Source of the DNA: Octopus vulgaris | Taxonomy: Eukaryota | DNA: 64,000 nucleotides | Assembly (NCBI GenBank): GCA_951406725.2 | Contig: OX597837.1 | Coordinates: 17,422,001-17,486,000, forward strand | Direction: 5' to 3' | Shown here: positions 1 through 64,000 of the stretch, in pieces | Position numbering within the stretch: the first letter of the stretch is position 1 | Layout of the letters: every line of letters starts with the position of its first letter | Position numbers and translations under genes: made by a program | The notes under the pieces: generated by a model | The model's database searches: none | What the model was told of the DNA's origin: nothing | What the model saw: the letters and a program-made list of their open reading frames with translations, nothing else

Positions 1-462
1 CTACTACTACTACTACCACTACTACTACTACATCCCCTTTACACTACGCCATCATTAATACTGTACTGCACCGTCAGCATCACTGATCCCAACATTACCA
101 CCAGACCCAGATTAACTATTAAACTATATAACCATCTGCGCTTAAGGCAACAAGGGTATCGCAGCTTTACCGTGGTACAAATGATTAATTATAACAGTTT
201 AAAAACAACAACAACAAAAAAGTGCATTTTCTCCAGTTGCCATGGTTATATTTAAATAATCTACTTATATCACTTACAGCTATTCAGTGGCAAGTAAATA
301 AAATTTTAAAAAAATAGATTATATTAAAAATATAGTTTTAGGCCTGGGTGTTCGGGGGATAAAAAAATAACTAAATGGATATTTAATCTGTTATTTCACT
401 TTCTGAATGAGTAGTCAGACAACGGAAAGGGCACCGGTAGAATTAATTAGGCTCTGATCGCC

Positions 463-668
463 GCCACCACTACCACCACCACCATCACCATCACCACCAT
501 CACCACCATCACCACCATCACCACCACCACCACCACCACCACCACCATCACCACCATCACCACCACCACCACCACCACCACCACCACCACCACCACCACC
601 ACCACCACCACCATCACCACCATCACCACCACCATCCCCACCACCACCACCACTACCAACACTATCAC
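463..668. repeat. (ACC/ATC)n trinucleotide microsatellite
   Basis: Direct run of accaccacc/accatcacc; explains the poly-Val ORF 447..668. Confidence 0.95.
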
Positions 669-1089
669 TACACTACGCCCTCACCACCGCCACTACCACT
701 ATACTATCACTATCTGTACTAAAAGATGGCTACCTCCTTTACGCTACATCACACTATACTACACCATTACCACTATACTGAACGTGACACATTCATAGTT
801 GAGAGAAGAGGACATATTTGTGTATGGGCGAGGCGAGGGGAGTGGGGCACATACTGCAGCTATATTGAGAAGGGAATAAGTGGTGGTGATGGTGGTGGTG
901 GTGGTGGTGGTGCTGGTGGTGGTATGCGTATTAATATTTTCAGTGCTGTCAGTTGTGGCATTGTCAGTGACGGTTCTAATAGTAGTGGTTTGGCAGGGTT
1001 GTAAGTGGTTGTGATGCTGGATTGCAGGTCTATCCTTGTGCACAAGAGAAAGAGGTAAAACACTATCCTAGAACCAACTTTGACGGACC

Positions 1090-1330
1090 CACTATCTAGA
1101 CAGTGGTGACCTTTAATGAAGCTAGTGTTGTGAGGATGTCAGTAAGTCTCCATTTCAACAACGTTCCGAACGTAAAAGTCCATGGAATATAAATCTGGCG
1201 AGTATGGAAGCCACAGATTTGGTATCAAATGATCATAAAGATTGTCTGACATCCTTTCATAAGTTACGTGGGCTTTGTGAGAAGGTGCCGAAATTGAAAC
1301 ACGTATGGCCTACCGATAGTGCTGGGTAAC
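1090..1330 (-). mobile_element. Tc1/mariner transposase C-terminal fragment (degenerate)
   Basis: Minus strand reads GRPYVFQ..SAPSHKA (frameshifted) and LWLPYSPDLYSMDFYV, matching the QQDxAPxH and WPPxSPDLNPxD motifs. Confidence 0.75.
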
Positions 1331-1402
1331 TCTGAAGGTGGACGAGCTTTATACTGTACTCTACTACACTCCTGACGGAATATAAAATAACTATATACAA
1401 AC

Positions 1403-1573
<171 letters not shown>

Positions 1574-2353
1574 GGGGGTGGGAGAGAGAATGATTCAAAT
1601 AAACAGACAAAACTTGGGGTTTTAATGTACAAAATATATATACATGTATACATGCAAAAAGAGAAGCCAAACTTGACATTTTCAGATAATCAACAATCAA
1701 GTATGAAACTATATATGTGTTTTTATAGAGCAAACTTACTCAGATCACATAGACTCTCAAAGAATAAGTGCGGAGAAGGCATTACAACTCCGACAGCTGT
1801 TTCTGGGGGATCGGAGTTACTTCATAATATTGAATACCACCAAAGTCGATTTACTTTACCTTTCATCCCCCAGGGTCAATAAATAAAGTAGGCTATCAAT
1901 TACTGGGCTCAATAGTATCGATGCTTTTAATAACGGGATTTTTAGCTGATCAGTAATATATATATATATATATATAAAAATTATATTATTTTATTTATTT
2001 ATAGTTGCCTAGACGTTTTTATGTGTATGTATAGGGATATATATATAGGTGTGTGATTTAGTGTATGTAGTTAGATATGGTTATATATAATTAGGTATAT
2101 GTGTATGGGTGTATATATAGTTTATTATTATATTATTATTATTTTTTTGTTTTGTTTTATATTTTATATTTTATATTTTATATTTAATTGTTGATAGGTT
2201 TATTTTAGTTTATATATTGTTTATATATTGATTATATATGGATTATATATAGGTTATATATGGATTATATATTTATATTTTTTCATTCATACTTTAATTA
2301 TTTTAAAATCATTATTTTTATATTTTAAAATATTGATATTTTAGATTGGAAGT

Positions 2354-2396
2354 CCACCTGAAGATTGTCGATCAAGACAAGAAACAATTGTAGTGG
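2354..2396 (+). ncRNA. Minimal type I hammerhead ribozyme with canonical core
   Basis: ccac-CTGAAGA-ttgtc(gatcaa)gacaa-GAAA-caattg-TA-gtgg: 4-bp stem I, 5-bp stem II, palindromic stem III (acaattgt), GUA cleavage triplet. Confidence 0.85.
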
Positions 2397-2483
2397 CGGT
2401 TTTTTTGACTATTTATTAAAATTTTATGTATTGATTAAGTCTTTCCTTGTTTGTTTTGCAAAATAGTGGTTTTGTCTCTAATA

Positions 2484-2526
<43 letters not shown>

Positions 2527-2610
2527 AATCCAAACGGGAAACAAAAAACAACAACAATGGAACAATTACAGTATTATTATTAATAGGCGCTCAGGAAATG
2601 GAAGCAGGGA

Positions 2611-2648
2611 GGTATGACGTTTCGAGCGGAGCTCTTCGTCGGAAACAT
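2611..2648 (-). ncRNA. HHR-like motif, U4C core variant (CCGACGA), weak stem I
   Basis: Minus strand: gttt-CCGACGA-a-gagc(tcc)gctc-GAAA-cg-TC-atac; palindromic ACGT stem III. Confidence 0.6.
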
Positions 2649-2817
2649 AAAGAAGGAAGAGAGAGGAAAGAAAGATCCCAGAGCGGGCCACGGAGATAGA
2701 GAAAAAAACGACTGGTGTTAGGAGTTACACATGGTGAAAGGCGGATGTTTACGATAACAAGAGCAAAGTGGGTTTTTAAAGGCAAAAGAGTGGAGACAAG
2801 GTTGGTAACGCAACAGA

Positions 2818-5450
2818 TGTGTGTGTATGTGTGAGTGTGTGCGTGTGCGTGTGTGTATGTGTGTGTGTGAGGCGAGATAAAAAAACAAAAAATATATGTA
2901 TGTGTTAGTGTGTGCGTCTGTGTGTAGGCGTGTGAGGTAGGGCGAGACGGTGGTCAGCATAGCAGCAGCATAGCAGACAAAGGTCAGTAGTAAGAAAAGG
3001 GAGGAAGGAGGAAGGGAGGGGAAGGGGTAGGGCGTATGTAGCGTGCCAGCGTGTGTTGGGTAGTAGTGTGTGTGTGTGTCCAGTGTCGTGGTAGTATTAA
3101 TGGCGAGTAGATTGAATGTGTGTAAGAAGCAATGTGTGTGTATGTGTGCGCGTGTGTGTAACGAAAAAGGGGGGGTTAAGGAAAAGGACTCCAGCGGAGG
3201 GGAAGATGGAAGAGTGGTCCCGCGGAGACGGGCGTGGGAAAACCCAACGACAAGCGACATCCCAGGAACGGGCGGGAGGTCTCGTCGGGTCCAAGGGCGA
3301 GGTGCATGCGGCGCGCATGCGTGCGCGAACCGGCGCAAGCGCGTGTGTGCGCGCGCCTGCGAGTGTGCGCGTACGTATGTGTGTGTGTGGATGTGTGAGT
3401 GTGTCTGTGTGTATGTCTGGGTGGCAGTGTGTCCGATGAATGTATGTGAGTATGTGTGTATGTATGTGTGTGCATAGATGTATGTCCGTGTGTGTGTGTG
3501 TGTGTGTATGTGTATGAGTGTGTATGTATGTACGTGTGGGTGTGGGGAAGTGTGTGTATGTGCATGTGTGTGCGCGAACATACAGGTGTGTGAGTGAGTG
3601 CGTGTGTGTGTATGTATGTGTGAGTGTGTATGTATGTGTGTGTAGGATGCATGTATGTGTATGGGTGTATGTATGCGTGTGTGTATGTATGTATGTGTAC
3701 GTGCGTGTGTGTGTGTGTATGCGTGTAGGTGTGCGCGTGTGCATGCGTGCATGCATGTGCGTATGTGTGTGTGTGTGCATGTGTGTGGGTATATATGTAT
3801 GTGCGTATATGTGTGTGTATGTGCGTACATGTGTGTGTGTATGCATGTGTGTGTGTAGGTGTGTAGGCGTGTGTGTATAGGTGTATGTATGTAAGTATGT
3901 ATGGGTGTGTCCGTGTATGTGTGTATGTATGTGTGTGTATGTAGCTGTGTGGGCGTGTGTATATGTGTGTGTATGTAGGTGTGTGGGCGTGTGTATATAG
4001 GTGTGTGTATGTATGTCTGGGTGTGTCCGTGCATGTTTGTGTGTGTGTGTGTATGCATGTGTATGTAGGTGTGTGTGTACGTGTGTAATGTGTGTGTGTA
4101 TGCGTGTGTATGCGTGCGTGTGTGTATGTAGGTGCGTGTGTATGTGTGTGGGAGTGTAGGTGTGTGTGTGCGTGTGCGTGTTTATGTTGGTGTGTGCGTA
4201 TGTGAGTGTGAGTGTATGGGTGTTTGTCATGCATGTGTGTGCGCGTGCAGGTGAGTGTGTGTGTAAGTATGTGTGTGTGTATGTTTTTGTGAGTGTGTAT
4301 GTGTGTATGTCTGTGTGTATGTATGTGCGTATAGGAGTATGTAGGTATGTGTGTGTATGTATATGGGTGTATGTATGTATGTGTGTGTGTGCATGTGTAT
4401 AAGTATATGCGTGTGTGCGTATGTGTGTGTATGTGTATGTGTGTGTGTTTATGTATGTGTGTATGTATGTGTGTAGGCGTGAGTGTGTAGATGTATGTAT
4501 GTATGGGTGTGTGTCAGTGTGTGTTTGTGTGTGTGTAGGTAGATGTGTGTGTCTGAGTGAGGGTATGGCTGTGTAGGTGTGTGTGTATGAATGTAAGTGT
4601 GTGTGTATACAAGTGTAATGTATGTATGTAGGTGTGTGTGTGTGTGTATGTGTACGTGTGCGTATGTATGTGTGTGTGTGTATGCGTGTGAGTGTGAGTG
4701 TATGGGTGTATGTCTGTGTGTGTGTATGTCTGAAGTGGGTATGTGTGTGTATGTATGTATGTGTGTGTGTGCGGGTATGTGTGTGTGTGTATGTGTGTGT
4801 GTGAGTAGGTGTGCGTGTATGTATGTGGGTAGGGATGCATGCGAGTGTGTGGGTATGTATGCAAACATACGCATGCGCACATCCGAAGCAAGCCCCACAC
4901 ACACGAAGCGCGCTCACGCACACAACGCACAAGCAGTACAACGCAAGCCCAAAGGGGCCGACCGAGCCCCCAGCGCGCGCCAAGGCGCGCGAGCTCAAAG
5001 GCCCTCGAACGCCCCGCTACGCGGGAACCGAGGATCCATCAGCCAAAACCGGAAAGCAGAAAAGAGGGGGGCTGCCTGGATGCAAAAAGGTGTATGTGTG
5101 TGTGCATTCAGTGTACGGGTGTGCATGTGTGGGTATGTATGTATGTATGTGCCTACATGTATGTGTGCATGTGTGTGTCTGTGAAGTATGTACGTGCGGT
5201 GTGTGTGTGTGAGTGTGTGTGTATGTATGTGCGTATGTATGTGTGTGTGTATGTGTGTATGTATGTCTGTGTGTGTGTGTGTGTATGTATGTATGCGTGT
5301 GTGTATGTATGTATGTATGTGTGTGTGTATGTGCATGTGTGTCTGTAAGTGTGTGTGATTAAATGTGTGAATGTATGTACGTAGATGGGTCTACGTATGT
5401 GTGTGTGTGAACAGGCGTGTGGGAGGTAGGTGGGTGGGTGTGTGTGGGTG
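2818..5450. repeat. 2.6-kb degenerate (TG/TATG/TGCG)n low-complexity tract with two GC-rich islands
   Basis: Directly visible; source of the long His/Thr and Val/Cys pseudo-ORFs. Confidence 0.95.
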
Positions 5451-6418
5451 GTGTGTCCGAAAAAAAAAAAAAAAAAAAAACCGATCTCAAGAGGAGGGGG
5501 CTGTGTTAAGTCCGTGTGGGGTGGTAGTTTGTAGCGTGAAGATGTAGCGTTGCTCCAAGTGGAGCCTGGACAGTGGGCGACCATTGTGGGGGGCGAGACC
5601 AAACACTGAGATGTCATCTCGGGAATGGCCGGCCGAGCGGAAGTGGCGTGCGACGGGAGAAAAAGAGTGTAGGCGAACGTCCCTCAAGTGTTCAGTGAAA
5701 CGGTCGGACAACCGGCGTCCCGTCTGACCTACATACAGCATCCCGCATAGGATTGCATTTAATGCAGTAAATAAGGCCAGACGAGGTGCACGTAAAAGAG
5801 TGCCTAATGCGTACAGTATGCAGGTTGGAGCCGGTGACAGCGGTGGTGTTGGTGATGAAGGGGCAAGTGTTGCAGCGGGATCTAGAGCAAGGGAATGATC
5901 CGTGTGGGGCTGAGGGGGAAGGAGAGAGGGTGCTGTGGACCAGGAGGTCACGCAGATTGCGGGCTCGTTTGAAAGAGGACAGGGGTGGGTTAGGGGAAAT
6001 GGGGCGGGTGGTGGGATCAAGCTGGAGGCGACGGAAGGCACGTAGTATCTTGCGACGAAGGGGTAGGGTAGAGGGGTGGAAAAGGAGGTGGAAGGGGGGC
6101 GGTTGGGGGGGGGGGGGAAGGAGACAGGGCGGTAGTGCGGTCGATGCGACGGGCGCGGGTGAGGGCATCAGAGAGGAGTGTGGGTGGGTAACCTCGGAGT
6201 CTGAACATGCGGGCCAGGTATTGAGATTGGGTCTCGAAATCCTGGTCGCGGCTGCACAAACGTCGGAGGCGGAGGAACTGGGAGTAGGGGATGGCTCGTT
6301 TGGTGTGGAAGGGGTGGGAGGAAGAGAAGTTGAGATAGAGGTGGGAATCCGTAGGTTTAAAGAAGGCGGTGGTGGTGAGAGAGCTGGAGGGGTGATCGAT
6401 GCGGAGAGAGATGTCAAG

Positions 6419-6420
<2 letters not shown>

Positions 6421-6476
<56 letters not shown>

Positions 6477-6541
6477 ATATAATATAATATAATATAATAT
6501 AATATAATATAATATAATATAATATAATATAATATAATATA
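6421..6541. repeat. (TA)n followed by (TAATA)n
   Basis: Directly visible. Confidence 0.95.
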
Positions 6542-6880
6542 ACGTGTCTTGAATGGCACAATAATGTAGAGTGGACTATAATAACTGTTATAATTTAATT
6601 ATCCATACCTGATATCCCTTACTCAGAGATATCCCAGAAACAACTGTAAGATCTTCAATTTCTTCCTATAATAATATTGCATACGACTCGAGATGTTTGC
6701 TTTGCCTTAATTTTTACGTTCCTATTTAACAATAATATATCCGCTGCATCGGAAATCTACAATGGTTCCATAACTACCGTCCAGGCTATAACTATGGAGC
6801 CCCAGTAAACTGTAAAAGCACTTACCTAGTGTACCTAATCGTTTAGATCACCTGCAAACTTAACCCCCATACTCTGTATG

Positions 6881-6954
<74 letters not shown>

Positions 6955-6957
6955 TAC

Positions 6958-7003
<46 letters not shown>

Positions 7004-7019
7004 GTATATATATATATAG

Positions 7020-7191
7020 TTGGAATTTTAAAAAAAAACAAAAGACGAAGACGGGTGTGTAAACAACAAACAGATGTATTAGTTTAACGCTCGGAAAGTG
7101 AGAAAGTATTTTACATTTCGAGCCTACGCTCTTCAACAGAAAGGAACACAGAAATGAACAGAGAGAGAAAATAAAAAAAGGTTTAGTGGCT
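7020..7191 (-). mobile_element. Solo PLE terminal repeat with HHR-like motif (7109-7143, core CTGTTGA)
   Basis: Clearly homologous to 38330-38490, the 3' end of the PLE at 38318-40270. Minus strand: ttt-CTGTTGA-a-gagc(gtag)gctc-GAAA-tg-TA-aaa. Flanked by (TA)n. Confidence 0.75.
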
Positions 7192-7214
7192 ATATATATA
7201 TATAAATATATATA

Positions 7215-7992
7215 AATTTAAAAAATAAGGGTAAAAAAATTGAATATTAATTTGATTAAAATCAATTTAAATGACCTAGCACATTGAAAATTCTGAAGAT
7301 TCAGAAAGATTATATTACATATAAGAGGGATGACCACTGAGTGGACATCCAATATGCTAGAAGTAGACTCCATATGGTCTGACCACTAAGAATAGATTGT
7401 TCTCCAGAAAATTCAATAAACGCCAGAACGTAAGCAAAACACATGAAAAGATACAAAATATAATAATTAGTCATATACCCGATTTCATTTTACCACTTAC
7501 GTAAGTATATACGTAAATGTCCGCAATTCATCAGTTTGACCGTCATAGCAAAATATAACTTTCAGAACTGAAGACGAGACGTTCACAACGATAATGAACA
7601 TGCATATAGTTTTGCCGATTACATTTGGGGGTAAATTTCAAATGTCTCAGTTTTGGCGCGCCAAAAACCGGAAATTACTCTGCAGAAAATAATTTTCTGC
7701 AGTGAATCATGCCAGTTAGAGAACATGGTTATTTAAATTTAAATAATAAGGGTAAAAAATTGAATATTAATTTGATTAACATCAATTTAAACCAGTGGCC
7801 TAGTATATTGAAAAAAATTTGAAGACTCAGAAAAATTACATTACATATATAAGAGGGATGACTACTAAGAACAATCTTTTCTTAGCGGTCAGACTATATG
7901 AGGTAGACTTCTAGCATATTGGATGTCCACTTAGTAGTCATCCCTCTTATATGTATGTAATATAATTTTTCTGAATCTTCAGAATTTTTGAA
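7215..7992 (-). mobile_element. Non-coding HHR module: direct repeat (about 7220-7340 vs 7741-7868), inverted copy (7870-7990 vs 7286-7401), HHR at 7470-7540
   Basis: Repeats read directly. Minus-strand HHR: gtcaaa-CTGATGA-att...aat-GAAA-tcggg-TA-tatgac. Related sequence at 28651-28780. Confidence 0.75.
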
Positions 7993-8249
7993 TTCATTGT
8001 TTCTAATCTATGCTAACAATTTTTGAGGTCTAGTCGATTACAACAATTCCAAATCTTGACCAGTACTTTATTTTATCAACTCTGAAGGGCAAAAATTGAT
8101 TACGGTGGGATTTGAACTCTGAACAAAGAAATTATAAATTCAAAATACAAGAAAGAATACAAAATAAACTAATAATAATAATAAAAAAATGAAATTTATG
8201 CTAAAAATATCTCTAGGTGCTGGCACTTTAAACATATCATAGAAGACTT

Positions 8250-10321
8250 CCATTGGTATTACCTTTCGTTCTTCTGTGTGTTTCATCTTTATCTGGTCCA
8301 GGTGTCCCTTATGTCCCGAACGTTGTCCTTCAGTTAAACATATCATGTCACCTAATCATTTGATTACATAGCTATCCTTTTAATTTTCTTTACCATTTTT
8401 GTAATTTTTAAAATAAACTTTATCTCCTACTTCGAAATGTTTTGTAATTTTTCTTGTATTTCCTACAAAAGTATCGTTTGTCTTTCCTTTACATGTATTT
8501 TTTCCTGGCAATAATTTATCGAAGACCAATTTTCTTTAATGCGCGAGCTTTAACTTCTCTGCTGACTTTCCTGAATTAGTATTTGGGTTTCGCGTTGTTC
8601 CATATACTCTCAAAAATTTCGTTAGTGCCTCGTCATTATTTAGCTCGTTCCTAGCTTTTCTTAGAACTCTTTTCAACGTGTCGACAAATCTTTCCGCCTG
8701 CCCATTTGAACTCGGGTGGTAGGGAAGGGTAAAGATGTACATTATGGCATGCATTTTGCAGAATTTTCTTAATTCATATTTCGTGAGTTGTGTTCCATTA
8801 TCCGAAACTAACGTGTCTGGTACACCGTATCGAGCAAATAACTCGACTAATAACTTTATTGTTGTCATTGCTGTGTGTTTATTACATCTGTATACATCTG
8901 GTCACTTGTATAGCAATCTACAACGATTAGATAGTATGCGCCGTTCACAGGTCCATCATAGTCGATATGTATCCTTTTCTCTTTAACTCTTCAGACGAAT
9001 TATTTTTAGAGGGACAACCATTAGAGATCTATGGGGAGTCCCATAAATCGAATAATTCTAATTAATCGGTACCAACCAGATCGGTTGTATTTTTAATGAC
9101 GAAGACTTTCGCCTCGCATGTTTTCCCTCGAAATGTGATATTAGTCCACTTTTCGCTTATGAAATGTAATTTGTCGCTCGTCATGCTACGAGCAGATTTC
9201 GCTGTTTTTCTCAACATAAGTTTCCCTATTTTCTTCCACATCTCAATATTTACTATTGAAATATCACTTTTAACGTTTGACCTTCGCAATTTTGTTCTGC
9301 AGTGTGAATTCTTGTGAATCTGTTACATTTTTGCTTTGTAAACGGACTGTCTTTTCTGAAATGTATGCCACCACATCCATAACATGGATTAGATATGGCG
9401 CTCATTTCTGGTTGTACTTTTGTGGTCGGTATATCTGTATTTTTGTGGAATCCTTTTCTTGAATTTTGAAAAATTTCCACACATCCTGTTGACTGTTCCT
9501 GCGTATGTGATAAAATCATCATTCTCTCTTTTCGTTATATTCCAACTCACCATTCGAGTGTTAAATAGAGAAGTTTTATCCTCGAATATGTTAGACAGTA
9601 AATTCTATTGTTTCTTTAAAACAAATTTCATTGAGATTTTTGGGCTATATAAAATTACAGTAACGTTCTTGCTCTAACGGAGTTAATTTTCGCAATAACA
9701 ATCTCACATTTTGTTTGTCCGACCATGAGTTGAAATCTTGCTTAAAACTCTCCCCTTACCTTCTGTTGTACGATGCAACAGTTATACCCTACTCTAGGTT
9801 TAACTGAATTCATTAATCGAATTCGATTCACCGTCTGAACTTGTTTGAATATAACTCCAATAATAGTTACTGCTGCGATAGTTGCTTCTTCAACTCCTAT
9901 TGCTGTTCTTGTTGTTGCTTTTTCAACTGTACTATGGAAGCTAATAAGTATTCCATTATTTAACAAGTTGTATCACGAACAACTTGTTAAATAACCAACG
10001 TAAGCTTCGAAAACCTCGTCATCAGATATTGTAACCTAATTTGTTACGTACAATAAATAAGACAACCAGACAACAGTAAACAACAATATAACGAACTAAG
10101 AAATCTCTTTACGAACCAACAATCAATATTCCTTGTGAATTAACCTACCAACATCTTCCGACTTCACTGCGAACTAACAGGAACTTCACGTGACTCCGAA
10201 CTCTGAACTTATGAACGCACTCGGATCGTTACTGTTTATACTTTACATGGACCAGTCTATCTCTCGTAAGGGGGCGTCGTAACTATCAAAACAACAATAA
10301 TAATAGTAAATATTCAATACA
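8250..10321 (-). mobile_element. Decayed Ty3/Gypsy-type LTR retrotransposon remnant: probable LTR about 10030-10321, gag zinc knuckle, integrase core; RT/RNaseH apparently deleted
   Basis: ORF 8536..8868 LFARYGVPDTLVSDNGTQLT..PYHPSSNGQAERFV (integrase core). ORF 9253..9522 CYGCGGIHFRKD. Minus-strand ...gttaca followed by a degenerate PBS-like tgatgacgagg at about 10015-10025. Confidence 0.85.
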
Positions 10322-10679
10322 TGTGAGACGAACTTAACCTCGCTAGTGTCAAGGAAGAATATTATAATAATTCTGCTTGTCATTCCGTTTGTCATTGCTT
10401 GTCATTGCTTAGCTTGTCAGAAACTCTTTCTCGTGATTAGAGAAAAAGAGGAGGAAAGAAAAGAGGGAGAGAGAAAAAGAGGGAGAGAGATAAGGGGGAG
10501 AGAGATAGGAGGGAGAGAGAAAAAGAGGAAGAGAGAAGCATCCATGACGTGAGGTAGAGGGAATGTAATTGTAACGCTTTCATTTGATTAGGTGAAGGAA
10601 AAGAGAGGAGAAAGAAAAAGAAGAGTGAAAAAGAGGATAAGGCGAACCACTTACGAGAGATAGACTGGTCCGTGTAAAG

Positions 10680-10860
10680 TATACCACCATCTACATAAAT
10701 TGCACATATCTTTTTTGCTGTTTGTATAGCATTTTTTCCTTTCCGGAAATAAAAGAGCATCAAATGACGAAAGTGTATCTCTTTTACCTCCGTCTTCCCT
10801 TTTAATGTAAAAAAAAGCAGTAGAAATAAACTATCCATACAGTAATCATATAGAAAGACG
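10680..10860 (-). mobile_element. mariner transposase N-terminal HTH fragment
   Basis: HFRHLMLFYFRKGKNAIQTAKKICAIY in ORF 10437..10877. Confidence 0.8.
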
Positions 10861-10929
10861 TGTTGAAATACTGCCACCTTTCAGAGTGCCACTGTCACAA
10901 TATAACTTGGTTCTGTTCGCTGAATCATA

Positions 10930-12960
10930 AAAGGAAAGCTAACTTTGACGGTAGTAATTAATCTATTAAGCCAGACCTGCTTGATAAAGCAATCACTTTT
11001 GCGGAGAATTTTACTTATACTTTAGAGAAAAATATTTTTACCGCAAGGACGTGGACCCGATGTAACCTTCAAGACGACTTTGATACTACAATGGGAAGCT
11101 CGGACTCTGCCCAGGTCACTGATACTGTCGGCCTATTCTTACTTCAAAATTAAGGAAGAATTCTTTACTATCAGCGGAGGTTTGTATAGAGACAATTCAT
11201 TATTCGCTATTTCCATCTCCTCTGCACAAGCAACTGATAGGGTAAAGAAAGGATTAATAAAATTTTTGAAGTTATATAACTTAACTATATTTGAAAATGT
11301 CACTGCGTTGGCATATTGGACGTAACATTAAATTTAGATGGTAGCTTATTTCACTCTGACCATAAGTATAATAAAACCATTAAGTATATCCACGCCTTAT
11401 CAAATTATCCCCAAAGTGTTATTAATGGGGGTAGTCAAAGGTGTGTCGATAAGAATCTCTAACTTATCTGCAAACAAAAACATTGTTTGTAACTTTGCAT
11501 CCTTTTATAATAAAGCATTGAAGGACAGTGAATTCAATAGAACAATAGAAAGATATTAAGAATACAATATTTAAATATTAGTTAAACGTTTTCCAAATAT
11601 TGCGAAATTAAACATCGACATACCTCCCATGAACACCCCCCCCCCCCCAGCATAAGAACCGACATCATAATGGAAGATACTATAAATCAGTTAATTATAA
11701 TAATAATAACTATACTGGGCAAAGTAGAAAGAACTCGGTGAGGAAAAGGGAAATTATCTGGTTCACCCCCTCCTTTTTCGCTCCAAGTCAGAAACCTCCC
11801 TAAATTATTTTTAGGATTATTGACAGGAATTTCTCATTAGGCCATAAATATCATTTCCATCTTTAATAGGTCCCGCTTTAAATTATCGTACTCAACCACG
11901 CCCAACCTAGGATCTATAATTGCGGCCAACAATAGATTTAAACTCAGAAATAATAGTATTGATAGAGATGACAATATAGCTGACCTTAATATGAAGAATA
12001 ATAACAAGAATCCTGATATTAAAAATATAAAGGCGAAGCATGGAAATAAAATATGTAATTGCCGTAACAGGGAATTATGCCCCCTAAGGGGATTCTGCTT
12101 AAAGAGAAATGTCATATATAAAGTTGAGGTTTCAACCCTTAGTGAATCAAAAAAGATTTACACAAGAAGTACGACTGATTTTAAAACTAGATATAGGGCA
12201 CACACAAATTCATTTATTATTCAAGACACAAAAAATTCAACTGCACTAGCTACTCAAATAAATAAATTAAAAATGCGCAATAAAGAATTCAGTCTAGATT
12301 GGTCTATTATAACGGAAACCACACCATAAAATGCACACACCAGAAGCTGCAAATTATGCACAAAAGAAGCGATCTGTATACCCCATGTTGGCAAAAAAAA
12401 AATTTTACCTAACAAGATCTCGGATGTCATTATTCTTTGTAGACATAAATATTTATCAACTTAAATAAAAAAAGTTTTTAATTAGTTTATATAATTTTAA
12501 CCTAGTTACCCTTTATGTATTTGGATTCATCTTAAAACATTATTGTCTATAGTTTCATAATTTATTTAAACGTGTAATTTTAACTCATATTATATCATCC
12601 ACCTGAACAATAAGTTCTGACACAGAATTCAGTTTTTTAAAATTCTTAAATTTCTCATGTTGCTTAAAAGTTTAAGATTTAAATAACTCTTTTATAAATC
12701 CTTTAGATTAACTCTGATGATAGAAATATAGATGATTGTTATGTTTGGAATACCAACCTATATCTTCTCGAAACGGCCGTCAGACATTGCACCTGCTCAA
12801 GATTACTTTTAAAATAATTTTATACCAATAATTTTATATTTGGATTACCTCTATACATTCACCATCCGCATATTTTAATATGCTCATTGATTTTAATACG
12901 GACACACAACCTCGCAAGTACATTTATGCGTTTTTATATATTTATACATTTATAAATTTT
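10930..12960 (+). mobile_element. Degenerate Penelope-like element (RT, GIY-YIG, 3' region with HHR)
   Basis: GGLYRDNSL (YRDD-like), LDVTLNL, ISNLSAN, and CNCRNRELCPLRGFCLKRNVIYKVEV..KIYTRSTTDFKTRYRAH..STALA..WSII; many stops and frameshifts. Confidence 0.85.
12709..12785 (+). ncRNA. HHR motif in the PLE 3' region
   Basis: ct-CTGATGA-tagaaatatag...ctatatcttctc-GAAA-cggccg-TC-ag: canonical core, palindromic stem III acggccgt, long stem II, stem I eroded to about 2 bp. Confidence 0.7.
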
Positions 12961-13077
12961 TATATTATATCTTGTGTATATGAATACACTTATGTATGCT
13001 GTGGAGTATTCCGACGCTTTGAAATATATAGTGTGAATATGAACACTGACCTTTGAAATTTGTTCTCTCTTTTTTGG

Positions 13078-13180
<103 letters not shown>

Positions 13181-13680
13181 TGCTTCTGTCAATTGAGAAA
13201 CGAAATCACACGTTTAAACGCCAACTGAAAAACGATACGAACTTTCGTTCCAATCCAATGTATGTGTGTGTGTATATATTATACTATTAAACAGAAGCTG
13301 ATCTCCGTCTGTCTGTCCGTCATTTAAGCTAATGAAATTTGATAGATTTTCTTCACAGGGAAAGTCGAAACTGTTTGTTGTCATGGAAACTTTGCTTCAT
13401 TAATTGATTCTGCCTTTGAACACGAGCCCGTGAGTAGCCAATGTTATGAATGGAAGGGGGACCCTTCCTCTTGGAACTGTAATTTTATTTATATACTACT
13501 GGGTGTAAGAGATGACGACAGCTACGTTTTGTAAAGAAATACTAGTCTTGACTATTGAAAAGGTTGCAAGACACAACGAAAATTTTAGGAAAATAAAAAT
13601 AAGAAATAAGTGGAAATTTTACCGGTGAGTGTGTTAAATTATAAGGCACAAAAAGAAAATGATTCTCCCCAGACACAACA

Positions 13681-13718
<38 letters not shown>

Positions 13719-13729
13719 CATTACATCAA

Positions 13730-13937
13730 GCAAGCGGAATCGTTAGCCCGCAGGGCAAAATGCTAAATGGCATTTCGTCTGTCTTTATGATCTAATTTCG
13801 AATTCCACCGAGGTCGATTTTGCCTTTCATTCTTTCGGAGTCGATAAAATAAGTACCAGTTGAGAACTGCGGTCGAAGTAATCGACTTCCCCTCCCCCGA
13901 AATTGCTGGCCTTGTATCAAAATTTGAAACCATTATT
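13730..13937 (+). mobile_element. tRNA-derived SINE (family A)
   Basis: Homologous along its length to 52717-52923, with central gtcga.tttgcctt.cattcttt.g..gtcgataaaataagtaccag. Partial copies at about 1830-1925 (+), 8030-8125 (-), 31030-31090 (-) and 62000-62080 (-). Confidence 0.8.
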
Positions 13938-14058
13938 AGATCGAACCGGATCATCATTAACACTAAGCAAAATATATATCTTTCCTAAAAACTTTTATAA
14001 CATGGTAAGGCTCTGTAGATCGGTTATTTGTAATTGAAAAACGTGGCCAGTGAATATA

Positions 14059-15127
14059 CAGATTGCGGTGAATAAATTGTCGTTTAAATTACGCAGAAAT
14101 GAAAATAACACTGATATCTCATTTTAACAGATATATTCACCAAAATTACATAAAAATATCTTGAAATACTAAAGAGTAAATTTATTCAAAAAAATCACCA
14201 TTGGCTTCAACCACGGCCTCCAGACGACTTCAAAATCTCCTACAACTTTTCTGGACTGTCTCCAGAAGTCAATGCTGCCATAATCCTTGTCTTCAGTTCA
14301 TCTTTGGTGTTACAAGGAGTTTTGTTGCACTCTCGCTCAACTGTGCCCCACACATAATAATCAAGGGTGTTGCAGTCCGGGGAGTTAGGTGGTCAGATAT
14401 TAGAGGTGGTGTGGTTGCAGAAATTGTCTGACAGCCATAACTAGGTTTTCCTGCTTGTGTGGCATAGTGCAGCGTCTTGTTGTCAGACATAGGGTCTTCC
14501 AGCAGCCACCCTCTTGACCCAGGGCAGCACTACCTCCTCCATACACTTGATTAGGCCTCCATGTTGAGTCTGGAGCCATGTGGGAAGATTAATGGAGGCA
14601 TAACGTCGCCATCACTAGTGATCACTCCAACACAATGATGTTAACTGGATGTTTGATTTTTATCACTCTCAGAACACGTTTTGGGGACATGGCAAGCCAA
14701 CAGTTGCTCTGTGTATTCACAATCTGATCCTGGCAGAAAATTTCCTAGTCTGAGAAAAACCAAAGTATGTTAAGTTGGAGGAGATGCTTGAGTTTGTTTA
14801 AAACTTCGTAGTGCGGTCTTTTCTCTTGTCCTTGATGGCTTGGAATAAAACTTGACCCTTTCTCATCTTGTATGAGGAATACCGAATGTCTTCATGCACT
14901 ACCTACCTGATAAGAAACTCAGACACTCCCATGTCCCTGGCGATGGACCTGATTGACTTGGAGATATCGTTGTCAATCATGGCCTGGATCTACCAACAAA
15001 TTCAGAAGTTCTTTTCTCATTAGAACGATCAGAGTGAGTTTTCCGAGCTGCTGTACCTTTGTAATTACCATTAGACTCATCCAACTCCAAAATTATAAAC
15101 TGGCGACAATTTATCCATCGCACCCTG
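14059..15127 (-). mobile_element. Tc1/mariner element with both TIRs and TA flanks; transposase pseudogene
   Basis: Left ta|cagattgcggtgaataaattgtcg vs right (revcomp) ta|cagggtgcgatggataaattgtcg; internal PPNSPDCNTLDYYVWG motif at about 14345-14395. Confidence 0.85.
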
Positions 15128-16139
15128 TATATAGTCTTTTCAAAATATGTCCAATGTTCAAAAACTTTTGAACAACATGCACATTGATCTCATCACCTGG
15201 AGTGGTGGGAGTCTTCAGTCTTGAGTACTTTCTTGTTAGTGATGATGATAATGATGTTGATGCTGGTTTAAAAGCAAAAAAAGAAACATCTATTAGCTTA
15301 TATTGAAAATAGTCATAGCCATTTAAAAAAATATTTGTATAAAATATATTTCTATTAAGTTTTATCGTTGAGGCACCATATCCCCCGGATCTCCAGAATT
15401 CTTTTCTTTTATAGAACCTTGGGAATCTTCGCAACCTACTTAGACAAACCAAGTTTTTAGTATGTAAATATCTTGCTAATGGAAAAAGTTCGCAGGACAA
15501 CCAGCAGCAACAACATCGAGAAAAACAGAAACAGCAACATCGAGTACACCAACAGCAACAACACCAAGTATACCATCAACAGCAATTAAAGGAAAGTTAT
15601 TGGTAGCAGCGGCGGCGTGGGTAGAGGAGAGGACTAATTTTTGCTGACATCATTAGCAACACCGAGTGTTTGTGGCGTTGATACTAAGGAAGGGAGTTGA
15701 TGCACTTTTGCTATGGCACCATTCAATCTCTGTACACACTCATCTCCGACTAGAACGCTGCAAATGAATTTTTTGACGAAGCGAAGATAAAAGTAGCCAA
15801 TTAGCACAAAAGTTGAAACAACACACAACCATTTGCGATTTACGGTTCAGCGCTGCATATAATAATGCCGACATCGTTCGCATGTTTAAACAATAAAGGC
15901 CAGCTAGGGATGTGACCCGAGATTTAAACCAGCTTACTGTCTGGTAAACAACTCATATTTGGCATTCTCAAATTTCGTGGTAAATTAGCATTTCATAACA
16001 CTGCACTCTTCTACTACAGAAAAGGAAGAGTGAGAGGTGACAACATTAATGTGATGGTGAGTGAAAGAGAGAGAGACGATGTTATAAAGAAGGTATGTAG
16101 AGAGAAAAAGTAATTTAGAAAGAGGATCAAAACACTTAT

Positions 16140-16445
16140 CTGCCTGTCTATCCGATAGAGAAATAGACATAAATAGGTAGACAGACAGACAGACAAATAA
16201 ACATACGGATATAGATAAACAAATTGCTCGATAGACAAATAGATCGATAAACAGACAAATTGATAGACAGAATACCAAACAAATAGATCGATAGAAGAAT
16301 AGGCAGATCAATAGATGAATAGATAGACAAATCGATTGACAGATGGATAATAAATACGATAGATCAACCGAATCAACCGATAGATAGATCCATAGATCCA
16401 AAGATAGACGGATAGATCATTGGAGAGACAGATCGACAGATCCAT
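16140..16445. repeat. Old degenerate (GATA/GACA)n tract
   Basis: Directly visible atag/acag/atcg variants. Confidence 0.8.
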
Positions 16446-17509
16446 TGATATTGTAGCAATAGCCATTTTAGCCATTTTGAAATGTGGCGCGAATTGGCAA
16501 TATGAGTAATGTCTTTGCCGAAGAAATATCATTTTCGTTTTTTTCGATTGGTTAATATAACTGCTCATATAAAGATTCTAGAAGTTTCGTAAAGAATATC
16601 TGTCATGAATTTCGATTCTTTTTGAGTCAAGTGAGCAGTTATAAAAACCCTGGATTTTGGAAGATATTTCAGTGTTCGTTCGGTAGTCATTCAACTCCCC
16701 GACACTCACTCTTTTGGAGACATCGGTAAATTTTTATGTCATGTCTACGTTAATCACAAATCTATTTTGATGTGTTGGTTAACGTATTAGATAGAAAAAG
16801 AAATTAGCTAAGGAATTTAAAGTCGTTTTTCTTCACGATTAAGTTATCTTTCTTCTTGTAAATAAATATAAAATGTTATATCTATATAAATAAAATAATT
16901 AAAAAGAAAATGTTTCTCTTCACGTTTATTTTTCAACTGAGCATAGATAAATATGCATTTCTGTAATCTTTGTTTTATGTTTCTTATAGCGGTTTAAAGG
17001 ACACGATTAAAATATTCAACATACATGGTCGTTGATGTAGCGTTCCATGCGTATATGTCTATATGACGTTACAACTGCAGTTAGGGTTAAAGATACAATG
17101 ATAACACTTTAGTATAAGTGACGATAAATCATTATATTCTCCCTAGCTTCAAGAGAAAAGCCTAAATAAATAATATAACCTAAGAGAAAGCTTAAGGTAG
17201 AAATAATAGAAAACCGCCGTAGGAAAATATGTTCAATAGCTCGATAGACCCATAGAAAAATCGAAAGAGAGATCAATAGATCGCTAGGCAGATCGATCAA
17301 TAGAAAGAATTACATGGAACTGTAAATAAATGTAAAAGATCATAACGCTTAACTTATGTTTTGTACAGATGTAATGTTGTAACGTGTGACGTCAGTACGT
17401 ATAGATATGTATGTGCAAATACACGAGCTAAAACATTACATACTCTGTCATATGGCGTGCATGCATACAAACAGACAAATGCATGTATGCATGTGTGTGT
17501 TTACATAGT

Positions 17510-17700
17510 TGATGCTGTCCTACAGTATCACTTCTGGTGTACTCTACGGTTCGGTTTCGTCAACCACTCTCTTTCTTCTATACATTAATTATCTACTTGT
17601 TAGGACCCACAACGCCCACTCTTACGAACATATGTCCCTTCGTTCATCCTTAACCTTCCCAAACTACGCACCGTCCACACGCAACCAAGATACCTCAAGC
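17510..17700 (+). mobile_element. LINE RT fragment (CR1/Jockey-group like)
   Basis: ITSGVLYGSVSSTTLFLLYIN resembles the GVPQGSVLSPTLFLLYIND motif. Confidence 0.6.
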
Positions 17701-18173
17701 TGAACTGGCAGGAACCGGTACAAGAATATATACATTATATATAGGACTGGCCGAAGATCACATCTTCTCTGTCACTCGCTCGGAGCATCAAATGGTGGTA
17801 GTGGCTGCATGTTATATGTTTATCTCTATCTGTAACCATGGGAGACAAAAACTGTAGTGAAGACTAAAGCTTACAAAAACATATTAGCGGTTGTAAAAAT
17901 GTGACACAAAGCATTGAGCTCGGTGACAATTTTATCAAAAGACAACTGTGTGTGTATATATATGTGTGTGTGTGCATATATGTATGTATATGTAAGTGTA
18001 TATATATGTATATATGTGTATATGCATTATATGTATATACGCACACTTTTATACATACATGCATACACGCGCACACACACAGACACACACACACACAGAC
18101 ACACTCACACACACACATACACACACACACAGTTTAAAGATCCAACCGAAGTAGAATCAGCAAAAAAAATGTA

Positions 18174-18273
18174 ATATTATTATTATTATTAAGGTCACTG
18201 CCTGGAATCGAACTCAAAATCTTAGGGCTAGTAGCCCGCGCTCTTAAACACTACACCCATATGCCCGAGGGCA
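18174..18273 (-). mobile_element. Short tRNA-like SINE or tRNA retrocopy with (TAA)n tail
   Basis: Minus strand: A-box-like ggtgtagtgtttaa, B-box gagttcgattcc, then taataataata tail. Acceptor stem does not pair, so not a functional tRNA. Confidence 0.65.
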
Positions 18274-18629
18274 CATTTAGTGACAATTATAATTCTCCAC
18301 TTCGGTGAAACTTTGCAACCTGTTTTTATTAATTTTGTATCTACACATTAGCGAATCGCTAAGCCATCCATTAATTTGGATGGCGAAAACACAAATGCTA
18401 ATAGAGAAACAAGTCCGGAAAAAACCGAACACGAGGCGTTAACTGACGAGGCAACAGAAATTGCCAAAATTGACGTCAGTCTTAAGAATTCTCGGTCGGT
18501 ATTTTTCGGACAATTATGGTCCCTGTTAGTGTATATGTTTTCATTAATGTGCATTTTAGCTCTTATTTCTAGCAATGTATGTGTTCTTTAACACCACGGT
18601 AGCATTTAGGCTATCTTCAATGCTATAAA

Positions 18630-19320
18630 GGACCAAATTGCTCTCATCGACTGTGGAAAAAAACCATTGAAAGAACCAACCAAAGGTTTTCATTACCTTC
18701 GTGCGCCCAGGACAGCAGATCCGTTTTAAGAAAAAGAAACTTCCTGTGAGCGATGATAAGTGGAACGGCTATTGAGATGTGGCTGCAGATTTACGAGGGT
18801 GCCAAGGATTCTTTCCCATCCCAGTTACGAAAAGCCGGATATTATAATGTAATGAGAAAGAAAGTGGCGAATTTAGTCGAGTTAACGGTTCCTCATGAAG
18901 ACGCCGCTCGGGTTCGAAAGATTGCAAACCTCCTGGAGGAATGTGAAGTCACAGGGTGGAAAGGGGAGCATTTTCCAATCGAAGTCGGATGTTGAGGATT
19001 CGTTGGACAATGTGAGGAGACTGTTGTTAACGTTAGGTGTAACTCATCGTAAATCAAATGCCACCATGAGCGATATCCAAACTACAGTGAAAAAGGGTAG
19101 CCACTGGATTTGACTAAGAGGAGACGATGAGCGATGGCTAGAAGAATATTGAGCTATATCTGATAAGCAGTTGATCTAGCAAGCGGGGCCTCATGTCAGT
19201 GAGTGGGGGAGGCGCGTAATGATATCGCCGAAGGTAGGTCCCGAAACAGCGCTCATTCTCTCCTAATGACCCCATACACTTGCTGGCCTCCGGTATGTAG
19301 AGCTTTCGACTGGTAGTAGC
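18630..19320 (+). mobile_element. 3' fragment of a restriction-like-endonuclease non-LTR retrotransposon (Hero/NeSL-like)
   Basis: LVELTVPHED..RK..C...GW...FPIEVGC*GFVG..LG..GSHWI: typical RLE C-terminus, followed by a probable 3' UTR. Confidence 0.75.
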
Positions 19321-19348
19321 ACTTGAATATGAAAGTTGTTTGCAAAAC

Positions 19349-19441
<93 letters not shown>

Positions 19442-20105
19442 CTCCTATTTTCTCTTCGCTATCCTATACAACAGGAATTTTTTGTGCGACATCTTCTCTC
19501 TTTCTCTTCCTGACTCTCTTTACCTCTCTCACCACCTTGCCTCTCTGTCTCTTTCTATCTCTCTGCCCTTCACCGGTTTTTCTCTCTCTCCTCCACTACC
19601 ACGTAATCCAGGACCATTCCTATTTTTCTTTCCAACTTTCTTTTTCGGTTAACCGCTGACTTGTTCAGTCACGCTTTTCCCGACCTCTCGCGTTCTTCTC
19701 TACTTTCAATACCGGATTCGTTTCCTTCACCTTTCTTTCTATATTTTTATCCCCCTACTTTCTGTTTTTAGTCCTATAGGACATTTTTCAATGCGTTACT
19801 TACACACTCGTCTTATCATGTCTCGGAGCCCCACGGACTTTATTGTGTTTGTATAATGTATAATTTGTTTTGTTTGTATATTTACATTTATGGATGTGTC
19901 ATAGTTGTCTTCACTACTGTCATCAACGTTCGCACATTATTCCAGCAGGTATTCACTATTGACGTCATCAAAAACGAACAATATAATCGTTAAAGGCGTT
20001 AAATTGTAATGAATTTTTGGACGATAACTGAAGTGGAAGGACTTGTGTGTGAATTCTCCGTTCGTTCCTTTGTCGTGCTTCTGCTTAATTTTTGAAATTT
20101 ATTAA

Positions 20106-20179
<74 letters not shown>

Positions 20180-20559
20180 GCTGAGTATCCCATCGTTGCC
20201 GGACAGTTTTCTGCCTTAATTTGAATTTTTTTTGGTTCCATATCAGACCATGTCTTCTCCGGCGGATAGGCCACTTGATCAGGACAGATTTCTGCATTAT
20301 TTGGAGTATTTTATAATGTATGGATAAACTAAGCTTTTGTTTATCCATTTAGTGTATAGATATAAAAACTTTTCTGAGCTCGTTGCCGGAGCAACCGAAT
20401 TTCTTCAGTCTTTTAGAGGTTTTCTTGAGAACATCTAGTGCTAGTCGATTACGTTTGGATTATATGGAGTTAGCTGTTAGGAGAGTGATGTGTGCAAAAG
20501 CCTCTCAGACCTTCTCAAACGTTTCCAGCTGTCTAATATCGACTGGATTTCCCCAGTTG

Positions 20560-21545
20560 TGCCTGTGTGTACGAGGAAAAATCGCACCGAGTCATCTACG
20601 TCGTATCTAAATAAGGATAGCAAAAGTCGTCCAAATTTTAAAATCGTCGACCGAGATAAGTTACGTAGGCAGGAGTCTCGTTATTGAAAACTGAACACGT
20701 CACTCCCGACCCACCAAGCTTAGAGCAGTCAGATTAGTGAATTTGTGAAGCGGTTGTTGACGAGATCAATAGTAATTTTTTTTAAATGGTGGTTTGTCCT
20801 GAAAACGACAATTAGAAAAGAGTACATTAGGTTTAGTAAGTTCGTAGGAACAGGTAAAATAGAATCGAGTGAGACTTAAAACCGTAGAAGAGGCGCTCCA
20901 GAAAGACAGTGTGAACAACGTGCTTACGGCGAGATTGGCCCTCGACTAATTCTTGGACGCGAAGGATGAAGGGTGCATTGTTGAGAGCATGAGGGAACGA
21001 AAGCCACTTGATGAACCCAACCTGGAAACAAAGTCACAATTTGGTATTTGGTGGACCATGATGGATGCATGCTACTCGAGCCCGAGCAGCTGTGTGCGGA
21101 ATTTCAGCAGCACTTCATCCGACTGTTCGGAATGAATGCCGAGCCGGAATGCAGGATAGATTTCAGTGCCTACGTCGATGCCCTGCCGCGATTCTCATCA
21201 AGCGAAAAGCAGATAATAGCTGCGGAAATATGAGAAGCGATGATTGCTGCACGGGTGGCAAGTCACCCAATTTGGATGGTTTGCCTTACTTTACTTTTAT
21301 GTTTATATGCCAAATTTGTTTGGAGACCTCTTGGCAGATATCTAGCAACTGGCAGCAGAACGAGATAATATCTAGGTCTATGATTGGATGAGCAGTGGAA
21401 CTGCAGCGAAAGAATTCAAACAAGGGGGATCATGTAAAAAATGTTAAGTTCGTAACTCTGATAAACGCAAATTTCGAAATTTTGGCCCAGGTGTTAGTAA
21501 AGCGGTTGTCGCTTGACTTGAGGGTCTGACAACTTCTACCTCATG
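20560..21545 (+). mobile_element. Highly degenerate L1/Tx1 ORF2 fragment
   Basis: Y*KLNTSL, QHFIRLFG, GGKSPNLDGLPY, NWQQNE and FEILAQVLVKRL parallel the element at 31907-37398 (YWKMNKSI, QHFARLFG, GEKSPGLD, NWQQNE, FKILAKVLAKRL). Confidence 0.8.
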
Positions 21546-21559
21546 CAATACACTAAAAA

Positions 21560-22100
21560 GAACCTGTGACTTTTCTCAGATGCATACTCTTCCAAGTTTT
21601 TTTGTACGGTCTACCAAATTCGCTGTTTGTCTGTGCCTGACTCTTGTTCTTTGTCGATCTTGGCATCAGACGAAATGATGCTTCCCAAGTAACTAAACTG
21701 GTTGTCAGCCTTAATCTCTGGCTCGTCGGCGGTATTACGCAATGATGTGGATATTCTTCCTATAATATGGGGGCTGGTGGATAACTTCTGTCTTCTTCAA
21801 GCTAATTTCCAGTCTGAAGAGCTTGGTAAAGTATGCAAAGTATGTTATACGGAGCAGAGTTGACTGTGTGAGAAACAAACATAACGTCGTCGGCATTGAG
21901 TTTTTCTAGTCTTGATGTACAATTCTTGTCGCCAATTGTACAATATCGGATGCAGAGGTAATTTCCTAATTAAGGTCTTCTATGGCCCTTCAAGTATCTT
22001 GCTGGAGATGATAATGAGAGCAGGCGCGAGGATGCAGCTCTGCTTTACACTGTTTCCTATTGGGAAGGGTATTTTGAGAGCTCGTTGTGGTGTCCGACTC

Positions 22101-22104
<4 letters not shown>
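21560..22104 (-). mobile_element. RTE-clade LINE RT fragment
   Basis: FPIGNSVKQSCILAP (GVKQGCVLAP-like), an ADD motif near 21890 and a YLGS motif near 21685. Confidence 0.75.
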
Positions 22105-22155
<51 letters not shown>

Positions 22156-22158
<3 letters not shown>

Positions 22159-22348
22159 GGTCCCGGGTTGATTCGGGGTTAACCACAGTAAATAAGGTAC
22201 TCAATACATAGCAGAGTAAAATTAATTTATTATATAGAAGGAGCTTCTACAGGACTAGAACTATTTCATTCAAGAGAAATCATCAAGAGCTTCCTGATGA
22301 TTTCTCTTGAATGAAACAGTTCTAGTCCTGTAGAACTCCTTCTATATA

Positions 22349-22354
<6 letters not shown>
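22156..22354. mobile_element. (TA)n-embedded fold-back module with two head-to-head HHR copies
   Basis: Arms 22225-22285 and 22295-22354. Plus-strand HHR 22287-22339: gagcttc-CTGATGA-tttc(tctt)gaat-GAAA-cag(ttctagtc)ctg-TA-gaactc; the minus copy retains gaagctc. Confidence 0.8.
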
Positions 22355-22402
<48 letters not shown>

Positions 22403-23989
22403 CTGGATGACCATATGGAAGAAAAAATATCCCAACTGTACTTTGCTTTCCCACAGATCCTTCCTGTCTACAATATCAAAATCTTTAATCTGAAAGGTCC
22501 AAAAACGCTACATACAGTCCCTTGTTCTGTTCCCTATATTTTTCTTTTGGAGTTACCTGAAGACAAATACTATGCCAGTGATGCTCCTGTTGGCCTTGAG
22601 TTCACATTTATTCTCTGAAAGGTCGTAGATGCTAGGCATATCCTTCGGCTTTCGCAATAGATAATTTTGGTGGGTAAAGTGTAGTGTGTGGAACTGGCCC
22701 CAAATTTTCCATCCGAGGTTCATAGACCATAGTCTAGTAAGCTAGGATAGCGACAGCACGGTCCCAGGGTAGTAGCTTTCATATCTGATTGTTCTCTTAG
22801 ATGCATGATCTGTCAAGGCTATGTGTCCTTCACTTTGGCTTTTTCCTAACAACCTTACATACATATATACTTACAAACATATCTATCAAACTTCTAAACA
22901 GAAGCCATTACTATTATTATTCCCCCTCCCTCTCTTGATAGATCTGTATAACATTTTAGAAATAGCAGCCTAATACCTAAAGCCACACCTTATTATCAAG
23001 GAAGACGAGGCAAGATATTTATGTTTGAACTGTTTTCACATTAATGTCTTTCTCCAATTGAAAACATTAATTATATCCCGTAGAGAGAGATAAAGACAAA
23101 CAATAAAAAAAAACGAAAATTGATAAAATTTCACTATTTGAAAGAAAATGTTTTTCTTCCAAGTAGAGTAAACTATTCTCTCCTGTTTTTTGTTTTTTTT
23201 TGTGGTGCTCGAAGGCAGGGAAGAAGGGAAGGTGAAAGAAAAAGAGAAGAACGATCAGGTTTCATTTGTGACTAATATCTAAAAAAAAGGCCTTTAGGTG
23301 GAGAAATGTTGCTGTCTTGTGTGTCATCTGCCGAGAAATTAGACATTAGATAGCGTACTGTCTATTGGTTGCTTTGTGTCGCAGGGAACATTACACAGTA
23401 GACTGTCTGTTGACTTGTGTCATTCAGTTATTGGAGGAGACTGTAGGATGGAAAATTGAAAGTGTGTTGAATTATGAATCGTCTACAGAGATTAACCATT
23501 AAATAGTAAACAGTTTGGTGTTGTCTTATGACATGTGCTGACGAAATGCCAGCCATTGTTTTGTGTGACGTTAGGTAGATACAGTGTGTAATAATAAATT
23601 TTTAAAATAATAAAATAAATCAGAGAAGAAAAAAGTGTCGGCCAAAAAAATACAATTATACAGAAAAATTCCTAAGTTTGGATAAGTTTTATACGGTTGG
23701 TACAAGGAGACACCTGACGTCGCGGGACTCCCCCTTCATCTAAGCAGAACATTTCTCTGGGGAGGAGGAAGAAGAATGCTTTGATGTTTCCCCCTTGGAC
23801 GAAAGATCAGTATCAGTATCTCTTCTCCATATGGCATCCTAAAGCATTCAAATATAAAGATTCTGTTAACCCAAAGTTAATCCTAATCAAGGACACCTGC
23901 ATCAAAATTATTTCGGCCATAACTAAAATGCCTTCTTTTGTAATTTTAAAACATAGGCGCAGGAGCGGTTTTTTGGTAAGAAGCTCGCT

Positions 23990-25700
23990 TCCGGTTCCGG
24001 TTGTTCTAGTTTTCTTCGCACACCCTTGAAGCTGTCACGCTGGTTTGCAGCGGATGAAAATTGTTTGTGAAAAAGACTCTGCTGTAAGGTAAGGCTTTGG
24101 CTTTTTGGTTCCAGTGGGGGTTTGTTGTTTGAGATAATTATTTTTGTACAAGCAAGAGGTCCTCACTGGACTCTAGGCTCTAGTCTGCCTGCAGTAGAGT
24201 ATATAGTTTTTCTCACTTAATTGTGAGAATTACTGTTTGGGTGTGTATCCTGCCTCCAAACTTAGTTCGAGAATTGTGTTGTTCTCAATTAATTTTGAGA
24301 ATTGTTCGCAGAAAAAGTTGGTTTTTGTGGAATTATACAACAACTGTGAGAAGCTATGTTCCAGTTTCAAATTGAAGGCCCGGAGTACCATGTGGCCAAT
24401 GGATTTTTTGCTGTATGTTTTGAACTGTCGCTTTCTCTTCTTCTATCGTCTATTTTCAAACTCTTTATTGAGCTGTATATTTTTTCTTCTTCCTGTTTAG
24501 TTGAGACTTTCTTTGTGATTTTTCCCTTGAATTGTTTTGAATTTTTTAACTATTATTTGAACTTTTCATTTAACATAACAAAAAACAATGAAAAAATTGT
24601 GGAGTGGGAAATAGTGCCACCCAAGAAATGGTTGGAAGAGTTCGAAAAAAGACGGTAGTTTTGAAGACTTGCTCCAAGTCCTTCGACACCATCGTCGTCT
24701 TTGAGAAAAATGTAATTGAAAAAGAGTTGGCGGGACATATGTCAACTATTAAGTATATCTCTCGGGGGATCAAATACGCAACGGTGTGGTTGCTGTTTGA
24801 CATCCCCGAAGAGGCTCGCAAATTCTGAACTGCCCTCAGGACCAAAATAAGGTCCTAGAGCAGTTGATGTAGATACCGCTCCCTGCTCTCTCATTGAAGG
24901 GAGAAAAGGAGGAAGTCGATGAGGTGGAAACCTCCTCGAAAAAAGCAAAAAAAACGAAAGGTGAGCAACAATGATTGCCCACCGAAGGATCCGCAGGCTG
25001 CGGGAGGGAGGGAGGATCCGCAGGACAAAGCGAAGGAACTCCACCCTTTCGTGGCTCAAAGGAAAAAAAACGGGACATTGCCGGCGTGTTCCGAAGTACC
25101 TTCGGTGGGATTTGTGCCACCGAATTTGGAAACTGTAGATCCCTCCCATGCTGTGGAGGAGGAATTTGTGGTCCTCTTCCATAAGGGAGGGACATTAGAA
25201 AACTTTGTTAAGAAGTTTAAAAAGAAAGGCCGGTGGGAGGAGATTCTGTCCTGCTCGGAGGACCCTGATTGGCCTTCGCAGGTGGCTGCGGAGGTCATAT
25301 GGGAAACCGATCCGTGCAGGATATTGAATCCCTTCCCAGAGGACTCTTTTAGATTCATAGCGAAGTGATCCAGCTTGGCACCGTCTAGGTGCGTCAAAGA
25401 AGCGAAGAGCCTGGTCGGACAGGAAAGTGTATAATGAATATAAATATGAGGCTTAGTGCCTCATTTTTTGCATTATTAAATTATGAAAAAGGTAAGAAGA
25501 TATTGCCTCATAAATGATTTTTGTATTTTGAAGAGGTTTATTGCCTCATAAATGTTTATTCGTACTGAATGTAAGAGGTTTGTTGCCTCGAATATGTAAC
25601 CTAAAAAGAACAATGCTCTCGGGTGGACAGCAATCGGCGGGCGTTGCTTGTTGCCCTCATCTATTATCATTTTGTTAGACATTTCAGATCATTATGTCTT
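23990..25700 (+). mobile_element. Degenerate element with Tx1-like ORF1 remnant and stem-loop-repeat 3' region, no ORF2
   Basis: FEKNVIEKELAGHMSTIKYISRGIKYATVWLLFDIPEEARKF aligns by eye with Tx1 ORF1 VKNEMVEKCMAPIWSKVSHVNRGARSATVEAHFETAEEARQI. The 3' part is shared with 42300-42540 (-). Boundaries approximate. Confidence 0.6.
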
Positions 25701-25757
25701 CGTCCAGCCCGTAGCTTCCTTTCTTTATAAGGCCTTTATGGCCAATGTAATAAATAA

Positions 25758-25905
25758 AAGAAGCTTGCTTGCCACCCACATGGTTCCGGGGGTTCAGTCC
25801 CATTGCGTGGCACCTTGGGTAAGTGTTTCTTACTATAGCCTCGGACCGGCCAAAGACTTGTCAGTGGATTTGGTAGACGGAAACTGAAACAATCCCGTTG
25901 TATAT
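25758..25905 (+). mobile_element. tRNA-derived SINE (family B), 5' portion
   Basis: Matches the reverse complement of 44745-44885 (ccacatggttccggg.ttcagtccca..gcgtggcacc..ggatttggtagacggaaactgaaa). Confidence 0.85.
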
Positions 25906-25914
25906 ATATGTATG

Positions 25915-25996
<82 letters not shown>

Positions 25997-25997
<1 letters not shown>

Positions 25998-27299
25998 ACT
26001 AGCAGAGATACCCGGCGTTGCCCGTGTTACATTCAATTGAAGAATTAGACTTTTCTGTTATATTTTCTGTAATGAACTAGAATAGCTATGTTTCGAATTT
26101 CATCAAAATTACAGATGAGGGTTATTTCCCTCTTTACACACCCTAAAAAAATTGTAATCGTGCCACATGTATCCCGTGTTCTACTGATTTTTATGCACAT
26201 ATTCCAAAATTCCAGTCTTATTGAATCTGTTAAAAGGATTTTGCACCTGAAAAATGAAGGTCATGGAACTCTAAAATGTGAGAGTTAAGGCCCCTGTTGG
26301 GGGTGGGTGTTTTAATGTCAACCAGAGAAGTTGAATTGTTGAGAATCTTTTTAACTTGGGTCTTATATCTATTGTTTGAATTTCTTTGAAATAGGAAATA
26401 TATGTCCACTGGGTTTGTAAAAAAAGAGCAAAGCTACAGGAAACCAAAAGACGAATGATCACAATAAGCAGTCAGCTACCCTACCCTAGTTGTTATCACT
26501 CCCAATGTAGGATTCCTCACCATCCAGGCACAGCCGTAAGATGCATTACGAATCTATAGCAATTGGAAGGGCGTGACCCGACTGAAATAAACATTAACAA
26601 CTGTGTGACGTGAGGGCTAAGGAGAAATGAAAGTGTCACCTCTGGAGTTTGCAAATGACCACTATACGTAACTGGACAGAATAAATTTACAATCTATAAA
26701 TGTCTTTGAATAACCAGTCACTCATGTGGGAAGGCCTTGAAATCAATGTTACTATCTGGGGACTATGTGTGACCAAGTGATATTAAAAAGACTGAAAGGA
26801 GGTCTGCAATCAAATAACTTTACTCAACACTTTGCAACTGAATCAGTGGAGGCAAAGAAGCCTCTCATTTACTTGACAATTTATGCACCACATTGCAAAA
26901 ATCACAATGTAAGTGTATGTCAAAGCAAAGTGTTATACTGTTGTACCATTGAATTACAAATAATGCTCATCTTTTATGCTCGGGTAACCCTACAGCTTCC
27001 AAGAGTACAACTGTATTCGTCTTTGCTTAGATAAAAGGACAAAATTGTGGGTGTTAAATCCCCATGGAGGGATCTTTCTAACTTGTGAGATGAAATTTTA
27101 TAAATATTATTTCATTTGTGTCTAATATCTGTGATTAAAATTTCATCAACAGCAAAAATATATGAATTGTCATGGTGGTTATGGCTCTTATGCATAGAAT
27201 ATAATTTCCAAATTTCATAAAGATCCATTCAGTACTTTTGACCTAGTTTTGGATCATAAAAAAAGGACTAAAATTTGGGAGTTAAGGCCCCCATTAGGG

Positions 27300-27310
<11 letters not shown>
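25997..27310 (+). mobile_element. Probable non-autonomous Helitron/Helentron-like element
   Basis: Starts cactagcagagatacccggcgttgcccg, which I recognise as a typical Helitron-type 5' end; ends ...aaatttcataaagatcc...ttttatatata. A similar end type lies at 28950-29060. Family assignment is from memory. Confidence 0.5.
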
Positions 27311-27373
<63 letters not shown>

Positions 27374-27391
27374 TAGATAGATCAGACAGAC

Positions 27392-27473
<82 letters not shown>

Positions 27474-27544
27474 ACACACATACAAAGAAAAATTGATAGA
27501 TACAACTGAGTGGGCAAACAAAGATATGAGCCTAGTGCTTTTTT

Positions 27545-27860
27545 TATGTTGATAAGCCTGCTACTTATTCTATTAGTTTGTTATTGTGAAACCAATAATT
27601 TATGGGGGTGTAAATAAATGAACAGCAGTTGTGAAGCAGTGATGAGGGCGAAACACAGACACACACATACACTTACATATATACATACATATATATACAG
27701 TTGATTTCTTTCAGTTTCTGTCTACAAAATCCACTGACAAGGCTTTGGTTGGTCTGAGGCTATAGCAGATGACACATGCCAAGTTACCACACAGTGGGAC
27801 TGAACTCAGGACTTTGTGTTTTGGAACCAAGTTTGTTACCACACAGCCACACCTGCACCT
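27545..27860 (-). mobile_element. tRNA-derived SINE (family B), diverged copy
   Basis: Colinear with 44610-44905. Confidence 0.8.
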
Positions 27861-27905
27861 ATGTATACATATAGATGTATACATATACATCTATATATAT
27901 ACATG

Positions 27906-27943
<38 letters not shown>

Positions 27944-28071
27944 TATATATATATACATCTATATATATATATATACATCTATATATATATACATCTATAT
28001 GTATACATCTATATATATATATACATCTATATGTATACATCTATATATATATATACATCTATATGTATACA

Positions 28072-28144
<73 letters not shown>

Positions 28145-28146
<2 letters not shown>

Positions 28147-28574
28147 CTTATAAATAAGGGCAAACGAAAAAAATTCTAATGCCAAATATGCCGAAAAATG
28201 GACATATCGTCCATTTACTATATAATTTTTTCCCAGTACGCACGCTACTCGAAAAAAAGTCGACAGAAATCTCTAAAAATTCCATTATTACCATATCGAA
28301 GGGAGGGTTCTTTTTGAACTAACCCTGAAATCGGTCCGATATGGCAATAATGGAATTTTTTAGAGATTTCTGTCGACCTTTTTTCGAATAGCGTGCGTAC
28401 TGGGAAAAAAATTATATGGTAAATGGACAATATGTCCATTTTTCGGCATATTTGGCATTAGAAATTTTTTCGTTTGCCCTTATTTATAAGTTGTTTATAA
28501 TTTAACCTTTAAAGGTATTTTTTAATATGCTGGCCATTGATAAAATATTTTTCGAAAAAATTTTATCCTACATT

Positions 28575-28577
<3 letters not shown>
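28145..28577. mobile_element. (TA)n-embedded fold-back: about 155-bp arms (28145-28298, 28337-28492) around a 5'-truncated HHR
   Basis: Arms are near-perfect reverse complements. Loop: aaggg-agggtt(ctttttgaact)aaccct-GAAA-tcgg-TC. Confidence 0.8.
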
Positions 28578-28641
<64 letters not shown>

Positions 28642-29054
28642 AATTTAAATTGAAAATAATAAGGGTGAAAAATTGAATATAAATTTGATTAGTATGAATT
28701 TAAAACCAGTGGTGTAGCATATAAGACCATAGCGGATCTTCTTCTAGCAGAATGGATGTCCAGTTACAGTTCATCCCTGTTCACTTTAATTAATAGTTTC
28801 AGTAGTAAAGTGGAAGTATCTGACATTACAATAGAGAGATATTTTTCTTTCACTTTTGACACGTAATACAGAAATAGTAGAGAAGATATGATATTGCTGT
28901 GGGCTCGCCCTAGGCAAGAAGTTTAAATTTTTTGCCCATGACACTACATGGACCCTAAGTAAGGCATGTGTAAAATTTGAATGAAATTGGTTGTATAGTT
29001 CTCAAGTTTTAGGGATTCACACAGACAGACAGATAGACACACACACATTCTCAG

Positions 29055-29091
<37 letters not shown>

Positions 29092-29093
<2 letters not shown>

Positions 29094-30375
29094 GTTCAGC
29101 TAAATTTAGATTCAGATGAATATGGTACTTAAGTTAGATGTATCAGAACTTTGTATGGTGTTATCCATATAAATACATGGGTGATTATAATCAAAATAAA
29201 CAACAAGAATATCTTCGGTAATTTGGTACGGTCGTTTCACGCTACACCATTTTATTAAATATTGTATATATTACAACAGTTTTAAAATGTTGAGCAATCA
29301 TCAGCCATTTATAGAGGTTTCCCATTAATACATAATTTTTATATTAATTTATAACATTATAGAGAAGGTAGATATATAGACAAAGATGTTGATTTGAATT
29401 TTAAGAACATTGAAGTAGTAGAGCTTATCTTATGACTGAAGAGTTGTTTTGAGCTGCTAAAAGGTTGCGAGGCACATTCAGTTGAAGGAGACAAAAGGGG
29501 TCTTCTATTTATAGAAATGGGGTTAAGTAAATGTCAGAAATTATTCATTAAGAAATAAAAGTGGAGTTATAATGCCCTAGGAGCTATTTACTACTATTTG
29601 GCAAGCAGATCTTGTATCAAGAAAATTAGGTCAATGTCAAATGGTTATAATGACCACCTATATACCCAAGAAAAAGTTAAAGAGAATTGCAGAGATTCCT
29701 ATATACCCACACACATCAGCTCCACATTTATATGGTAGGTGTTGATTATATTGATACGTTGGATTAAAGTAGAAATTATAAATCTAATATTTATTCATTT
29801 TGGGGAAAAATCTATCATTTAATGTGAGTAGGCATATTACTTAATAACTGAGGACAAGAGTCTTATTAATAAAGTGAATGCATTAGGGATTAAATATATA
29901 TTAGAAGAAAAAAGAGAGAATTTAATTCTAAATATGCAATGAAGTTTTTTTAGTAATCTATGCGTGTTGAATTAAAGGCTAGTATGGTATATTCATTCAT
30001 AATTAGTTATAAAGAATTAGAAATTTGAAAAAAATTAGGAATGGTCGCGATATCATTATTTGAAATATTTAAACGTACGGGTTGTGCGATGTATGCCAGA
30101 TACTCCTAGTTCAGAACGGTTATTTAACAGATTTGTATTATTCCTATGTCTTAAAATCTCATATGTTTCCATAGAACAAAGTTCACAACCATCTCTACTA
30201 TTTTTATAAGGCCGTGCTTTCCTTACTATATCCCATTTCAGGTCAAATTCTATATTATTCCTTTTCAGTTCCCAAATTTTACTAGACAGTGTTGAGCAAC
30301 CTGCCTTGTGTTTAAACCTAAAGGAAGAAATATGATTGTTTAAACGTTTTTTTAAATCCACCGAACAACCGAAAT
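29092..30375 (-). mobile_element. 3' part of a Penelope-like element: GIY-YIG C-terminus, long 3' region, HHR at 29224-29307
   Basis: YFGCSVDLKKRLNNHISSF..STLSSKIWELK..KWDIV..CELCSMETYEI..LLNNRSE. Minus-strand HHR: tgg-CTGATGA-(long stem II)-GAAA-cgaccg-TA-cca. Terminus shared with 58919-59020. (TA)n on both sides. Confidence 0.85.
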
Positions 30376-30385
30376 ATATGTATAT

Positions 30386-30426
<41 letters not shown>

Positions 30427-30575
30427 ACATAAAGGTGTCAGATCTTGTTTACACGTAGTTATAGATATTTAAGAAAGAAAAATATATGAATACGCACAGG
30501 AGGTTTGTATAAGAAAATTTATATTAATATTAAGATCATAATGGAACAAAGTGTTGTATTACAGCGTTATATAAT

Positions 30576-30645
30576 AAACTGGGAGTATCGGTTTCGCGTC
30601 TTACGCTTATCAAACCCTAAGATGCGAAACTGGTACTCCCAGTTT
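30576..30645. repeat. 28-bp-arm hairpin built from a degenerate HHR
   Basis: Arms 30576-30603 and 30618-30645. Minus strand: TTGATAA-gcgt(aag)acgc-GAAA-ccga-TA. Confidence 0.65.
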
Positions 30646-31307
30646 CGAACGATCAGGTAGCAGTTTGTCGTTGGATAGTGAGGAATGCATGGTGGTACTT
30701 GTATTTCACCTAACTATTCAAAATATAAGCGATAAATGAGAAAGTAAAAACAAAAATGTTTGACATGTTTGGTAACGATGGCAGTGCAGTTTTCATTTAA
30801 TGCCATTGTTGACATTTTGACGTCACTGCGATGGTCGACCTGCATGAGAATGGAGGTCGGCGACACTTTTTTTTTTGTACCTTTCGGTTTTGAAAGCATG
30901 AAGTAAATATCATCTTTATTATATATGTATAGATCATATTTATTATATATTTATAGACCACTTACAAAAAAACAAAAAAACCGGTATACATTAGTGCGCT
31001 GATTTGTAGTTTTCCCTGATATAACACTATTATTAACTGTCGATCCAAGACGAATGAAAAGAAAAGTTGAAATTTAAAGTTAGAACATATGAGAGAGTCT
31101 ATTAATACAGGAACTTTTTTTATTTTATTTTATTCTATTTTATTTTTTTCCTACAAGGAATGTAGATTTATTTGTGCAAAATTTTAACAAACCATTTTAA
31201 TACTGGTTCACTTATTTTTCCCGAAATACATAGCTTATTTTCAGATAGATATTAGATATTTGGCTCGAACAATATTTACTTTAACTTTGATTGCTGAATA
31301 TTTGTTA

Positions 31308-31345
31308 TCTAGAATCCCAACAATGTTTGTTGTTGTGTCACATAT

Positions 31346-31407
<62 letters not shown>

Positions 31408-31499
31408 CATACATATTGTATGTATCACAACACCAAACATTGTTGAGATTCTAGATAAATATATATATATATATATATTTATCTAGAATCTCAACAATA
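31308..31499. repeat. Alternately inverted triplication with (TA)n at each turn
   Basis: tatctagaatcccaacaatgtttg... / (TA)n / ...caaacattgttgagattctagata / (TA)n / tatctagaatctcaacaat. Confidence 0.85.
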
Positions 31500-31643
31500 T
31501 GTATATATAGTGGCGGACTGGGTCTAAAAATATTGGTTGCCAGGAGACTAAGAACTACAATGCTATCATTTAATTCTTTTTGTTGTTTTTTTTTTGTTAA
31601 AAGTAATTTTTCAACTGTCTACAAACACAGCCAGGTTGAAATA

Positions 31644-31674
<31 letters not shown>

Positions 31675-31840
31675 ACATAAAGTGTACTAGCCATCTGAAT
31701 GTGGCTAGTCACTGGGGGTGGGTGTTACTGACGCTTTTAGCCCCAGGAGATCGACGTCTCCAGCTGGCCTTAGACACAATTTCAGTGCCCTAGTGTTATT
31801 TGCAAAGGGAGGTCATCCTCCCTCGAAAACCTAAGTGATA

Positions 31841-31885
31841 CATACGGACTATAGTTACAAGGTTTTTGCCTCTCGTCAACGTATG
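31841..31885 (-). ncRNA. Variant type I HHR, copy 1
   Basis: catacg-TTGACGA-gagg(caaaaa)cctt-GTAA-ctatag-TC-cgtatg: 6-bp stem I, 4-bp stem II, palindromic stem III actatagt; core changes C3U and A13U. Confidence 0.75.
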
Positions 31886-32253
31886 GTAAACACCGGTTTT
31901 CGATGATTATCTTTATTATGATCAATAGATCTAACATAGAATGGGTACATTACAGGACAAAACAATTACAAAACTGCTATGCGAGTTCGAATGAAATTAT
32001 AAAAATTACAAAAGTAAAATTTTATGTAACTTGAACGAAAACTTGGCTTACTTCGCCTTGAAACGAAACCTTGGCTTACTTTTGCCTTTATCACGAGAAC
32101 TTTTAGTGCGTATGTTTTCTTTTCTTTTTTTTTTATTATTAATTCTTTATTTTAAACAGTTATGTACAGTGAAAGGTAATGGGAGGTACCAGTTTCAATT
32201 TTGAACCCGGCAGCCTATAAATCCCAGCAGCTGATTTTTCCTTTCCTCGATGA

Positions 32254-35200
32254 TTAAGCTGGGTTACTCTCACCCACCTTTCTCATCACATCCTTCCAAC
32301 GTTCCATATACTCTTTCTGTGGCAGGCTCCTCTTCTCCAACCCCATCTTGCTCTTCAGATGATATCCGAAGTATTTTAACAAACCGGGGCCATAGATAAA
32401 GGACCCTTTCACTAGACCTTCCACTCTAGTTCTCCATACACACTCTTTCCATACTGCCACCGTACAGTAAAAACAAGCCTTACCTTCCTTTGAGAGTCCA
32501 GTTGGCGGTATCATCTTAATCATAGATCCAGCCGACAGCTGTACTCGTCCCAGATGCGACAACACGTGTTCCACGTAACTTATCAAGCCTGACAGCTCCC
32601 GACAATGTACAAAAGCGTGTTGAACGGTTTCATCGTCCAACCCACATCTTGGACACGTCGGTGGCACTGACATTCCGTGCCTGGATAACTTCTCGCGAAC
32701 AGGTAATGCATTCCTATAGCACTGCCAGGTCAGGGATTTTTGGTAAGTATCCAAATACCCCGACCTGAAAGTCTTCTTAAACAGGTTGGAGAGTTGATCC
32801 TCATCGAACCCTAGAGCCCTTCCTAGGACGTCGTCATTTTTTCCCTCTACCAGCCCTTTATAGAACACCGAGGTGGTATTCCCGCTGCCGGCCTTACCCA
32901 TCTTGTGGATCAGCCAGAGTGCCTGTCGGCACTCCTTCTGCCATGAAGTCAGTTTACGTCCTTTAATGAGACCGGGTGTAAATCCCTCCATAGAGGCCGG
33001 TCGCGGGAAGAATTCCTCTGCCAGCGAACTCCACACCTTATCATCCTCCAGGTAACACCAGAGGTGTCTCAGCCTCAACGCATGCTTGCGCATCATTAGC
33101 CAAGGCATCCCCAGTCCACCCTTTAGCGGTTCCTGGCAACACACTTACAAGCGTCTTACAAGTGGCTTTCCTCCTTTCCACAAAAAGCGGAAAAGGAGTC
33201 GTTCCAACTTGTTTAACCACGAATCGGGGCAAGGCACGACGGTCAGGCGGTAGGTGACGACAGAGGCTATAAACATCTGTGCCACCTCCGCCCTCCCTTT
33301 CAAGGAAAGATGCCTTCCGGACCACTTCCGTACTATGGCATCCACCTTGCTCGTTACCTCGCTCCAATTCTTCTCCGTTTGGGAGTCTGGACCAAACCAG
33401 ACTCCGAGCAATTTAACAGGACCATCCGTCCAGTGTCCAACAACACTGGACGGTATCGGCTTGTTCCTCCAGGTGCCGAGGCGCAAACCGATGGACTTGT
33501 CCCTGTTAACTTTTGCCCCTGCCACCGCTTCGTATCTATGGAGAGCACCTGCTACCCGAGGTAGCTGTGTTCCGTTGGACACGATGAGGGTGACGTCATC
33601 CGCATAGGCAGAAACAGACTTACCGCATCCGATTTCATTAGGGTTGCCTCCCAACTTCTCCAGCTTCCGCAGCAATGGCTCAAGGGCCAAAACATACAGG
33701 AGCGGGGACAAGGGGCACCCTTGACGGACTGAACGCTTGATTGAAAACGGCTCCGTTAGGTAACCGTTTATCTGGACTGTGGACTTGATGCCACTGTACA
33801 TAGCTGAGATCCATCCGCAGAAGCCAGGGCCCAGCCCAGCCGCTTCGCGAACCGCCGCCAAGTACCGATGGTCTACCCTATCAAACGCTTTACTTTGGTC
33901 TAAATGGACCAATGCCCCTCCTTTGCCGTCTAATTTCCCGACCCTATCTATAGTGTAGCGGAGGTGAAGATTATCTTGGATCGACCTGCCTGGGATTGCA
34001 CATATCTGTGCCTTCCCGACAAGTTTCTCCACGACAGCCGTCAACCTTTTTGCTAACACCTTGGCCAAAATCTTAAACTCTACATTAAGTAGAGTTATGG
34101 GCCTGTAATTACTAATACTGTCCCCCTTGCTCGGGTCTTTCTGGACCAGCGTCACAACTCCCCGACTCACAGAGCTGGGAATCCTCTCATTCTGTTGCCA
34201 GTTTGTATAGACGCTTGCCAGTATGTCCACGAACAAGTGCGGCATACAACAATAAAATTAATCCAATCCCGGCGACTTTTCCCCGGCGCACTCGGCCATA
34301 ACCCCTCTTACCTCTGCGGGAGAGATCGATCCTTCACAGCACTCCGCCTCACCTGCCGAGAGCCGAGGCCCACCAGCTAGGAAGTCCTTTAAGGTCTCCC
34401 CACGCTCGAGCGGACCACCGTCCCCAAACAGCCGTGCGAAATGCTGGTGAAGGACCTTCTGCATATCCTCCTGTCCATAGATCTTGCGGTCCTGTACGTC
34501 AGTTAAGGACATAATACAGGACTTTTTGCCCTTCTGACTCTCCTCACGACGGGCCCATCCGGCAACGTTAATACCTTCTCGTTTTCCTGCACGTAACTTA
34601 GCTCTGACTCTACACCCCTCGTGCTTGGCGTTGAGGTGATGGTACAATACCGCTCTCGCTGCCAACACTCCAGATGCACAGCCAGATTCCATAGCCTCGT
34701 CTAAGTTCTTAACTAATTCGCCCTCTATTCTAGTCCTATCTAAACTTAGCTGCTTGCTAAATCTAATGGACTCCAAACGGATGGCTCTTTTGAGGGCGAG
34801 CCACCATCTATTATTAATGATGGTGCCACATAATGCCCTCTGTACTAATTCCTTAATCCGGGTACAGAAAGCTTCACAGGTCAGAATAGACTTGTTCATC
34901 TTCCAGTACCCGGGACCTTGTCTATGGCATTTATCTACATGTACCTCACACGTTACAAGTTTGTGATCCGTGTAAGGCACAACAGAGAATTGTGGACAGC
35001 TAACACTATTCCTATCTCGTTCCTTAACAAATACTCTATCTATGTACGATCTGCGTGAGCCGTCGTTATTACTCCACGTCCACTGTGGAACGTTCGTCTC
35101 ATCCAGTCGAAAACGGTCTACTAGATTAAAGCTCGCTAGTAGAGCCTTGAGGCCAGGATTCCCCTTCCTATCGCTCGAGCCTACACCATCCACCCGCGCA

Positions 35201-35623
35201 TCGAGAATGGTGTTGAAATCCCCTACCAAGACTACGTTTTGGACGTCAATAGAAAGTGCTCCAGTTCCCAAAAAAAACCGGTCTGCCCACGTCCATTAGG
35301 AGCGTAGACAGCCTGAAGGACTGCTTACTCACGTGCGTCACATCTAGGACAACCAGCCTACCTTCTGCGTCCAGAAAGACAGTACTTACCTGTAAGTCCA
35401 AGTTCTTCCTGAAAAGAACTGCCACGCCTGCACCTCCCTCCCGGCTAGGAGAAATACATTTCTCGTAACCATTGAGAAGTGGTGAGAACGCTTGGGGTCC
35501 TTTCATCTTGGACTCGGTAACAATAGCTACATCGATTCTATGTGAAATGAGGTCGTCCCGAAAACAAGCCTGTTTCCATTTCGATCCCTATCCACGCACA
35601 TTTATACAACCTAACTTAATCAT
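32254..35623 (-). pseudogene. LINE ORF2 (AP endonuclease, reverse transcriptase, Cys-rich C-terminus) with stops and frameshifts
   Basis: MIKLGCINVRG*, VTESK, LVGDFN, SYIDRVF, TDHKLV, YWKMN, NYRPITLLN, LDQSKAFDRVDH, SVRQGCPLSP, AYADD, CPRCG..ETVQHAFVHC, split over ORFs 35246..35506, 34258..35271, 33145..34245 and 32254..33144. Confidence 0.95.
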
Positions 35624-35646
35624 CGAGAAAAAAGAAAATTATTTAC

Positions 35647-37151
35647 TCATGGTTGCGAGAGGGAGCCTGACAGATTCTTTCTGCCTGTCTCCCCCACACT
35701 CGCCGTTGCTGCTGGGTGTTTCACCGGCGTTGCCACCGGGCTCTGGGTTGGTGTGGCTGCCGGGCTGACGTATAATTTCCCAGTTGTCACCTCCTGGGTG
35801 ACATCCTGAATGAAGCCGGCTTTTACGTGGCTTTGTAAGGTTTTATCTTTCCATCCTTCTTCGCCGACCCTGGCATATCGCCACTCCGCTTCCTTCTCGG
35901 TCGCTTTGTAGCACCTGATCAGCGTACTTGCTTGCACCCATGTTGCTACTCTCACGTTCTTTGTGGTGTATGCAATAATTTTTTCATTGGGTTTAAACCC
36001 TTTTACAGTTGGGGGGTGGGGTTTGTTAAAGTGCTGGCCTATAAGTGTAGTACAGCCGGGGTGGGATTGGAGACTATTTTTTTTGTTCGTCTGCGTTGTT
36101 TTTGTTTTTTTTGATACGGGTGGGGAGTCAGGGGTGATGGATTTTTTCCTTTTGTACGACACGTTCGTGAATTCCATTTCTTGTATATTTGTTTTTGTTG
36201 TATTAATTTCCTCCTCCTTTCCTTTCTCATTTTGCATTTCGTTCTTGTCTTCCTCCTTTTTGGAGTTCGACCTGTTTATTTTTTCCTCCTTGCTTTCGCC
36301 AGCCGTTACTTTGTTCTCCACTTTGCTGCTTTCTGCGTTCTTCACAGCGTTTTGTGGGGGGCGTTGCCCGTATTATTTTTTTTTGTGCAAACGGAGCGAA
36401 CGTGGCCCTTTTGCCCGCACTTAAAACATCTGGGCCTGCGTCCTTCCACCGAAACTCGTATGGAGTGCCCCTCCCCCACGAAGACTCTGTCTGGTAGGCT
36501 TTCCAACGTCGCATTTTCTGCCTGGATAATCATCTCCAGCTGCTGGCCTCTCCAGTGTTTTGCAATTTTCCTCTTCATACTCAAAATTGTCAATTTTGAT
36601 TCAACATCAAAAATGACCGCTGTTGCCGCCCACATCACGTCGTAGCCCGTTGGTATATCTTCTAGGGTCACTTTTGCTGTTCTGCATCCTAAATATAAGG
36701 GTAGCAGTATTATATTCTCGTTTTTCAACGTTTGCGTCGAAATTTGCCTTGCTTCTTCCGCCGTCTCAAAATGCGCCTCCACTGTAGCGCTTCTTGCACC
36801 TCGGTTGACATGACTAACTTTACTCCATATTGGAGCCATACACTTTTCGACCATTTCGTTTTTTACGTCGGTCATTCGTTTTTCTTTTATATTGTACACC
36901 TTGTAGGTGACCATTTTTTCCTTTATTGCCTGTATAGTTTCAGGGGGCGGTACCAATCGTGTTTCTTCACCACATTTTTGCACCAGCGGTCTGAACTTGA
37001 ATAGTCTTTCCATTGACACCTCCATTTCTTCCACTTCGCCACCTACGGCGTCTGAAAAACTGGGTTTTGCCTGTGTTTCCTTTTGTTTAACAGTTGTTAT
37101 ACCTTCTCCCATCTCGGGAAAGTCTTTTTTTGAACTTAAGTCTAATTCCAT
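35647..37151 (-). pseudogene. LINE ORF1 (gag-like, CCHC zinc knuckle), frameshifted near 36345-36385
   Basis: CFKCGQKGHVRSVC in ORF 36342..37202; continues as Lys/Glu-rich ORF 35647..36345. The break is near a homopolymer run. Confidence 0.9.
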
Positions 37152-37703
37152 ATTAGACAACACAAACTTGTCACAAATGACAAGAGAATTTTTTTTTTCC
37201 AAAAATAACCTATACAGGTTAAGAGTTCACACAAAAAAACACAGAAATTTTCTACCCCGAAGGGCGAAAATTACTGGGTCAAAAACAGTTCAACAATGAT
37301 ATTACGTGTAACACGACAAAGTAGACAAACGGAAACGAACTCACACAACTATTTGCAGCAACAGAAAAATATTGGTATACTCCGAGGAAAAATTCAAAAA
37401 ACACCGGTTTTCGATGAAGGAGACCTTTGCAAATAATATTTAACGTTTTTCCCAGCAACCACGGTCACTGATTTAGAAAAACTGTCTGAAAGCATTAATA
37501 AATCTCCGAACGAGATATAAACAGTAACCGCTCGACAACGTAAAGTGTACTAGCCATCTGAATATGGCTAGCCACTGGGGGTGGGTGTTACTGACGCTTT
37601 TAGCCCCAGAAGATCGACGTCTCCAGCTGGCCTTAGACACAATTTCAGTGCCCTTGTGTTATTTGCAAAGGGAGGTCATCCTCCCTCGAAAACCTAAGTG
37701 ATA

Positions 37704-37748
37704 CATACGGACTATAGTTACAAGGTTTTTGCCTCTCGTCAACGTATG
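37704..37748 (-). ncRNA. Variant type I HHR, copy 2 (identical to 31841-31885)
   Basis: Same 45 nt; forms the apex of the 230-bp inverted repeat. Confidence 0.75.
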
Positions 37749-37979
37749 GTAAACTATAGTCCGTATGTATCACTTAGGTTTTCGAGGGAGGATGATCTCC
37801 CTTTGCAAATAACACTAGGGCACTGAAATTGTGTCTAAGGCCAGCTGGAGACGTCGATCTCCTGGGGCTAAAAGCGTCAGTAACACCCACCCCCAGTGGC
37901 TAGCCACATTCAGATGGCTAGTACACTTTTACGTTGTCGAGCGGTTACTGTTTATATCTCGTTCGGAGATTTATTAATG

Positions 37980-38089
<110 letters not shown>

Positions 38090-38188
38090 TAAAAACGGTA
38101 AGATAGCAAAAGTAAGAAAGAGACCTCAATATTATATAATAGAGGAAATTTATCTGTAAAATAATATGTGACAATTATTCGGTAGACA

Positions 38189-38251
38189 AGATAAAACTCT
38201 GAGTTTCGGATGCCGAGGTGGAAAGCCACACCACCATCTCTTCGGTTATCT
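38189..38251 (-). ncRNA. HHR, U4C core variant, in a 180-bp module between (TA)n tracts
   Basis: agataa-CCGAAGA-gatg...catc-c-GAAA-ctcagag-TT-ttatct: 6-bp stem I, near-palindromic stem III. Confidence 0.7.
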
Positions 38252-38267
38252 GGCCATCTGAAAATCG

Positions 38268-38317
<50 letters not shown>

Positions 38318-38321
<4 letters not shown>

Positions 38322-40270
38322 AGAATTCACAAAAAAAACAAAAGACGAATATAGGTGGTGTAGACAACAAACAGATATATTATTTTAAAGCTCGGGAAGT
38401 GAAAAAAGTGAAAAAAGAGCCTACGCTCTTCCACAGAAAGGAACACAGAAAGAAACAAGGAGAGAAAATAAAAAATGTGTAGTGGCTAGCAATCTATCAT
38501 GGCAAATAACGGACAGAAGGGTCACACAGGAGAGCTAGGGAGAAGGGAAGATAATAAAGTAGTGGTGATCCCAAAACGAAGGTGCTCGTGCGTGTGAATA
38601 AGAGAGTTTGTATGTGCATCTGGAAGAGGGCTGATGATCTTGACGTGTGCGTGTGTGTATGTGTAGGTTTGAAAATGTGGGTCCGGGAAGTGGTCAATAC
38701 TGATGTGTGCGTGGTGGTGTGTTGTGATGTGTTGTGTGGTATGGTGGTGTAAGGTGTAGTAGGTGTGGTGAGGTGGGGTGTGGGTTAGGCTGAGGGTGAG
38801 TATGTGGGTAGGCGGAGGGTGGGGGTAGAGGTAGGGTATGTGAGAGTGGGTGGAAGGAATGGGGTGGGGTGGTCTTACGAGGGAGGGGTGACGATGAAGA
38901 GGAAAGAGAAGGAGGTAGGAGTTAAGAGAAGAGAGAAGGAGAGTAGGAGTGAAGAGAAGGAGTCGGAACAAGAGAGGAGAGGTGGGTGGAAGGAAGTAGG
39001 TGTGAGGGGAGAGAGGCGAGGGGAAGAGGTTAGATGAAGAGAAGTGGAGAGTTGAGCCCATGTGGCACAGAGGAGCGAAGAGAGAAGATTAATCCCTGTT
39101 CACGGCACAAACGGGGATCCGGATGACCCCTGTGCAAGGACAATCCGAACACGGACAGGTGCTGCAAAGAGTGACCTGTAGAGCGGAAATGGTACGAGAC
39201 TGGGGTGTCATTGCCGAGTCAGATGTCTCGGAGGTATTCCGCGAACCGGTCAGCCAAGCGGCGTCCCGTTTGCCCGATGTATAGAGAAGGGCAGAGAGAG
39301 CAGGAGATGCAGCAGATGACATTGGTAGAAGTGCAGGTGAAGGAGTCGGTGATGTGATAGGGTCAATGATGGGTGCCGTGAGGAGGGTGGTGTTGGAGAG
39401 ATAAGGGCAATTGCGGCAGTGTGGGTGGGAGCAGGGGAACGAGCCAGGTTGGGGGGTTGGGTTAGGGAAGAAGCTGTGGACCGAGAGGTCTCGTAGGTTG
39501 TGGCTCGTTTGAAGGAGGGGGGCAGTTAGGGAAGATGTGCGAAGTGGACGGGTCGGACTGGAGTCGCCAGAAGGTTCGAAGAATGGTGCGTTGGAGAGGT
39601 AGGGTGGTGGGATGGTGAGGGGAAATGGGAGGCGGGAGACGGTGGGGTGGGGTGGGTTCAGGGGGAGAGAGCAGATGCACGGTCCTCGGAACGTGCTCTG
39701 GCAAGGGCGGTGTGGATAGTGGTGAGGGGATATCCACGTAGGATGAAGTGGAAAGCCATGAGTTGAGACTGAATCTCAAAGTCATGGTCGTCACTACAAA
39801 GCCTGCGTGGACGGAGGAATTGGGAATAGGGGATGGAAAGCTTGGTGTGTTTAGTGTGGGAGGAAGAGAAGTTGAGGAATGAGTGTGAGTCTGTGTGTTT
39901 GTAGTGGATGGAGGTGGTGAGAGTGGAGTGATGAATGCTGACCAAAATGTTAAGAAAGGAAACAGAGGTGTCAGAGATAGTGCAGAAGAGGAGGGCAGGA
40001 TGGAAAGATTTGTCAAAAGAGAGGAAGGAGTCTAGTTGTTCGCGGGAGAGTGAGGTCGCACCGATACAGTCGTCAATATAACGGCCGTATAGTTCGAGAG
40101 TGGGACCAGTGAAACTTGAGAATATTTGGGCCAACGAACAGATTCGCATATTGGGTCCATTCTCGTTCCCATGACCACTCCCGAGGTTTGCTGGTAGAAA
40201 TCACCCGCAAACGAGAAGCAGTTGAATGAGAGGACAAGTTCGGCCAAACGAACAAATGTGGATGTGTCAG
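38318..40270 (-). mobile_element. 5'-truncated Penelope-like element (RT, GIY-YIG, pyrimidine/CA-rich 3' region, terminal repeat)
   Basis: FSFAGDFYQQTSGVVMGTRM, YGRYIDDCIG, YKHTDSHSFLNFSSSH, IPYSQFLRPRRLCS, CSSALLYIGQTGRRL; same lineage as 5487-6420; terminus matches 7020-7191 with the HHR GAAA part deleted. Confidence 0.9.
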
Positions 40271-40993
40271 GTTGGGGGTTATATTCATTAAAAATAGAAC
40301 AATTATAGTTTTGAGAAACACACAGCTCTGAATGCAAATATTTCACTTGGAATGTGCTGACATCCACTCCAGCATTCACCATTCTCCCCCATCCACCAAA
40401 ATATATCTTATACGGCTGTAAACCTTGAAGTTTGTAAGCCTCAACGTTTCATTTAAGCTGAGTGCCTTATTGAAAGTGATGTCAGTAAATTGACAGGTAA
40501 AAATAAAAGCCATTTATGACATGATGTTGATAATGTTTAAAAACGAAAAATAAATCAAAAGTTCCATTCGGTGTTTGTTTGATAATAATAGTTGTAAGAG
40601 AATAAATTAACTCACTGTGAAAGAAAAGATAACTGACATTTTAACCTATCTACAATGAGATACAGGAGTTAGCCACGATATGTAAAGAGAGACTCTATTA
40701 ACACATGAAATTTTTTTATACGACAAGGAATGTAGATTTATTTGTAAAAAATTTGAAAAAAAACATCTTAATAGCGGTTCACTTTTTTTTCCGACGTATG
40801 AATTGACGTCACCTATGGAATACTTTAAAATTTCTTGTATTATAGACACAACAAAGACCAATGATATATTTAAACTCTTCCATTGTTTGTTTCATAAAAA
40901 ATGTTATGATCATGTCATAATATGTATAAACGCATGCATACATGCATACAGTACACACGCATACACACACACGCACACACACACACTCACTCA

Positions 40994-41064
<71 letters not shown>

Positions 41065-41114
41065 AATGCATTCCAGAAGTTTTGAGACTTTTTTATGAGA
41101 CTGTTATAGCAAAA

Positions 41115-42197
41115 TCTTTATTACAATCATGCGATCTTACATAGATAGGGACATAACAAGACAGACAAATACAAAGAATGTTAAATGAGTTCGAATGAGA
41201 CTTAAAAATTTAGTTGTAATATGACATAAACGAAAACTTGGCTTACTTTTGCCTTTAAACGAATCATTGGCTTACAACGAGAACTTTTGTGTGTATTTTT
41301 TTCTTTTAATAAAATAAGAAAACATGACATATGCTAAAACGAAAAGGGGAAAATGCAGGTTCCAAAAATTTTGAACCCGGCAGCCTATAAGGCCCAGCAA
41401 CTAATTTTTCCTTTCTTCGATGATTAAGCTGGCTTACTCACATCCACCTTTCTCATCGTTTCACATACTCTTTCTGTGGCAGGTTCCTCTTCTCCAACCC
41501 CATCTTGCTCTTCAGATGATATCTGAAGTAGTTTAACAAACCGGGGCCAGAGACGAAGGATCCTGTCACAAAACCGTCCATTCTGATTCTCCACACACAC
41601 TCTTTCAGTACTGCCACCGTACAGTAAAAACAAGCCTCACCTTCCTTTGAGAGTCCAGTTGGTGTTATCATCTTTATCATAGATCCAGCCGACAGCTGTA
41701 CTCGTCCCAGATGCGACAACACGTGTTCTACGTAACTTATCAAGCTTGACAGCTCCCGACAATGTACAAAAGCGTGTTGAACGGTTTCATCGTCCAACCC
41801 ACATCTTGGACACGTCGGTGGCACTGACATTCCGTGCCTTAATAACAGGTAATGCATTCCTATAGCACTGCCAAGTCAGGGATTTTTGGTAATTGTCCAA
41901 ATACCCCGGCCTGAAAGTCTTCTTAAACAGGTTGGAGAGTTGATTCTCGTCGAACCCCAGAGCCCCTCCTAGGACGTCGTCATTTTTTGCCTCTAACAGC
42001 CCTCTATAGAACACCGAGGTGGTATTCCCGCTGCCGGCCTTGCCCACCTTGTGGATCAGCTTGAATGCCTGTCGGCACTCATTCTACCATAAAGTCAGAT
42101 TCCGTCTTTTAATGAAACCGGGTTTAAATCTCTCCAAAGAAGCTGGTTGCGGGAAGAATTCCTCTGCCAGCGGACTCCACACCTTATCACCCTCCAA
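41115..42197 (-). mobile_element. 5'-truncated copy of the same Tx1 LINE family (3' end)
   Basis: Colinear with 31910-33050 (CPRCGLDDETVQHAFVHC, same 3' UTR, aataaaga end) with small deletions. Confidence 0.95.
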
Positions 42198-42299
42198 GTG
42201 ATATAGCTGTCCTTATTTCTTTAGTTCATTTAATCGAATTTGCCATAAAGACATTACATAGATAGAAGTAAGTGCGGGCTAGATAACAACACAAATGAA

Positions 42300-42540
42300 G
42301 TGAATGATGAGCAAAATAATGATATAGATGAGAGAAGCAGACGACGCCTGCCGATCGATGCTTCCCGAGAACATTGTTCTATTTTTCTCTTTTATAAAAC
42401 GAATTGAGGTTATAAACTTCTTACTATAGTTCATTGGGACACAAGGTTCTTTCATATGAGCCAATAAGCCTCTTACATTTTTCACAAATGGACTCCACGT
42501 CCTTACAAAGTGAGGCACTAAGCCTCTTACCATTTTTTAC
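42300..42540 (-). mobile_element. 3' end of the element family at 23990-25700
   Basis: Shares GAGGCTTAGTGCCTC stem-loops and agaacaatg.tctcggg...atcggc.ggcgt...ctcatctat with 25448-25675. Confidence 0.7.
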
Positions 42541-42544
42541 AACT

Positions 42545-42860
42545 CGAAGCATTCCTCACTGAGTTTCTGAGAAGAACTTCAAACACCTCTATGGACTTGG
42601 CCGCCAGCTTAGCCTTGGCATTGCAAGCAGAGCAGTTGGTTTCTTTCTCAACCGCGCACCACATAGTAATGAAAGGGATTACAATCGGAGAAATTAGGTG
42701 GCCAGAAATTGGGTCGGGGAAGTTGTAGAAATTCTCCAACAACAACTTCTGACTCTTTCTGCGGGTACGGCAAGGAGCTGAAGCCTGCTGACAGACATAT
42801 GACCTTTGACCACATTCTCCAGGAACTCCACAAAGACGTCTGAATTGAGCATAAGGCCCT
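42545..42860 (-). mobile_element. Tc1/mariner transposase fragment
   Basis: NFWPPNFSDCNPFHYYV followed by AVEKETN. Confidence 0.75.
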
Positions 42861-44534
42861 GTTCAGAGATGTGAGGATGAATTCTGTCGCGCAGAACGTC
42901 TGCTGTGTTCCTCTATGCTGGATACGGTTTCGTTGTCTCTGTTACGACTGTCCATGTCACGTTTTACAACCTTTACAGTGTTCGCAAGGCATTAAGCAGA
43001 AGTCAGTTTGATAGATCCACTTCGTGACTGAGACTGGAATATGTTATTGAAGACATCTCTTCAATCTTTCTCTCACTCATCGCTGGCCAAGGTCGCATAA
43101 AAGTAGTCCCTAGGCCTTTTAGTCAACTTCTGGCACACAAGACTGATTGTTCCAGTATTTCTATGATTTTAATCACCGATAGTGCTTTGATAACAGCTGC
43201 ATTTTTTCTTTTTTGTTTTGTTTTTGTTTCTACATATATCACCAGTATGTAACACCACCAGTTTCACTATCTTTCCTTAAGCAACTACAACGAGAAGCCG
43301 TACTGGGATGGTAGAGTGGTCTTTGAGGGTCATGAAGATTTATCCACTGAGACCCTACTAGATCATGTCATTCTTCGTGACCTTGGACTTACTCCCAATA
43401 CAATTGGTTTGACCCTCCTATTTCGTTACCCCAGATACTGTCATAGAAGAGAATAGGCAGATATTATTGGCATTCCTCCTCATTTCAGAACATTACACGA
43501 CCCCTGTGCTTTGCCTCAGTTATTTGAGGCAATATCCTTCGCCTTCTTGCTTGTTCATCCAGTTTTGGTTTTAAGCGTTACTCGCTTATTGAAGTGTGTG
43601 TATGTGTGTGCGCGCGTGCTTGTATGCGTGTGGATGTGATTGAGTGCATGTATGTATGCGTGTGCGTGCGTATGTACGCGTGCGCACGGCGCAGGATCTC
43701 GTTACTCTAAACGTTCTTTTGTTCCACTGTGTCAATGGTTTTTTTTAGTGTTTTGTGACAATATTTTTCTTTCAAAGATATTCGTCAGTTAAAAATACTT
43801 CTATTTTTGTTGGTGTTTCTATTTGTTGTAAATAACATTTTTATGCATCAATGGAAAGAAAAACCATAAAAGTGTCAAAAAGCACCTTTACTTTGTACAA
43901 TAATTCCACGAACTGACGAAATAGAATGAAGCTTGTCTGTCAGAACTCAATAACTCCCTTTGTGCCATGTCGTAACCAGGAGCACCAGAGATGTGCAATC
44001 CTGCTTTTGTTGTCACTAGATAGTTGCCAGAGTACATGGGACGTAGAGGATTGAAGAAATCTGAGGGATGCATGTGCGTGGTTATGCTTAGCGTGGAGAA
44101 GCTGTTGCACATTAGTTTCCAAACGGTCTTGCTCTAATGGCAAAGAGTCTAAGACGACTGAAGGTAGCAATCTTGTGCAGCCATATACATATGCACACTC
44201 TCGTACGTACATACACGTACTCTTATACGCACACATGCATAGTCATACGCTCACACATCGTTACACGTATACATTCACATATACATGCACACTTATACAG
44301 ACTCAAACACATACACATATGCATGCACAAACACATACACTCATTTGCAATCATAATTCTGCCATAGTTATTTAACATGAATGTAAAGACTACTTGCTTG
44401 TCACAAGAACACAAGTTTGTGAAAAACCTCTACGCAATTGCTCGAGGTTGCAATCCAAATTCTCTCAAATGCTGCCCTGCAGTCTTCAAATCGGTTTAAA
44501 ATATACAGGACAAAATAATACAAGATATGTTACT

Positions 44535-44910
44535 CTTTTACTTGTTTCAGTCACTTGACTGTGGCCATGCCGGAGCACCGCCTTTAGTCGAGCAAATCGA
44601 CCCCATGACTTATTCTTGGTAAGCCTAGTACTTATTCTATCGGTCTCTTTTGCCGAACCGCTAATTTACGGGGACGTAAACACACCAGCATCGGTTGTCA
44701 AGCGATGTTGGAGGGGACAAACACAGACACACAAACATATATATACACGACGGGCTTCTTTCAGTTTCCGTCTACCAAATCCACTCAGAAGGCTTTGGTC
44801 GGCCCGAGGCTATAGTAAAGACACTTGCCCTAGGTGCCACGCAGTGGGACTGAACCCGGAACCATGTGGTTCGTAAGAAAGCTACTTACCACGCATCCAC
44901 TCCTACGCCT
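44535..44910 (-). mobile_element. tRNA-derived SINE (family B), near full length
   Basis: Minus-strand head with A-box-like gtggatgcgtggtaa and B-box-like gggttcagtccc, then gggcaagtgtc; other copies at 25758, 27545 and about 60020-60150. Confidence 0.85.
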
Positions 44911-45869
44911 ATGCACACATCCACTCCAACGCATATCCACACAGCCACTCCTACATGTTGATCACGACTAAAATACCAGTCGAGCGATAAATTCTCAATA
45001 CATGCGAACGTCATAAGTGAATATCAAATGCACGAAACAGGTTCCCTATAAGCCCTTCAATTTAACCTTTTTAATGCTAGATCAAGTATATTTTCTAAGC
45101 ATTTAGTAGGAAAATTTTGAATCTAGTATTTAGCAAAGATAATAGCAATTTTAAAATTTTATTTAACATTTGTTTAGCATTTTTCTCTGATCATGACATT
45201 TTCACAATAGTTACCCTTTTTCTTTTTTCCTCTTTTTTCTACTCCTGCTTTTTTTTTTCTTTTTTAAGTATTTTGCAGCCAAATTTTAGTACTACCGGTT
45301 ATTGTTGAAATTTTTCTTTCACTTTCCTGATACTCCATACAAAAAGGTTATCGAGTACTTTATCTTTTCCTTCTCATCTCTGATCGGGTGCAGGGATGGG
45401 ATTTCTCATCTCAGCACCTGAGCTCTCCACATAAAACATTTGCTGTCTAAAGGAAGTAACAGTGCCAGCGTAATGATAGAGTAATGAAGAGTGATGCTGT
45501 CTAAAGGAAACAACAATGGCAGAGTAATGAGATGTACTTGCACAGCAAGTGACCTGATCTGAGATCGTGTGCTGGAACGAAAACAATTGCAGCGTGGAAG
45601 GTGTTTATAAGCCATTTAAGAAACACACAAAATCCGTTAGATTCACTTCAACATTTAAATTTAATTTGTCAAAATATTTTCGTCGCTTTGAGACCGCGAC
45701 CTGAGGAAAGAGCATCGTTACTTCTATTTAGACGTGTATGTCATTCATTACAGTTGGCAGCATCCCACACTTATACACAATACATAGCTAGAAATTTAGA
45801 ATTTTTAGTGTCCGAAATCTATATATAGCTCTCTCACTCTTCAACTAGACAACGAACCTACAAACCAGC

Positions 45870-46860
45870 TTTACCTTGCTATCATTGATAAGGAGCCCTT
45901 AAAGGTTGTGAATTTTTGCACAAATCGGTGGTTGTCAGTAGAACCAGCTGTAAGTAGAATTTGAAGCCAATAGTTTGAACCACAAACTCACTTCCAAACT
46001 ACAAGTACAAAGAAAAGTGTTTCACATTTCAAACGCTACAAGAAATGTTTTGTGATTCTCGGAATGAACTTTTCCTTTTATTTTTGCATGCAATTCTAAA
46101 ATATGTGCACGAAGTGAATAAACTGCTTGAATGAAACATTGTTGACAAGACAAAATTACTTGAAGATCTTTCAAATTTGATAAAATTTATTACTAATAAG
46201 ATAGTATTATTAATATGTACATTTGATCTGCTTGATTTTGATGCTTATATTGAAGAATTTCTCAATCCTAAACCAAATCTAGGCTATAAAATCGAGAGAA
46301 AGATAGCAGAAATGTTTGTCAAGAAGACTATAACAGCTACTGAAGAAAATAATATTCATAATAAAGCAAAACAGTTTTTACTCAGCCCTTATAAAGAGCT
46401 CAAACAACTTTTGCCGGAATACTTTAAAATACCGGGAATATCGAATGTTTTTTTTAGTAGAGATTACTTTGAGACATTTAATAGAACTAAACAATGTATT
46501 TAAATGAAGAGAAATGTCTGCAATTGAAATTCAGTTTAATAGCATCGATTTAGTTAAATGGACAAATACAGCTAATACTGAGGCATTAGGAGTTTTGGAT
46601 TATAAAAATGTCACTGGAGGGAATCCTTTCAAAGATGTTGCAAAATGTACCATTAACCTATTAATATTGCTAAGCTCAAATACCGAAATCGAATGGTTGT
46701 TCAGCAGTATGAATAGAATCAAATTGAAACTGAGAAACAAAATGCAACTTCTTATGCTCGGATCAATCCTCCCTGTAAAATACGGCCTAAAAAGATATGG
46801 CAAATGCTGCAAAAACTTCAACATTCCAAAACCTATATTTAACAAGATTGGAACCTTGTA
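45870..46860 (+). mobile_element. hAT-like transposase C-terminal pseudogene fragment
   Basis: NRWLSV at about 45923; FKDVAKCTINLLILLSSNTEIEWLFSSMNRIKLKLRNKM resembles the hAT dimerisation domain (SxAxxERxFS..RNxL). Confidence 0.8.
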
Positions 46861-48029
46861 TATTTACAAAAGTCAAGATCCAGGGACTGCAGCTGAAAGT
46901 GAACAAATCAGTGAAATTGAAGAAATTATTTCCCAACACCACCTCCAAAGGATAAATATCTTACAAAGACTTCAAAGTACTCACAAATAATTTGAAACAA
47001 CAATATCTACAAACAGTCCTGAAAATACACAGCTGTATATGAAAATTAATATTCGCAACAACAATAAAAACAAAGTACAATTGTCCCCCTTCTCAACGTT
47101 ACAGATCTGCACAGAATATATCTAAATATATTTATTTATAAATATGTTTTTAAACACAAAAATAAGCCTAAATAAATCTAAGAATTCTGAAATTAAACGC
47201 CAACAACATTAAAAATACCCTTATATCATCACTCATAACATTCATGTAGCAATTATTCAGGAAACATTACTAGCGGAATGCTGAATACTCACCATTCCAA
47301 ATTATACTCAGGTGTGACAGACCTTTTTTACAATCTAAGAGAACTTAGACAGAATACTCATATATAAATTATAATCAGGAATGACACAATTCGAAATTCA
47401 TTAATGTAATAAAAATATATATCGTACAGCCATTCTCATCAACGGTCACACTAGACTACAGTTACAACACTTCAGCGCAATCACAAACACAATCAATGGG
47501 AAGACTCCAACGCTTACATCACCTGCATTCTGAATGTTACAGATAACAGGGAGGGTGGACACCCTTTATATTATAAACAATATGTATATATATATAAACT
47601 TAAATAATTTGGGAAAACTAAATTCCAAATCAATCAGGTACAGCTCCTTAGCATTACATGCATCTGAATATCGTATCTTGGAGTTTTATTTATCATATAT
47701 TTATATATTTATCTATAGATATATAAAGTATCTAATAAAAGTCAATAATAATTCAGCTTTTGGGGATTAATACATATGCGGGTATTCTATTTCAGAGAAT
47801 ACAAAAAAAACAACCTAATGAGTATATCTAAAAGTAAACTCATGGTATCCATTTGCACATCACGAAATAATACTTAAAGGACATAACCCTTATACCTGCA
47901 GGGTATATACTATACTTCCTTAACTATTTCCTAGTTTAGTTAACACTAAATTAATTAAATATGAAGGAACTACAGGTATTTCAGTATTGGAAGATTACAA
48001 TATATATACATACACACAATTGTATACAT

Positions 48030-48134
<105 letters not shown>

Positions 48135-48699
48135 TATATACCTATATAAATATATATATATCCAATCATCAGATTTACAGTTATTCCAACATATCTTCAG
48201 ATTCTTTTTCAAAATATAATAAATCTAATTTTATATCCCTTTAAAAAATAAGCAAAATTAAACATGAAAGATTAAAAATTAAAATTATACTTTGTAATAT
48301 TAAGAATTAAAATTTATAAATTATATATTATAAATATGAATTAGTATATATATCAACCTTGTAAAGTCAAATATATAATGTCAAATACAAATTATAAGAT
48401 ATAAAATTATACTTCAGAATAAAAATGCCTGTGTTTAAATGTGAAATATAACAAGAAAAATTCAAATACATATCTTCATTTTTTGCTGGTACCACGATTA
48501 GTTTTCAAAATGGCGATTAGAGGAAGAAGATAACAGGGAACTATGGGAATTTATAGGTGATTAGTACCAAGGGGGTAATTACATTATGCATAGTTTAAAT
48601 TTAAACTATCCTTTATTATTATCTTCAATTTACCTATGTTGGGAGATATATATAATTTGTTATTATATAATTTTGGTAATATTTAATTCATTTATTTAT

Positions 48700-49712
48700 T
48701 TATAAAGTCTATTCAAGTGCTGTAGAAATAAAATTGTGTGGATATTTGATTCAGGGGTGGGGGTTCAGCACTTCATTTTATTGAAGGTAAAATTACTTCG
48801 GTGCCTACATTTAACTCCTCGTTCATCATATGTGTTTAATGATTCATCTCTAGATTGTAGTAGTTTCATAAATTCTGTTATGCATAATAAACACATGTTA
48901 TTCCCATTATAGGAGTGGGTTCTACCTATTATACTCCAGTTAAGGGTGTACTCTCTTTTTCTAGATTTTAGTTCTCATATATATTTACTTAAGCCTGTGG
49001 ACTTACTTAAATTAGGATTTTTGAAGGTCTGGTAGAGTTGGGATATTCTTTTTTTAATGTCATTAGCTGTTGATCCAATATAAGCCTTATTTATAATTGT
49101 ATTATTATTGTTCTTAGAGGTTACTCTACATTTATAAATTACATTATTAATATTACAATTATTAGAGAGTTTACATTTAGTCTTATCACGACATGAACAT
49201 TTTTCTATATGTTGATTAAGACTTCTATCACTATTGGTTATATTATTGCTAGAGTTATTATTTATTTTGCTATTATAATAATTATTTAATTTCTTATTAT
49301 TTATAGAGGAAATGATATTGCATACGTTTCTCGATATTGAGTATCCCACTCTTATGGTTTTATTGGAAAATATATTTGAGTAACCGTTGTCCTTTTTAAA
49401 AACAATTTTTACAGTTTTAAGTGTCTCCTTGGTAATATTAGTCATAACTTGAGACCCATATGGAATAATTAACCATATAATATCCTTTTTATTTTTTATA
49501 TTTTTTATATTATCATTAGACATCATTGGTATTAAATTGTTATTCTTAGGTATATTATATCTCTTCTTGTATACTTTCCTATGTTTCTTACTATTGCTCA
49601 TATTCTCATTATCAATATTAGTATTATTATTGTAATCATTTATAACAATATATTGTTTTTGTCTTTATTTAGTTTGTTACATTTTCTTTTATCATTATTC
49701 ATATTTTTAACT
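48700..49712 (-). mobile_element. Penelope-like element fragment (linker and GIY-YIG)
   Basis: CSCRDKTKCKLSNNCNINNVIYKCRV..AYIGSTANDIKKRISQ..STGLSKYI, then CLLCITE. Confidence 0.85.
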
Positions 49713-49846
49713 CTGATGAATCTTCGCGGACATTCACTTGGCCACAACAACGATAACTATGATGTAAGAATATGAATAAACCTATTTATAAATACTGTGT
49801 TGGATACTGAATATATATTGACTTAAACGTTTACTAGATTGGAATC

Positions 49847-49886
<40 letters not shown>

Positions 49887-52235
49887 GCACGCGCGCACGT
49901 AAATAGATGGATGTATGCGTGTATTCTTCAGGATATTACTACATTTCTTATTCCAACCAAGACAAGCGATTTATTATTATTTTTTCACTTCAAGCATTCC
50001 TCACCCTGGCTGGTTTTAACTGATTAAACTGTATATAAAGAACTTTTGTGGATGAACATTGATAGGTATGAAAACTAGGAAGAATGTCCGAGGAAAAATA
50101 CCCAGGGTTAGTGTGTGTGTGTGCGCGCTGAATATGCTTGCATGAGTGTGTATCTGCATAGGATTTACAATGTATATATGTGCGTGTATCTATACATGCA
50201 AGTATGTGAGTATGTGTATTTATGTACATATGTATGCTTGTATAACTGTCTATAGGTATACATATATTTTCATATGCATACATTTGTATCTATGTGTATT
50301 TATATTGTGTGTATATGTATGCATGTGCTTTGTATGTACTTATATGTATGTATTTGTACTTGTGTGTGTGTTTATATGTGTATGTGTGCTATTGTTTGTC
50401 GCCCTGTGGTCTGAATGTATATCAATAGGTATAAGAGTATACAATTAGATGAGTGTAGTTACGTATGTTTTAGTATGTTAATGCTTCTGTCCATGTGCTT
50501 CTATATTGGTGTGAGTATTGTTTTACTTTCACTGCAGTTCATTGTGACAGAAGGTATTTTAAAGGTGTGGTTAGAAATGTGATAAAAATTAAACTCCATA
50601 AGCTTTCATGTGTGGTCTTTTGACCTTTTAATCCTATTTAAAAATTACTATTGTTCGATACTACCTCTTAGTTTAGTTTTCATATACCTAACTCTCTGTT
50701 CCCTATTTAACTCATTTATATCGTATTTATATATGAACTTTTATATACTTTTTAAAGTTATTTTTTATATTTACTTTAACTACTTTACTTCCTTTTCTTA
50801 TCACTTCCAACATGAAGGATGGTCATTTCACTGAACTTAGATCTAGCACCTTAAGTATTAGGAAGCAATATATCTTTAATTTTACTGACCATTTACTGAC
50901 CACACCAAACTAATTTCACCTTGTCTCGATCTTCAGTACATTGTAAATATAAAGAATTTGTATGTATACTTAGAGTTGAATCATTGGTGTAACTATGATG
51001 TCCTGGTGATCTGATGAGCCAGCTTTCTGTATTTTCATTGTTTTGTGAATATACATTTGTATTGCATAATGCGCAATATGCATATTACTGCATAATTTAT
51101 TGTACACTGAATTTTTTATTACATGAAGACTGCAAAACGGCCGTAATCCTAAGGATGATAAGCGGTTAAATGCATTCACCTCTCATACCTCCTGACTTTT
51201 TATGGTACATAGGGAACGAATGCTATAAACTTGTGTTTATCATAATTTCTCTTACATTTGTTCTGTATATCATACTTAGTAATACTACCAAGCACATTTG
51301 TAACTAAACCACTATATTGGAAGCAGATTGGATGATGATAGTCTATGTGTATCTCTAAACTCACCAGTAGTAGACGTACAACTAACTGTACACACGCGTG
51401 TATATTTACTGTGGTAAAGTAAGGGGTATTTCCCCGTTTTGATTTTGACCGGGATTAAACATCATGCTTCATTTTTTTTATTTCCCTCCAATAATAGTAT
51501 ACTTTTTATAAATTATTCATGTTAAAACGTACTTTGCAATTTGTTTTTAATACAGAGAGCATCACTGGGTATTTTTCCTCGGACATTCTTCCTAGTTTTC
51601 ATACCTATTAATCTTAATTCACAAAAGTTCTCTCTATATAGCTAAATCAGTTAAAACCAGCCAGGGTTAGCAAGTATTTATTTCGCTAAGAAAAGTTAAT
51701 AAGATCAAAATATGTATCGATGATTAGACTCCCATTGAATTATTCACATTGATTTAAATTTATCAAACTTTGTAGCTGTCTCCTTTGTCATTATTTTTTT
51801 TTTCTCGATATTATTAATCATCATTCCATGATTGTCTTTTCATCTTCAATACAGTGTAATTTTAATTACGATTTTGTAAGGTCTCATTATGTATGGGTTT
51901 ATTCATTATGCAACATAGCCATCGATGTTTCAACCAGAATGCTCGCTGCGCCTCGTCAGAAAACTTCTCTGGTGAGGCTTCGCGGACATTCACTTGGCCA
52001 AAACAACGGTAACTATGATGTAAGAATATGAATAAACCTATTTATAAATACTGTGTTGGATACTGAATATATATTGACTTAAATGTTTACTAGATCGGAA
52101 TTGTGTGTGTGTGTGTGTGTTTGCGCGCGCGCACGTAAATAAATGGATGTATACGTGTACTCTTCAGGATATTGCTACATTTCTTATTCCAAGGCAAGCG
52201 ATTTCTTTTTTTTTTTCACTTCAGGCATTCTTAAC
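49712..52235 (+). repeat. Direct repeat of about 280 bp (49712-50003 and 51967-52235)
   Basis: cttcgcggacattcacttggcca...tttcacttca.gcattc read in both copies, including the internal (TG)n. Confidence 0.9.
50004..51666. mobile_element. Non-autonomous DNA transposon with about 100-bp TIRs and piggyBac-like ends
   Basis: 50004-50104 is the reverse complement of 51565-51666 (ccctggctggttttaactgatt.../...aatcagttaaaaccagccaggg). Right flank ttag; the equivalent site in the duplicated flank reads ttaa. No transposase seen. Confidence 0.75.
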
Positions 52236-52716
52236 ATTTCTGAGAGTTGGGCTCCATCTAGCTGGCTTCTCTTTCAAATACTTCTTTAAAATGAAAAGCC
52301 CTTAGTAGCGGATGACTTAACAGGATCCAGTTTCCTGTGTAATAATTCCCTGTGCTATATACTAATCAGGAAATTGGTTTATTCGTGTCACAATTTAAGA
52401 GGGTTTAAGTGTGTTTCTGTTTACTCAGACATCGTTGCTCTCTTGAAAGTAAGATAAGCTACTTGAAGCTAACTTTACATAAGGTCGTTAACATCTGTTG
52501 GAAAGAAAGAATATATAACGAAAAACGAAATTGTATGGAGAAATTTAGGAAAGGCGACATTAAGGATGGGTCAAGAATGAATTGAAGTCATCTCCTGGCA
52601 CGAATAGAAAATCGAAAAAGAACGAAGAGAAAGAGAAGAATGTCATCGGAAATCAATAAAATAAAACCTGGGTCATTGACATTACTTACATATTGCTAGT
52701 TACTTAAGTCTGTGAT

Positions 52717-52923
52717 CTGGCAGAATCGTTAGCACTCCGCACAAAATGTTTAGCGGCATTTCGTCTGTCTTTGCGTTCTGAGTTCAAATTCAGACAAGGT
52801 CGACTTTGCCTTCCATTCTTTTGAGGTCGATAAAATAAGTACCAGTTGAACTTTGGAATCGGTGTAATCAACTTACCTCCTCTCCCGAACTTACTGACTT
52901 TGTGTCAAAATTTGAAACCAATG
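52717..52923 (+). mobile_element. tRNA-derived SINE (family A)
   Basis: A-box-like tggcagaatcgttag, B-box gagttcaaatt; homologous to 13730-13937. Confidence 0.85.
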
Positions 52924-53639
52924 TTTCTAGCTATTTGTTTTTATCTGATTCTTCTGATATCAATCCTTACTTTTACCCAAACGACGTTGCTGATAATCGA
53001 TCCTACATAATGCTTTATTTTCGTTAACTTCTACTATTTCTGTTCTCTTGGATACAGTTTTAGTAAAAAGTATCGCTCATATATATCGTTGTCGGCTCGT
53101 CCCTAGAATCCGAGGAATTGATTTCTCCTCCTGGATAAATATTTGGATCATTAATGCCGCTGGTGAATGTAGCTAATGAGGCCAATCCTCGCATAGAACA
53201 CACGATTGCATTGGCCACATGTGAATGTCGGAGTCGGTCATGGTCGTTGCAGTCCGGCCTTCCGTTACCGTTATCTCACCTCTTCTCTTATTCTTTCCCT
53301 TTCAAACAATATTGTTTATGTTTTGTCGGTAGTCGGAACGATTGGTTTCGATCGTCTCAAAAGCCTGGGGGTCGAAGTTGGCCTGCTTCCAAGTTGAATT
53401 TGGCTGATCTTTGGAACATCGAAGAGAGGCTCCTCTTTGTCTTTACTCGGTTGCCAGTTTACTGAAGAGAGTTTGGTGATATGGCTATGCCGTCGAAGAC
53501 GATATTTAATGATTAGGGATTCACGCTATTCGCTCTTTCCAACACGGAATTATTGTTTTCAAGAGAGCGCGGAGTTTCAGCTGAAAGCGTTCAAGTATTT
53601 TACTGTCACTACTATATAAAGTCCAAGTTTCACAACCGT

Positions 53640-53990
53640 AAAAGAGCGTGAATATGACAACAGCTTGGTAGACCATAATCTTCGTCTTCAAAGTTAGATC
53701 TTTGTTTTTGAAAGCACGTTTTGTTAGTTTACCGAAAGCTGAATAAGCCGATGCAATACTTCATTCCACACCTTGTTCAGAATTTCATTTGGTGGAAAGC
53801 ATACTTCCAAGGCATGCAAACTTGCTCGAAATAACGATGTGAAAATCTGGCAGGGCAGAATTCGGGGCTGGGTGGGCGAGGACTTAAGTTTTTTAGTATT
53901 AACAGTGAGCCCAAAACGTTGATATACATTGATGAAATTCTTGACAGCTTGTTGCACTTCTGCGCATGACTGAGCGTACCGGAGTTCTAA
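53640..53990 (-). mobile_element. RTE-clade LINE RT fragment
   Basis: MQQAVKNFINVYQRFGLTVNTKK, typical of the region after the RTE FADD motif. Confidence 0.65.
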
Positions 53991-54017
53991 AATTCGCTTA
54001 GTACTGAGATTCGCTCA

Positions 54018-54087
54018 TATGTATGTATTTATGTATGTATGTATGTATGTATGTATGTATGTATGTATGTATGTATGTATGTATGTA

Positions 54088-54120
<33 letters not shown>

Positions 54121-54169
54121 ATGTATGTGTGTGTGTATGTATGTATGTATGTATGTATGTATGTATGTA

Positions 54170-54200
<31 letters not shown>

Positions 54201-54295
54201 ATGTATGTATGTATGTATGTATGTATGTATGTATGTGTGTATGTATGCATGCATTCATGTATGTATATTATACTATATTATATTATATTATATAT
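54018..54295. repeat. (TATG)n/(TG)n then (ATATT)n microsatellite
   Basis: Directly visible. Confidence 0.95.
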
Positions 54296-55415
54296 TCTTT
54301 TTAACATAGTGGAAGTTTTACTATGAACAAGAGCAGAGCTATGCGCTTGGCAAATTAGTATTAGGCAATCACCTGGGGTGATAACATCAAGATGGTTGGG
54401 AACGCAAACAACTTACACAAAATTTCTTAGTCCAATTTTGGTCACCGGCGGTAGAATAAAGGATGCAGGATAAGAGCTTGTGGAAAAGAAGACGGGAGAT
54501 GTGTGATAAGTCATATTACGTCATAATTTTGGCTGGAAATATTTCAAATTTTGTCTTATCTTAATGATAATCATAAAACTATACATTTCTTCTTTATAAA
54601 TTAATTACAATTTTTCCACGGTATTTTCTAGCCTGTGTAATGAAGGTGATGGCTGGAGGGCGTTGTAGAAAGAAAATGTGGCTATCATTGTAGATTAAGG
54701 AGAAAGAGACGCACATTGTAAGGCTGTTTTAGAGCGGGGAATACCCTCGCATCCTCCATAGCTATTGATATGCTTCATGCTTTTTTCTTTTTTTGTTCTA
54801 CGTGAGATGGAGGTTAGTATCAGAATTGTAATTAACTTTTAGCTTCTAAATGTAAATATTGAAAATACCAAGGATAAACTAATGCATTCGGAGCACCGTT
54901 ATACCACACGCAAATGTATTTATAACCGAGTACCTGAGTGTGAACCTGAGTGTGTTCAGATAGTTCTAATCTTTCAAGCATAAAAGAGGGAAAAACACGT
55001 AAAAAAAAGTTCACAAAATTTTGCCGACAGAAAATACAAATTAATCGTGATAAAACCACTAGACAAATAAACCCATTCCACCCGACGTAGAAACTCGAAT
55101 GACAAAAGTCCACGCGTGAAGTCATTAAATCTTGGCCGGATGGCGGGGTGCTTGTAGAACAGCTCATAGTGTACGCTAACGTATATCGGACGTATTCTGT
55201 GCTGTTCAACCTGTTATGTATATCAGATTGTCGCAATGTAATATGTCATTCTTTTATTTCACACTAAGTCTATAAAGGAGAAATTTTTCTCTGAGACGAG
55301 AGACCCACAGCGAACATCTTTCATATGTTGTCGCTACTTTGTGTTTTTCTTTATTACTCGACAAATCCTCTGTACACAGCAGCAGATTTCTTTTCTCTTT
55401 GGCTGATTACATATA

Positions 55416-56222
55416 TAGTGAATCTTGCATGCATGAAGTAGATTCGATCCATTATAGCCAAATTTAAATTAACACTTCAACAGAGCTTTTCCCACGAAGG
55501 AACAATGGTTTTTCTCCAACAGCAGTTTTACATTTTCCAGATGCCTTTAGCTAGACTGAAATAATGTCTTCACCACTTGACCCTTTCTAACCTTTTCTAC
55601 TTCACCAAAAGCTTGAATAGAGATAACAAGACCACCATCTAAATCTATTGTTCTCAATGATATATCTATCCTTCTGGAGAGTTATATGAGCCAGCACATC
55701 CCAAGCAAAAATGAGTTCGGGTCAGTCGTGATGACTCAACGGAGTTAGTCACTTGCCGACAAGTGGACGAGGTAGCTCGTGACGACTCAATTAGTTAAGG
55801 AAAGGACTGCTATAATCATGACCACAAGGAGTACCTCTACTAAATTTAATGGTCAGCGAGAGAAATACAAATTACTGTCAGCAGCTGTAAGACAATGCCC
55901 TACAATTCTCTCTAGCTCTAATTCTGTCCCTTACAACATCATTCTATCTCTCTCTACTGTCCCTTACAACATCATTCTATCTCTCTAATAAACAATGAAG
56001 AGGACACAAATACAAACTTTAGTTCGCATGCTTTTGGATTCATCACAACCTGCCCGTCGAGGTATGGTGTTTTTCAACGTAACGGTAAATAAATACTTTC
56101 TTAAAACTTCATGCATTGTTCATTTTTCACATCTTACAGTATGCATTACCAACAACTTTTTATCGTTGCATCTGCTGACCACAACATATAATATTGTTTA
56201 CTAATCAATTTCTGCCGTTACA
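55416..56222 (+). repeat. Unclassified 810-bp repeat, copy 1
   Basis: Colinear with 59104-59940. Confidence 0.9.
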
Positions 56223-56562
56223 TATATAAGAACTAGAGTTCCGACTGGGCTATGAAAGAATGAAACAATTTCTGTCTCTAAGACCGAAAAATATGTTTGG
56301 CAGTCCTATAACGTCATTCAAATCTCGGTTCGATGTGTTTTTATACACAAAGTCTGAAAGGAGAAATTTCCCAGCGAGAACAGTGACCTGCAGCAAGCGC
56401 CTTCCACGTTCAAGTGTAAAGGAGCATGTTCCTGATTAGTATATATCACAGTGAATTATTACACATCATCTACTAAGGGTTTCATTTTAAAGAAGTATTT
56501 GAAAGAGAAGCCAGCTAGATGGAGCCCAACATTCTCCAGACTATTGACTACCATCAGAAACG

Positions 56563-56635
<73 letters not shown>

Positions 56636-56636
<1 letters not shown>

Positions 56637-57320
56637 AGGCGAAATGTGAGGCCCTAAGCATTGTTCTTAGTAGCACTATGATCCTCCCCTCAGCCCCGTT
56701 CCCTTCCCCGTTGCCGCTGCTGTTACCCTTGAACCCGACTTTTTGTACCGTTCTTGTCACTCTCTGTGTTTGTGTATTCGCCCACGCTGCTGACATCGTA
56801 CTAGATGTTGTTGTTGTTGTTCTCATTGTTGTTGGTTGTGTTGATATTGTTGCGACCGTCTGTGAAGTTACCGTATGTGCGTTCGTGTGTGTATATGAGT
56901 TCGCCTCCTAGGTTGTTTGTATCCGTGCCCTTTATAGCCTTTTTTTTTAATATCTCTAATTCTTTTATATTTATCATAGGTATGTGCATATATGTCTTTG
57001 TATGTGTATTACGCTGTTTGTAACTGTTATTTTTCTCTATTCAGTCTTTAGTCTTTAGTCGTCATGGTGTGATGGTGGGTGTTAATTCGTATTTTCTGTT
57101 GAGGCTCGGTCTGTCTATTGCTATATGTGTAGCCTCTGTGATTTGTCTAAGTGTCGTGTCAGTTCTATGTATTGATAATACTTTGACCTCTATGCTATTG
57201 ACTGAGCCTCTATGTTCTGCTTGAGCAAGTTGGTAGAGCACTGACGAGACTTTCTCTTCTTTGAGCTCTCGCCAGTGTTCACCTATACGCTCTCCTATGC
57301 TGCTGCGTACTGTCTCTACA
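56636..57320 (-). mobile_element. PLE GIY-YIG C-terminal fragment with 3' region
   Basis: SSIGERIGEHWREL..SSVLYQLAQAEH..VKVLS..RQITEATHIAIDRPSLNRKYE; ends at (TA)n. Confidence 0.75.
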
Positions 57321-57689
57321 GTGTAAGTAGTCATCTCCAATGTAAGTACTTGTCATGGTTCGACAACTACTTACATTGTAGAGAGAGCATGCAAAACGAT
57401 AAGCGTTAACTCGATAAGCCGATAACGTACACTGCTGTCGCTGACACTGTAAGACTGTCTGTAATGTGACAACGCCGTAGGTGAACAGAACTCAAAACTG
57501 CAGAATTACACAATGCTGCTCAGCTAGCTGCTGCTGCGTCGACTAATCACGTCTTGTCACGTGTACACATAGTCAGCCAATAGCGTACCTGACGGACTCT
57601 TCCGAGACACGCCCACAACAGACAAGAACAACGAATGAATTTTGTTAGTGGAACTAAATTTAGCAGAAGTTAATTGGTCCGATGAGGTA

Positions 57690-58045
57690 GGACCGCCTTT
57701 GGCAGTAATTACAGCTTGAATTCTACGAGATATGGACTCGTACAAAGTTTGAATTATTTCTAAAGGAATTTTCGTGCATTCTTCAGCTAACACAGTCTCC
57801 AGCTCTTGTAGTGGTGATGGTGGAGGATATCGACTCCTTACTTGTTTTTCTAAAATTCCCCATAAATGCTCAATAATATTGAGATCTGGGGACTGTGGTG
57901 GCCAGATAAGATGTTCAACTTCACTAGACTGTTCCTCGTGCCATTGAGTAACAACTTTAGCTGTGTGATTTGGTGCATTGTCATCCTGTAAGATTGCGTT
58001 TTCCTCCAGAAACAGTTCCGCAACCATAGGATGAATTTGATCAGA
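57690..58045 (-). mobile_element. Tc1-family (DD34E-type) transposase C-terminal fragment
   Basis: ILQDDNAPNHTAKVVTQW..LIWPPQSPDLNIIEHLWGIL..RRIQAVITAKGGPT. Confidence 0.9.
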
Positions 58046-59050
58046 TAAAATGCAGTGACCCGGCCTTCGTCTCGGTTTGTACTCTTCACAAATGTATGCA
58101 TAAGGCATCTATCGTAATGGCCATGTGTCAGGTCATAGTTAAAGGCTGCTCGTTCCTCACTCTTAGTGAGAAAAAGCCTAAATTCCAACCTGACTTGTTG
58201 TTCTGATGTTTCCTGTTCTCTGGAACGGGCAATTTTGGCTTCGTTCCTTTGAAGTTATTCTGTTAACATCTGTTCTCTTAAGCGGGCTTTTCTATCAGTG
58301 TCAGACTCCAACCTCCGTCGTTTCTGCTCTGGTGTTTCATGTTTCCTTAAACGGGCTTGTCTATCTGCTTTAGGGACCTTCACTGCGGGCTAGCTAACAA
58401 TCTGGCCTGCAGAGAAGGGACTAACGGTTAAGCGGGACAGCAGCCAGGGGATTTAAATGACCGATCGTACTCGTCCTCACATCGTAGCTGAGTGAAGCAA
58501 AATAAACAATAAACTGACATATTCTTGCTTCTGATTATTTTCATGTATAGCTTAATAAAGCTATAGTGTATATTACGATTATATGGGAATTTAATGTAAA
58601 AAAAACTGTGGGTGTGCACATATACATACGGACACACAACATATAACTATTTCCAAATTTCCAGATTTTCAAGTTTCATTTCGTAGATATATATGTTATG
58701 TGTGTCAGCATATACGTGGGTGCGCTCATCAATTTTTTTCCCCTTTAAATTCTGATACAATCGTAATCTATACTACCTGATAGGTATTTGTAGAAAATTT
58801 CATTAAAAAAATATCCATTTTTCTTAAAGTTATGGGGAAACAAATTCTGGAGTTAGAGACACAATTATGTGGGTATTCATATATATATATATTGGGTATG
58901 GTAGAAGAGTTCAACAAAAATTTAGATTCAGATGAATATGGTACTTAAGTTGAGGTGCCAGAATTTAGTACGGTATTATTCATACAATTTCAAAGTAAGG
59001 TGATTAAAGTCAAAATAAGCATTACCTCTGGATATCCTTGTTGCTTATTT

Positions 59051-59085
<35 letters not shown>

Positions 59086-59103
59086 TAGATAGATAGATAG
59101 ATG

Positions 59104-59935
59104 TAGTGGATCTTGCATGCATGAAGTGGATTCGATCCACCATAACCAAATTTAAATTAACACTGCAACAGAACTTTTCCCACGGTGGAACAATGGTTCT
59201 TTTCTGACAGCAGTTTTACATTTTCCAGTTGCCTTTAGCTAGGCTGAAATAATGGCTGCACCACTTGACCCTTTCTAACCTCTTCTACTTCACCAAAAGC
59301 TAGAATAGAGATAACAAGACCACCAACTAAATCTATTGTTTTCAATGATACATCTATCCTTCTGGAGAGTTATAAAAGCAAGAACGCATCAAGCAAAAGT
59401 TAGTCGGTGACGACTCAACGAGTCCAGTCATATGGTGACGACTCAACCAAGTAGTCACTTGGCGACAACTGAGCGAGGCGGCTTGTGACGACTCAATTAG
59501 TTGGGGAACGGACTATTAGAATCATGATCACAAGGAATGCAGCTACTAAAAACAATGGTCAGCGAGAGAAATGAAATTTACTGTCAGCAACTGTGCGACA
59601 ACGTCCCACAACTCTACAACTTTCACTAGCTCTAATTAATTTCTCATACAACATCAACTATCACTATCTTTGGATTACTACTAACAATTTGTGTATGCTA
59701 AACTATGCGAAAAAAAAAATTCTACCACATCTTTCTTTCGCATGCTCTCGGATGTTATAACCTGCCCGTCGAGGTATGGTATTTTTCAACGTAACGGTAA
59801 ATAAATACTTTCTTAAAACTTCATGCCTTGTTCATCGTTCACATCCTACGCTATGAAATTATAACAACAAATTTTTATTGTAACAACTGTTGACTCCGAC
59901 ATTTCATAATATTGTTTACAAATCAATTTCTCCGG

Positions 59936-59940
<5 letters not shown>
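59104..59940 (+). repeat. Unclassified 810-bp repeat, copy 2
   Basis: Colinear with 55416-56222; microsatellites at both ends. Confidence 0.9.
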
Positions 59941-59997
<57 letters not shown>

Positions 59998-62086
59998 TAC
60001 AAGCACACATACGCACACAAACACAGCCACAGATTCCGTGTTCTAAATTTCGCCCAATAAGCACTGGTCATCTAAAGGCTTCTGAGAAGCAAGATTGAGC
60101 CTAGTGCCAAGTGGTTACGAAGCAAAAATATTTTCTACACAGACATACAAGCACTTATATCATAGATTTTATTCAAGTGCATCATGTATAATAGTACAGG
60201 TAGAAGGAGGGTAAACGATATTGTTAAACAAAATTTTGACTGCCAAAGAATACTTTACTTGAAACAGGATTTTAACTAAGCTGTGTTTTCGATAATTAAA
60301 CGCCTAATTTGTAGGAAATACAAAATTAAAGCAAATATTTGGTTCATAATTTATTTACGTCAAGCTGCGGGTTTGGGTTTGTCTGAACCTGATGATCCCC
60401 GCCCTATCTGCATATGTACACTCCAACACAGAGTAAGTTTCCCGATCTTTTTACATGTGCGACCCAATTTGGCAAATCATTTATCCCTCGAAACCGTTTT
60501 TTATTATAATCTAATAGAGTGATACTTGGCATTTGATATTTTTCTTGGGGAAGTCAGCTTTTGTTTGCAATATATATTACGTTATAGTCCCACTTGTGCT
60601 TAAAGCTTGTTGTATATCATTAATGACTACAAGCACTTATAATATCGTAGGTTTTAAACAGTCATCTGAAAGCATCCTCTGTAGCTCGATGAATGCATTT
60701 CAAGCTTAAAGTATTTTGTCTTACTTTGCGCCTTAATTGAGAGTTTAAATTTTCAAATGAGGTTTGTCCCAAAGGGTTTGTTTCAATCTACTCTTGTTGA
60801 CCCGCTTGTGACCACCTTTGGTTCTCTGATACAAACTTTCGTTTTAGAGTGATTTCAATTAATACTTTCCATCATAATTTTGTGTTATGTTCCAAATACT
60901 GCTTAGTAATGGCAGTTATTTTACTAGTCTTCATTATTTTTTTAAAAATTATTGAATACACCGTATTTCAATAGAAATATCGTAACAAAAGAATTGTGTC
61001 ATTCACAATGTAATCAGTCAACTTTTCTCCACCACCCCACATACACTCCCACACCTTCAACTTTTCTGTCCTTTGGTAGCAGGTAGCAAGGCGTCTGTAC
61101 TTGTCTCAAAATATCAACAAGTAGGGCACTAAATCAACCTGTTGAATGTTTCTTAAACTATCGTCACCACTACTACCACCATCATCATGATCGTCATAGT
61201 CATCATTATTGTCGAGCGTTGCCAACACCAACACTACCATCATCACCCCATCATTGTTAACGCCATCACCATTGCCTTCATCATCATCATTATCATCACC
61301 ATCATCTCTCAGAAGCTCGCCATTGCACTTTCCTACAGATTAATAGTATTAGTTGTTGTTCAACGCCAGGTTAACCCTAACCCAAAAAATATTCCAGCTA
61401 TGGCCATCCCATCATTTATTTGACATAGTATATTCAAAATTATATTACACGAAGTGTCCTGCCTCTTTTAAAGTCAATACACTTTAAGAGAGATTGGGTT
61501 GCTATTTCTAGAAGGACAAGCGACCAAGTAGAAGCTCCCTCATCTGACGATAAAATTATTCGGTCCGATCCTCCTACGATCACCACCACTATAACAAGGA
61601 AAGAAAGAAAACTTGTATAACTACAAAGTGAATTTATGGTGTTATATGAAGATCATTAAATAGAATTCCTCGCAGTATTTGTTCCGACCTTCAGTGTACC
61701 GAGGTGAAATGCTACCGAAGACTTTATTTTTCATCTTTTGGGGCCGATAAAAAGCGTCTCGCCACATCAATGAATGGAGGTGAAGCAGTTAGAACGTCTG
61801 ACAACAACGCTTGCAACGATATTTTGTAACGGACTTGTTTTGTCGTTCTCTTGGACATCATCGGTTGACTGGAGATGAGAGACTTGAGACGTATATGGAA
61901 GAGCAACTGCTCTTTTATTCGGGCCAGCACATACAGATTAGGAACGTGACTAAAAAAAATCTGAAACTAGTTCAGATGTAATGAATGGATTCTAATTCAT
62001 GTACAAGGCCAACGATTATGAGGGGAGGGTTACTTTGTTTTATCGATCCCGAGAGGATGAACGGTATAGTTGATCCCAGTGGATCA

Positions 62087-62725
62087 TGTATACAAAGTGT
62101 ATGTGTGTGCATTAAGTACAGAGCATTGAAAGAGTCTATAATATGATGTTAAAAGAACGTTCAGACACAAGGATGATAAATACCAGTTCGTAGTCAATGT
62201 ACACGATAGTTGAAGTGCTGTAACAAGAAGTTGTGGCTGCAATGCAGAGCCAGTTGAGGCACGTGTCGTATGTGAAGCTGTGGCTACTATGCAGAGCCGG
62301 TTACTTGGTACAGAAGGTTCTCGCAGGTTGTGTTTGCTGTTAACTATGGTGAAGTATTTCACGAACAGTGTTGAGATAGAATCTGTTGTTGTTGACGACG
62401 TTAAGACGGAGGCGACTGAGATGTGGCTGCTGTTGTGTTGTCGCTGGAACAGGCTGTGTGCTCTGTGGTCAGTGGTTAGACCTCAAAAGGTCTAGAACCG
62501 AAAGACGAAAGATGGTGTAAAGCTAGCGTTTTATACTATGCTTTCGGCTCACCGGAAGTTTGGAAGAGACTGTCTCACGTGACCTTATCAGAAGGCTGCG
62601 ATTGGTTGGGTTGCATATTGGCACGCAATAGAGCAAGTGACAAACTGCACTAATACCAACCAATCAGTGCTGTGGACACAAAAGGGTCCAAAAGAGTGGC
62701 CGAAGGCTAGCTGTTATCTACTACA
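62087..62725 (-). mobile_element. Possible solo LTR
   Basis: tgta...taca ends, minus-strand tataaaa near 62530 and CCAAT boxes upstream of it; no TSD found. Confidence 0.3.
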
Positions 62726-64000
62726 TCCGTATTTGTGTATATATAACAGAAAGAGAGAGAGAGGAACTTCCCTAAGCGTACACTACAGATTATTTGCTCG
62801 TGGTTAGGCTATCTGCCGGATCAGAGTTGAACTGGAGTTAAACAACAAGCAGAAAGGACACATTGGATAATAAACCAGTGATATAAGACTACACTGTTGT
62901 GACAGAGGGCTGCTCAGTCTGTGTGCACAAGGAATCTCTAGCTGCACTGTATCATTTAAAAATAAAATTTAAGGCTTTAGAAAATTCATATTAACATTTG
63001 GGCATCTTGAAAAAACACTATTCATAATTTTGTTATATACAAATATGATTACCGTATTTTGCTGCATGAAAGACGCACCCTGATTTTGGAAATGTAATTC
63101 TGGCGGGAAAATGTTTATACATACCAAAGTCTCGAACATGCGATTGAGGAGTTCCCGGCGAGCACACGCTAAATGAGCGTTATCAAACAAAATTTGAAGG
63201 CTAACTAATGGAATGCTAATGCCCAGTGTTGAGCGAAGTCACCAGACAGTGGCCACCTACCTGGTGGTTTGTTGCTGGGTATTATTGTATAATATTATGC
63301 TCTAGAGTGACTTTTAAAGAGTGAGGAATAGGTAATGTGAATATCTCCTTTTAACTCTTGGCAAACATCATAATACTTGAGTAAGTGGGGTGGCGCTAGA
63401 ATGGAAGATAAAGGCAGAAAGGATAGAAGCGACTTGAGTGAGAGGGGTGAGAAAGCAGGATGGGAAAGTGTGAAGAGGGGGATTAAAAGAGAGAAAGAGG
63501 GGTGAAAAAGAAGAGTACAGAGGAGAGTTGAAGTGAATTAAACTCCGAGTACTGATAGCGTGTAATTTTATTGACTTCTTCCACTCTAACTGAAGCACAA
63601 ATGCTTCTCCACTTCACTCATGAGAGATAAAAGCCTCTTCACCACTTACTGACTTCCTTCACCCGCAATGGAGTAATAATGTCTTCCGATAAGAAATAAA
63701 ACAACCCTCTACCACTAACTGCTGTAAACTTACACATAACTCCAGCCAACATGTATCCTTCACCACCACCGCCACAACAACAACAACCAGCACTAACATA
63801 ACCTCTTTTATCTGATATTTCCTGTTGTGTAAGACAAGAAAGTGCAGACTCAATTTATTTCTCTTTCAAACACATCTGATATAAAACCCTACATTTTATT
63901 TATTTAAATATATTCCCCGTTGTTTCTTCATTTCTTTTACTTTTTTCCTGTTATCTTCTTCTGGTTCCTTATATTTGTTGCTAGCATTCATTTATTCATT

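Follow-up and report, generated by a model that had tools for sequence, protein, structure and literature searches.

The retrotransposons Ty3 and TRE5 target Pol III start sites through promoter factors, with Ty3 docking on TFIIIB, and HAL1 ('half-L1') elements carry ORF1 without ORF2. Target-specific LINEs of the Tx1 clade that reside in other transposons or repeats include Tx1L of Xenopus, crocodilian Tx1-Mar and Tx1-9_AMi, as described in the accessible part of PMC4494074, which also names HAL1 in its discussion and cites R2 as an element co-transcribed with 28S rRNA and freed by a ribozyme of its own. Two U2-specific families, Keno of the Tx1 clade and Utopia of the RLE clade, insert with U2 nucleotide 39 downstream, so that the gene is split (PMC4640811, available passages). 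For newt satellite 2, an snRNA promoter is cited in a passage of PMC2220036, and hammerheads with a short palindromic stem III usually require a dimer, according to an excerpt of PMC4209133. In the literature covered, we found no report of a LINE that targets the start of a retrozyme; Repbase, subscription journals and supplements, including those of PMC4494074 (Tx1 targets: satellites and U5), lay outside the scope of this search.

The window analysed here, a 64,000-nucleotide stretch of Octopus vulgaris DNA, contains a LINE of a family that we call family A, inserted in a dimer of a type I hammerhead retrozyme with a monomer of 352 nt. Our data make it probable that this site-specific L1/Tx1-type family borrows an snRNA-type (PSE) promoter at the start of its retrozyme and U2 targets, the window copy itself being broken. 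The locus is organised as follows, with +1 denoting the predicted transcription start.

37752-37982, plus strand: arm of the retrozyme unit in inverted orientation, reflecting a 5' inversion of this locus, adjoining (TA)n at 37982-38086
37704-37748, minus strand: upstream type I hammerhead motif, degenerate (U3; GUAA replaces GAAA), predicted cut 37710/37709
37418-37754, minus strand: retrozyme unit 1 and linker with a promoter-like region, assigned on a basis that includes the empty relative L162
37467-37472, minus strand: ATCAGT as a PSE-like core, lying 57 nt before the predicted start
37402-37417, minus strand: target-site duplication, 5' copy (-2 to +14), predicted +1 at 37415, then three ambiguous T
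31907-37401, minus strand: LINE copy, family A, L1/Tx1-type, full-length, both ORFs broken
35647-37151, minus strand: ORF1 with CCHC knuckle motif, frameshift at an A-run near 36372-36381
32254-35623, minus strand: ORF2 with AP endonuclease, reverse transcriptase and zf-RVT, two frameshifts and three stops
31912-31917, minus strand: AATAAA, separated by 5 nt from the end of the LINE, which has no poly(A) tail
31891-31906, minus strand: target-site duplication, 3' copy, +1 at 31904
31841-31885, minus strand: downstream type I hammerhead motif with identical degenerate core, predicted cut 31847/31846 (+58)
31674-31904, minus strand: retrozyme unit 2, cut short by (TA)n 31647-31674
41114-42199, minus strand: 5'-truncated off-target copy of an older sister subfamily, 83% identical to the window LINE and 88% to the copy at L228

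As the original prediction had it, the LINE and both hammerhead motifs share the minus strand, the LINE ends in AATAAAGATAA without a poly(A) tail, and the predicted cuts lie 5863 nt apart, which corresponds to the 352-nt monomer plus 5511 nt. The duplicated repeat TCATCGAAAACCGGTGTT, whose two minus-strand copies begin at 37417 and 31906, falls within the long closing helix in the fold of the empty monomer L162, again as proposed. Its length of 19 bp has to be qualified: the strict duplication spans 16 nt, while the last three T may come from the target or from the run of T with which every copy opens. At the inversion junction, unit 1 begins near its +16. The inverted unit copy, which the original prediction does not mention, precedes the upstream hammerhead in a palindrome (37490-37982) of 93.7% identity. 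That a hammerhead stands on either side of the LINE follows solely from the tandem arrangement of the target.

The LINE is full-length, as described, but broken: ORF1 contains one frameshift and ORF2 differs from an intact genomic copy by two frameshifts and three stops. An intact ORF2 relative of 1129 aa (L131) combines an N-terminal AP endonuclease (Exo_endo_phos), a reverse transcriptase (RVT_1) and a C-terminal zinc motif (zf-RVT), the layout of the Tx1/L1 group, and among PDB entries it matches L1 ORF2p best (E 1e-62), with R2 well behind. On this domain layout and PDB match the window element is classed as an L1/Tx1-type LINE; no named Tx1, Keno, Dewa, Kibi or Koshi sequence turned up among the search matches. 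A CFKC...GH...C knuckle motif is visible in ORF1, and an intact ORF1 relative (L135) matches zf-CCHC with E 7.6e-4 and 19.9 bits, just under the Pfam cut-off of 20.8.

The original prediction suggested that the family prefers the retrozyme, and this was addressed by a genome-wide count of its 3' flanks. The initial query included target sequence and the census was therefore redone with a flank-free pattern, which was designed from 3' ends already seen and required an exact match, so that the 28 copies it returned are a minimum; a looser pattern was discarded (3040 matches versus 2052 for the control). The flanks proved not to be random: 21 of the 28 ends lie at one retrozyme position (18 in plain retrozyme, one of the retrozymes in the census being called by eye, and three in a retrozyme head followed by another element), five at U2 +1 and two elsewhere. 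Thus 26 copies sit at the retrozyme or U2 +1, with duplications of about 16-19 nt (-2/-5 to +14), and L162 represents an empty target site. An off-target copy, L051, is flanked by a clean duplication of 16 nt and lacks a retrozyme tail. Two chromosomes carry the U2-inserted copies, which lie downstream of U2 promoters of different types, continue into U2 from -3/+1, and form one weakly supported young subclade (93/77). None of the copies that we read carries a poly(A) tail.

Such a distribution could in principle reflect one old insertion that spread as a LINE-plus-retrozyme composite, by duplication or by Penelope-type mobilisation. Two loci, L185 and L186, do share a deletion and identical targets, and L129 and L130 form an inverted pair. 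Nevertheless, LINEs that are 99.8-100% alike occupy units only 71-73% alike, and the insertions are therefore independent; across pairs, LINE identity exceeds target identity by more than 8 points in 129 of 153. Duplication lengths vary, a 5'-truncated copy occupies the same site with a duplication of its own (L027/L221), and the placement of U2 copies behind two promoter types on separate chromosomes speaks against hitchhiking as well. The comparison of LINE and target divergence refutes composite spread for the family as a whole, and we give this explanation next to no weight. The preference for the retrozyme thus holds.

What the targets have in common became apparent upstream of the insertion site. 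The motif ATCAGT is located at -57 to -61 in 27 of 28 U2 sequences, at -57 to -59 in all 16 U1 sequences and at -56 to -60 in 16 of 20 retrozyme heads taken without selection, the other four lacking the exact motif and one retrozyme family having the variant ACAAGTG. Among the full-length 5' junctions, 22 of 25 could be parsed, and the motif lies upstream in 18 of these while the remaining four follow another element in tandem. Because ATCAGT stands 57 nt upstream and is similarly placed in U1 and U2, the insertion site is likely to be an snRNA-type transcription start; judged from position, the motif is likely to act as a PSE-type promoter element. The patterns used detected no distal octamer/SPH element upstream of U1 or U2. 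The idea that the family gains its expression from the retrozyme is hence supported by way of an snRNA-type promoter inside the unit, and not by way of the ribozymes. A LINE-internal promoter in the 250-nt 5' UTR is a possible alternative source of expression.

The link to the promoter might also be a by-product of selection for transcribed donors, with targeting achieved by sequence alone through the endonuclease together with pairing of the RNA's read-through tail and its head with the target. The targets share Y-ATCG-N4-YY-GG, ATC often opens off-target flanks, target bases become fixed in LINE 3' ends, and LINE similarity correlates with target similarity (Spearman 0.52 over 153 non-independent pairs). 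Moreover, the jump into U2 came with the head of the retrozyme subfamily whose start, ATCGCT, best matches U2. Against this stand near-identical LINEs that use heads differing at 5 of 14 positions, and an ORF1-only element whose heads lack a common sequence. The minimal shared motif occurs at 9819 places in the genome, most of them unused; by eye, about 17 among the first 100 resemble retrozyme heads, and none of the 28 family A copies occupies a match outside retrozyme or U2. We regard targeting by sequence alone as rather unlikely. Sequence does contribute to the promoter-associated targeting that we favour: family A was found at U1 in 0 of 28 cases despite the identical promoter motif there, and the ATCG sequence must therefore matter too. 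This absence from U1 counts against the preferred explanation, as does the dispersal of the older sister subfamily described below.

We then considered whether the hammerheads contribute to the ends of the LINE RNA. Exact hammerhead cores occur 1353 times genome-wide, compared with 9 for the control. Stem I is Watson-Crick paired in 77% (46% when shuffled) and stem II in 82% (57% when shuffled), with shuffles that ignore relatedness; the 3-8 pair is C-G, U-A or U-G in 71 of 73 distinct hammerheads from the fetched loci, and 52 of the 73 have a palindromic stem III. Rfam returned no hammerhead match in the window or in L162 and L233, so the call rests on motif and covariation. Folds of single hammerheads (z -0.75 to -1.34, without stem III) are uninformative on activity. 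Given the conserved cores, covarying stems and 3-8 pair, intact units are probably active ribozymes, and the type I hammerhead, tandem unit of 150-450 nt, multiple copies and non-coding sequence place the target unit among the non-LTR retrozymes. Both window cores read UUGACGA...GUAA, and GUAA occurs in the window hammerhead only among the 73, 30 of the fetched loci having been chosen by a GAAA-containing pattern.

The original prediction envisaged that cleavage at both hammerheads would release a 5863-nt RNA; spelled out as a mechanism, read-through RNA of the array would be cut twice and this product would be the transposition intermediate. The geometry of the cuts and the conservation of the family's hammerheads agree with this scenario. 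The structure of the 5' junctions argues against it. Four U2-inserted copies read U2 +1 to +14, then a retrozyme head from its own +1, then the LINE, and similar double heads exist at L300 and L291. Since the retrozyme head in the U2 copies begins exactly at +1, the donor RNA likely began there and not at the upstream ribozyme, whose cut lies about 295 nt upstream of the predicted start; none of this upstream stretch is carried by the donor-derived heads. Junction bases in tandem arrays can derive from the donor and so do not give the order of insertion there, and the double head in U2 may be one inherited event, as these copies form a single subclade. In addition, the family also spread within U2 genes, where there is no ribozyme, L051 lacks a retrozyme tail, both window cores have changed to GUAA, and the dimer partners of the short palindromic stem III have been set 5.5 kb apart by the LINE. 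Double cleavage is therefore very improbable, and a 5' end made by a ribozyme, as in R2, was rejected on the same junctions.

In a weaker version, the promoter is borrowed yet the downstream hammerhead forms the 3' end of the LINE RNA at +58 in a real share of events. The distance from +1 to the cut is 58 nt in 20 of 20 retrozymes. The lack of poly(A) tails fits this version, and at L050/L207 the sequence following a family A LINE breaks off precisely at the GUC cut, where a 5'-truncated ORF1-only element takes over. This is a single case in 28, however, and template switching onto a 58-nt cleavage fragment or chance would explain it equally well. Across the genome, units are seldom interrupted precisely at the cut, and such breaks also affect LINE-free units (GTC breaks in 4 of 30 read from 101, in two lineages); an AATAAA precedes the cut, and U2 copies need no ribozyme. 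We consider 3' processing by the ribozyme improbable, so that of the proposed end-processing only a possible 3' step, seen at this one junction, is left, and none at the 5' end. Contigs of presumed RNA runs, which show neither ends nor levels, cover both LINE and unit; their depth drops over promoter and head, as it does in a DNA-like run, and one contig junction that leads back across a single unit is compatible with either a tandem array or a circle.

Under the promoter-borrowing model, the host promoter would fire at +1 and yield an RNA consisting of the 14-nt head and the LINE, which would end a short way into the target, probably after cleavage behind the terminal AAUAAA and upstream of the ribozyme cut. 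The endonuclease would nick just upstream of +1 and reverse transcription would be primed there, whereupon the head at the cDNA end could pair with the duplicated target head, matching heads merging and mismatched heads both being kept. Site choice would require more than the short shared motif, either a promoter-bound complex or pairing of the RNA flanks with the target.

Family A is not alone at this position. Sister LINEs and an ORF1-only element occupy the equivalent position in other retrozymes and in U1, and one sister LINE ends at U1 +1; for the U1-like or U2-like flanks at L239, L243 and L225, Rfam made no U1 or U2 call. In the older sister subfamily, 13 copies are on target and 17 dispersed among 30 read of 34. 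The second copy in the window (41115-42197 in the original prediction, where its different flank counted against target preference) belongs to this older, partly dispersed sublineage with truncated copies. The partner element, 1.6 kb long, contains a single ORF1-like frame but no ORF2, ends in AATAAAGA, and is found at retrozyme starts with unrelated heads in 26 of 30 read from 94. In the copies at L206, L208 and L212 a single long frame resembles ORF1 and nothing matches ORF2, the partner ORF1 being only 25-30% alike to that of family A. By analogy with Ty3, it is conceivable, and we propose it tentatively, that this LINE guild finds its site by docking on SNAPc, the snRNA-promoter complex, and exploits chiefly the retrozyme promoters, which number thousands and are dispensable, rather than host U1/U2, in a three-tier parasitism of retrozyme, LINE and ORF1-only element in which target switching would need almost no change of the endonuclease.

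Collectively, these results point to a new target class for site-specific LINEs, an snRNA-type promoter start that lies mostly inside self-cleaving retrozymes. They also indicate how invertebrate retrozymes are transcribed, on which the available passages of the retrozyme literature are silent, the word 'promoter' being absent from the accessible part of bioRxiv 10.64898/2026.07.22.740005. Near-identical LINEs on differing targets provide a natural series for asking what selects the site: the endonuclease, the flanks of the RNA or a factor bound at the promoter. This question is an old one and bears on LINE-based gene insertion tools.

Like Ty3 and TRE5, family A appears to keep a fixed position relative to the promoter across genes of differing sequence, whereas element classes and polymerase differ and tethering is hypothetical here. 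The partner element resembles HAL1 by description in having ORF1 only, no ORF2 and LINE-like ends, but shares a site-specific target. With Tx1L, Tx1-Mar and Tx1-9_AMi, as far as the available text of PMC4494074 describes them, family A shares the APE-RT organisation, a strong positional preference inside another mobile element, tandem insertions with duplicated spacer, target-sharing non-autonomous partners and proposed transcription from the flank; it differs in that the target is a hammerhead retrozyme and the predicted snRNA-type start is common to U2 and U1 +1. Like Keno and Utopia, which sometimes do so in tandem, it inserts in U2 snRNA genes. In contrast to both, as the consulted passages portray them, it does so at +1, leaving U2 whole but severed from its promoter, and U2 is a minor target; a Keno-type site was rejected, as the copies are not followed by U2 from nucleotide 39. 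The target unit matches non-LTR retrozymes and newt satellite 2, in the portions seen of PMC7229834 and the bioRxiv preprint, in its type I hammerhead, mostly palindromic stem III, tandem unit, rod-like fold and, as predicted here, internal snRNA-type promoter, and departs from them in that the promoter motif is found in an invertebrate retrozyme, probably that of an octopod with the nearest named protein from Argonauta hians, and the start site is occupied by a LINE guild. Finally, family A seems to depend on a host transcription unit as R2 does, and co-transcribed target sequence may likewise sharpen targeting, but the R2 ribozyme, in the account available, lies in its own 5' UTR, while in this system it is the target that supplies the ribozymes, which the LINE seems able to do without.

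Read on the minus strand, the locus runs from one (TA)n tract to another, with the LINE and both copies of its target duplication (TSD) between units 1 and 2:

37982-37752, minus: inverted arm of the repeat unit, after the first (TA)n
37748-37704, minus: hammerhead motif in unit 1
from that motif to the first duplication copy, minus: linker
37417-37402, minus: target duplication, first copy
37401-31907, minus: LINE, full-length
31906-31891, minus: target duplication, second copy
31885-31841, minus: second hammerhead motif
onward to 31674, minus: remainder of unit 2, then (TA)n
41114-42199: second LINE copy, older subfamily, dispersed

These coordinates and ends bear out the original prediction in that the LINE and both hammerhead motifs share the minus strand, that 5863 nt separate the two predicted cleavage sites (a 352-nt monomer plus 5511) and that the LINE, ending in AATAAAGATAA, has no poly(A). 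The 19-bp TSD is present but strictly measures 16 nt, because its last three T may belong to the T-run that opens every copy. The LINE is full-length as described, but broken: ORF1 has one frameshift, and comparison of ORF2 with an intact copy from the genome shows two frameshifts and three stops; some of these defects could be assembly homopolymer errors. That intact copy encodes AP endonuclease, RT and zf-RVT domains, its nearest solved structure is L1 ORF2p and the nearest named RT relative (64%) comes from Argonauta hians; the LINE is assigned to the Tx1 clade by architecture.

We searched the 2.8-Gb genome for 3' ends of the window LINE's own family, family A, using a LINE-only pattern without flank, and read all 28 matches. 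Eighteen lead into the head of a retrozyme (the first ~14 nt from +1, the predicted transcription start within a small tandem repeat unit with a type I hammerhead) and its hammerhead in the same register (17 by rule, locus L033 by eye), in three more another element follows the retrozyme head, and five continue with U2 snRNA, starting at its first base. The other two are L045, whose flank begins TTTCATCGC and which is preceded on the 5' side by a retrozyme arm, and L051, which is short and off target, with a duplication of 16 nt. The proposed preference for the retrozyme thus holds genome-wide, the flanks (retrozyme 21, U2 5, other 2 of 28) being neither random nor a single case. We estimate the chance of an on-target hit at ~5 in a million per insertion, generously allowing 5000 sites and a 6-nt window. 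Units only 71-73% alike hold LINEs 99.8-100% alike, and in 129 of 153 pairs the similarity between the LINEs exceeds that between their targets by over 8 points; therefore, the insertions are not copies of one event. Duplication length varies among them, and at L027/L221 a 5'-truncated copy occupies this site with a separate duplication. A small number of pairs (L185/L186, perhaps L129/L130) are duplicates. We conclude that site targeting by family A is real.

An exact hammerhead core pattern gave 1353 matches versus 9 with the reversed control; Rfam did not detect the retrozyme hammerhead. Among 73 distinct hammerheads from fetched loci, stems I and II are 77% and 82% Watson-Crick versus 46% and 57% in shuffles, which ignore relatedness, and stem III is palindromic in 52. 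The catalytic 3-8 pair is expected to covary, and the pattern at these positions (C-G 34, U-A 21, U-G 16, C-A 2) matches this expectation. Only the window's motif replaces GAAA by GUAA, in a set for which 30 loci were picked with a GAAA-containing pattern; since it does so in both units, both ribozymes are likely impaired. As far as the available portions of two reports describe them, the window unit fits non-LTR retrozymes (PMC7229834) and type I motifs depending on dimers (PMC4209133). Empty sites of its subfamily exist (L162), and the retrozyme body, from the cut to about +275, is far commoner than promoter plus head in a DNA-like run. Several retrozyme copies, and the window's inverted arm, stop near GAGATTTATTA, a point that could be favoured as RNA 3' end or as insertion end. 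At L129/L130 (G000:C4:124.12-124.14 Mb), an inverted retrozyme locus holds two full-length LINEs back to back, one in each arm.

Of 28 U2 genes, 27 carry ATCAGT at -57 to -61; all 16 U1 genes have it at -57 to -59, and 16 of 20 retrozyme heads selected by ribozyme core only have it at -56 to -60 from ATCG. The rest of the same 300 nt holds 0, 5 and 2 further occurrences, respectively. The distance from ATCG to the cut is 58 nt in all 20 heads, and the window ATCAGT (37472-37467) is 57 nt ahead of 37415. Shared motif position and fixed distance suggest that the retrozyme unit likely carries an snRNA-type promoter, with the LINE located at the predicted start. Such a promoter is reported for newt satellite 2, as cited in the accessible part of PMC2220036.

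Four full-length U2-inserted copies carry U2 +1 to +14, then ATCGCTACGTGGTG, then the LINE. Since ATCGCTACGTGGTG is, with one change, the head of one retrozyme subfamily and starts exactly at its +1, the donor RNA likely began there. The same type of double head occurs in the ORF1-only, HAL1-like partner (L300, L291); a sister LINE ends at U1 +1 (L338), and a U1 head is fused to a LINE 5' end at L337. The U2 copies lie on two chromosomes, with different U2 promoter types upstream of them. They group in a single subclade of weak support, so that one jump with later spread from U2 to U2 may account for them. In U2/U1 arrays at G000:C3:20.77-20.84 Mb, C23:43.31 Mb and C18:49.0 Mb, inserted LINEs part the snRNA coding region from its promoter, and two tandem LINEs occupy one U2 gene at L194/L195.

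Observed, then, are position, independence, duplication geometry, shared motif and donor-type heads. Promoter capture by the LINE, which we consider probable, would proceed as follows: the promoter would yield an RNA of head plus LINE, terminating a little way into the target, after AAUAAA; the endonuclease would nick at -2 to -5 and at +14; and matching heads would merge. The earlier proposal had the LINE RNA released by cleavage at both hammerheads. However, donor heads begin at +1, and with a start at +1 the upstream hammerhead falls outside the transcript, the downstream one is dispensable because the family spread in U2, and both window motifs carry the GUAA change; we regard such release as very improbable. 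Of the suggested gain in expression or end-processing, expression is supported, likely through the captured promoter, but end-processing, in which the downstream hammerhead would cut the LINE RNA at +58, has one case. No sequencing run catalogued as RNA contains the stretch. At L050/L207 (G000:C16:20780103 region) the flank after a family A LINE breaks off precisely at the GUC cut, where it is joined to an ORF1-only element that is 5'-truncated. This is possibly a footprint of cleavage in vivo, but the junction equally fits chance or a template switch onto a 58-nt cleavage fragment. Of 101 cores that lack a following C, 30 were read: 4 break at the cut (three with one common junction), one matches by chance and the other 25 run on.

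As to site choice under promoter capture, the motif common to family A targets has 9819 genomic matches, and ~17 of the first 100 listed resemble retrozyme heads by eye. None of the 28 copies lies at a motif match outside retrozyme or U2; as most matches are unused, the short motif alone is insufficient. None of the 28 lies at U1, and it was the best-matching head that accompanied the jump to U2; sequence or RNA pairing therefore also matters.

The older subfamily, a sister lineage with 3' end AAAGATTT, targets a second retrozyme family starting ATCT. Of its 34 copies, 30 were read: 13 are on target, 10 of them assigned by rule, 2 by eye and 1 in tandem, and 17 are dispersed. The second window copy belongs here, being 83% similar to the window LINE, 88% to L228 and, over short stretches, 90-98% to four other short dispersed copies; the objection to targeting raised initially from its different 3' flank is true of the older sublineage but has no bearing on family A. 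Dispersed copies at L229, L230, L232, L234, L236, L238 and L252 (window 41114-42199) are mostly short, with flanks starting TGCTAT or similar, which may reflect relaxed specificity or a second target motif. Flanks at L239/L240, L243, L225 and L246 look like U1/U2 starts or a hairpin small RNA; Rfam gave no match for them.

A sister LINE, ~80% identical in ORF2, occupies the same site in tandem at three loci, as does the 1.6-kb element with an ORF1-like frame and without ORF2 (L206:495-2100, minus; L208; L212), which is more numerous than family A (94 pattern matches genome-wide). Reading 30 of the 94 placed 26 at retrozyme starts: the rule assigned 17, inspection by eye another 3, and 6 are tandem, after one hit of the rule had been discarded by eye. 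Their heads are diverse (AGTAGC, AATCAG, AACAGC, ATCACC), and ATCAGT or a variant lies upstream wherever the 5' side was readable. L295 and L301 join a LINE-type 5' end to this element.

Elsewhere in the window, broken frames at 5487-6598 and 39089-40200 (minus), 11841-12329 and 48975-49664, which we take to resemble Penelope-type RT and GIY-YIG pieces, had no Pfam match. A DDE_3 transposase fragment (E 1e-12) lies at 57557-58108 (minus), and 46508-46990 weakly matches hAT dimerisation (E 0.004).

The literature searched (Repbase and supplements apart) yielded no description of a LINE that targets retrozymes or the start sites of PSE promoters, and the available portion of a 2026 retrozyme preprint (bioRxiv 10.64898/2026.07.22.740005) mentions neither promoter nor snRNA nor nested. 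Dada DNA transposons insert inside U1, U6 and tRNA genes, according to the accessible section of PMC8869645. The sections of PMC4494074 consulted already describe Tx1 families that have other transposons as targets, share them with non-autonomous partners and are transcribed from the flank; family A works like such a target-specific Tx1 element. It is not Keno: in the excerpted text of PMC4640811, Keno and Utopia insert into U2 with nt 39 downstream, whereas the U2 site of family A is +1.
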